Shown here: positions 1 through 32,000 of the stretch, one piece after another
How the letters are laid out: the number at the start of each line of letters is the position of its first letter
How positions within the stretch are numbered: the first letter of the stretch is position 1
NCBI RefSeq assembly: GCF_045862395.1
Contig: NZ_AP023087.1
Span: 196,744-228,743 of the forward strand
DNA: 32,000 bases
Direction: 5' to 3'
Source: Marinicellulosiphila megalodicopiae
GTDB lineage: Bacteria; Pseudomonadota; Gammaproteobacteria; Pseudomonadales; Natronospirillaceae
Position numbers and translations under genes: made by a program
Notes under the pieces: model-generated
Databases searched by the model: none
Told to the model about the DNA's origin: nothing
What the model saw: the letters and a program-made list of their open reading frames with translations, nothing else

Positions 1-1373
1 TCGGCACCAATGCCGTATGTGGACAATTGATCGTGATTAAATTGTTTAACTTTTTGATTGTTAGAACCCATCAATACATCAATTAAATGACTCGCACCAA
101 AACGTTGTTCGGTTCGATACACAGTGGATAACGCTTTTTGTGCCGCAATGCTGGCATCCCATGTTTTAACAGGCGTGATGCAGTTGTCGCAATTTTTACA
201 ATTGGTCTCAAGGCGCGCTTCATTAAAATAATTTAATAAATTAATGCGTCGGCAATCCACCGATTCACATAACGCTAACATCGCGTTTAATTTATTTTGC
301 TCTGCGCGTTTAAAATTTTCTTGGCCTTGAGATTGTGCCAACATCTGTTGTAAAAATACAACGTCTTGCAACCCATAAATTAACCAAGCCTCTGAGGGTA
401 ATCCGTCACGTCCTGCGCGTCCTGTTTCTTGATAATACGATTCAATGGATTTGGGTAAATCAATATGTGCCACAAAACGCACATCAGGTTTGTCAATGCC
501 CATACCAAACGCAATGGTTGCTACCATAATAATCCCTTCTTCTCGCAAAAATCTTGCTTGATGGGTTTGGCGTAATGGTGCAGGTAAACCTGCGTGATAA
601 GGCAACGCATTTAAGCCTTGCTGATTTAAATATTCCGCAAAGTCTTCAACGCGTTTGCGCGACAAACAATACACAATGCCACTGTTATTTAAATGCTTGC
701 TTTGAATAAAATTTAATAATTGTTTTTTAGCATTGGTTTTTTGGGTGATCGTATATTTAATATTCGGTCGATCAAAACTCGACACAAACTGCTGTGCATC
801 ATGTAACTGCAAGCGATCAATAATTTCTTGTTTGGTGCGCGCATCCGCCGTTGCCGTTAATGCAATGCGTGGTACGTTGGGAAAGTTTTCATGTAATAAC
901 GTGACACTTAAATAGTCTTTACGAAAGTCATGACCCCATTGCGACACACAATGCGCTTCATCAATGGCAAAAATAGAAATTTGCACCTGTTGTAATAAAT
1001 CAAACGTACGTTGCTGCGTTAAACGCTCTGGTGCAATATACAAAAAATCCACAATACCTTGGCGGAGCTCTTGTTCAATTTCATAAACTTGTTGTGCACT
1101 TAATGTTGAGTTTAAAAAACGAGCGTTTAAACCCAACTGCGCCAACGCATCGACCTGATCTTGCATCAGTGCAATCAAAGGCGAAATCACCACACCCACA
1201 CCAGGCCTTGCTAACGCAGGAATCTGATAACACAACGACTTGCCGCCGCCAGTAGGCATTAAGACCAATACATCTTCACCTGCAATGGCGTGTTCAATAA
1301 TGGCTTTTTGCTGATTACGAAATTCAGGATAACCGAAAGTGTTGTTGAGAATGTCTAGGGCTGTTTGATTCAT
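1..1373 (-). CDS. recQ: ATP-dependent DNA helicase RecQ (N-terminal ~457 codons; 3' end runs off the window)
   Basis: Absent from the ORF track because it is open to the window edge. Reverse complement from ATG 1373..1371 reads MNQTALDILNNTFGYPEFRNQQKAIIEHAIAGEDVLVLMPTGGGKSLCYQIPALARPGVGVVISPLIALMQDQVDALAQLG (motif 0, Walker A PTGGGKS). The rc of 921-974 gives IFAIDEAHCVSQWGHDFR (DEAH box). The rc of 1-59 is still in frame (..NHDQLSTYGIGA). Confidence 0.9.
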   Translation of the reverse strand, partial: MNQTALDILNNTFGYPEFRNQQKAIIEHAIAGEDVLVLMPTGGGKSLCYQIPALARPGVGVVISPLIALMQDQVDALAQLGLNARFLNSTLSAQQVYEIEQELRQGIVDFLYIAPERLTQQRTFDLLQQVQISIFAIDEAHCVSQWGHDFRKDYLSVTLLHENFPNVPRIALTATADARTKQEIIDRLQLHDAQQFVSSFDRPNIKYTITQKTNAKKQLLNFIQSKHLNNSGIVYCLSRKRVEDFAEYLNQQGLNALPYHAGLPAPLRQTHQARFLREEGIIMVATIAFGMGIDKPDVRFVAHIDLPKSIESYYQETGRAGRDGLPSEAWLIYGLQDVVFLQQMLAQSQGQENFKRAEQNKLNAMLALCESVDCRRINLLNYFNEARLETNCKNCDNCITPVKTWDASIAAQKALSTVYRTEQRFGASHLIDVLMGSNNQKVKQFNHDQLSTYGIGA

Positions 1374-1531
1374 TGTGTTTAAAAAATATTCAATAGCAAA
1401 ATAGATAGGTAGTTTAAACCAAAATGGATTGGTTCGCTTTGATTGTTTTATGGGTAGGGGGCATTATGGATAGATAGACCTATTTGGAATTGGAATGTAT
1501 AGTTGTTGCTTTAATTTATAAAATACTAGAT

Positions 1532-1909
1532 ATGAAAATTAAATGTTGTGGAAAAATACTAATTCCTAAAATAAACATTAAGGCAAGTGTGCTGGATTTT
1601 ATAGGGCTTAGTTTCTTTCTTTCATTCTTTTTGTCGATACTGTGGTTTGTATTGTATCTAGCTACCTTATCTTTTCTCGAAGAATTATCTAACGGTACTT
1701 TATTTGAGCCAATAGAAGCATTTGGTTTTGAGCTTAGAAATACTCCATTTATATTTTTTGCTTTATTCGTTACTTATAAGTTATTGCCAAAATTTTTACA
1801 TGCTTGTAGTTTTTTTATTAATTACCGAATTAAGATTTTTAACAAATGTCGAGTGTGCCAAGTTAAGAGCATCATACTTGATCTACCAACCGATAAAGAA
1901 CCATTTTAG
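1532..1909 (+). CDS. hypothetical small membrane protein (weak call)
   Basis: ORF-track frame 1484..1909 trimmed to the first ATG (MKIKCCGKILIP...). Two long hydrophobic stretches (GLSFFLSFFLSILWFVLYLATLSFL; TPFIFFALFVTYKLL), Cys pairs at both ends (CCGK, CRVC). Same strand as the HD-domain gene and 31 nt upstream of it. Very AT-rich, no clear SD. Confidence 0.3.
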   Translation: MKIKCCGKILIPKINIKASVLDFIGLSFFLSFFLSILWFVLYLATLSFLEELSNGTLFEPIEAFGFELRNTPFIFFALFVTYKLLPKFLHACSFFINYRIKIFNKCRVCQVKSIILDLPTDKEPF

Positions 1910-1940
1910 TTAATTTTTTATTAAAAAAGGTGAAGTAAAA

Positions 1941-2429
1941 ATGGGAAATAAAGCTAGAGAATTTGCATTAAAGGCCCATGGAGATCAAAAATATGGAACG
2001 TTTCCCTATTCAGTACATTTAGACGAAGTTGCCAGTATTGCAAAATCCTATGGTAAAACCGCTGAGGCCGTCGCTTTTTTACATGATGTCATTGAAGATA
2101 CTGATATTACTGCTAAAGAAATTGAACAGGAATTTGGTTGTTTTATTTCTAGGTGCGTTCAAATATTAAGTGATGAGCCCGGCGATACACGAACAATAAG
2201 AAAAGCCGCTACTTATAAAAAGATGGGAAATGTTAAAGGCGATGAGTCACTGGCATTACTGGTTAAAGCGGCAGATCGGTTAGCTAATATGAGAGCTTGT
2301 ATTAGAGAGGGTAATGAAAAATATCTCACTATTTATAAATCGGAATATGATGTATTTAGAAAGTCTGCATATCGCTTCGATCTTTGTGAAGAAATATGGG
2401 CTGAGTTAGAATCAATTCAACATGCTTAA
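1941..2429 (+). CDS. HD-domain (p)ppGpp hydrolase-like protein (RelA/SpoT-type small alarmone hydrolase family)
   Basis: 162 aa. AHGDQKYG..PYSVHL and FLHDVIEDT match the RelA/SpoT hydrolase HD signature. No synthetase domain. SD AAGGTGA upstream of the ATG. Confidence 0.75.
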   Translation: MGNKAREFALKAHGDQKYGTFPYSVHLDEVASIAKSYGKTAEAVAFLHDVIEDTDITAKEIEQEFGCFISRCVQILSDEPGDTRTIRKAATYKKMGNVKGDESLALLVKAADRLANMRACIREGNEKYLTIYKSEYDVFRKSAYRFDLCEEIWAELESIQHA

Positions 2430-2672
2430 TTACTGATAGATAATTAGTTTAAACGTAGGTATGCCTTTGCTTACAGGGATGTAGGTATGTCGAATTTGAC
2501 CGGATCAAAATTCGTAAGGCTGTCAGTCTAACTTATGTCGATAGTCTGGCTGATTTTTATTCATTAAAAATTGGATTTTATGTTTCTGACTAATATTTTA
2601 TTCAATATATAAAACACAAGCTAAACTGAATCATGATGTGTAAAAAAACTATTTTTGATGAGGGAATGATAG

Positions 2673-3131
2673 ATGAGATTATCCGAACGCCAAGTCGGTA
2701 TGATTCAAGACAGTTTTAAAAAAGTATTGCCAATTTCTGATGCGGCGGCTCAAATATTTTACGATAAGTTGTTTGAGTATGATGCTGATTTACAAAGACT
2801 GTTTAAGCAAAATATGGGAGACCAGGGTAAGAAGTTGATGCAAACACTGGCCGTGGCAATTGGTGCATTAAAGGATTTAGACAAGCTTGTACCCGTATTA
2901 CAAAATCTTGCTGTAAAGCATTTGGATTATGGTGTGAAAGTGGAAGATTATACACCTGTGGGAAATGCTTTACTTTTCACTTTAGAAAAAGGTCTTGGAA
3001 ATAGTTTTACTCAAGAGTTGAAACAGGCTTGGATTGTTTTGCTAAAAGTGGTGTTTAATGTCATGCGGCAGGCTGCTTATCCCGATTTTGATCCAATCAC
3101 TTATAAAAATATAAAGCGTTATAATATTTAA
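2673..3131 (+). CDS. single-domain globin (sensor-globin/protoglobin-type haem protein)
   Basis: 152 aa. IQDSFKKVLPISDAAAQIFYDKLFEYDADLQRLFK and the proximal-His context LAVKHLDYGVKVEDYTPVGNALL align by eye with bacterial single-domain globins. SD GAGGGAA upstream. Confidence 0.75.
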   Translation: MRLSERQVGMIQDSFKKVLPISDAAAQIFYDKLFEYDADLQRLFKQNMGDQGKKLMQTLAVAIGALKDLDKLVPVLQNLAVKHLDYGVKVEDYTPVGNALLFTLEKGLGNSFTQELKQAWIVLLKVVFNVMRQAAYPDFDPITYKNIKRYNI

Positions 3132-3376
3132 TATCACTGATCGTTAACCATCTTGGATTAAAAATATCCACTAGAAAATAAGAATATTTGTAGGAAAGAA
3201 ATTAATCCCGATGACATCAGTGTTAGAAAGAATGTTAGAAACAGTTAGTTTTATTTAGGCCAAAGAAGCGAAAAACCAACCGTTAGCTGTTTTTGGGCTT
3301 TGTATTTTAAATCGAAATGTTAATAAAAATTATCCCACTTACCAAAAGAATCAATTAAAAACTTGCGCATTCACTT

Positions 3377-3404
3377 TTGGTGTATCATTATATTAATACA
3401 CCAA
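3377..3404. promoter_or_regulatory. inverted repeat TTGGTGTAT-N10-ATACACCAA, candidate GntR/YtrA operator
   Basis: Perfect 9-bp arms (3377-3385 / 3396-3404) ending 9 nt before the GntR-family ORF. It contains the GT..AC core typical of GntR-family operators. Confidence 0.45.
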
Positions 3405-3412
3405 TATAGCTG

Positions 3413-3817
3413 ATGCTTATGACCCAACGAAATTTTATCCACTTGCTTTGTATTAACACAAGTACTGGCATACCTATTTATCGTCAATTAATCGATCAAA
3501 TAAAACAAGCCATTGCCATGCAGTTAATTGCTGAAGGGCAAACGTTACCTTCAGTTAGAAATATTGCAACAAGTTTACAAATTAATCCTATGACAATTTC
3601 TAAAGCATACAGTCAGCTTGAATTGGAAGGCATACTTATTCGTAAGCCAGGCATTGGGATGATTATCGCTAAACCTCAAGCAACCACGGCTATTCCAGTT
3701 GATATTAAAAAGTGTATTACTAAATTAGTAAAGCTATGTGATACGCACAGGCTCGATCCTGAAGTAGTACAAAGTTTAATTCAGCAGTCATTTTCAATTT
3801 ACAATAAGGAAAAATAA
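3413..3817 (+). CDS. GntR-family (YtrA-like) transcriptional regulator
   Basis: Winged-helix region IPIYRQLIDQIKQAI....LPSVRNIATSLQINPMTISKAYSQLELEGILIRKPGIGMII. Short (~130 aa) C-terminal part and an ABC ATPase gene 2 nt downstream, as in YtrA-type modules. Start could be 3413 or 3419. Confidence 0.8.
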   Translation: MLMTQRNFIHLLCINTSTGIPIYRQLIDQIKQAIAMQLIAEGQTLPSVRNIATSLQINPMTISKAYSQLELEGILIRKPGIGMIIAKPQATTAIPVDIKKCITKLVKLCDTHRLDPEVVQSLIQQSFSIYNKEK

Positions 3818-3819
3818 AT

Positions 3820-4692
3820 ATGACATCTATTGTTGAAATTCATAATTTAAGCAAAACCTATGATGGCAATTTAATATTAGATAATTTAAATCTCACAATC
3901 GAACAAGGGCAAATAATTGGTTTACTTGGTCGTAATGGCGCTGGTAAAACCACGTTAATAGAATCAATCATGGGGTTAAAGGATTTAAAAAAAAATTGCA
4001 TTCATATATGGCAGCAACCCATAAACGAGTTAAAAAAATCCCAGCTTCAATCCATTGCATTTGTTCCGCAAAATCAAGAATTATTTGAATGGATGAAAGT
4101 AAACGAATATTTTGATTATTTTTCAGTATTTTTTGAAAAGTGGGACAACCTTTATGCGCAGCAATTATTAAATCGTTGGAATCTCAATTCTACGAAAAAA
4201 ATATCAGAATTGTCTGGTGGGCAAAAACAAATACTTCAAATTGTTCAAGCATTATCGGTTAAACCTAAGCTTTTAATATTGGATGAGCCTGTCGTAAATT
4301 TAGACCCCAATATGCGACGAGAATTTCTTAAGGAAATTGTTGATTTGTCCTGTGAGAGCAACATTACAGTATTATTTTCAACTCATATTATTTCGGATGT
4401 TGAACGCATTGCAAGCCATATTGCTTTATTAAATAATGGTAAAATAGAAATATTTGACGCAGTAGAAACTATTCAAACTCATGCCGCTTCAGTGGTTATA
4501 CAAGGTACAATCACCAATAAAGAACAATATAACCATCTCACGCAGTGGGAGGATTTTGACCAAGGCCATAAAGCCGTAATGACCCAAAAAGGCAATCATT
4601 CAATCAGTCAAATTGAATGTGAAAATAATGTCACGATTCAATCTATACCTATGTCATTAGAAGATTGGTATTTGGAGGTTACACGTGCATAA
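3820..4692 (+). CDS. ABC transporter ATP-binding protein
   Basis: Walker A GRNGAGKTT, signature LSGGQKQ, Walker B LLILDEP, H-loop STHI. SD AAGGAAA upstream. Confidence 0.9.
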   Translation: MTSIVEIHNLSKTYDGNLILDNLNLTIEQGQIIGLLGRNGAGKTTLIESIMGLKDLKKNCIHIWQQPINELKKSQLQSIAFVPQNQELFEWMKVNEYFDYFSVFFEKWDNLYAQQLLNRWNLNSTKKISELSGGQKQILQIVQALSVKPKLLILDEPVVNLDPNMRREFLKEIVDLSCESNITVLFSTHIISDVERIASHIALLNNGKIEIFDAVETIQTHAASVVIQGTITNKEQYNHLTQWEDFDQGHKAVMTQKGNHSISQIECENNVTIQSIPMSLEDWYLEVTRA

Positions 4693-5950
4693 ATTTTTAA
4701 ATATATTAATAGCGAATATAAAGCTTTCAAAAAATTTATTAATTATTTGGATTTTAAGCATCGTTATTATCAACGGATTGTTGTTTGTTATTAATGCGTT
4801 TGTGTCATCTGATTTAGATTTAAATGTATACGCTATATATTTTGTAACCACTATTGTCATTGCTGTCGGATTTTTTTTGAATTTTTCTATTTTGAAAAAT
4901 AATCATTTTTATTCTGTTTTTTTTGAATATCGTTTATATCTGATATTAACTAGTCTTGCGATATTAACTTTTATTAGTTTTGTATCGGTAATAGGTATGG
5001 CGTTACTTGGTTATAGGGTTTGGTTGCATTTTCTCACACTTTTTATCGTTCTTAATAGCTTGATGCTATATTGTGCTATATTAAAAAAATTCACTATTGT
5101 GAGTAGTTTGGTAGCACTTTTTCCGGTGCTTGTTTTTTTTGATGATGTGTTTGATTTAAATAAAATTATTTTATTAACTTTTCTTGGGTTATTTCAAATA
5201 ATATTTGCATTTTTGTTAAACTATATCGAATCTAAGTATTCATTGAATGTATTTAAAGTCATTACCACATACATAAAATTAAATGTTGAATCCTTAATGT
5301 TTTTAATTGGAAGAAATATTAGATTGACCACATTTTTTAATAAATTAGATTTATATTTACATGTGTTTGTTTATTTGTTTTTTCTATTATTTTTGTTTCT
5401 AATATTTTCTAAAAGTGAAAATGATATCACTTACGAATTAATTGTATTGAGTTTTTTTGTCTTATTCATTCTAAGCTTAATTTCAATTCATCAAAAAACA
5501 CTTATGTTTATTAAATATTTAAAACCTGTGTACCACCTTTATCCTAATAGTAGCTTAAGTCATTCTATTATTAAGTATTTAAAAGTTAATATTATGGTGA
5601 ACATTCTAATTATTATTACTTTAGTGATGATTTTTGTCATTAGTTTTGATTTAGTTATCGATTATGAATTTTATTTTTCTGTGATGATTTTTAATCTAAC
5701 CTTCTTCGTTGGGCTGCTTCCTCTTTTGTTATTTCATAATCACACTAATAGCAGTATCTTATCATTTATATTTGTTATGTTTATTTTTTCGCTGATAGTT
5801 TCCATTAATGTTGGGTTTTATTATTTTGAATTTTCTGCTGTTTTGTATCTATTGCTAATTGCTTGTATCGTATCTTTTTTTGTGACTTACAATGTTGGGC
5901 TGAAATGGTATTTATCTGTTAGCAAAGAAAGGATGTTAAAAAATTCATAA
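4685..5950 (+). CDS. polytopic integral membrane protein, presumed permease partner of the ABC ATPase
   Basis: GTG start at 4685 preceded by GGAGG (4674-4678); overlaps the ATPase stop by 8 nt. 421 aa that is almost entirely hydrophobic segments (about 10 or more TM by eye). Extremely AT-rich; no recognisable family motif. Confidence 0.65.
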   Translation: MHKFLNILIANIKLSKNLLIIWILSIVIINGLLFVINAFVSSDLDLNVYAIYFVTTIVIAVGFFLNFSILKNNHFYSVFFEYRLYLILTSLAILTFISFVSVIGMALLGYRVWLHFLTLFIVLNSLMLYCAILKKFTIVSSLVALFPVLVFFDDVFDLNKIILLTFLGLFQIIFAFLLNYIESKYSLNVFKVITTYIKLNVESLMFLIGRNIRLTTFFNKLDLYLHVFVYLFFLLFLFLIFSKSENDITYELIVLSFFVLFILSLISIHQKTLMFIKYLKPVYHLYPNSSLSHSIIKYLKVNIMVNILIIITLVMIFVISFDLVIDYEFYFSVMIFNLTFFVGLLPLLLFHNHTNSSILSFIFVMFIFSLIVSINVGFYYFEFSAVLYLLLIACIVSFFVTYNVGLKWYLSVSKERMLKNS

Positions 5951-6010
5951 TAAATGGAAAACTAAATGGATTTAAAAACTTATTGTCAATAATAATGGTT
6001 GTATAAAAAT

Positions 6011-6040
6011 AAAAAACGCGCAATTAAGCGCGTTTTAATT
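6011..6040. terminator. bidirectional rho-independent terminator between convergent genes
   Basis: AAAACGCGC-aattaa-GCGCGTTTT (9-bp stem 6013-6021 / 6028-6036), flanked by an A-run on the left and a T-run on the right. Lies between the permease stop (5950) and the phoX stop (6055). Confidence 0.8.
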
Positions 6041-6054
6041 ATAAGAATAAAACC

Positions 6055-8091
6055 TTATTCTCCAATTTTTCCGCCATCATCTTTACGGATCACAACGGTG
6101 GATGATCTTGCCAAAACAGTATTTCCAGGCGCACTTGTGGCATCTGTATTTTCTGGATTTGGCCAGTTACCTGGGTGCTGAATATTCACAAACATCGTTG
6201 TGTTATCTGGTGACATTGCAATACCTGTTACCTCACAACCATTAGGCCCTACAAAAAAACGTTTTAAATTTGTTTGATTGTCAGCATTTATGTTTTGCAT
6301 TTTTCCATCTTCATCTACTAAGGCAGATGGAATGACTGCTAACATTTGGTCATTGGTATAACTGGTTACTTCGCCTGCACTGTTATCGGTTTGCACCCAT
6401 AAAATTCCACGAGCATCAAATGCCAAACCATCTGGGCTTGCAAATTGATTCAGTGCTGACAAATCAGAAATATTGTAATCACTTGTTTCAGGGCTGCCGA
6501 ATACAAAAATATCCCATGAAAAATCAACTTGGTTTTCACTTTCGTCCCAACGAATAATATGGCCAAATTTATTATCTAAACGCGGGTTTGCGTAGTTAGT
6601 TCCAACATCTAATGTGCGTCTTGTGTTATTTGTCATTGTCATATAAACAGTACCTGTTACTGGATCAACTGCGCCCCACTCTGGACGATCCATTGGAGTA
6701 GCACCTAATAAATCTGCTGCGCCTGCTGTGTTTAAAATGATTTTTGCCAAACTTGCAAATGAATCTGATAATAGATTGCCGTTTTTATCGATGCTGGCTA
6801 ATTCAAGTGCCAGCCATTTTGCATGTCCATTAATATTAAATTGAGCAACATACAGCGTCCCTTCGTCCATATATGATGCACCAGTAGCTAAACGGTCTGT
6901 TGGGTCGGCATCTGCGGCACTCCAGTTTTTTGCTGAAACAAATTTATAGACATATTCAAAACGAGAGTCGTGTCCAGAATAAAATACAACCGGTTTGCCT
7001 TCTGTTAATTTTCCAAAGGTGCAACCTTCATGTCTAAAACGACCAAGGGCGGTTCTTTTTTGTCCACGAGAATTTGGATTATACGGATCAATTTCTACAA
7101 TATATCCGTGTCCATTTACTTCATTACGGTAGTCATCATTTGCAGTTGCGCCAATTGTTGATCCATCAAAACGGGTGAATTCATCTTGTAATTCACCTGC
7201 TAACCCTGCTGCAAATTCCCAGCCGTAACGTGTTTCATCATTAGCTATTCCTATACGATCATCTGCTGTATTTCGGCCGCTTGTTTTAACAAAATAACCG
7301 GGCCAGTTTTCTTCACAAGTTAAATACGTGCCCCAAGGTGTCGTGCCGTTACCGCAGTTATTAAATGTGCCGCGAGCAATAGCTTGCCCTTGTGAAAATT
7401 TTGTTCTTAATAATTCTGCAGTAACAGGACCCGTTACATCAAATTCAGTTAAACCTGTAAAGCGACGATTGTGCTCATCATTTTTTACAACATTCCATTT
7501 TCCGTCCATTAACTTCACACGAACAACCGATACGCCATGCGCGTTTATTTCTAAGCGAGTTGCATCAACATACTCTGCAATTTCTGTTACTAATGGTTTT
7601 TCGCCAGTGGTTTGGTTTGCATATAATGCGTCGACATTTAAATATTCATGATTGATGCATAAAATGCCATCGGTTGATGAATCATTTAAAGGAAAAAAAT
7701 GCATGCCGTCGTGGTTTTGACCCATTGCATTTTCTTGATCAAGTGCGCTCATTTGATTGTTAGCATCAAACACTGAAGCATTATCATTTAATGCTTCTCC
7801 CCAAGGGGCTAATACTTGCGCGCTGTATCCTTGTGGAACCACAACGGCATCTGTTTTTGAGCCAGCAATGGATTCAAATCCTAATTTTAATGATGCGTTT
7901 TCTTCTGGTGTTTGTTCGTCATCGTCTTTACTTGCGCAAGAAGCCAGTCCTAATCCTAGTGCTGACATGCCACCCATAGCGGCGCCACCTTTTAAAACTT
8001 TACGGCGATTCACATGGGTTTCTAAAACTTTTGCAAATTCTGTATTACCGCTTTTATTATAAATTGTAGGGTCAAATGTTTCTTTACTCAT
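6055..8091 (-). CDS. phoX: PhoX-family alkaline phosphatase, Tat-exported (possibly lipidated)
   Basis: ORF 6055..8145 trimmed to ATG 8091 (MSKETF...), which has GGAG 8 nt upstream. Twin-arginine signal NRRKVLKGGAAMGG followed by LASC (lipobox-like). Large beta-propeller-type body with GTTPWGTYLTCEEN, RFRHEG and PDGLAFD motifs typical of PhoX/DUF839. Confidence 0.85.
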   Translation of the reverse strand: MSKETFDPTIYNKSGNTEFAKVLETHVNRRKVLKGGAAMGGMSALGLGLASCASKDDDEQTPEENASLKLGFESIAGSKTDAVVVPQGYSAQVLAPWGEALNDNASVFDANNQMSALDQENAMGQNHDGMHFFPLNDSSTDGILCINHEYLNVDALYANQTTGEKPLVTEIAEYVDATRLEINAHGVSVVRVKLMDGKWNVVKNDEHNRRFTGLTEFDVTGPVTAELLRTKFSQGQAIARGTFNNCGNGTTPWGTYLTCEENWPGYFVKTSGRNTADDRIGIANDETRYGWEFAAGLAGELQDEFTRFDGSTIGATANDDYRNEVNGHGYIVEIDPYNPNSRGQKRTALGRFRHEGCTFGKLTEGKPVVFYSGHDSRFEYVYKFVSAKNWSAADADPTDRLATGASYMDEGTLYVAQFNINGHAKWLALELASIDKNGNLLSDSFASLAKIILNTAGAADLLGATPMDRPEWGAVDPVTGTVYMTMTNNTRRTLDVGTNYANPRLDNKFGHIIRWDESENQVDFSWDIFVFGSPETSDYNISDLSALNQFASPDGLAFDARGILWVQTDNSAGEVTSYTNDQMLAVIPSALVDEDGKMQNINADNQTNLKRFFVGPNGCEVTGIAMSPDNTTMFVNIQHPGNWPNPENTDATSAPGNTVLARSSTVVIRKDDGGKIGE

Positions 8092-8159
8092 GTTGTCACT
8101 CCGAATTTTGATTAAGATATTGGGCGAATAATTATCGTGGGACAAACTAAATTTTTAGT

Positions 8160-8177
8160 ATGACAAACATGTGACAC
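8160..8177 (-). promoter_or_regulatory. Pho box (PhoB-binding site) upstream of phoX
   Basis: Minus-strand reading is GTGTCAC-ATGT-TTGTCAT: two TGTCA half-sites with 11-bp periodicity, 14/18 matches to CTGTCATA(A/T)A(T/A)CTGT(C/A)A(C/T). It sits 68 nt upstream of the phoX ATG. A third in-phase TGTCC lies 21 nt further downstream. Confidence 0.6.
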
Positions 8178-8290
8178 TAATATGTGATTTATATGAATAT
8201 TTGTATTCAGAATTATTAGACATTAAATATAAAATGAAGGTATCCATTTTTAGTGCTACAAAATTTTATCACACTGTGTTTTACATCCAT

Positions 8291-8312
8291 AAAAAAAGGG
8301 AGCAATGCTCCC
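8291..8312 (-). terminator. rho-independent terminator of ldh
   Basis: Minus strand reads GGGAGCAtTGCTCCC followed by TTTTTTT, 24 nt after the ldh stop. Confidence 0.75.
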
Positions 8313-8335
8313 TAAAGATAGTTCTAAGTTTTATA

Positions 8336-9289
8336 TCATTCAACTTGTAAAGTGGCGTATTGCTCTTTTAAAATATTTGCACTTTCCACAAGTTGTTGTT
8401 GTTCTTCAGTTGACAAATGAATATTAGGCATCAACTGCGCACCATCTTTTGACACTATACAGGGTAATGAAATACACACATCGTCTATTCCATGTTGTCC
8501 TGTAATTAATCGCGAAACAGTAAGTAGTGATTTTTTGTCTTTGATTATAGCGCTCACAATTTTTACTAGGGCCATACCAATTGCAAAATAGGTAGAGCCT
8601 TTAGCTTCGATAATTTTATAAGCAGAGCGTTGTACGTTTTCGGTGATGCTTGCTTTTTCGGCTTGTGTTAAAGGCTCGGTTAATGAATATTGATCAATAT
8701 CAATACAGCCAATACTTGCAATGGACCAGGCTGTAAATTCTGAATCACCGTGCTCACCAAGTACATAAGCATGAACGTTATGAATGTCTACTTTCATGCG
8801 ATCTGCTAAGTAATAACGTAATCGTGCTGAGTCTAAAACAGTACCTGACCCAAATACTCGGTTAGCAGGTAGGCCGGTTCGCTCTAATACCACTTTGGTT
8901 AAAATATCCACAGGATTTGAGACAACCAAAATAACGCCTTTTGGATCTTGGCTTTTTATGTCATCTGCAATGCTGCACATAATTTTTTGATTACGTTTTA
9001 ATAAGTTTAAACGGCTTTCGTCTGGGCGTTGTTTTGAGCCTGCGGTAATGACAATGACATCGGCATCGGCATAATCCTCAATGCCACCTGCACGCATTTT
9101 TGTGGTTGGCATAAAACAAAAGCCTTGAGCTAAATCTAATACCTGTCCTTCACTTAATGCTTGATTGCTGTCGACGATTACAATTTCTTCAAAATCGCCA
9201 GTTTGAGCTAATGCAAAAGCGAAGGTTGCGCCAACACTGCCTGCGCCGACGATGACGATTTTACGTTGTTGCCATGGATTGTGTGGCAT
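8336..9289 (-). CDS. ldh: L-lactate dehydrogenase
   Basis: Rossmann motif IVIVGAGSVGA. Substrate loop ITAGSKQRPDESRLNLL carries the LDH-type Gln. Also VSNPVDILT, DSARLRY and GEHGDSEF. SD GAGGA 8 nt upstream. Confidence 0.85.
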   Translation of the reverse strand: MPHNPWQQRKIVIVGAGSVGATFAFALAQTGDFEEIVIVDSNQALSEGQVLDLAQGFCFMPTTKMRAGGIEDYADADVIVITAGSKQRPDESRLNLLKRNQKIMCSIADDIKSQDPKGVILVVSNPVDILTKVVLERTGLPANRVFGSGTVLDSARLRYYLADRMKVDIHNVHAYVLGEHGDSEFTAWSIASIGCIDIDQYSLTEPLTQAEKASITENVQRSAYKIIEAKGSTYFAIGMALVKIVSAIIKDKKSLLTVSRLITGQHGIDDVCISLPCIVSKDGAQLMPNIHLSTEEQQQLVESANILKEQYATLQVE

Positions 9290-9349
9290 GGTTTTGTCCT
9301 CATAAATTAGTAATGTTGATTATTTTAGGCTTGTATTTTGGTTTGCACT

Positions 9350-9412
9350 ATACCAACAAGTGATAGGTTTTCATTGATTAATGTAGAGGTAATCAATGTA
9401 GGTTGTTGGTAT
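9350..9412 (+). promoter_or_regulatory. 63-nt nested inverted repeat in the ldh-mntP divergent region (mntP leader or operator)
   Basis: ATACCAACAA (9350-9359) pairs with TTGTTGGTAT (9403-9412). An inner CATTGATTA pairs with TAATCAATG. Ends 40 nt before the mntP ATG. Confidence 0.4.
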
Positions 9413-9452
9413 GATTTACGCGCAAAATTTAGTGATAATTAAGGTAGACAAA

Positions 9453-9992
9453 ATGTTTGAGATTTTAATATTGGCATTAGCGTTAAGCATGGATGCGTTT
9501 GCAGTTTCCATTGGATTAGGCTCTAAGCAGCATAAACCTCTAAAGGTTATGGCATTAATGGCCGCCACGTATTTTGGTATATTTCAAGGTGTTATGCCAT
9601 TACTTGGTTATTTAGGTGGTCGTGGTGTGTTTGGTTGGATCGAATCTTTTGCACCTTGGGTGGCTTGGTTTTTATTGATGTTAATTGGCGCAAAAATGAT
9701 TTATGAATCGTTTGCAGAAGGCATTGAAGAAGATTTATCTAATATTACCCACAAAGTGATGCTCACTTTAGCCATAGCAACAAGCATCGATGCCATGGCC
9801 GCTGGGTTCTCGCTGACATTAATGGCCATCAATCCGTTTTTGGCTTGTTTGATTATAGGTGTCATTACTTTTTTATTTAGTGCGCTAGGTGTGATTGTGG
9901 GTAAGGTAAGTGGTACTTGGCTTGAAAGTAAAGCGGAATTATTAGGTGGCGTGGTATTGATTTTAATTGGGTTTAAAATTTTATTATTTTAG
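9453..9992 (+). CDS. mntP: manganese efflux pump MntP
   Basis: ORF 9411..9992 trimmed to ATG 9453 ([23 protein letters not shown]...). Two internal repeats with SMDAFAVS and SIDAMAAG, about 180 aa, 6 TM pattern typical of MntP/DUF204. Confidence 0.8.
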
Positions 9993-10030
9993 CTGTTTAG
10001 ATTATTCAATTTTAAGAATAACCTAAACAG
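9993..10030. terminator. long hairpin between convergent mntP and SRPBCC genes (non-canonical terminator candidate)
   Basis: CTGTTTAGaTTATTC-aattttaa-GAATAAcCTAAACAG: 15-bp stem with one mismatch. No flanking U-tract on either strand. Confidence 0.4.
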
Positions 10031-10041
10031 TCTGAAGTAAT

Positions 10042-10983
10042 TTATTTGATAGGGAAACAAATATTAGTCATTAAATCTTTCGCTTCGGTATCTTTTGGGC
10101 TATTAACATAAACTTCATAAGGGTGTATTTTTTTAAATTGTTTAATTTTTTTATAGCGTAACATTCCCATTGCTGTGGCCCATGCATTACCAACAAATTT
10201 GTAATCCCCAGTGTGTTTAATAGCAAATGCTTGATGAGTAGCAATGGTGCCTTGCGTAAATTTTGGGTCACTAAATGCTATATATTCGTCAAAAGCTAAA
10301 GCACTTATAAAATGACAACGCCCTTTGGCTAAGTCGAATTTTTTATAAATAGCAATGACTTTGGAAGGCTGGGGAATGGATTTAGACTCGATCATTCCGT
10401 GCAATGTATCAAAATCTTCTGACATCACTTGGCCGATATCTTTCACATCACATTGTTTTTCAATACCAATATAATACATAGCGGGTACTTTGATATTTTC
10501 TTGTATCTCAATAGATGAATGCACTGTTTTGTTTTCAGCTAATTCTTTAAGCATAGTCAACCCACGAATATAATCGTTGCCGATCAGTGCGATCATCATG
10601 TTTTTCATCCAAAACATAAAAAATGGTAATGAGCTGTCCATTGCCCAAGTAATATGACACTGACCTTCTATTTGTTTGAAATCAAAGCTTGTTTTACTGC
10701 TGCTTTTCCAGGGTTTTAAGAATTCCAAATCATAATCTATGCGTTTATTTTCAACAATATTGGTGATGTGCATATTGCCAGATCCTATATGTGTGCCGGT
10801 CCAATGTTGAGCGTGCCCTACTTCATACGGAGGCAATTGCACAACAACAGGACAGGTAGGTTCTTGGCACAACCAAGGAGACCAAGTGCGCCAAGTATTA
10901 AAGTCGGACACAATTTTAAACACTTCGCTTACGGGTGCATCAATGACCATGGTGCGTTCTAGGGTTAACTTTACGTCAAACAT
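10042..10983 (-). CDS. SRPBCC-domain / GyrI-like small-molecule-binding fusion protein
   Basis: N-terminus ERTMVIDAPVSEVFKIVSDFNTWRTWSPW is START/SRPBCC-like. The C-terminal half (HTGDYKFVGNAWATAMGML....HPYEVYVNSPKDTEAKDLMTNICFPIK) has the GyrI-like/AraC effector-binding pattern. SD AGGAA upstream. Confidence 0.7.
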   Translation of the reverse strand: MFDVKLTLERTMVIDAPVSEVFKIVSDFNTWRTWSPWLCQEPTCPVVVQLPPYEVGHAQHWTGTHIGSGNMHITNIVENKRIDYDLEFLKPWKSSSKTSFDFKQIEGQCHITWAMDSSLPFFMFWMKNMMIALIGNDYIRGLTMLKELAENKTVHSSIEIQENIKVPAMYYIGIEKQCDVKDIGQVMSEDFDTLHGMIESKSIPQPSKVIAIYKKFDLAKGRCHFISALAFDEYIAFSDPKFTQGTIATHQAFAIKHTGDYKFVGNAWATAMGMLRYKKIKQFKKIHPYEVYVNSPKDTEAKDLMTNICFPIK

Positions 10984-11192
10984 ATTGGTTCCTGTCGTTT
11001 AATTATTGATCAAATTGAACTTGATTGTAGGAGAGTTCACCTAAAAATCCAATGGTTATTTTAAAAAAATAATCATAGAAAATAATAAAAATAAACCCAG
11101 TAAATCCTTATAAATTGACATTAACAAAACATCAATATTTTTAAGAGTTAAAATTAAGGTAAAATACTTGTCGATAAATCAAAATTATTCTT

Positions 11193-11228
11193 CCAAGGCT
11201 AAACCCAAGGCTAAACCCAAGGCTAAAC
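11193..11228. repeat. 12-bp tandem repeat CCAAGGCTAAAC x3
   Basis: Three perfect copies ending 1 nt before the ATG at 11230. Each copy carries an SD-like AAGG. Confidence 0.95.
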
Positions 11229-11229
11229 A

Positions 11230-11583
11230 ATGAGAGACAATTCACAAATTATTGCACGATTACGAGAACGCATCCCTAAATTTGAATGCGTTAAAGGGTG
11301 TCATGATTGTTGTGGTCCTGTTACTACGTCCTCTGAAGAAATGGCACGTTTGCCAGTAAAAACTGAGGCAGAGCACACAGCCGCTCTTAATGAATATAAC
11401 TGCGTACATCTTGGGCCAAATGGCTGCACAGTTTATGGTGAGCGTCCTTTAATTTGTCGATTGTTTGGAACCACAGAAAAAATGCCCTGCCCAAATGATC
11501 GTCGCCCAGAGGAAATGATTGATGAACAAACCGAAAAACAAATTCATCATTATATTGCAACTACACGACAGGTATTGGTTTGA
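11230..11583 (+). CDS. YkgJ-family cysteine-cluster protein (putative Zn/Fe-chelating domain)
   Basis: CVKGCHDCCGP (CxxxCxxCC) plus CVHLGPNGCTVYGERPLICRLFG match the UPF0153/YkgJ pattern. Confidence 0.7.
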   Translation: MRDNSQIIARLRERIPKFECVKGCHDCCGPVTTSSEEMARLPVKTEAEHTAALNEYNCVHLGPNGCTVYGERPLICRLFGTTEKMPCPNDRRPEEMIDEQTEKQIHHYIATTRQVLV

Positions 11584-11622
11584 GGTATTGGTTTGAGGTC
11601 TTGGTTTTAGATTTTGGTTTGA
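11571..11622. repeat. 13-bp tandem repeat GGTATTGGTTTGA x4 (last two degenerate)
   Basis: GGTATTGGTTTGA, GGTATTGGTTTGA, GGTCTTGGTTTTA, GATTTTGGTTTGA. The first copy contains the last codons and the stop of the YkgJ-like gene. Confidence 0.9.
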
Positions 11623-11691
11623 AATCAATTTAACACCCAATTAAGCATACAAATAATTACTTAATGTTTTATGATGATTCGCGATAACATA

Positions 11692-11755
11692 CTAACTGTT
11701 TCTGATACTAATTGTTTCTGATAATAATTGTTCAGGAAATAATTGTTCAACCTAC
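11692..11755. repeat. ~16-bp tandem repeat (A[A/C]TGTT[T/C]...) x4 upstream of the solute-binding-protein gene
   Basis: TGTT cores at 11697, 11713, 11729 and 11744 (spacing 16/16/15): aactgtttctgata / aattgtttctgata / aattgttcaggaaat / aattgttcaacc. Confidence 0.8.
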
Positions 11756-11775
11756 TTTAATTATTAAGGAATTGC

Positions 11776-13041
11776 ATGAAATCAATGTACTTTACTTTAT
11801 TTACTATTATTAACCTGTTTGCATCAAGCTGTTCTGATGATGCTAAGCATTCTCCCCCTGCAACCCCCACTACTACGTTAAGTGTCGGGGGGTTCAATAA
11901 CGCTCCAAATTATATAATGGACAACCAAGCGCGTATTGAAAATAGGCTCAACCTCAAACTAAATATTACTGATAATAATTGGAGTGTTCATCACACTGCG
12001 TTAAGTGCTAATTTATACGAGTCGCCTCAATTTCTGAATGACATTGAATTTATAGACGCAGGCATGCTGGCAGGCTATTTACATAATGAAAACTTAATGG
12101 ATTTAACCGATAAATTTGAGCCAATAAAAAATAACTTCCCGGATTTTTCTGTCGCTCATGGAATAAATGATGAATCAAAACAAATCGCTGTTCCATTTGA
12201 ATTAGGCCCTGGTGTTGCAATATATCGAAGAGCGTATATGGAAGACATCAATCAAAATTTAGCCGATGTCATGGCCACTTGGGAAAGTTGGTTAGAATAC
12301 GGAAGAATGTTAAAACAAGATCATAATGTCTATTTAATTGCAAATTCTGCTGGAGTTGCTCGTGCAATTATTTATTCAGATATCAAAGAAAATACAGGTG
12401 TATATTTTGGTGAGAATAATGAAATTTTAGTTGAAACCGATCGATTTAAAACGGCATTTCAAATTGCCAAAATCTTAACTGAAGAAGAGCTAGCAGAAAA
12501 TTTAGGTATGTGGAATTCAAATTGGTATGAAGGGTTTAATAATGCAAGCTTCGCAATGGAGTTTCAAGGAGCATGGTTGTTGCAAAGCTTGGCAGATTGG
12601 ATTGCCGAAGACACTGCTGGACAATGGGGTGTGAGTCATTTACCCAATGGAATTCATATGGCATGGGGCGGTACCTATTTAGCAATTTCAAATAACAGTA
12701 AAGAAAAAGACGCCGCATGGGAATTAGTGAACTACTTAATTGAATCTCAAAATCAACTGGATATTTATCAACAAATATTTACTTTTCCAGCAAACTTGCT
12801 TACTTATAGTGATGCGTATTTTGATCAAAGCAATCCATTTTTAAATCATCAAAAAGACAGAAAAATTTATGCTGAAGTAGCATTGAATATTAAACCTGCA
12901 AAATATCATAGATTAAATAATGTAGCCGAGACACAGGTAATGAATTATGCGCTCACTTCAGTATTAAATGGTAGCGCGACCATTGATGAAGCACTTGCTA
13001 CTGCTGCAAAAAATATTCAACTGAGACTTGATGAAAAGTAA
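11776..13041 (+). CDS. ABC-type extracellular solute-binding lipoprotein (family 1, sugar-type), orphan
   Basis: Lipoprotein signal MKSMYFTLFTIINLFASSC. The body shows family-1 SBP features (GGTYLAISNNSKEKDAAWELVNYL). SD AAGGA upstream. No permease or ATPase genes adjacent. Confidence 0.7.
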   Translation: MKSMYFTLFTIINLFASSCSDDAKHSPPATPTTTLSVGGFNNAPNYIMDNQARIENRLNLKLNITDNNWSVHHTALSANLYESPQFLNDIEFIDAGMLAGYLHNENLMDLTDKFEPIKNNFPDFSVAHGINDESKQIAVPFELGPGVAIYRRAYMEDINQNLADVMATWESWLEYGRMLKQDHNVYLIANSAGVARAIIYSDIKENTGVYFGENNEILVETDRFKTAFQIAKILTEEELAENLGMWNSNWYEGFNNASFAMEFQGAWLLQSLADWIAEDTAGQWGVSHLPNGIHMAWGGTYLAISNNSKEKDAAWELVNYLIESQNQLDIYQQIFTFPANLLTYSDAYFDQSNPFLNHQKDRKIYAEVALNIKPAKYHRLNNVAETQVMNYALTSVLNGSATIDEALATAAKNIQLRLDEK

Positions 13042-13044
13042 AAA

Positions 13045-13084
13045 AAGATTGAGATGCTAATTTACTTAGCATCTCAATCTTTTC
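13045..13084 (+). terminator. rho-independent terminator
   Basis: AAGATTGAGATGCTAA-tttac-TTAGCATCTCAATCTT (16-bp perfect stem) followed by a T-rich tail, starting 4 nt after the stop. Confidence 0.9.
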
Positions 13085-13254
13085 TATATTCTAAATCTAT
13101 TTAGTCAATATCATATCAAATCCTCTCAAATTGTAATCAAAAGCGATAAGCAACAACTTTTATTATTTCTAATCTGAGTTTAATTCAATGAATCACTTCG
13201 CCTAATTCAGCAAATCGGTTAAAATCTTAAAATTATTCAATAGAGAAGTAGATT

Positions 13255-13578
13255 ATGGGTTTTATTAAATTTTTCATCATTCTGTTATTTATCGCATTTG
13301 GGATTGGCGTACTGTCTAAACCTGATGAGCAATCTTTAAAAGATATGTATTATCAGAAAATCTTAAATGACGTGCAGCAAATTAACGAAGACGATAACCT
13401 GTTAAGTGGCGCATTAAAAGTTGCTTGTATTTTAACCAAAGATGATTGTGCACAAAGTATTGTGGATAATTTAAACATTCAAAGTACCGATTATTTCGCA
13501 ATGAAACTTGCTAAAGTTCAGATTCAAAGTAATGAAAATATTTGTTTAGGTGTGTTTAATACTTGGAAATGTTTTTAA
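13255..13578 (+). CDS. hypothetical N-terminally membrane-anchored small protein
   Basis: 107 aa. N-terminal hydrophobic helix FIKFFIILLFIAFGIGVL, then a soluble region with 4 Cys. No family recognised. Confidence 0.5.
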   Translation: MGFIKFFIILLFIAFGIGVLSKPDEQSLKDMYYQKILNDVQQINEDDNLLSGALKVACILTKDDCAQSIVDNLNIQSTDYFAMKLAKVQIQSNENICLGVFNTWKCF

Positions 13579-13740
13579 GTAATTAATATCATTGAGGCAG
13601 GCTCAATTTATAAAAATCTAAAATGTATATTTTAAAATCAGATTGAAAATTGTATGCTAAGTTTTTAGAATGCTTAGGGTTTTGACTTTGATACTTAATT
13701 TTTTATTTGCTTTATTTAAAATATTATATCTGTAACTGTA

Positions 13741-13780
13741 AAAAATCCTCGATTTTGGTCGAGGACTTTTTTAGTTTTTT
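13741..13780. terminator. bidirectional rho-independent terminator
   Basis: AAAAAA-TCCTCGA-ttttgg-TCGAGGA-CTTTTTTAGTTTTTT. A-run and T-run flank a 7-bp GC-containing stem. Confidence 0.75.
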
Positions 13781-13834
13781 GAATTGGGTTGGTTTAAATT
13801 GTTGACAGCCATAAATAATATAGGCTTTACCTGC

Positions 13835-14498
13835 TTAAAATTTATCATTAGTGTCATGTTTGTAAGTATCGGTTATAAAGTCAGGAATCCCATCATCTTT
13901 GATGCCATTCAAGCCAGAAATACTTTTCGAGAATTGGTCATTTTTTAATTTTCAATTAATGATAACGTTTTGCTCTGCAGTCATATCAAATATATCTAAC
14001 GAGCTATACCAACCGCTGGCTGAGCCAAAAGTAAAAAATACACGGCAAGCATTCTCAACTTTATCTATTTCAGATTCAGTTAAATCATCAATGCCATCCT
14101 CGTTAAACTCTTTAATTGCACTTAACTCAAAAACAGTGACATCTAACATTGTTTCACCGTTTAATATAAGTCCATTACTGCCTTCTAATAATTCGACATC
14201 AATTTTTTCTAAATCTTCTAGTCCAAATACAATATAAGCAGTACATGAGGTTAAATGACTTTCATTACCAAAACTGCATCATCTATTTCATTTACCCAGC
14301 CAGTATTCTTCCCATAAAAAATATCATTTAAAGAGCTACTTCGAAATGCAAAACCCTCATTTTCATCATGATGTCTTAACCTCTGCAAAGTAAGCAATTA
14401 ATAAACCCATTAATGTGCTAACCAGCGACTTTTCAATCAAAGGTGGGAAGTTTTGACTTAAATGTTACGCCAGTAGGCGAAAACACATAAGGTGCCAT
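13835..14498 (-). pseudogene. frameshifted remnant of an acidic protein of unknown function
   Basis: Manual minus-strand translation gives protein-like pieces in different frames. They are MAPYVFSPTGVTFKSKLPTFD*, IEKSLVSTLMGLLIAYFAEVKTS*, HHDENEGFAFRSSSLNDIFYGKNTGWVNEIDDAVLVMKVI*, FGNESHLTSCTAYIVFGLEDLEKIDVELLEGSNGLILNGETMLDVTVFELSAIKEFNEDGIDDLTESEIDKVENACRVFFTFGSASGWYSSLDIFDMTAEQNVIIN* and KNDQFSKSISGLNGIKDDGIPDFITDTYKHDTNDKF*. Only the 65-aa piece (13952..14149) is in the ORF track. The 5' limit is uncertain. Confidence 0.5.
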
Positions 14499-14502
14499 TT
14501 AA

Positions 14503-14700
14503 GAATTAAATTCCGAATTTTTACCAAATGGTTGGTTTGTTACTAGGGCATTTGAACGTTGTATAACCTTAAAATCAGAAGGGTTTGAAGGCATTGGAAT
14601 GCCGAGGGATATTTATAGTGAAAATTTTAGCAAAGAGCAATCTTTTGAAATATTACCCAACGCAATGAATTTCGCAATTGAAAACATCAATAAAAAATAG
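14503..14700 (+). pseudogene. start-less 3' gene fragment (65 codons)
   Basis: Open frame immediately after a TAA: ELNSEFLPNGWFVTRAFERCITLKSEGFEGIGMPRDIYSENFSKEQSFEILPNAMNFAIENINKK*. No ATG/GTG/TTG before the internal Met, so it is likely a truncated remnant. Confidence 0.4.
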
Positions 14701-14784
14701 TTTATGGTTGAAATTTCATGCAATTTTACTTCTTTGTTCTATTCTGTAATTAACTGAAATTTTTATTAGTACTTTGGAAAAACT

Positions 14785-15843
14785 ATGTTGCAAGTTGTAA
14801 AGCAATTATCAAATTGGATTGGCGTAGCGCTTATAATGAGTGTTTGCTTACAAATTCATGCTCAAACGCCACCTGCGCCAGTGAACATGGTGATCCATTC
14901 AGGTTTTGTGAATCTGATGAGTGATCCAAAAGCGCTTGTATTTACTGATCTATATGAGGTGCCACCTAGTATCAAGCGTGTGGCTTTATATAACAGCAAC
15001 GATAAACTATCTAAGGAGATCAGTAAGCAGACTCGAACCATGATCGAAGGACAAATTTTATCAGAATTGTTAAATACAAAACGATTTGAAATTACAGCCT
15101 GTGTTGAATGCGATCAAATTAATGTCATATTAAATGAAGAGCAAGTCAAAATTGAAAAAGCCATTGAGAGCAATCAACAATTAAGGAAACTTGCAAAAAT
15201 CATTGCCGTAGATGCATTTTTTGTATGGAGTGCTCAAGTGGTAAACCAGCAATATCGAATCGATATGCGGTTGATTCGCGCCACAGACAATCAAGTATTA
15301 TGGACGCACCAGTATGCAAAAAAAACCACAGAAGAAGACGTGATAAAAGATTTTAAATCCACTCAATGGGAAATGTATTTAAGTAGCATTGGTTTTAAAA
15401 TGGAACGCACCTCCAGTACATTAAGTACTTTAAAATCTGGGCAGATTTCTGTGTTTGGGTTGCGTCGTCGTGAAGCGTCTACTTTTTATCCACATTTAAA
15501 TTATGGGTTAGGTATTGAGGTGTTTGGCAACATTACCAAGCGCGAATCCATGCCATTTTTTGGTGGGTCCATTAATGGCCGACTTAGTTTAGATTTTCCC
15601 GCATTACAAAAGTATATTCCTACCAGTACTTATATTGAAGTAGGGCAGAGTATATACAATCAAAGCCAAGCTTTAATTTTTAAATACGGACTTGAATTTC
15701 CGTTTGCTAAAAATGGAATCATTAATTTAGGTGTCTTATATTCTCCTGAAAATACAATCATTTGGGATGCGTTTGAAGACTATTCAACTGAAACCGTATT
15801 TGGTGGAGCAACTTATGAAATTATGCTGGGGTATCGACTTTGA
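14785..15843 (+). CDS. outer-membrane protein: signal peptide + periplasmic alpha/beta domain + C-terminal ~8-strand beta-barrel (first gene of the rotor-stator operon)
   Basis: Signal peptide ..WIGVALIMSVCLQIHA/QT. The C-terminal ~160 aa show eight amphipathic strands (LNYGLGIEVFG, FFGGSINGRLSLDF, TSTYIEVGQSIY, ALIFKYGLEFPF, GIINLGVLYSP, GGATYEIMLGYRL) ending in an OMP-like Y-x-L terminus. The N-domain pattern ..LAKIIAVDAFFVWSAQVVNQQYRIDMRLIRATDNQVLW resembles CsgG/LpoB/FlgO-type periplasmic domains (weak, by eye). Confidence 0.6.
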   Translation: MLQVVKQLSNWIGVALIMSVCLQIHAQTPPAPVNMVIHSGFVNLMSDPKALVFTDLYEVPPSIKRVALYNSNDKLSKEISKQTRTMIEGQILSELLNTKRFEITACVECDQINVILNEEQVKIEKAIESNQQLRKLAKIIAVDAFFVWSAQVVNQQYRIDMRLIRATDNQVLWTHQYAKKTTEEDVIKDFKSTQWEMYLSSIGFKMERTSSTLSTLKSGQISVFGLRRREASTFYPHLNYGLGIEVFGNITKRESMPFFGGSINGRLSLDFPALQKYIPTSTYIEVGQSIYNQSQALIFKYGLEFPFAKNGIINLGVLYSPENTIIWDAFEDYSTETVFGGATYEIMLGYRL

Positions 15844-16652
15844 ATATTCAATATAAAATTTTATCGTGCATTATTTTTCTATTATTTTCATTAACCGGCT
15901 GTACATCGATTAAGCAAAAAAAAGACATGAATGCACAATTAAATGATTTGCCGCAAAGCAGCGCATTACCTGCATTTGATATGCCTGCACCAGTTAAAAA
16001 AACAAAAGATGATTTTGGTGTGCTGGCCATTAAACAAGATGGTCCAGGTTATGAAATTAATTTAGCTCTAGATACAGGTGATGAAAATGTTAGTTTTCAA
16101 ATGGATTTACCGGAGCAATCCTCTGCAAGCAAAAAACTTGCGCAACAGGATAATTCACAGTTACCTAAAACCGCAATAACAAAAATAAAAAATGACGAAC
16201 TTGATGGTTTTATCGATCCGATGACTTCAACTGATTCTGTTGAAAAAACAAAAGTGATGCCTAACAATATTACCTCAACACAGCAAGCAAAAATAGACAG
16301 TGCTTTTACTGGAAACACACCTGAAAACAATGTCAGTAATCCAAACAACAGTAACCTAAACAACAGTAGCCAAAACAATAGTAACCCAAAAAACAATGGG
16401 CCAAGTGCCAATGATTATTTAGTGTCTGCACAAACGCAATTTTATGAAGACAATTATATGGGCGCGTTAACGGATATTGAACAGGCTATTTTACAAGACG
16501 ATACTCAAGCATTGTCCTATGCAATTAAGGGTTCTATTTTATACAAGCTTGGCAACAAAAACGCAGCAAAAATCGCATGGCAAAAAGCGTTAAAGTTGAA
16601 TCCAAAATTATCATCAGTTGAATTAAGTCTGCAATATTTAGTAGGGCAATAA
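15840..16652 (+). CDS. TPR-repeat lipoprotein with Asn/Ser-rich linker
   Basis: TTG start overlapping the upstream stop (TTGA at 15840-15843). Lipobox FSLTGC. Low-complexity middle part. C-terminal TPR-like repeats (YEDNYMGALTDIEQAILQD..., GNKNAAKIAWQKALKLNPK). Confidence 0.65.
   Translation: MNIQYKILSCIIFLLFSLTGCTSIKQKKDMNAQLNDLPQSSALPAFDMPAPVKKTKDDFGVLAIKQDGPGYEINLALDTGDENVSFQMDLPEQSSASKKLAQQDNSQLPKTAITKIKNDELDGFIDPMTSTDSVEKTKVMPNNITSTQQAKIDSAFTGNTPENNVSNPNNSNLNNSSQNNSNPKNNGPSANDYLVSAQTQFYEDNYMGALTDIEQAILQDDTQALSYAIKGSILYKLGNKNAAKIAWQKALKLNPKLSSVELSLQYLVGQ
16341..16400 (+). repeat. 15-bp in-frame tandem repeat x4 inside the TPR-lipoprotein gene
   Basis: ccaaacaacagtaac / ctaaacaacagtagc / caaaacaatagtaac / ccaaaaaacaatggg, encoding PNNSN-LNNSS-QNNSN-PKNNG. 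Confidence 0.85.
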
Positions 16653-16653
16653 G

Positions 16654-18585
16654 ATGAAACGGATACCGTTATTAGTAATTGGCGCACTGGGTTTATTTTG
16701 TGTAAACCTCAAAGCAAATGAAATACAGCAATTAGATATTGTTGATCAACTTGAGCACCGTGTTGCAAGAGATGTGGCTGCCTATTTAGGGCACAATCGT
16801 TTTATCGTAAATATTGATGTCGCATTGTCAGCGATTACCTTGCAAAACAATCAAGTAAATTCTTCTCAAAATAATCAAGCAGAAATGGATGCCTATGAAA
16901 ACTTCAGTGAAACCATTTCATCACTTGAAGAAGTTATTCGTGTTTTGGAAAGTCAACAGCCTAAAATCAGTGAAATATCATTACCGGGATTACCCTTTGC
17001 TGCCCCAGAAAAAATTGACATTCCGGAATCGGAAGCACTGACCCTTTTAAATAAAACTATAACGGATTATCAAAACAAAAAACCCATAGCAACCTCAACA
17101 CCCAATAATGTTGCACCCACACTTACAGTATCAGAACAAACAAAAATTGATAATATTTTAGTAACCCTAGTAATTGATGAAACCATCGATGCAGAGCAAT
17201 TAAATTTTGTTAAATTTTTGATTGAAGACAAGTTAAATATCAATCCATTTCGTGGTGATAAAATCAGTGTCTTTCCAACTAAATTTAATTTAGAAACTTT
17301 TGAGCCAACGTTAAATTTAGATGAGCCCCTTGATTTAGACTCACCGATTAATTCTCAATTGAACGAAGATAAAAATACAGCAATGGAGCAGCCAGCATTA
17401 TTTGCATGGAATCAACCATTAACTTGGATATTGCTTGTACTTGTGGTTATGTTTTTAATGATGTTACTACTTTTAATTAGACGCAACCAAGGTGCTACTA
17501 ATTTGCAGTCAAATGCTCAGGCAGACACTGGATCAGTGACAGCATATAGCGACACCCATAAAAAACCTGACAATGTTTATGCTTATTCAGAAAAAATTAA
17601 AAACCTGAAGCAAGATATTATTAGCTCGGGATTGAGTCATCCTGAGCGTACAAGTTTAAGAGTGGATGAATTATTGTTTGAGCCTAATAATCAAGCCATG
17701 CTTGCCTGTGCGTATTTTGTGTTAGGTGGATCATTATTCAGAGGGTTATTTCCAAGCGTATCTCAAGCACAGCTTGTGACAATTTCACAATATCTAGACG
17801 AACAACAATTAGAGGATGAATCCATCGTACAAGAATTAAGTGCGCTGCATTTAATTTTATCTAAGCACAATGACACTAAAAGCACGACTACCACATTAGC
17901 GCCATTTCAATTTTTAAAACGCCTAAATAACAATCAAATTATTTATTTATTGCAAGAAGAAGAGCCAAGAATTAAAGCATTAGTACTTAGTCAGTTACCC
18001 GCGAATCGCGCCGCTGACATCATTCATAAACTCACCCCAGACCAGCAGGGGCAAGTTGCCTTTGAAATAGGTCAGTTTAGTGAATTTCCTATTTCTACCT
18101 TTAAAGATATTGCCCAACGTTTAGCCAAAAAATCATTAAATGTCCCAAGTTTTGAAAATCTCAATACCGATGGAACAAGTTTGATGATTGATTTATTAGA
18201 CAACATGAAAAATGAAAATGAACATCAATTTTTACAACAACTTAAAAATCAATCGCCTGAAATGTATTATCGTATTCGACAAATTTATTTTACTTTTGAA
18301 GACATTAAACGCACGCCTACTACTACATTAAAAGATGCTTTTGTAGATTTAGATCGCAAACAATTAGCGTTTGCATTAATGGGTGTGGATGAAACGTTAC
18401 TGCAACATTGTTTAGATTCCATGCCAAACAAATTAAAACAAGCCGTTAAAGATGAAATTGAATTCAGTGATGTAAAACCAAGTACCGATATGATTGAATC
18501 TGCTCGCAAACATATTGTTAAACATATTCGTGCATTAATTGAACTTGGTAAAATCAATATGCAAGACTTAGCCACGCTAGAATAA
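16654..18585 (+). CDS. bitopic membrane protein: FliF-C-terminal-like periplasmic region + TM + full FliG-like (N/M/C) cytoplasmic region
   Basis: 643 aa. Signal/anchor MKRIPLLVIGALGLFCV. Periplasmic aa 24-255 has LEHRVARDVAAYLGHNRFIVNIDVAL and ILVTLVIDETIDAEQLNFVKFLIEDKLNINPFRGDKISVFPTKF, the same pattern as the FliF segment before TM2 (..VAVVV...RGD..V....F). TM is LTWILLVLVVMFLMMLLLLI (aa 256-275). Cytoplasmic aa ~320-643 aligns by eye with FliG: LQEEEPRIKALVLSQLPANRAADIIHKLTPDQQGQVAFEIGQF (FliG_M) and YFTFEDIKRTPTTTLKDAFVDLDRKQLAFALMGVDETLLQHCLDSMPNKLKQAVKDEIEFSDVKPSTDMIESARKHIVKHIRALIELGKI (FliG_C). Confidence 0.7.
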   Translation: MKRIPLLVIGALGLFCVNLKANEIQQLDIVDQLEHRVARDVAAYLGHNRFIVNIDVALSAITLQNNQVNSSQNNQAEMDAYENFSETISSLEEVIRVLESQQPKISEISLPGLPFAAPEKIDIPESEALTLLNKTITDYQNKKPIATSTPNNVAPTLTVSEQTKIDNILVTLVIDETIDAEQLNFVKFLIEDKLNINPFRGDKISVFPTKFNLETFEPTLNLDEPLDLDSPINSQLNEDKNTAMEQPALFAWNQPLTWILLVLVVMFLMMLLLLIRRNQGATNLQSNAQADTGSVTAYSDTHKKPDNVYAYSEKIKNLKQDIISSGLSHPERTSLRVDELLFEPNNQAMLACAYFVLGGSLFRGLFPSVSQAQLVTISQYLDEQQLEDESIVQELSALHLILSKHNDTKSTTTTLAPFQFLKRLNNNQIIYLLQEEEPRIKALVLSQLPANRAADIIHKLTPDQQGQVAFEIGQFSEFPISTFKDIAQRLAKKSLNVPSFENLNTDGTSLMIDLLDNMKNENEHQFLQQLKNQSPEMYYRIRQIYFTFEDIKRTPTTTLKDAFVDLDRKQLAFALMGVDETLLQHCLDSMPNKLKQAVKDEIEFSDVKPSTDMIESARKHIVKHIRALIELGKINMQDLATLE

Positions 18586-18599
18586 TAAAGAGAAAAAAC

Positions 18600-19412
18600 A
18601 TGCCTTTTATAAGTACAGTTATTGGATTTGTTGGTGCTTCGTTATTATTTATATTTGCTATTACATCAAGTACCGATTCCTACTCAATGTTCTTAAGTCC
18701 ATCCAGTTTTTTATTAGTACTTGGGGGGACATTGGCAGCAAGTATTATTTCATTTAATTTATTTGATGTATTAAAAGCATTAGGGGCAATATTTAAAACA
18801 CTTTCAAATGACAAGGACACCAATCAAGTATTAAATAAAGATGTTAAAAAAATAATTGATTGGAGCAAAGTGTATCGAAAAAAAGGGTTGGGTAGTTGGA
18901 TTGACTCATTATCAAGCAAAGATCAAAAAGATAAATTTTTAAATTATTGTTTTGAAATGGTGCAAACTGGATATGAGCAAGAGGAATTACGTTATTTAAT
19001 TTCAGCAAGAATAGAGGCTGATTTTACGCGCAAAGCCCAGCCTGCAAAAATATTACAAACCATGGCAAGTTACGCTCCAGGCTTTGGTATGGTTGGCACT
19101 ATTATCGGCTTAATTATTATGCTTGATACGATGGGTGGCGATATTTCTGCATTAGGTAAAGGCTTGGCCTTAGCGTTAATTACCACGCTATATGGTGTAC
19201 TTTTAGGACAGCTAGTATTTAAACCCTGTGCTACCCATTTATTTAATAAAGTAGAAGGAGAATATTTTAGGCATCAAATTATTTTGGAAGGTATTATTTG
19301 TATTTTACAAAAACGCGATTCTATTGCGATTCAAGATCATATTAACGCTCTGTTGCGCCCTAAAGCCTATTATCAATTAAGCAATGAAAAAGAAGGAAAG
19401 TCCGATAAATAA
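18600..19412 (+). CDS. MotA/PomA-family proton-channel stator subunit
   Basis: 270 aa, 4-TM layout with a large cytoplasmic loop. Conserved YAPGFGMVGTIIGLIIML and GLALALITTLYGVLLGQLVFKPCA, including both MotA-type prolines. Confidence 0.85.
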   Translation: MPFISTVIGFVGASLLFIFAITSSTDSYSMFLSPSSFLLVLGGTLAASIISFNLFDVLKALGAIFKTLSNDKDTNQVLNKDVKKIIDWSKVYRKKGLGSWIDSLSSKDQKDKFLNYCFEMVQTGYEQEELRYLISARIEADFTRKAQPAKILQTMASYAPGFGMVGTIIGLIIMLDTMGGDISALGKGLALALITTLYGVLLGQLVFKPCATHLFNKVEGEYFRHQIILEGIICILQKRDSIAIQDHINALLRPKAYYQLSNEKEGKSDK

Positions 19413-20076
19413 ATCAAAACCAACAGCAATGCGCAGACGACCTCGCGCAGCAGACAATGGCGATGATTGGTTATTAACTTATGCCGATGTGATTACACTG
19501 CTGCTTGCTTTTTTTGTAATGTTGTTAACCATCACCGATGTAAACGAAGGAAAAATGGAAGCGTTAAAAGAAGCGCTCTCTGAAAATATTACCAAGGGAG
19601 AAGTCAATACACCGTTAAAAGATATTGAAACCATGGTAGAAAATGCATTTGCTCTTAAAGGTGCGTCTGAATTTACAGAAGTAGAAATCAATCAGGATGG
19701 AATCAGCATAGAGTTAAATAATGTTTTAATGTATCCATCTGGTCAAGCGACTTTATCGGGTAATGCTTTAGATATTATTGAATCTTTAGGTCGTTCAATA
19801 CAGCCTTATATAAAAGATCATTATGAAATTTGGATTGAAGGACACACAGATGATATCCCTATTCATACTGAAAAGTTTGATTCAAACTGGGAATTAAGCT
19901 CAATAAGAGCGATTAATATTGTGCAAGCATTATTAGCCCAAGGTATTGATGCGAATCAATTAGTTGCGGTAGGGTTTGCAGATTCGCGACCTAAGAAAAC
20001 GGACTTGGTTTTAACGCAGCAGGAACAACGTAATATGAATCGCCGAGTGGTGATTCATATTAAGCGGGTTTATTAA
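19384..20076 (+). CDS. MotB-family stator subunit with OmpA-like peptidoglycan-binding domain
   Basis: DDWLLTYADVITLLLAFFVMLL (single TM with the invariant Asp, D35). C-terminal OmpA-like region GHTDDIPI...SNWELSSIRAINIVQAL...GFADSRP...NRRVVIHI. The start may instead be ATG 19429 (MRRRPR...), 16 nt after the MotA-like stop. Confidence 0.85.
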   Translation: MKKKESPINKSKPTAMRRRPRAADNGDDWLLTYADVITLLLAFFVMLLTITDVNEGKMEALKEALSENITKGEVNTPLKDIETMVENAFALKGASEFTEVEINQDGISIELNNVLMYPSGQATLSGNALDIIESLGRSIQPYIKDHYEIWIEGHTDDIPIHTEKFDSNWELSSIRAINIVQALLAQGIDANQLVAVGFADSRPKKTDLVLTQQEQRNMNRRVVIHIKRVY

Positions 20077-20079
20077 TAT

Positions 20080-22947
20080 TTATTGAGTGATTTTATTTAA
20101 TTCAATGACACCTGCATTAAGTTTTAATTGATATTGCACTGAAATATTATTTTCATCACTTGAAACGCTTACAGTATATTCACCATCTTGTTTGAACTGA
20201 TGCATCATAGTTAAAGTTGCGTCTGTATGATATCCATCACCAAAATCCCAATGTAAGGTTTTCACTTGCGAACTTGTGCACTGCTGATTTGAAATAATGT
20301 TTGCCATTGCTGAAAACTGAATTGTATTTGGATTTAATTCATCGTAAGAACTTTGTAATGAAATCGAATTAAATTGTGCATTGCAATTTTGGGTTAGTTG
20401 TTCGTCAGAAATGACTATGCTGGTTAAATTTTCCCAATCACCATACTGAGAATAAGTAATGTTATACGTACCCGGTTGGCTGTAGATATGTGTAAGTGAG
20501 CCAGTATTATAATATTGGTCAATACTTTCATCACCAAATGAAATCGTCAAATTGTCCGTTTGACTTGAGCATATTGATTCTCTTACAAATACATTTAAAT
20601 TCACTTGATTATTAATTTGTGAAATGAATTCTGCTTCAACTGGATTTATTGCCTGGCAATTAGAGACTGTAAATAATTCAGGCAATATCGAAACAACAAA
20701 TTCATCATTTAATTTGATGTCATAGTATTTTGAAGCATTGGCAAATTGATGAGTTAAATAATCTGTATTAAATTCGAATGCAGCACTGCCATTATCTAAA
20801 TCCAAAATTGGTCGAGTGCTGTATGCATAATTACAAATTTCAGAATTTTTAGCAGTTAAATCAAAAATAAATGTGTTATATGTATTTGTATCCACCCTAT
20901 AATTTAATTCCCAGTCACATTGTACAAAATCATCTGATAATGGTTCATTTAATTCAAAATTAGTTTGTCTAATTAATTCTAATGTAGATTCATTATCACT
21001 AATGATAATTTTATATTTTGATTCTAAATCCCCTGTTGCTGTATTTGCAGTAACAATATAATTGCCATTACGCAAATAGGTATGTGAAATACTTCCACCA
21101 GTTTTTGCTAGATATCCATCACCCATGTCCCAATATACTGTGTTTAGCGAACTCAAGGTGCAGCCATCTTCATTTAACTTCATTATTTCAGCATTTAAAT
21201 TAACGCTGTTGTTACCTTTTATAGATTGCATTAATGTGACGTTAATGAATTCAGAAAAATCCGCACATGAAAATTCAAGATCACTTTGATCAATCGTCAC
21301 GGTATAAATATCATCTGAATTACTGTTATCGCCAGTTGAATTGTAATTATTTAATGACTGTCCATCAAATTTAATTTGATAAACGCCAGCTTCTGAAAAT
21401 ACATGTTCGATTAATCCTTGTGAATAATAAGAAGGTGCACCATCTCCAAAATCTATTTCAACTAGACTACCATTATTGCTTTTACAGCCAATGTAGATGT
21501 CATCGTTATAATTTAGTGTTAATTTATTTTTATTTAATGAAATCACTTCAATTAAACTAGAAGTATATAGGCATCCAGTATCTGTCGATATGGATGTATT
21601 TCCTAGAGTTGTATACACAATTTCATTATTCAATTTTATGTCGTAATTTAAATCTGGATTTTCATAGATATATTTGACGTAATCCGTTTCTACAGAAAAA
21701 GGTTCACTTGAATCACCCATGTCAATGATAGGGCGAATAATATTTTGCATATCACAAGTGTCTGGATTTGTAACATCAACTGCTAAAATCATAATATTAT
21801 AGGAGTCATTTGCTAAAGAAACATCAAAATGACATGCATCAAAATTACCTGAATCAATTTGATGTTGCCCAATTAGTTTTGATTTAAATTCATCCTGTTC
21901 AAAAGTAATTTCATATATTTTCTCGATATTATTTTCGGGGGTTCTAAGCGTAACAATATACGTTTTATTTTGTTTAAATTCATGAATGATCGAACCATCA
22001 AAATTTGAATCTACATATGTTTTAGTGTTTCTTCCATCTCCAAAATTCCATTCAAAATATTTTACATCTGATTGTGTGCATTTGTCTGCTGAAAGCATTG
22101 TTCCTTTTGGAATAAAATTAATTTGTTTATTATTATTTTCATCAACTACAAATGTCAATTGAGTAATTGGTATTTCCCCATCACACTGATTAATTAAATC
22201 GTCTGCAGAAATATTAACTAACAACTCTTCATTATCTTGATATTGCTCGTATCCAGGTGGAACGAAATTATTAAAATTAGCCAACGATAAGCTATTAAAT
22301 GTAATGTCGTTATATTCGCCGATATCGGAAAAAATATGTTTTATTTTTCCTTGGTTGTAAACTTCGGGCTGGCTACCATCATTAAAATCGATTAAGACTT
22401 GGGCTGAATTATGCTCGCAACTATAATATCCTTCATAGCCATAATTTAAAATTAATACATTATCTATAATAGACTCAATGCTGATTTTCTCTGGAGAACT
22501 AATTGAGCAAGAAGTAATTGAACCTGCATCTCCATATATAGTCAGCGCTAATTCGTTATTTAATTTAATGTCGTATTCCATAAAGGATTTTTCATATTCA
22601 TAAGTAACATAATCGCCTTCCACAACAAATGGGGCGCTTCCATCGCCCATGTCTATAGTTGGTTTTTGCAGATTAGTTTGATCGCATGTAGCTTCATTTA
22701 ATAATGACACTGACAAAATAACAGAATTGTAATCGTAAATTTTCTTTACGGTCCAAATGCACTGATCTGGATCTATCACGACTAATTCAGTTTCGATGGA
22801 ATCACTTGATTCAGTTTCTGTATTTGTTTCAATACCAGATTCCGTATTAGTATCCAATTCTGAGTCGGTGGAATTATTCGCTTCAACCAAGTTATCTAAA
22901 CAAGACGAAAGTAATAGCGTAACAAAAAATAGGTTTAAAGTTTTCAT
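20080..22947 (-). CDS. 955-aa lipoprotein made of nine PKD-like domains (3 super-repeats of 3)
   Basis: Lipobox LLLSSC, then an acidic Thr/Glu linker. Recurrent PKD hallmarks are WNFGDGRNT, WDMGDGY, WDFGDGY, IDFGDGAP and IDMGDGSAPF. Three ~300-aa super-repeats each begin with a C-x-W/F...C pair. SD GAGGGA upstream. Confidence 0.8.
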   Translation of the reverse strand: MKTLNLFFVTLLLSSCLDNLVEANNSTDSELDTNTESGIETNTETESSDSIETELVVIDPDQCIWTVKKIYDYNSVILSVSLLNEATCDQTNLQKPTIDMGDGSAPFVVEGDYVTYEYEKSFMEYDIKLNNELALTIYGDAGSITSCSISSPEKISIESIIDNVLILNYGYEGYYSCEHNSAQVLIDFNDGSQPEVYNQGKIKHIFSDIGEYNDITFNSLSLANFNNFVPPGYEQYQDNEELLVNISADDLINQCDGEIPITQLTFVVDENNNKQINFIPKGTMLSADKCTQSDVKYFEWNFGDGRNTKTYVDSNFDGSIIHEFKQNKTYIVTLRTPENNIEKIYEITFEQDEFKSKLIGQHQIDSGNFDACHFDVSLANDSYNIMILAVDVTNPDTCDMQNIIRPIIDMGDSSEPFSVETDYVKYIYENPDLNYDIKLNNEIVYTTLGNTSISTDTGCLYTSSLIEVISLNKNKLTLNYNDDIYIGCKSNNGSLVEIDFGDGAPSYYSQGLIEHVFSEAGVYQIKFDGQSLNNYNSTGDNSNSDDIYTVTIDQSDLEFSCADFSEFINVTLMQSIKGNNSVNLNAEIMKLNEDGCTLSSLNTVYWDMGDGYLAKTGGSISHTYLRNGNYIVTANTATGDLESKYKIIISDNESTLELIRQTNFELNEPLSDDFVQCDWELNYRVDTNTYNTFIFDLTAKNSEICNYAYSTRPILDLDNGSAAFEFNTDYLTHQFANASKYYDIKLNDEFVVSILPELFTVSNCQAINPVEAEFISQINNQVNLNVFVRESICSSQTDNLTISFGDESIDQYYNTGSLTHIYSQPGTYNITYSQYGDWENLTSIVISDEQLTQNCNAQFNSISLQSSYDELNPNTIQFSAMANIISNQQCTSSQVKTLHWDFGDGYHTDATLTMMHQFKQDGEYTVSVSSDENNISVQYQLKLNAGVIELNKITQ

Positions 22948-23165
22948 GTATCCCTCTTAAATAATTTTATATCACCCTATAATACTCTATTTTGGATTTC
23001 ATCCTAAAGCATTGTTTTAATTTTGTAGATGCATTGTTCACAAAATATTGATTATTATCCTCAATAGCCGCGATTCTAAGAAATTTACCTATTTTTAAAT
23101 CTAAGTTATAGTGTTGCTAACTTATTAATCAATCAACCAATTTAATTGTTAAAAGGTAATCACTT

Positions 23166-23576
23166 ATGCCAAAAATGATATTTATAAATTTACCAGTCGT
23201 TAATTTAGAGGTCTCAATTGCGTTTTATGAATCCATTGGGTTTACAAATAATAAAAATTTCACCGATGACACCGCAGCATGTATGGTTTGGAGTGAATCC
23301 ATAAATGTAATGTTATTAACCCATGAAAAATGGAAGACATTTACAGCGCGTCCAATCCCCCCAACGACCTCAAGCGAAGTACTACTTGCATTGTCGTTTG
23401 AGAGTCGTGACGACGTTGATCGTATTAATGAAATTGCAGCACAAAATGGAGGTGTTGCGGATATTAATCCTGTTCAGGATTTGGGATTTATGTATAACCG
23501 AAATATTACAGATTTAGACGGGCATGTTTGGGAAATCATGTGGATGGATCCTGCTGCTTTTCCTGCAGAAAGTTAA
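23166..23576 (+). CDS. VOC-family (glyoxalase/bleomycin-resistance fold) protein
   Basis: 136 aa. IFINLPVVNLEVSIAFYESIGF and DLDGHVWEIMWMDP are typical of this fold. Confidence 0.7.
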   Translation: MPKMIFINLPVVNLEVSIAFYESIGFTNNKNFTDDTAACMVWSESINVMLLTHEKWKTFTARPIPPTTSSEVLLALSFESRDDVDRINEIAAQNGGVADINPVQDLGFMYNRNITDLDGHVWEIMWMDPAAFPAES

Positions 23577-23614
23577 TGCTACCTCTTTGTTATGAAGATT
23601 ATTGAAAATCCAAA

Positions 23615-23767
23615 AGTATTGTCAAGACACACTGATTAGCTAATCCCAAAAGAAGTATTGTCAAGACACACTGATTAGCTAATCCCAAAAAGTATTGTCA
23701 AGAAGTATTGTCAAGACACACTGATTAGCTAATCCCAAAAAGTACTAGCAAGACACACTAAATAAGC
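23615..23767. repeat. tandem array of ~37-39-bp repeats upstream of the transposase (REP-like)
   Basis: AGTATTGTCAAGACACACTGATTAGCTAATCCCAAAA(GA) at 23615, 23654 and 23704, plus a 13-bp partial copy (23691) and a degenerate copy (23741). Each unit contains the 12-bp perfect palindrome GATTAGCTAATC. Confidence 0.9.
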
Positions 23768-23867
23768 AACAAAACGACACAAAACAAAAAAAGCAATTCA
23801 ATCATCTTAATCTATTCTTTAAATATGATTAAAGAAATCGATAAATGAATCTTTAAGAGGATGAATA

Positions 23868-24875
23868 ATGCCAATAGCCAGAAGTAAACTCGTATCTGTA
23901 GAGGCGACGCCATTTTACCATTTGATAAGCCGTTGCTGTAGGCAGTGCTACATTTTGGGTAAGGATGCAGTGACTAAAAAGGATTATTCACACAGACAAG
24001 AATGGATTGAAAATCGATTAGAAGAATTGCCCTCGATATTTAATATAAAAGTAGCATCCTATGCGATCATGTCAAATCATTTTCACCTAGTGGTGTTTGT
24101 AGATAAAGACGAGTCGAGTAAATTATCGGATTTACAAGTCATTGAGCGCTGGCATAAAATTTATAATGGCACAGTATTAACTCAAAAATATGCCAAAGGT
24201 GAGCTTTTATCAGAAATTGAGATGGATTTGGTAAAAGAGCGAGCGGATGAGTTTCGCAGTCGACTAATGGACTTAGGTTGGTTCATGAAATGCATTAATG
24301 AGCCATTAGCACGAAGCGCCAATCGAGAAGATAATTGCACAGGAAAATTCTGGGAAGGTCGTTTCAAGTCTCAAGCATTGCTTGATGAAAAAGCATTATT
24401 AGCCTGTATGGCATATGTGGATCTCAATCCAGTGCGCGCAAAAATGGCAAAAACACCAGAAAAATCAGCACATACCAGCATCAAAAAACGCATCGAACAA
24501 TCATTAAAAACAAATAAGCCAAATAATCAAACAGAGCAAGTCAAAGGTCTTTTAAACTTTGTAAGTCAATCAAGGCAAGATATGCCTAAAGGGATTCCAT
24601 GCAAACTGACAAGCTATATTGAATTAGTAGAATGGACAGGAAGGCAGTCCAGAAAAGGAAAAGCAGGTAAAATTGATTCAGATATACCAGAACTTATGCA
24701 GCGACTCAATATAGATCCAGTTAAGTGGGCACATATTACCTCAAATTTCGAATCAAGTTTTAAAGGCATTGTGGGTGAATCGTTATCCATAATAGAAACA
24801 GTCAAAAACTTTGGGCGAGAGCGTGCATTAAACGTATCAAACTGCTTGTATTATTTTGGAAAACAAAAAAAATAG
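23868..24875 (+). mobile_element. IS200/RAYT-like HUH-Y1 transposase gene (335 aa)
   Basis: HUH motif MSNHFHLVVF. Catalytic-Tyr motif ACMAYVDLNPVRAKMA (Y-x3-NPVRA). SD AAGAGGA upstream. Flanked on both sides by related repeats in inverted orientation. Confidence 0.8.
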
Positions 24876-25745
24876 AAAAAACATATCGAGCTTCAATCAC
24901 AAATACTAGTTTTTCGGAATTAGAAAATCCATATGTCTGAGAATTGACAAATCTGAATGTATTTTAAAATTTCATGTTCGTTATTGGTAAAAATTTAGAA
25001 TGTATAAATAATGCTAGAATTGTAGGGATATAGTGATTTATTAATTGCTTTGATTCTTAAGTCAGTATGTCTTTGCAAGTTCTCTTTGATTCTTAATTCA
25101 GTCTGTCTTAGCAAGTTCTTATAATAGAAACAGTCAAAAACTTTGGGCGAGAGCGTGCATTAAACGTATCAAACTGCTTGTATTATTTTGGAAAACAAAA
25201 AAATTAGAAAAAACATATCGAGCTTCAATCACAAATACTAGTTTTTCGGAATTAGAAAATCCGTATGTCTGAAAATTGACAAATCTGAATGTATTTTAAA
25301 ATTTCATGTTCGTTATTGGTAAAAATTTAGAATTTATAAATAATGCTAGAATTGTAGGGATATAGTGTTTATTAATTGTTTTGATTCTTAATTCAGTCTG
25401 TCTTTGCAAGTTCTCTAGAATTGTAGGGATATAGTGTTTATTAATTGTTTTGATTCTTAATTCAGTCTGTCTTTGCAAGTTCTTTTTAAAATTTCATGTC
25501 CGTTATTGGTAAAAATTTAGAATTTATAAATAATGCTAGAATTGTAGGGATATAGTGATTTATTAATTGCTTTGATTCTTAATTCAGTCTGTCTTTGCAA
25601 GTTCTTGTTAATTCAGTATGTCTTAGCAAGTTCTTAGTGATTTATTAATTGCTTTGATTCTTAATTCAGTCTGTCTTTGCAAGTTCTTGTTAATTCAGTA
25701 TGTCTTAGCAAGTTCCTTAGCAAGTTCTTTAGCAAGTTCTTGTCT
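24876..25745. repeat. complex nested direct-repeat region downstream of the transposase
   Basis: A core ~27-30-bp unit GATTCTTAATTCAGTCTGTCTTTGCAAGTT recurs at least 8 times (near 25062, 25088, 25383, 25453, 25575, 25608, 25657 and 25690). Larger blocks also repeat (TAGAATTGTAGGGATATAGTG..., TTTTAAAATTTCATGT.CGTTATTGGTAAAAATTTAGAAT). A ~295-bp block at 24789-25084 is repeated at 25121-25414. Confidence 0.9.
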
Positions 25746-25808
25746 TTTTATAACGATAACAGGTAAAAAATATTTATTGATATCTACATTTTATTGTTTG
25801 TCAGTTAA

Positions 25809-26231
25809 TTAAACGGATATCAGTTTTTGAGATTTATGATTGTGTTTAACATTTGTGTGTCTAATAAATGTATTTGCATTAAAGCCTGTATCACTGGTGA
25901 ATTCAAAATCACCATTTATATTAAATTCAATATTAAAAAATAAAATCTGGCTAAATGCCGTGCAACGTAACGTGAAATTGATGTAGTCATCACCAAATGA
26001 ATTGACTTTGTGTAGTCGTAAAGGCAACGCGAGATTAAATTTCACTTTTAACCAGTTAATCAGTTTAAAGGTAGCTCGATTGATTAGGCTTTGTTGAGCT
26101 TCGCAATACAGTGCTATCATTGATTGGTGAGGCAAAGCCAATTCAATTGAATTCAATATATTTAAAGTATCAAGTTCTTCGGAAATATTTATGAGTGGGC
26201 TGTTATTATTTGAATAAATGATGATATTCAC
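25809..26231 (-). CDS. hypothetical protein
   Basis: 140-aa ORF with a GTG start and no clear SD. No recognisable motif. Same strand as the HPt-HD-GYP gene and 86 nt downstream of it. Confidence 0.4.
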   Translation of the reverse strand: MNIIIYSNNNSPLINISEELDTLNILNSIELALPHQSMIALYCEAQQSLINRATFKLINWLKVKFNLALPLRLHKVNSFGDDYINFTLRCTAFSQILFFNIEFNINGDFEFTSDTGFNANTFIRHTNVKHNHKSQKLISV

Positions 26232-26317
26232 TATGCATTGAAAGTAAATGTATCTCTATTGTAATAAAATGCGCATAGTATGTAAATATTTTATATTTTT
26301 TATATGGGTGTCGTAAA

Positions 26318-27403
26318 TTAATGTATGTATAACGATGTGATCAAGCGTTCAACCCAAAATGCACTAAATTGCTGATTTGATAGTTTACTGAGTTCAACCA
26401 ATGCACGTTTTACAGGTCTCTGATAATCGGACTTATAATAATGTCCATGTGTAATCGCTTCATAAGCATGAATAATAGACAGACACATAGCGCCAGGGTG
26501 AATATCGTTTTCAGTCAGACCTTTAGGGTAACCTAGACCGTTGACCCATTCGTGATGCTCATGCAAAATTCTTGAGGCTTGCTGCCAATGCTCGCTTTGG
26601 GATAATAAAAAACTACAGGCATAAACATGTGCTTTGATTTGTTTTTTTTCATTTTGGGTCATGGGCTGTTCGCGAGATAGCAATTTGATAGGCAAAAACG
26701 ACATCGCAATATCATGTGTATAAATAGCCGCTGCTATTTGTTCAAAATCAAAATCGTATTGGCTGCCGTCTAGCATTCTATGCGCAAGATTGAGTAATCG
26801 ATTGGTTCGTCCTTTCCATTGAGGCATTCTATTTTCGACGCTAGGAATTAAATTGGCAAAATAAGTTAAATCAGGATATTGCTCAGGAAACTGATTGTGA
26901 AGCATCGATTCTTCTATTTCTATTAATGAAGGTTGGTTGTGATTCAACAGAGCAAGGGCTTTGAGAATTTGTAACTCAGGGTCGCTATGGGTTGATATTT
27001 TATTGATTTGTATTCCAACATCTTCATAAAGTTTTGCGTCATAAAACACAGTCTCCGACTCAAGTGAGTCATTTAAAAATGTTTTAACATGATCAAGTAA
27101 TAATAACGAAAGATCGCCAATTTTAGGATTAAATTCAAGCTCACCTTGTCGAACCAAACTTAAAACGTCTTCTAATTCTTGTAATACAGGAATTAACGGC
27201 GGTAATTGTGCAATACTTAAATTGCCTTTAACTGTGTGGATATTTCTAAATAGTGCGCTGAGCTTTTCAGTCTCTTTAGGTTGATGCTCCAATTCAATAA
27301 TTAAATTTTCAGCATCTGCTAAATTTTCATGAAATTCTTCATGCAGGTTTTGCAGTAACTCTTGATTTAACTGTTCAGTTCTAAATTCTAACATTGTATG
27401 CAT
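26318..27403 (-). CDS. HPt-domain / HD-GYP-domain fusion protein (putative c-di-GMP phosphodiesterase or degenerate sensor)
   Basis: N-terminal LSALFRNIHTVKGNLSIAQL is an HPt phospho-His motif (HxxKG). The C-terminal part has YTHDIAMSF ... IKAHVYACSFLL ... HEHHEWVNGLGYPKGL (HD-GYP signature HHExxxGxGYPxGL). The start may be the second ATG (27394), which has better spacing from GGTGGTGGA. Confidence 0.7.
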   Translation of the reverse strand: MHTMLEFRTEQLNQELLQNLHEEFHENLADAENLIIELEHQPKETEKLSALFRNIHTVKGNLSIAQLPPLIPVLQELEDVLSLVRQGELEFNPKIGDLSLLLLDHVKTFLNDSLESETVFYDAKLYEDVGIQINKISTHSDPELQILKALALLNHNQPSLIEIEESMLHNQFPEQYPDLTYFANLIPSVENRMPQWKGRTNRLLNLAHRMLDGSQYDFDFEQIAAAIYTHDIAMSFLPIKLLSREQPMTQNEKKQIKAHVYACSFLLSQSEHWQQASRILHEHHEWVNGLGYPKGLTENDIHPGAMCLSIIHAYEAITHGHYYKSDYQRPVKRALVELSKLSNQQFSAFWVERLITSLYIH

Positions 27404-27730
27404 TCCACCACCGAGTCAACTTTAGTGTAGTTGTAACCCATTGCTTGGTCGTAAATTTTTGTAAAATATCAAGTTGTTAAAAAGTTATGTTTTCATGCCA
27501 TGAATTGAGAAATTCGATTTGGCCTTAGATGAATTTTAAATAATTTGAACTTAGTATGATTTTTGACATATTTATATATATTTTACGTTTATTTTTTGAC
27601 GAAATTCATTTAGTTGTCTACTTTTTATTATGATTAAACATCACTTATTTTCAAAAATAGGATCAGCGCATCCATCACTCTGTGGCATTTAAATCATTGT
27701 ATTTACGCAAATTTTTTTATAGGGATCAAA

Positions 27731-28990
27731 ATGAATTTTAAAAACACACTCTTAAGTATTTCCGTTTTAGCCGCCTCGACAATGAGTGCAAATATAGCCA
27801 ATGCAGCCGAAGTTGAAGTATTGCATTGGTGGACATCAGGTGGGGAGGCTAAGTCTATCTCGGTATTAAAAGATATGGTGCAGGTCGAAGGCCATGTTTG
27901 GAAAGATTTTGCAGTAGCAGGGGGCGGGGGAGAAAATGCAAAAACTGTTTTACGCTCACGTGTGGTGTCTGGTAATCCACCTACGTCTGCGCAAATAAAA
28001 GGTCTAGAAATTCAAGAGTGGGGCGAGCTTGGATTTTTAGCGGATTTATCTTCTGTTGCTAAAGCAAATAAATGGGATGCAATTTTACCGTCTGTGGTAT
28101 CAGATGTTATGAAGTACGAGGGTAAGTACGTTGCAGCCCCCGTTAATGTGCATCGTGTCAATTGGATGTGGGCAAATCCTGAAGTCTTTAAAAAAGCAGG
28201 CGTAGAAATTCCAACCACTCTACCAGAGCTATGGATGGCCGCTGATAAGATTAAAGCAGCAGGGTTTACCGCCATTGCGCATGGTGGCCAACCATGGCAA
28301 GACTTAACCACATTTGAGTCAATTGTATTGGCAGTTGGCGGCGCTGAATTTTTTGATCAAGCATTTGTTAAACATGATCCAAAAGCATTATCTAGTGCAA
28401 CTATGGTCAAAGCGTTTGATGAGTTTAGAAAGGTGAATCAATATTTGGATAATGGGTTTTCAGGTCGTGATTGGAACGTTGCAACGTCGATGGTCATTAA
28501 AGGTGAAGCAGCCATGCAATTTATGGGTGACTGGGCAAAAGGGGAATTTACCGCGGCAGGAAAAATGCCTGGTAAAGATTATGAGTGTCTAGCTTTTCCT
28601 GGAACAGAAGGCGAATTCACCTTTAATATCGATTCATTAGCCATGTTTAAGCAGAAAGACTCGAAAAAAGAAGCGGCACAAAATGTAATGGCGCAGCTTG
28701 TATTATCAGAGAAATTCCAAGATGTGTTTAATATGAACAAAGGCTCTATTCCTGCAAGAACCGATCAAGACATGTCAGGATTTGATAGTTGTGCTAAAGC
28801 ATCAATGAATACATTTAAACAAACAGCCTCAATGAAAAAAGGTTTGGTGCCTTCTATGGCGCACGGCATGTCGACCACTGCGGCGATTCAAGGGGCAATC
28901 TCTGATGTTGTTACTGAATTTTTTAATAGCGATATGAGCTCCAAAGAAGCCGTTGAAAAATTAGCACGATCAGTGAAAGCTGAAATGTAA
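27731..28990 (+). CDS. gtsA: glucose/mannose-type ABC transporter substrate-binding protein (GtsA-like)
   Basis: Signal peptide ..ANIANA/AE. VEVLHWWTSGGEAKS, GNPPTSAQIKG, APVNVHRVNW.WANPEVFKKAG and AHGGQPWQD align closely with Pseudomonas GtsA as I recall it. SD AGGGA upstream. Confidence 0.8.
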   Translation: MNFKNTLLSISVLAASTMSANIANAAEVEVLHWWTSGGEAKSISVLKDMVQVEGHVWKDFAVAGGGGENAKTVLRSRVVSGNPPTSAQIKGLEIQEWGELGFLADLSSVAKANKWDAILPSVVSDVMKYEGKYVAAPVNVHRVNWMWANPEVFKKAGVEIPTTLPELWMAADKIKAAGFTAIAHGGQPWQDLTTFESIVLAVGGAEFFDQAFVKHDPKALSSATMVKAFDEFRKVNQYLDNGFSGRDWNVATSMVIKGEAAMQFMGDWAKGEFTAAGKMPGKDYECLAFPGTEGEFTFNIDSLAMFKQKDSKKEAAQNVMAQLVLSEKFQDVFNMNKGSIPARTDQDMSGFDSCAKASMNTFKQTASMKKGLVPSMAHGMSTTAAIQGAISDVVTEFFNSDMSSKEAVEKLARSVKAEM

Positions 28991-29004
28991 AAAAATAATT
29001 AATG

Positions 29005-29034
29005 AAAAAGGCCAGTTAATCTGGCCTTTTATTT
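29005..29034 (+). terminator. intercistronic hairpin/attenuator after the binding-protein gene
   Basis: AGGCCAG-ttaat-CTGGCCT followed by TTTTATTT, 15 nt after the stop and 46 nt before the next ATG. Confidence 0.7.
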
Positions 29035-29079
29035 GTCCGTATATTTTTTTAACGGTAGTCGATAAAAAATGGAATCAAT

Positions 29080-30003
29080 ATGACTTCAAATCAAAGTGTC
29101 CGCATTCCCAAAAAAAGACGTGGCTTGGGCGATGTTTTAGAAACATGGTTACCGAAAATAGTCATGTCACCGTCGCTAGTCTTAACTGTAGTTTTTATTT
29201 ATGGTTTTATTATTTGGACGTCGGTTTTATCTTTTACAAAATCAAGAATGTTACCTCAATATGAGTTTGTTGGTTTTGATCAATATGTAAAATTATTTCA
29301 AAATGATCGCTGGATGGATGCCTTACAAAATTTGGCAGTATTTGGCATATTATTTATTGCAATTTGTTTAGTTTTAGGATTGTTTCTTGCAATTCTATTG
29401 GATCAAAAAATCCGTGGTGAAGGGTTTATTCGAACAATTTATTTATACCCAATGGCGTTATCTTTTATTGTGACAGGCACTGTATGGAAATGGATACTAA
29501 ATCCTTCTGTTGGGCTTGAGAATTTCTTTCAATCGATAGGATTTGAAAATTTTGAATTTGATTGGTTAGTTAATCCTGATAAAGCCATTTACACTGTTGT
29601 GATTGCAGGAGTGTGGCAGTCATCAGGTTTTGTGATGGCATTATTTTTAGCTGGGCTTCGAAGTGTAGATGAATCCATTATTAAAGCCGCTCAAATAGAT
29701 GGCGCAAGTTTAAGCACTATTTATATCCGTATTATTATTCCTTCGTTGGGTCCTGTGTTTTTCTCTGCTGTGATTATGCTTGCGCATATTGCAATTAAAT
29801 CCTTTGATTTAGTTATGGCATTGACTGGAGGAGGGCCTGGAAATTCAACAGATGTTCCTGCTATTTTTATGTATCAATTTTCTTTTACTCGTTCGCGTAT
29901 TGGAATGGGAGCGGCCAGTGCTGTTGTAATGTTAATGGGTATTATCAGTATTTTAGTCCCATTTTTATATTCTCAATTAAGGAGTAAAAAAGATGAATAC
30001 TAA
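29080..30003 (+). CDS. gtsB: sugar ABC transporter permease (MalF/UgpA type, GtsB-like)
   Basis: 6-TM pattern. EAA loop IIKAAQIDGASLSTIYIRIIIPSLGP. Confidence 0.8.
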   Translation: MTSNQSVRIPKKRRGLGDVLETWLPKIVMSPSLVLTVVFIYGFIIWTSVLSFTKSRMLPQYEFVGFDQYVKLFQNDRWMDALQNLAVFGILFIAICLVLGLFLAILLDQKIRGEGFIRTIYLYPMALSFIVTGTVWKWILNPSVGLENFFQSIGFENFEFDWLVNPDKAIYTVVIAGVWQSSGFVMALFLAGLRSVDESIIKAAQIDGASLSTIYIRIIIPSLGPVFFSAVIMLAHIAIKSFDLVMALTGGGPGNSTDVPAIFMYQFSFTRSRIGMGAASAVVMLMGIISILVPFLYSQLRSKKDEY

Positions 30004-30859
30004 ATATAAAAAAATCACAAAACGATCATTACTGTATGCATTAATTATTGTAATAGCCGCTTATTATTTATTGCCATTGATCTTAATGGTGGTGACATCA
30101 TTTCGATCGATGGAAGAAATAAGAATAGGACAGTTAATTCAATGGCCGAAATCGTTTAATTTTGATGCGTGGTCTCAAGCGTGGAATGAAGCGCAAATTG
30201 GAGCAAGAGAAGACAAAGGGCTAAAACCATATTTTATTAACTCACTTTTAATTGTGATTCCAGCGGTGGTGATCACAACCGTACTTGGTGCAATTAACGG
30301 ATATGTATTAAGTTTTTGGAAATTTAAAGGCAGTGAAATAGTGTTTGCTTTGATTTTATTTGGTTGTTTTATTCCCTTCCAAGCTATTTTATTACCTATG
30401 TCTCAATCGTTAGGTCGCATGGGAATTTCAGGATCCATCTATGGTTTGATTTTTGTGCATGTCATTTATGGACTGCCGTTTACAACATTATTTTTTAGAA
30501 ATTATTATATTTCAATTCCTGTTGAATTAATCAAGGCAGCAAAATTAGATGGAGCAGGGTTTTTAAGGATTTTCTTTAGAATTATTTTTCCATTAAGTAC
30601 GCCAATCATTGTGGTCAGTGTGATTTGGCAATTTACCCAAATCTGGAATGATTTCTTATTTGGCGTTACTTTTAGTGATCCAGATTCTCAACCTGTAACT
30701 GTCGGTTTAAATAATCTAGTAAACAGTTCAACAGGTGAAAAACGTTACAATGTAGATATGGCAGGTGCCATTATTGCTGCATTGCCTACCATCATTGTTT
30801 ATGTGCTTGCAGGTAAATATTTTGTACGCGGTTTAAGTGCCGGTTCAGTAAAGGGATAA
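29993..30859 (+). CDS. gtsC: sugar ABC transporter permease (MalG/UgpE type, GtsC-like)
   Basis: Overlaps gtsB by 11 nt; SD AAGGAG upstream. EAA loop LIKAAKLDGAGFLRIFFRIIFPLSTP. Confidence 0.8.
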   Translation: MNTKYKKITKRSLLYALIIVIAAYYLLPLILMVVTSFRSMEEIRIGQLIQWPKSFNFDAWSQAWNEAQIGAREDKGLKPYFINSLLIVIPAVVITTVLGAINGYVLSFWKFKGSEIVFALILFGCFIPFQAILLPMSQSLGRMGISGSIYGLIFVHVIYGLPFTTLFFRNYYISIPVELIKAAKLDGAGFLRIFFRIIFPLSTPIIVVSVIWQFTQIWNDFLFGVTFSDPDSQPVTVGLNNLVNSSTGEKRYNVDMAGAIIAALPTIIVYVLAGKYFVRGLSAGSVKG

Positions 30860-30863
30860 AAAA

Positions 30864-31973
30864 ATGGCTTCATTAACAATTAAAAATGTGACAAAAACCT
30901 ACAGTGCTAACCCAATTTTAAAAGGCATTGATTTAGAAATTAATGACAGTGAATTTATTATTTTAGTCGGGCCATCTGGTTGTGGAAAATCAACATTATT
31001 AAATAGTATTGCAGGGTTAGAAGATATTACATCAGGTGAAATATTAATTGATGATGAATTAATGAATGAAGTCGCGCCTAAAGATCGTGATATAGCAATG
31101 GTATTTCAAAGTTATGCGTTATACCCAACTATGAGTGTGCGTAAAAATATTGCATTTGGCTTGGAGATTCGTAAATTCACAAAACAGCAAATCAAACAAG
31201 AAGTAGAACGCGTTGCGGATTTATTACAAATTACCAATTTATTAGATCGAAAACCGGCTCAGTTATCAGGTGGTCAACGTCAGCGAGTTGCAATGGGTCG
31301 TGCATTAGCGCGAAAACCTAAAATCTATTTATTTGATGAACCCCTTTCAAATTTGGATGCGAAACTTCGAGTTGAAATGCGTTCTGAAATTAAAAAATTA
31401 CATCAAAGATTAAAGACAACCATTGTGTATGTCACGCACGATCAAATCGAAGCAATGACTTTGGCGGATAAAATTGCCATCATGAACGAAGGTCAAGTTC
31501 AGCAATACGCAACCCCTCAAGAAGTTTATGATAACCCTGTGAATATGTTTGTAGCAGGATTTATGGGATCAGTGTCTATGAATTTTATTACCTGTAAAAT
31601 CATTGATCATTCAGGTGAGTTATTTGCATTGTGGGAGGTGAATAATAAAAAATACGAAATTAATATTCCTTCAGAAAATGACAACTTAAAAAAATACATA
31701 GACTCTGAAGTGATTGTTGGATTAAGAGCAGAGCAAATTACTCAGGTGATTCCTCATCAAATTGACGAAAAATTTTGTACTGAATTTAGTGCGATTGTGG
31801 ATGTGGTGGAACCTACAGGGGCGGACACATTAATTACATTACAAATTAATAACCAAGATGTAAATTGTCGCGTGCATCCTGAGGCGAGTCGGCCAGTAGG
31901 GGAAGTAATTAAATTAATGGTGAATACACAAAAAGTTGTATTTTTTGATGTGAAAACTGAATATAGAATTTAA
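30864..31973 (+). CDS. gtsD: sugar ABC transporter ATP-binding protein (MalK/UgpC type, GtsD-like)
   Basis: Walker A GPSGCGKST, Q-loop VFQSYALYP, signature LSGGQRQRVAMGRAL, Walker B IYLFDEPLSNLD, H-loop VTHDQ. C-terminal MalK-like regulatory domain. Confidence 0.85.
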   Translation: MASLTIKNVTKTYSANPILKGIDLEINDSEFIILVGPSGCGKSTLLNSIAGLEDITSGEILIDDELMNEVAPKDRDIAMVFQSYALYPTMSVRKNIAFGLEIRKFTKQQIKQEVERVADLLQITNLLDRKPAQLSGGQRQRVAMGRALARKPKIYLFDEPLSNLDAKLRVEMRSEIKKLHQRLKTTIVYVTHDQIEAMTLADKIAIMNEGQVQQYATPQEVYDNPVNMFVAGFMGSVSMNFITCKIIDHSGELFALWEVNNKKYEINIPSENDNLKKYIDSEVIVGLRAEQITQVIPHQIDEKFCTEFSAIVDVVEPTGADTLITLQINNQDVNCRVHPEASRPVGEVIKLMVNTQKVVFFDVKTEYRI

Positions 31974-32000
31974 AAATTGTGTTGGATTCATAAATATGAA

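Follow-up and report, generated by a model that had tools for sequence, protein, structure and literature searches.

A natural FliF–FliG fusion encoded beside its own MotAB-type stator in a conserved five-gene module of Marinicellulosiphila megalodicopiae

Analysis of a 32,000-nt stretch of the Marinicellulosiphila megalodicopiae genome (hereafter the window) centred on five co-directional ORFs at 14785–20076 (Table 1). Recomputed coordinates exactly matched those of an earlier sequence-only reading, with all ORFs on the + strand; neighbouring ORFs overlap by 4 nt (TTGA) at the first junction and by 29 nt at the last, and are separated by 1 nt and 14 nt at the second and third. The structural predictions of that reading also held, namely an outer-membrane (OM) barrel, a TPR lipoprotein, a protein combining a FliF-like segment in the periplasm with a FliG-like region in the cytoplasm, and a stator of the MotA/MotB type. 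It had further claimed that no flagellar, chemotaxis, Tol, Ton, Zor or Gld genes lie nearby, and none of the 24 flanking ORFs scanned (from 25 of at least 100 aa) matched such families in Pfam or NCBIfam. On the right flank, the repeat-rich lipoprotein was recovered (955 aa, PKD repeats), whereas the transposase was reduced to a partial match to a REP-associated tyrosine transposase (RAYT-like; 42.5 bits vs a cutoff of 80). No convincing ORF was found on the left flank (13579–14784), and an AT-rich non-coding stretch lies near the operon. The suggestion that this is accessory DNA has little foundation: the G+C content of the operon is not distinctive, and the modules of relatives occupy varied, mostly housekeeping neighbourhoods (pyrG/eno, mutL/miaA, pgk/gap).

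Table 1. Features of the five-gene module and its upstream region, with positions in the window
Feature	Position	Strand	Size	Description	Basis
Promoter-like bipartite element	14717–14745	+		CATGCA (14717–14722), 17-nt spacer, TATTCT (14740–14745)	Sequence reading
Protein 1 (ORF 1)	14785–15843	+	352 aa	Signal peptide; periplasmic domain ~60–185; OM barrel ~190–352	AF2, Foldseek, Pfam
Protein 2 (ORF 2)	15840–16652	+	270 aa	TTG start; lipobox LTGC (Cys21)	TPR profiles, four-way alignment
Protein 3 (ORF 3)	16654–18585	+	643 aa	Type-I membrane protein; natural fusion of the C-terminal half of FliF with a complete FliG	
FliF RBM3-like periplasmic domain	16726–17286	+		Residues 25–211	Profile vs PDB sequences, Foldseek
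TM helix	17416–17493	+		Residues 255–280; counterpart of FliF TM2	Hydrophobicity scan, model
FliF C-tail-like segment, then FliG_N-like helical domain	17575–17874	+		Residues 308–407	Foldseek, split homologue
FliG middle domain	17908–18144	+		Residues 419–497	Pfam FliG_M 2.7e-14; FliG alignment
FliG C-terminal (torque) domain	18172–18573	+		Residues 507–640	Pfam FliG_C 7.5e-23; alignment to 1lkv, 3hjl
Protein 4 (ORF 4)	18600–19412	+	270 aa	MotA/PomA/MotP-type stator A subunit; 4 TM, cytoplasmic loop with Arg93	
Protein 5 (ORF 5)	19384–20076	+	230 aa	MotB-type stator B subunit; TM Asp35, plug, OmpA-like peptidoglycan-binding domain	

Protein 3 belongs to a family that forms at least ~140 clusters when grouped at 50% identity; every member runs from a signal peptide/TM through a periplasmic domain of ~200 aa and a TM helix to a FliG region. 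The FliG_M and FliG_C matches anticipated for the 643-aa protein were both obtained, and evidence for the FliF portion came from several sources. YscJ_FliF_C scored slightly below its gathering score in protein 3 (2.3e-4), exceeded it in a split homologue from Marinimicrobia, and is precomputed in most family members. A family profile matched Salmonella FliF (6scn_A; E 5.6e-9), with profile positions 40–334 corresponding to FliF 233–533; the alignment takes in the TM helix, which was located by a hydrophobicity scan of 147 family members and spans 255–288 in the model. Foldseek paired protein 3 with the FliF RBM3/S-ring entries 7bk0, 6sd3, 8zdt and 8z4d at a probability of 1.0. The RBM3-like domain is arranged as alpha-beta-insert-beta-alpha-beta with invariant LPGLP (110–114) and RGD (200–202) motifs, the insert and the linkers being modelled at low confidence (pLDDT <50).

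The remainder of protein 3 aligns with full-length FliG (3hjl, 8umd and 8umx) over ~320–350 Foldseek columns. In the split Marinimicrobia form, the mini-FliF ends where residue ~343 would align, and the FliG that comes next carries the FliG_N Pfam domain. Alignment of the middle domain with T. maritima and A. aeolicus FliG revealed that the FliM-binding EHPQ...R motif is replaced by EEPR...E, and column counts indicate its loss across the family. The C-terminal domain retains the hinge Gly507, YFTF at the MFxF position and the torque helix MPNKLKQAVKDEIEF (K593, D600, E601). Among 48 diverse members, G507 is present in all, while K/R at 593 and F548 each occur in 42; the acidic torque-helix positions are conserved in part only. 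The FliG part is nearer to Aquifex/Thermotoga FliG than to Vibrio/Salmonella FliG, which speaks against its origin by recent duplication from the flagellar gene of the host.

The two downstream proteins gave the expected stator matches, MotA_ExbB for protein 4 (1.4e-22) and MotB_plug (1.6e-15) and OmpA (1e-12) for protein 5. The top NCBIfam families for protein 4 were MotP, MotA and PomA, all scoring below their equivalog cut-offs, and that for protein 5 was MotD (170 bits vs a cutoff of 283). PDB matches were to C. sporogenes MotA (2.9e-30), B. subtilis MotA and PomA (1.7e-23) for protein 4, and to MotB/PomB/MotS for protein 5. Arg93 and Asp35 are each invariant in their families. ZorB profiles also match protein 5 (70 bits), and the operon has the RAYT-like gene and AT-rich non-coding DNA in its vicinity. 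Two further readings were therefore considered, anti-phage defence of the Zorya type and the decaying remains of a second flagellar locus; both can be regarded as effectively refuted. The ZorA match (17 bits) is confined to the TM core, the long tail of ZorA is missing from protein 4, and ZorC, ZorD and ZorE genes are absent from the locus. Decay is incompatible with five intact ORFs that keep 30–80% identity over dozens of genomes from several phyla.

The first two genes encode predicted outer-envelope proteins. The AF2 model of protein 1 (pLDDT 79.7) combines a periplasmic FlgO/LpoB/TolB-N-like domain, which has an invariant CxxC (C106/C109), with an eight-stranded OmpA/NspA/OmpX-like barrel bearing an invariant RRRE (227–230). 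Foldseek matched the former to LpoB (6.5e-5), TolB, GNA1162 and PelC, and the latter to NspA (1.9e-6), OmpA, OmpX and Ail. FlgO was detected in 20 of 30 family members, with scores below the Pfam cut-off, and FlgT_M in 5 of 30; all 96 clusters of homologues are annotated as hypothetical. The periplasmic domain of protein 1 shares the FlgO/FlgT_M/LpoB/CsgG fold class with components of the Vibrio H-ring/T-ring (FlgO, FlgP, FlgT, MotXY), to which the protein adds an eight-stranded OM barrel. In protein 2, a conserved small N-terminal domain (~56–92) and a low-complexity linker precede a C-terminal TPR region (~190–265), which matches TPR_1 (1e-5) and TPR_2 (1.4e-5) slightly below their gathering scores; conserved columns are evident in a four-way alignment. 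TPR proteins also scaffold stators in Campylobacter (PflA/PflB) and spirochaetes (FlcA), and the gene for this TPR lipoprotein likewise adjoins the stator. None of the operon proteins matched PflA/B, FlgP or MotX/Y in the profile searches.

Taken together, we would give a probability of roughly 55% to the operon encoding a machine that is complete in itself and descends from the core of the flagellar motor, without export or axial parts; most likely, this is a rotor–stator ring driven by the PMF and partnered on the OM side. Like the flagellar core, the module has homologues of the FliF RBM3, TM2 and tail, FliG N, M and C domains matching in fold and sequence, a MotA/PomA-type stator with plug, Asp and peptidoglycan-binding domain, and conserved key stator–rotor residues. 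Unlike that core, it carries FliF and FliG as one polypeptide, lacks RBM1, RBM2 and a confident beta-collar, has, in place of TM1, an apparent cleavable signal peptide at the start of protein 3, has lost the EHPQR site, is not linked to FliM/N, export gate, rod, hook or filament genes, and misses every NCBIfam equivalog cut-off. Engineered or spontaneous FliF–FliG fusions in Salmonella and Vibrio do assemble rings (PMC6079021, PMC10941966, PMC11481574), so a covalent link is compatible with ring assembly, and protein 3 matches one such fusion (PDB 8z4d). Those fusions join full-length FliF to FliG, arose in the laboratory and work inside the flagellum, whereas protein 3 is natural and shortened, and its conserved family comes with a dedicated stator.

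A mechanism is proposed in which the FliF-RBM3-like domain of single-pass protein 3 oligomerises into a ring, so that the covalently attached FliG domains would form a cytoplasmic torque ring, free of FliM/CheY switch control. Once unplugged and fixed to peptidoglycan by the OmpA-like domain, dedicated MotA5B2-type units of proteins 4 and 5 would let H+ or Na+ flow past Asp35 of protein 5 and would turn or push the FliG_C ring via basic residue 593 and MotA Arg93. Proteins 1 and 2 could be the periplasmic/OM partner, which might scaffold the stator, as the H/T rings do in Vibrio and PflAB does in Campylobacter, or might itself receive the work. The five genes would then amount to a "mini-motor" kit found in several bacterial phyla, with a rotor and its own stator and no propeller or export parts. 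We found no published description of this module family, nor a paper that characterises it as a flagellar accessory.

It is not evident that a ring tethered to OM proteins could rotate freely, and the predicted protein locations cover the inner membrane, periplasm and OM. The FliG-like ring could instead be a docking or activation platform for MotAB-type channels in a non-rotating PMF-energised system, with work or ion flux passed to the OM partners, as in Tol-Pal and Ton, or used in ion homeostasis or signalling. Many non-flagellar envelope processes do run on 5:2 motors, and Tol-Pal, Ton, GldLM/T9SS, AglRQS and Zorya similarly combine a MotA/ExbB-family ion-driven motor with dedicated, non-flagellar-looking envelope partners (PMC9389320, PMC12505986). 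These systems, however, rely on "generic" (GIT) stators that have neither a plug nor OmpA-type features, or on a long-tailed ZorA, and none has a FliG-like rotor, whereas the module pairs a flagellar-type (FIT) stator, with plug and peptidoglycan anchor, with a FliF/FliG-like partner. TolQ/ExbB profile scores are negligible, an NCBIfam profile search found no TolA/TonB-like partner, and the torque-transfer features (basic 593, hinge Gly, MFxF-like motif) are kept, which makes this alternative improbable.

The five-gene order is conserved in ~40 Oceanospirillales loci, and loci in Fibrobacterota, at least one FCB-group genome and others have these components in a permuted order. The split Marinimicrobia version still has MotAB and TPR genes. 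All module variants have a TPR gene, and linkage of the protein 1 gene to the module is conserved across loci; two variants (L048 and L051) lack adjacent MotAB. Rather than always lying inside flagellar clusters, 50 of 52 loci are flanked by no second FliG/MotA/MotB and no export-gate genes. The exceptions are two distant loci: fliQ–fliR–flhB lie immediately upstream of the module at L046, and fliOPQ lie 8 kb away at L048. No module-bearing genome was demonstrated to be without a flagellum, and carriers for which information exists look flagellated.

Given these two loci and a flagellated host, the module may be functionally tied to the flagellum. The module could be an accessory of the canonical polar flagellum, comprising an extra stator set, scaffold proteins and a membrane-anchored FliG-like adaptor that joins or surrounds the motor, or that stores or regulates stator units for particular loads, ions or growth states. 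The resemblance of protein 1 to Vibrio H-ring FlgO and FlgT points in this direction, as does the existence of TPR stator scaffolds in Campylobacter and spirochaetes. The host has a monopolar flagellum, and its motility varies with growth substrate (PMC11966569). For Oleispira antarctica, the genome paper counts "two stator systems", which fits an accessory role, but the flagellar and chemotaxis genes that it identified form one 75-kb region, which fits a separate machine (PMC3759055). We nevertheless consider an accessory role rather unlikely, as a FliF ring-building domain and a complete FliG would be superfluous in a mere stator accessory, the FliM-binding motif is lost, nearly all loci lie apart from flagellar genes, and the FliG part sits nearer to that of Aquifex and Thermotoga than to that of Vibrio and Salmonella. 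Moreover, no sigma-28 or sigma-54 consensus was found upstream of the module in the 30 loci examined. The bipartite element CATGCA-N17-TATTCT, which ends ~40 nt upstream of the protein 1 start codon, may represent the promoter: a corresponding motif, tCAT(A)GC-N17/18-cTAT(G/T)CT, precedes protein 1 in orthologous loci, and the k-mer CTATGCT is present in 22 of 30 upstream regions of module loci.

The best explanation for the module is a self-contained rotor–stator that descends from the flagellar motor core or is otherwise related to it. Re-reading of the sequence gave the same five ORFs and junctions that the sequence-only reading had reported, without any discrepancy (see table). That reading had also claimed that flagellar, chemotaxis, Tol, Ton, Gld and Zor families are absent from the flanks, and this was borne out, as 0/24 scanned ORFs match any of them (the scan covered 24 of the 25 neighboring ORFs that encode 100 aa or more). 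In the flanking ORF scans, the window showed no gene for TolA, TonB or Pal, and neither these scans nor the flanks of homologous loci contained fliH, fliM or fliN near the protein 3 gene. On the 4.65 Mb chromosome of Marinicellulosiphila megalodicopiae TOYAMA8, the flank products are PhoX, an Ldh/Mdh-type dehydrogenase, MntP, solute-binding proteins, ABC transporters, a PKD-repeat lipoprotein, a glyoxalase and an HD/Hpt protein. No RNA family was found in the whole window using Rfam at gathering thresholds.

Features of the module and its flanks, with positions in the window
Feature	Position	Strand	Size	Remarks
Globin-domain ORF	2673-3131	+	152 aa	
AT-rich left flank	13579-14784		1.2 kb	about 28-34% GC
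Terminator-like hairpin	13746-13765			
Bipartite promoter-like element (predicted)	14717-14745			CATGCA 14717-14722, TATTCT 14740-14745
Protein 1, predicted outer-membrane protein	14785-15843	+	352 aa	
Protein 2, TPR lipoprotein	15840-16652	+	270 aa	TTG start, TTGA overlap with protein 1
Protein 3, mini-FliF::FliG fusion	16654-18585	+	643 aa	1-nt gap before
Protein 4, stator A subunit	18600-19412	+	270 aa	14-nt gap before
Protein 5, stator B subunit	19384-20076	+	230 aa	29-nt overlap with protein 4
PKD-domain lipoprotein	20080-22947	-	955 aa	lipobox LLSSC
RAYT-like ORF	23868-24875	+	335 aa	
Hpt–HD_5 protein	26318-27403	-	361 aa	

In protein 3, the C-terminal half of FliF is naturally fused to an apparently complete FliG. 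FliG_M (PF14841; 53.6 bits, 2.7e-14) and FliG_C (PF01706; 81.3 bits, 7.5e-23), which had been expected in this protein, are both above the Pfam gathering thresholds, and FliG_N is matched weakly (17.6 bits) and at another position. FliG matches extend down to 7.8e-21 in a comparison with PDB sequences, and Foldseek aligned the AlphaFold model (pLDDT 68 overall; 70-88 in domains and <50 in linkers) to full-length FliG over ~320-350 columns (3hjl, 1.6e-9). The score against the fliG equivalog TIGR00207 is 90.9 bits, below the cutoff of 226.7. Whereas FliG is soluble and belongs to a fliF-fliG-fliH cluster, protein 3 is a membrane protein, with an N-terminus that resembles a cleavable signal peptide and one TM helix downstream. 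The Pfam score for YscJ_FliF_C falls just short of gathering (22.1 against 23.8 bits), and the family profile matches Salmonella FliF with an E-value of 5.6e-9, where profile positions 40-334 correspond to FliF 233-533, a region that includes RBM3 and TM2 and extends into the cytoplasmic tail. Foldseek also matched the N-terminal part to many FliF RBM3/S-ring structures with a probability of 1.0. The modeled periplasmic domain has an alpha-beta-(insert)-beta-alpha-beta topology and features the family-invariant motifs LPGLP (110-114) and RGD (200-202). RBM1-RBM2 (PF01514, YscJ_FliF), which house the export gate in FliF, have no match in protein 3, whose periplasmic part is only about 190 aa. 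Homology to RBM3 suggests that protein 3 could assemble into a ring, as FliF does (~33/34-mer).

Residue conservation differs between the two interfaces of the FliG part, which is why only the stator interface of protein 3, and not the switch interface, looks functional. Alignment to T. maritima and A. aeolicus FliG identified the torque helix as MPNKLKQAVKDEIEF, in which K593 occupies the position of E. coli R281; all members of the 25-sequence family share this residue, and 42/48 diverse members have K/R there. D600 and E601 are also present, at positions that are acidic in only about half of the broad family. The hinge glycine, Gly507, does not vary, and an MFxF-like motif persists (F548 in 42/48). 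At the site of the FliM-binding EHPQ...R motif, which is lost, protein 3 reads EEPR...E471; across the 48 members, the Glu is kept in 47, the His position is variable and the R160 equivalent is mostly Glu. Compared with Vibrio or Salmonella FliG, the homologues from Aquifex and Thermotoga are nearer to the FliG part, a pattern that argues for a lineage that is old and separate.

Proteins 4 and 5 represent a stator of the flagellar type. The MotA_ExbB, MotB_plug and OmpA domains predicted for this pair were all found by Pfam, the latter two in protein 5 with 56.8 and 48.7 bits, respectively. Protein 4 aligns end to end with MotA/PomA structures, its best solved relatives in the PDB being Clostridium and Bacillus MotA and Vibrio PomA, and those of protein 5 are MotB/PomB/MotS. 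Both the TM aspartate (MotB Asp35) and MotA Arg93, which corresponds to PomA R88 and the E. coli R90 position, do not vary among the four aligned module stators; the acidic partner residue does. Plug and OmpA-like PG-binding features, which separate FIT (flagellar) from GIT (generic) ion transporters (PMC12505986), are shared by the module stator, and FIT A subunits have four TM helices and an expanded cytoplasmic torque-generating interface with a conserved Arg (PMC12505986). Every NCBIfam equivalog cut-off is missed by protein 4 (MotP 155.8 against 394, MotA 142.7 against 340, PomA 130.3 against 341) and by protein 5 (MotD 170.2 against 283), thus indicating that they are not orthologues of the named stators. 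In contrast to the TolQ/ExbB-type A subunits of Tol-Pal and Ton systems, protein 4 scores far under the tolQ and exbB2 cut-offs (E 0.005 and 2e-4, respectively). A Zorya-like defence system was also considered and rejected, as PADLOC shows generic ZorA/ZorB resemblance only: the ZorA match has 17 bits and covers ~80 residues of a 545-aa profile, with no further Zor matches, whereas Zorya has a ZorA with a long cytoplasmic tail along with ZorC/ZorD (or ZorE) genes, a combination that the module lacks.

The AlphaFold model of protein 1 (pLDDT 80) features an LpoB/TolB-N/PelC-like domain followed by an 8-stranded OmpA/NspA/OmpX-like barrel, which indicates an outer-membrane protein. Its Pfam FlgO score is 16.4 bits (gathering 22.6), and the protein 1 profile has no match among PDB sequences. 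The top Pfam family of 30 protein 1 homologues is FlgO in 20 (best 1.2e-4) and FlgT_M in 5, both of them families of H-ring proteins of the Vibrio flagellum. An FlgO/FlgT-like protein 1 favors the main rival explanation, that the module is a flagellum-associated accessory, as does the flagellation of the host (PMC11966569). The protein 1 profile recovered a homologous 350-aa protein from a Fibrobacterota MAG (L044; hhalign probability 95.8%) but did not detect the positional equivalents in L009 or L050, so homology of the outer-membrane component is not established across all variants. Protein 2, a lipoprotein, has a TPR region at its C-terminus and a small, conserved domain at its N-terminus.

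An exhaustive profile search placed 189 clusters (50% identity) in the protein 3 family at E <=1e-30, and almost all of the top 150 share the same layout of 560-720 aa, with a signal peptide/TM, a ~200-aa periplasmic domain, a TM helix and FliG. The related-locus search with alignment A1 reached almost only Oceanospirillales, where all contigs of sufficient length carry the five genes in one order, both in 34 reference-genome loci (Bermanella, Oleispira, Thalassolituus, Oceaniserpentilla, Gynuella and Saccharospirillaceae) and in the metagenomic loci. Conservation across dozens of genomes excludes a decaying second flagellar locus. The neighborhoods vary and consist largely of housekeeping genes, such as pyrG-eno-ftsB-ispDF (L001), fumarase/Pterin_4a (L004), mutL-miaA...ksgA (L008/9) and pgk-gap (L047). 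In L044, L046 and L047, the last being an FCB-group genome with T9SS-tail proteins, the order is FliG fusion, protein 1-like, TPR, MotA and MotB, and protein 1/protein 2-like pairs are duplicated in L049. No second FliG, MotA or MotB was found in the flanks of any locus (52 sequences). Flagellar export genes are nearby in only 2/52 sequences, with fliQ-fliR-flhB directly upstream of the module in one (L046:2-2019) and fliO-fliP-fliQ upstream, 8 kb from the module, in the other (L048:1-1497). Although these two distant loci are consistent with an accessory role, the module locations are otherwise scattered and non-flagellar, which speaks against this rival, as do the module's own ring-building domain and apparently complete FliG, the lost FliM site and the distance of its FliG part from Vibrio and Salmonella FliG.

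Regulation was also considered. A bipartite element, tCAT(A)GC-N17/18-cTAT(G/T)CT, is kept about 40-60 nt before the protein 1 start codon (L001-L042), and the k-mer CTATGCT occurs in 22/30 upstream regions. From its sequence, this element is predicted to be promoter-like; in Bermanella-type loci, its two parts are inverted repeats of each other (CATAGC...GCTATG), which would fit an operator for a dimeric regulator equally well. Oleispira-type loci feature an additional 5'-UTR hairpin, CTGACATCA...TGATGTCAG. In polar-flagellated Gammaproteobacteria, sigma-54 and sigma-28 drive flagellar genes, as in the Vibrio and Pseudomonas hierarchies. The sigma-28 consensus (TAAA-N15-GCCGATAA) is present upstream of protein 1 in 0/30 loci, and sigma-54 (TGGCAC-N5-TTGC) gave only one weak match in these 30 loci (L028). 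The absence of both consensus sequences, together with retention of a different element, is modest evidence against membership of a flagellar regulon.

The module parts are separate in a Ca. Marinimicrobia genome (GCA_022571215.1; L050:1167-8933), which encodes a 329-aa protein, three TPR proteins, MotA, MotB, a 386-aa mini-FliF and a 310-aa FliG. The TPR genes are upstream, followed by MotA and MotB, mini-FliF and then, immediately, FliG. This mini-FliF matches PF08345 (YscJ_FliF_C, 41.1 bits) and aligns with the fusion family over RBM3, the TM helix and the sequence up to residue ~343 (hhalign probability 97.9%), while the FliG has N, M and C domains, with FliG_N detected by Pfam. No other flagellar genes were found within 8 kb of this module. 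The 310-aa protein falls in a cluster of 29, one member of which is labelled 'hypothetical'.

A mechanism is proposed for the self-contained rotor–stator where mini-FliF::FliG subunits would form a ring and dedicated PG-anchored MotA5B2-type units would act on FliG_C, while the outer-membrane/periplasmic pair would either scaffold the stators, like H/T rings or PflAB, or receive the work. Engineered FliF-FliG fusions form rings (PMC6079021, PMC10941966, PMC11481574), which makes the covalent link mechanically plausible. We assign a probability of roughly 0.45, slightly below even odds, to the module being an autonomous, non-flagellar, ion-driven rotary or torque-applying ring that spans the envelope, with a FliF-RBM3::FliG rotor, its own flagellar-type stator and a coupled FlgO-like barrel and TPR lipoprotein, and that occurs in several phyla (the module is found in Gammaproteobacteria, Fibrobacterota, the FCB group and Marinimicrobia). 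Such a ring would either have branched off the flagellar motor and been repurposed, or be a simpler relative of its rotor–stator core that has survived.

To our knowledge, FliG is the only torque receiver of MotAB-type stators, and it is treated as exclusive to flagella. Full-text literature searches, which covered few papers from subscription journals, gave no account of the five-gene operon, of a FliG anchored in the membrane or of FliF and FliG fused in nature; the flagellar-motor parts are known and the self-contained arrangement appears to be undescribed. Public annotation of the module proteins reads 'FliG C-terminal domain-containing protein', an entry of the host to which protein 3 is 100% identical, or 'hypothetical'. 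In the Oleispira antarctica genome, 'two stator systems MotAB and PomAB' were counted (PMC3759055), and the module stator may be one of these. If the module is as read, a rotor–stator core can exist and be selected alone, without export apparatus, rod, hook or switch, which would bear on the evolution of the flagellar motor from separable modules. It would also represent a new class among envelope machines powered by 5:2 motors and a compact five-gene minimal system for studying stator recruitment and torque generation, and genes annotated as 'extra MotAB' or 'FliG' in marine genomes may belong to something other than a flagellum.

Several variants and neighboring features were also observed. 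Two loci (L051:1-6683 and L048:6403-11917) have the FliG fusion with TPR and small outer-membrane barrel proteins and no adjacent MotAB; their stator may be encoded elsewhere or shared. In L046, a response-regulator-GGDEF gene is immediately 3' of MotB. A contig binned as Crocinitomicaceae (Bacteroidota; L024, JBLHVV010000051.1) has a module that is 32% identical to the query with the same gene order, a similarity about that of Bermanella modules, and is probably a mis-binned Oceanospirillales contig. Within the window, the 'gene debris' noted from sequence on the left consists of short fragmentary frames on both strands, with a terminator-like hairpin and no convincing ORF. The reported right-flank transposase is RAYT-like and not a standard transposase: it scores 42.5 bits against the REP-associated tyrosine transposase profile (cutoff 80), over the C-terminal third of the profile only, and has no Pfam match. 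The gene for the PKD-domain lipoprotein, which has long internal near-repeats, is convergent with the module, and 3 nt separate the stop codons. The Hpt–HD_5 protein has an unusual signalling architecture, with an N-terminal Hpt phosphotransfer domain and an HD-GYP-like HD_5 domain. The match of the globin-domain ORF to NO-inducible flavohemoprotein is confined to the N-terminal globin part (positions 21-133 of 399); the gene is either truncated or codes for a globin that stands alone.

Follow-up and report, generated by a model that had tools for sequence, protein, structure and literature searches.

A short FliF joined to an apparently complete FliG in Marinicellulosiphila megalodicopiae, a candidate rotor subunit encoded beside its own flagellar-type stator

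In the systems characterized to date FliG belongs to the rotor of the flagellum, and the FliF MS-ring is made of ~33-34 subunits. Stators of the flagellar MotAB type are treated as flagellum-specific (PMC12505986), and rotor and stator are paired through charged residues, MotA R90 and E98 with FliG D289 and R281 (PMC7564593; PMC12505986). Rotor proteins can have a second job (PMC12199754). FliF-FliG fusions have been engineered in Salmonella (Francis 1992; Thomas 2001; both as cited in PMC4768692), and a natural one, different from that described here, is already known in the Chlamydiaceae. The chlamydial protein has RBM2 and one RBM-like domain, its cytoplasmic part is FliG_M-like only, and it is proposed to act with the injectisome, with no MotAB involved (PMC4768692).

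We analysed a 32-kb stretch of the M. megalodicopiae genome, called the window below, in which the gene at 16654-18585 encodes a short FliF (signal-peptide-like N-terminus, RBM3-like domain, TM2 and probable C-terminal tail) joined to FliG, with M and C domains and a divergent N-like domain. It is the third gene of a cassette whose order is outer-membrane barrel protein, TPR lipoprotein, fusion, MotA and MotB (positions are those of the window):

14785..15843, + strand: cassette gene 1, predicted outer-membrane protein, 352 aa
15840..16652, + strand: cassette gene 2, predicted outer-membrane lipoprotein, 270 aa
16654..18585, + strand: cassette gene 3, the fusion, 643 aa, short FliF (RBM3-like domain, one TM helix, probable tail) leading into FliG (divergent N, then M and C)
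18600..19412, + strand: cassette gene 4, flagellar-type MotA/PomA/MotP-like stator A subunit, 270 aa (NCBIfam)
19384..20076, + strand: cassette gene 5, MotB/MotD-like stator B subunit, 230 aa, overlapping motA by 29 nt

Within the fusion the following segments were recognized:

16654..16719, + strand: signal-peptide-like N-terminus, aa 1-22, MKRIPLLVIGALGLFCVNLKA followed by NE, read from the sequence
16723..17289, + strand: periplasmic FliF RBM3-like ring-building domain, aa 24-212 (profile, hhalign, Pfam PF08345, AF2, Foldseek)
16981..16995, + strand: LPGLP motif, aa 110-114, aligning with the FliF motif GVPGALSN
17419..17478, + strand: single TM helix, aa 256-275, equivalent to FliF TM2 and followed by RR on the cytoplasmic side
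17575..17685, + strand: FliF-tail-like segment, aa 308-344, two helices around invariant Q320, L327 and P330
17686..17898, + strand: divergent FliG_N-like domain, aa 345-415 (hhalign; alignment of unfused FliGs)
17899..18168, + strand: FliG middle domain, aa 416-505 (Pfam FliG_M)
18169..18573, + strand: FliG C-terminal domain, aa 506-640 (Pfam FliG_C; Foldseek)
18421..18465, + strand: torque helix MPNKLKQAVKDEIEF, aa 590-604, with K593 (= R281) and D600/E601 (= D288/D289)

Conservation was assessed in 34 close relatives and in 59 diverse family members. A profile of the periplasmic half, made from the 59 diverse members, matched E. coli FliF 231-470 with 37.9 bits (E = 7e-14, single comparison), placing fusion 'LEHRVARDVAAYLGHNRFIV...' over FliF 'DVEGRIQRRIEAIL...GNGNIHAQV' and fusion 'ILVTLVID...RGDKISVFPTKF' over FliF 'LSVAVVVN...RGDSLNVVNSPF'. 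Comparison of the RBM3-like domain with FliF by hhalign gave a probability of 85-94%, and Foldseek matched the AF2 model to FliF RBM3/S-ring chains (7bk0_B, 8z5v_A, 6sd3_Q and 8zdt_A) with a probability of 0.99-1.0. The Pfam model YscJ_FliF_C (PF08345) scored 22.1 bits on the fusion alone, slightly below its 23.8-bit cut-off, and was significant in 13 of the 59 relatives (best 7e-8). In the AF2 secondary structure the domain runs from alpha-beta (aa 24-62) through an insertion (aa 63-160), situated where FliF has its beta-collar, to beta-alpha-beta (aa 161-209). The LPGLP motif is strongly conserved, with L110, P111, L113 and P114 invariant in the close clade and L110, P111 and G112 at least 90% conserved among the 59 diverse members. 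The alignment with FliF begins at E. coli residue 231, and Pfam found no match to PF01514 (RBM1-RBM2, SctJ-like) in the fusion or in any of the 59 relatives; the fusion lacks FliF TM1 and RBM1-2.

Besides aa 1-22, the sole hydrophobic helix in the sequence is aa 256-275, which aligns with FliF 455-470 when the custom profile is compared with E. coli FliF and is covered by an AF2 helix at 255-280. Residues 1-22 pass from K/R through a hydrophobic run to 'LKA' before 'NE', resembling a Sec signal peptide whose cleavage is inferred, and similar N-termini (K/R, hydrophobic run, AxA-like site) occur in relatives. Because this segment is signal-peptide-like, the fusion is probably a type I membrane protein. 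Its topology (periplasmic N-terminal part, one TM helix, cytoplasmic FliG) is inferred from sequence alone and the AF2 helix, and the AF2 monomer is of only moderate confidence (pLDDT 64.6, pTM 0.26). The segment that follows the membrane helix at aa 308-344 aligns with the C-terminal tails of unfused ring proteins. Its register agrees with that of the E. coli FliF tail, with a score of 12.8 against 8.7 +/- 2.1 for shuffles (maximum 14.0), which is not significant, and homology to the FliF C-terminal tail could not be demonstrated by sequence comparison with that tail. By position, in the absence of a significant sequence score, aa 308-344 is likely to be the equivalent of the FliG-binding FliF tail.

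The remainder of the protein is FliG. The Aquifex structure 3hjl matches the fusion with E = 7.8e-21, and Foldseek aligns 310-339 columns of the fusion to full-length FliG chains of 310-331 residues. The NCBIfam FliG equivalog TIGR00207 gives 90.9 bits, far under its cut-off of 226.7. FliG_M (PF14841; aa 427-497, 53.6 bits, cut-off 25) and FliG_C (PF01706; aa 529-635, 81.3 bits, cut-off 23.3) both exceed their thresholds and are present in 59/59 relatives; the FliG_C region superposes on 1qc7 and 8ucs_H (TMt 0.89-0.90, rmsd 1.5), and a Y-F-x-F hinge at aa 545-548 is the counterpart of MFxF. The N domain is divergent: a search with aa 296-420 alone returned no Pfam or PDB sequence match to FliG_N. 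Comparison of aa 345-415 with canonical FliG_N by hhalign, on the other hand, scored 33.5 against 10.5 +/- 2.4 (maximum 17.9) over 60 shuffles, with aa 350-383 aligned to E. coli FliG 10-43. Unfused FliGs with a significant Pfam FliG_N match align to the same region from their own residue 10, and one relative has a correctly placed FliG_N (PF14842) match of 34 bits. Pfam FliG_N matches in relatives mostly land on the M region; the count of 42/59 was discounted as evidence because FliG repeats are alike and these matches fall on the M domain.

The FliG surface that faces the stator is retained in part. BLASTP against E. coli FliG places K593 on R281, D600 on D288 and E601 on D289. K593 does not vary among the 34 close relatives and is K or R in 49/59 diverse ones, of which 42/59 have an acidic residue at 600 or 601. 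The acidic pair is absent in 17/59 and the basic residue in 10/59, alignment error at 17-25% identity contributing to these numbers. The position of E. coli FliG K264 is M576 in the fusion and is not conserved. The FliM-binding EHPQR motif, on the other hand, is lost across the family. It is replaced in the fusion by E436-E437-P438-R439 ... E471, and among the 59 members E125 is kept in 54, H126 is H in none, Q128 is R/K in 33 and Q in 4, and R160 is E in 42 and R in 2.

An initial annotation, made without any database search, had proposed a natural, truncated FliF-FliG fusion without TM1 and RBM1-2, and every test that we ran supported it. The FliF-like motifs it had picked out in the periplasmic part and before the TM helix reflect true homology and not chance, as judged by the profile, hhalign and Foldseek; the region it took as periplasmic (aa 24-255) is indeed related to FliF RBM3, and its TM helix at aa 256-275 held. 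Domain mapping placed FliG_M and FliG_C above the Pfam thresholds, with YscJ_FliF_C just below for the fusion alone, and the AF2 model matched both full-length FliG and FliF RBM3/S-ring chains. The FliG part, which it had put at aa ~320-643 with N, M and C domains, was confirmed for M and C, the N domain being supported less clearly, and starts nearer aa 345, aa 308-344 being the FliF-like tail, and the signal-peptide-like N-terminus of a probable type I protein was added. Its correspondence of K593 and D600/E601 to R281 and D288/D289 held, whereas that of K608 to R297 failed: K608 lies over the R297 equivalent only in the Thermotoga alignment, is K in 8/59 and is not part of the conserved ridge.

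Support for the fusion's identity is strongest from two Marinimicrobia loci (L053 and L054), because there the ring protein and FliG are separate adjacent genes, overlapping by one base, that map end to end on the fusion profile, at positions 29-344 and 345-637. The ring protein (382-504 aa) matches PF08345 only, and the FliG (310 aa) has Pfam N, M and C domains. Judged from these split genes, the fusion junction lies near residue 344/345, and FliG homology begins near aa 345. The architecture, which the initial annotation had regarded as unusual, is not a one-off and belongs to a family of at least 181 representatives at E <= 1e-30; its further suggestion that the fusion is the rotor of a local system is supported by the adjoining, dedicated MotA/MotB stator, and its account has to be amended for the earlier chlamydial fusion. 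The fusion is under strong purifying selection and is not a relic, with a median dN/dS of 0.054 overall, 0.014 for FliG_M and 0.032 for FliG_C (only 4 pairs with unsaturated dS), and 0.01-0.14 across all domains. In one MAG a stop codon splits the fusion gene.

The MotA and MotB genes immediately downstream encode a dedicated stator that, by its scores, is of flagellar and not ExbB/TolQ type. NCBIfam models match gene 4 as MotP (1.1e-45), MotA (9.5e-42) and PomA (7.4e-38) against 2e-4 for ExbB and 5e-3 for TolQ. Gene 5 carries a plug and an OmpA-like peptidoglycan-binding domain (Pfam MotB_plug 1.6e-15, OmpA 1e-12; NCBIfam MotD 6e-50), and its D32 is invariant. Because they fall below the NCBIfam equivalog cut-offs (155.8 versus 394), the cassette MotAB proteins form a distinct subfamily. 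In gene 4 the R90 column is basic in 7/7 cassettes, P173 and P222 are invariant, and an acidic residue at or beside MotA E98 is found in 6/7 cassettes and is missing in one. Both faces of the rotor-stator interface are thus conserved, K593 and D600/E601 on the fusion and their MotA partners, together with MotB D32, on the stator.

The two upstream genes encode predicted outer-membrane partners. In gene 1 a signal peptide precedes a periplasmic alpha/beta domain (aa ~65-179), whose CxxC (C106, C109) is invariant, and the C-terminal part folds in the AF2 model as an 8-stranded beta-barrel (aa ~191-351, ending ...LGYR[FL]; pLDDT 63.9, barrel blocks 83-90). Foldseek matches the barrel to OmpA-TM (9fzc, E = 8e-7) and also to NspA, Ail, OmpX and OmpW, and the N-terminal domain to LpoB-C (4q6l, TMt 0.65, rmsd 4.4) and TolB-N. 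Few homologues of gene 1 were found by word-indexed search; weak Pfam matches to FlgO occur in 5/8 orthologues (best 7e-4) and to FlgT_M in 2/8. Gene 2 begins with an LTGC lipobox, present in 7/8 orthologues with LPAC in the eighth and never with Asp after the Cys, continues through a long N/S/Q/P-rich low-complexity linker (71% disorder-promoting residues over the middle 170 aa) and ends in a conserved TPR domain of ~95 aa, with Pfam TPR_1/TPR_2 at aa 225-256.

All five genes are found in the same order in 42/50 loci; a further 6/50 are truncated by contig ends and consistent as far as visible, and one has the five genes in a different order. The cassette is retained at ~20% identity (L052), and in one distant member (L050) the fusion stands alone, without MotAB. 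It is flanked by unrelated housekeeping genes in the loci examined, among which we found no cargo or output gene conserved with it. Another distant locus (L051) adjoins a Wza/Wzc/Wzy polysaccharide-export cluster, which we take as coincidence for now because this neighbourhood is absent from every other locus seen. Scans upstream of gene 1 for sigma-70 and sigma-54 promoters, and for sigma-28 by eye, gave nothing above chance, a weak test.

Nearby there are no genes for a rod, hook, filament or export gate and none for FliM or FliN; flagellar genes other than those of the cassette were found neither in the window nor in the flanks with gene calls. M. megalodicopiae bears a polar flagellum (PMC11966569), and because the host is already flagellated we regard the fusion as a second, non-flagellar rotor. 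In the close clade every host that could be named belongs to a flagellated marine genus, and all nameable hosts are of flagellated genera or may be flagellated; independence of the cassette from the flagellum is therefore based on gene context and not on a host without flagella.

With moderate confidence we favour the reading that the fusion is a rotor subunit and that the rotor-stator machine to which it belongs is ion-driven, free-standing and independent of the flagellum, with ring formation, rotation and expression all inferred. After cleavage of the signal peptide the RBM3 domains would form a periplasmic ring resembling the FliF S-ring, which would carry a ring of FliG domains beneath the inner membrane. 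Peptidoglycan-anchored units of MotA5B2 type would conduct H+ or Na+ via MotB D32 and press on the FliG torque helix, where D600/E601 would pair with the MotA R90 equivalent and K593 with the acidic residue of MotA, and this push on conserved charge pairs would rotate the ring of FliG domains. Because EHPQR has been lost and genes for switch proteins are lacking, rotation would be in one direction and outside chemotaxis control. The outer-membrane proteins may serve as a scaffold for the stators, a role played by MotX/MotY/FlgT/FlgO in Vibrio and by PflA/PflB in Campylobacter, or may take up torque at the outer membrane.

It is also possible, although unlikely, that the cassette belongs to the polar flagellar motor of the host as an accessory, such as an alternative rotor/stator set or an extra basal-body ring used under some conditions. 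Second stator sets (MotCD, or MotAB beside PomAB) and FliG paralogues provide precedents, the stator is of flagellar type, the named close-clade hosts all belong to flagellated marine genera (PMC11966569), and gene 1 weakly resembles FlgO/FlgT_M, the Vibrio flagellar outer-ring proteins. However, the fusion has its own ring-building domain and membrane anchor and would compete with FliF rather than surround it; it is without the FliM-binding motif and without RBM1-2, the holder of export gate and rod; in none of the loci examined does the cassette adjoin flagellar genes; and no sigma-28 or sigma-54 promoter motif was seen upstream, weak as that test is. A further alternative, also unlikely but slightly less so, is a non-rotating, envelope-spanning complex in which FliG only docks and unplugs MotAB without a closed rotating ring, giving a regulated ion path, a sensor or a Tol-Pal/TonB-like force transducer. 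In its favour, neither axle nor cargo is encoded, the long-linker outer-membrane partners recall LpoB/Tol-Pal (the gene 1 N-domain resembling LpoB-C and TolB-N), and other 5:2 motors (ExbBD, TolQR, GldLM, ZorAB) run without a FliG ring (PMC12505986). Docking alone has no obvious need for a whole FliG, yet very strong constraint preserves FliG along with RBM3, whose known role is ring building, and the constraint covers the Y-F-x-F hinge and the torque-helix charges.

Two further explanations appear very improbable. Incomplete flagellar gene sets are common (PMC12199754), and the interrupted gene in one MAG would fit a second flagellar system, for example a lateral one, that has been lost and of which a decaying remnant is left. 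We rejected this relic reading on the dN/dS values, 0.01-0.14 in every domain; in addition, the five-gene order is kept across genera down to ~20% identity, an equally compact split version exists in another phylum, and the fusion and two outer-membrane partners are gains, not losses. A Zorya-like anti-phage defence built on a MotAB-like motor is suggested by PADLOC, whose ZorB models match MotB (70 bits) and whose ZorA models match MotA weakly (17 bits). These matches reflect general MotAB homology, with flagellar models scoring far higher (156 and 170 bits), and the cassette MotA, at 270 aa, is without the long ZorA tail. PADLOC detected no ZorC-, ZorD- or ZorE-like gene and gave no convincing match to the other three cassette proteins, the one match on the fusion being of 13.9 bits (E = 0.006), and the cassette lies amid housekeeping genes and not in defence islands. 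The defence reading was rejected on the absence of matching effector models and the weak ZorA score.

Within the free-standing-machine reading, a bolder version, which we would neither back nor discount, joins several claims: that this is an autonomous, axle-less machine whose RBM3-FliG ring is spun one way by its own MotAB and coupled through the TPR lipoprotein and the barrel to a cell-surface process, and that it is shared by two or more phyla, occurring as a fusion in Gammaproteobacteria and as split genes in Marinimicrobia. If so, it would be the first FliG-based rotor known to operate outside the flagellum, and a living rotor-stator core that has no type III export apparatus, with a bearing on the evolutionary assembly of the flagellar motor. 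Should the ring rotate, five genes would make a minimal ion-driven rotary machine attractive for structural work and synthetic motors, and a natural case with which to compare proposals for how the flagellar motor arose step by step. Whatever its action, FliG and a flagellar-type MotAB are here strongly selected in a compact cassette without rod, hook, filament, export gate or switch, and cultured hosts (M. megalodicopiae TOYAMA8, Thalassolituus, Bermanella and Moritella) are available for direct study.

A natural FliF-FliG fusion is itself not new, given the chlamydial protein, while a cassette with an apparently complete FliG and its own stator is likely to be undescribed in the open-access literature searched; we found no published description in open-access papers and bioRxiv, and description elsewhere is not excluded. 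The split Marinimicrobia clusters, for which the same literature also yielded no description ('flagellar proteins' are reported in most MAGs of one Marinimicrobia paper, PMC8163782), are close relatives. Like the cassette they comprise a PF08345-only ring protein, a FliG without EHPQ, MotA, MotB and TPR proteins, and they lie nearer to the fusion family than canonical FliG does (206 bits to the family profile). They differ in having two genes for ring protein and FliG and several TPR proteins, and no homologue of gene 1 was detected in L054. The flagellar core of FliF and FliG with MotAB/PomAB shares RBM3, TM2, FliG M and C and probably FliG N and the FliG-binding tail, as well as the charges R281 and D288/D289, MotA R90/E98, MotB D32, the plug and the OmpA-like anchor. 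In contrast to that core, the cassette has a single rotor polypeptide, no EHPQR and no FliM/FliN, sits away from flagellar genes and adds an outer-membrane barrel protein and a TPR lipoprotein; because TM1 and RBM1-2 are absent, it has no seat for an export gate or rod.

The Chlamydiaceae fusion (~330 aa; Bergeron 2016, PMC4768692) is likewise a natural polypeptide of shortened FliF and FliG sequence in the absence of a complete flagellum. Compared with its published description, the only basis for this comparison, the fusion here has RBM3 only, three FliG domains, a torque helix and a dedicated stator; the two proteins agree in being fused but in none of their domains. The engineered fusions of Salmonella and Vibrio (PDB 8z4d/8z4g; 8z4d matches our fusion with E = 1.5e-12) indicate that rings can still assemble when FliF and FliG are covalently linked, but they are laboratory constructs of full-length FliF working within a complete flagellum. 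ExbBD-TonB, TolQR-TolA-Pal, GldLM/PorLM, AglRQS and ZorAB resemble the cassette as ion-driven motors of the MotAB family with a non-swimming role reaching the outer membrane. None of these non-flagellar 5:2 motors has a FliG rotor ring, whereas the cassette pairs its FliG with a flagellar-type (MotA/PomA/MotP) stator that has a large cytoplasmic torque interface and is not of ExbB/TolQ type.

The initial annotation had called a single gene a FliF-FliG fusion, an observation that held on Pfam, PDB, profile and Foldseek evidence. The reading frame was confirmed, and its product is identical to the M. megalodicopiae protein:

16654-18585, forward strand: fusion gene, confirmed ORF of 643 aa

The FliG half was recognized by Pfam, with FliG_M at aa 427-497 (53.6 bits) and FliG_C at aa 529-635 (81.3 bits, cut-off 23.3). 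The closest solved structures were FliG proteins, from Aquifex (3hjl, E = 7.8e-21) and Thermotoga (1lkv, 3e-19). A further match, at E = 1.5e-12, was 8z4d, an engineered fusion of Vibrio FliF and FliG. When an AF2 model of the fusion was compared with known structures using Foldseek, full-length FliG chains aligned across 310-339 columns.

Domain mapping, which passed for FliG_M and FliG_C, was marginal for the FliF-like half: YscJ_FliF_C (PF08345) scored 22.1 bits at aa 44-211, with a Pfam cut-off of 23.8. The same family was matched by 13 of 59 diverse relatives (best 7e-8); membership is thus borderline for the window protein alone, not for its family. The FliF link was supported by hhalign, which paired aa 164-260 with E. 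coli FliF 373-455 at a probability of 85-94%. A profile of window-protein residues 20-285, made from the 59 relatives, scored 37.9 bits against E. coli FliF 231-470 (E = 7e-14 for a single comparison), and the stretch of FliF aligned by the family profile is exactly RBM3 (a ring-building motif domain) through TM2. In the profile alignment the LPGLP motif of the fusion family falls on FliF GVPGALSN, and two motifs earlier quoted as FliF-like both land on their FliF counterparts. The AF2 model (pLDDT 64.6) displays the alpha-beta / insertion / beta-alpha-beta layout of the ring-building motif and matched the FliF RBM3/S-ring chains 7bk0_B, 8z5v_A, 6sd3_Q and 8zdt_A with Foldseek probabilities of 0.99-1.0. 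The claim that the N-terminal FliF region is missing also held, as Pfam detected no RBM1-2 (PF01514) in the window protein or any of the 59 relatives. The fusion N-terminus is inferred, from sequence alone, to resemble a cleavable signal peptide.

Searched alone, aa 296-420 gave no Pfam or PDB sequence match, and Pfam FliG_N matches in relatives were mostly cross-matches onto the M domain. Profile-profile comparison aligned aa 350-383 with E. coli FliG 10-43 and scored 33.5 against canonical FliG N-domains; 60 column-shuffled templates, used as a control, scored 10.5 +/- 2.4 (maximum 17.9). A profile search of cluster representatives recovered 310-aa FliG proteins, and in Candidatus Marinimicrobia the gene order is MotA, MotB, a 382-504 aa ring protein matching only PF08345, and then a 310-aa FliG. 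The ring protein covers positions 29-344 of the fusion-family profile and the FliG covers positions 345-637. On the FliG_N alignment and this split form, the window protein is read as a shortened FliF, probably with its C-terminal tail, joined at approximately residue 344/345 to a FliG that appears to be whole. The tail-like segment (aa 308-344), in which Q320, L327 and P330 are invariant, keeps the same register as the E. coli FliF tail, but its score alone is not significant.

The split system was observed at two Candidatus Marinimicrobia loci (L053:1147-3227 and L054:4993-8933) as MotA, MotB, an RBM3-only ring protein and FliG. In both, a single-base overlap links the ring-protein gene to the FliG gene, the 310-aa FliG is without EHPQ, and several TPR proteins lie beside the system; no other flagellar genes were found within 8 kb.

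The fusion gene is the third of five closely packed genes on the same strand, preceded by two genes for predicted envelope proteins and followed by motA and motB (genes 4 and 5):

14785-15843, same strand: gene 1, predicted outer-membrane protein with a signal peptide, an invariant CxxC and a C-terminal LGYR[FL]
15840-16652, same strand: gene 2, predicted lipoprotein whose C-terminal TPR domain is conserved and preceded by a long low-complexity linker

By AF2 and Foldseek, gene 1 encodes an LpoB-C/TolB-N-like N-terminal domain and an 8-stranded, OmpA/OmpX/NspA-like barrel, and its orthologues weakly match FlgO and FlgT_M. Its invariant CxxC (aa 106-109) is periplasmic, lies in a loop of low AF2 confidence, and might form a disulfide or bind metal. 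Genes 4 and 5 encode flagellar-type MotA and MotB (MotP 1e-45 and MotD 6e-50, versus 2e-4 for ExbB).

A charged ridge had also been proposed in the FliG half, and this held in part. BLASTP aligned K593 with E. coli FliG R281, D600 with D288 and E601 with D289, the known partners of MotA E98 and R90 (PMC7564593; PMC12505986). The R281 position is K or R in 49 of 59 diverse members, and the D288/D289 positions carry an acidic residue in 42. In MotA, the R90 column is basic in 7/7 cassettes and an acidic residue stands at or beside E98 in 6/7, while MotA P173 and P222 and MotB D32 are invariant in the cassettes compared. The K608 part of the claim failed, this residue not being conserved among the 59; nor is the K264 position. 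The hinge residue F236 is retained in 52/59. EHPQR, the FliM-binding motif of FliG_M, is lost across the same members (H126 is H in 0/59, Q128 is R/K in 33/59 and R160 is E in 42/59). Because some defining features of FliG and of FliF were tested and found to be absent, the window protein is not an orthologous FliG or FliF. Median dN/dS for the fusion was 0.054 overall, 0.014 in FliG_M, 0.032 in FliG_C and 0.091 in the periplasmic domain; these medians rest on only four pairs with unsaturated dS.

An exhaustive profile search with the fusion family returned 181 cluster representatives at E <= 1e-30; among the 150 top-ranked, the majority have lengths of 550-730 aa. The close clade occurs in marine Oceanospirillales-type genera (Thalassolituus, Oleispira, Bermanella, Oceanobacter, Oceaniserpentilla, Bacterioplanoides, Gynuella and Saccharospirillaceae), and Moritella also carries gene 1 homologues. 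Screening with HMMs of all five cassette proteins covered 50 loci including the window, with a few contigs counted twice. All five genes were found in the same order at 42 loci; six were truncated by contig ends and agreed as far as the sequence reached, one (L051) had all five in a different order, and one (L050) had the fusion only. Flanks vary by locus (fumarase, CTP synthase and enolase, PhoX, others) and contained no flagellar genes in the loci whose flanks were inspected; the cassette has no gene for FliM or FliN beside it, nor any for the export gate, rod or hook. M. megalodicopiae is motile with monopolar flagella (PMC11966569), and the cassette is therefore additional to its flagellum.

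In a distant gammaproteobacterial MAG (L051:3191-17415), the reordered genes are preceded by a Sel1/SPOR protein and directly followed by a Wza/Wzc/Wzy-type polysaccharide export cluster with a BBP2 barrel protein, a neighbourhood that could be a clue to the output or a coincidence. The fusion-only locus (L050:8001-11709) encodes a 771-aa distant family member without MotAB, TPR gene or barrel gene, adjoining a KAP-family NTPase. The Gynuella locus (L008) also has a KAP NTPase, ~6 kb downstream from its fusion gene. In a Red Sea Oceanospirillaceae MAG (L033:5896-7845), a stop near the C-terminal domain divides the fusion gene into two ORFs, the result of either an assembly error or recent pseudogene formation.

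The remainder of the 32-kb window holds ordinary metabolism and transport genes. The ~1.5 kb upstream of the cassette (13255-14785) contains only short, low-quality ORFs, and no promoter or sigma-54/sigma-28 motif was recognisable there. Other features were recorded:

20080-22947, reverse strand: 955-aa protein with three PKD domains, convergent with motB with 3 bases between stop codons; not conserved beside the cassette in other genomes
26318-27403, reverse strand: protein with Hpt phosphotransfer and HD-GYP-type (HD_5) domains, conceivably a phosphorelay-cyclic-di-GMP signalling link
2673-3131, forward strand: 152-aa bacterial globin, beside a small HD-domain protein
4685-5950: 421-aa ORF without Pfam match, preceded by genes for a GntR regulator and an ABC ATPase and extending across the window's most AT-rich kilobase (5001-6000, GC 0.24, AT skew -0.24)

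The evidence shows which parts the system has, that its rotor and stator are both conserved at their interface, and that the five genes are inherited together. The earlier interpretation, a truncated natural fusion that is the likely rotor, is supported with the corrections described. The window protein very probably works like the ring and torque parts of FliF/FliG; ring formation and rotation are inferred. RBM3 domains would assemble a periplasmic ring carrying a FliG ring beneath the membrane, which MotA5B2 units, fixed to the peptidoglycan and driven by H+ or Na+, would turn one way. The two outer-membrane proteins may either keep the stators in place or receive the torque. Stators are held by MotX/MotY/FlgT/FlgO in Vibrio and by PflA/PflB in Campylobacter.

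Among rival explanations, a non-rotating complex that docks or transduces force is considered unlikely, and an accessory part of the polar flagellum was weighted lower still. That the cassette is a relic of a lost flagellar system was rejected, being ruled out on dN/dS and synteny. A Zorya-like defence system received the lowest weight of the four and was likewise rejected as very improbable.

No description of the present cassette was found in the open-access papers and bioRxiv searched, a negative that is not absolute. Another function for rotor proteins without a filament is left explicitly open in PMC12199754. There is a substantial chance, a little short of even, that the whole system represents a rotary machine of a new kind. 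In Salmonella, engineered FliF-FliG fusions are functional (as cited in PMC4768692); for Vibrio, an engineered construct has a solved structure (8z4d). A natural FliF-FliG fusion has been described in Chlamydiaceae (PMC4768692); according to that report it differs in being ~330 aa long, with RBM2 and one RBM-like domain, only a FliG_M-like end, and no MotAB.
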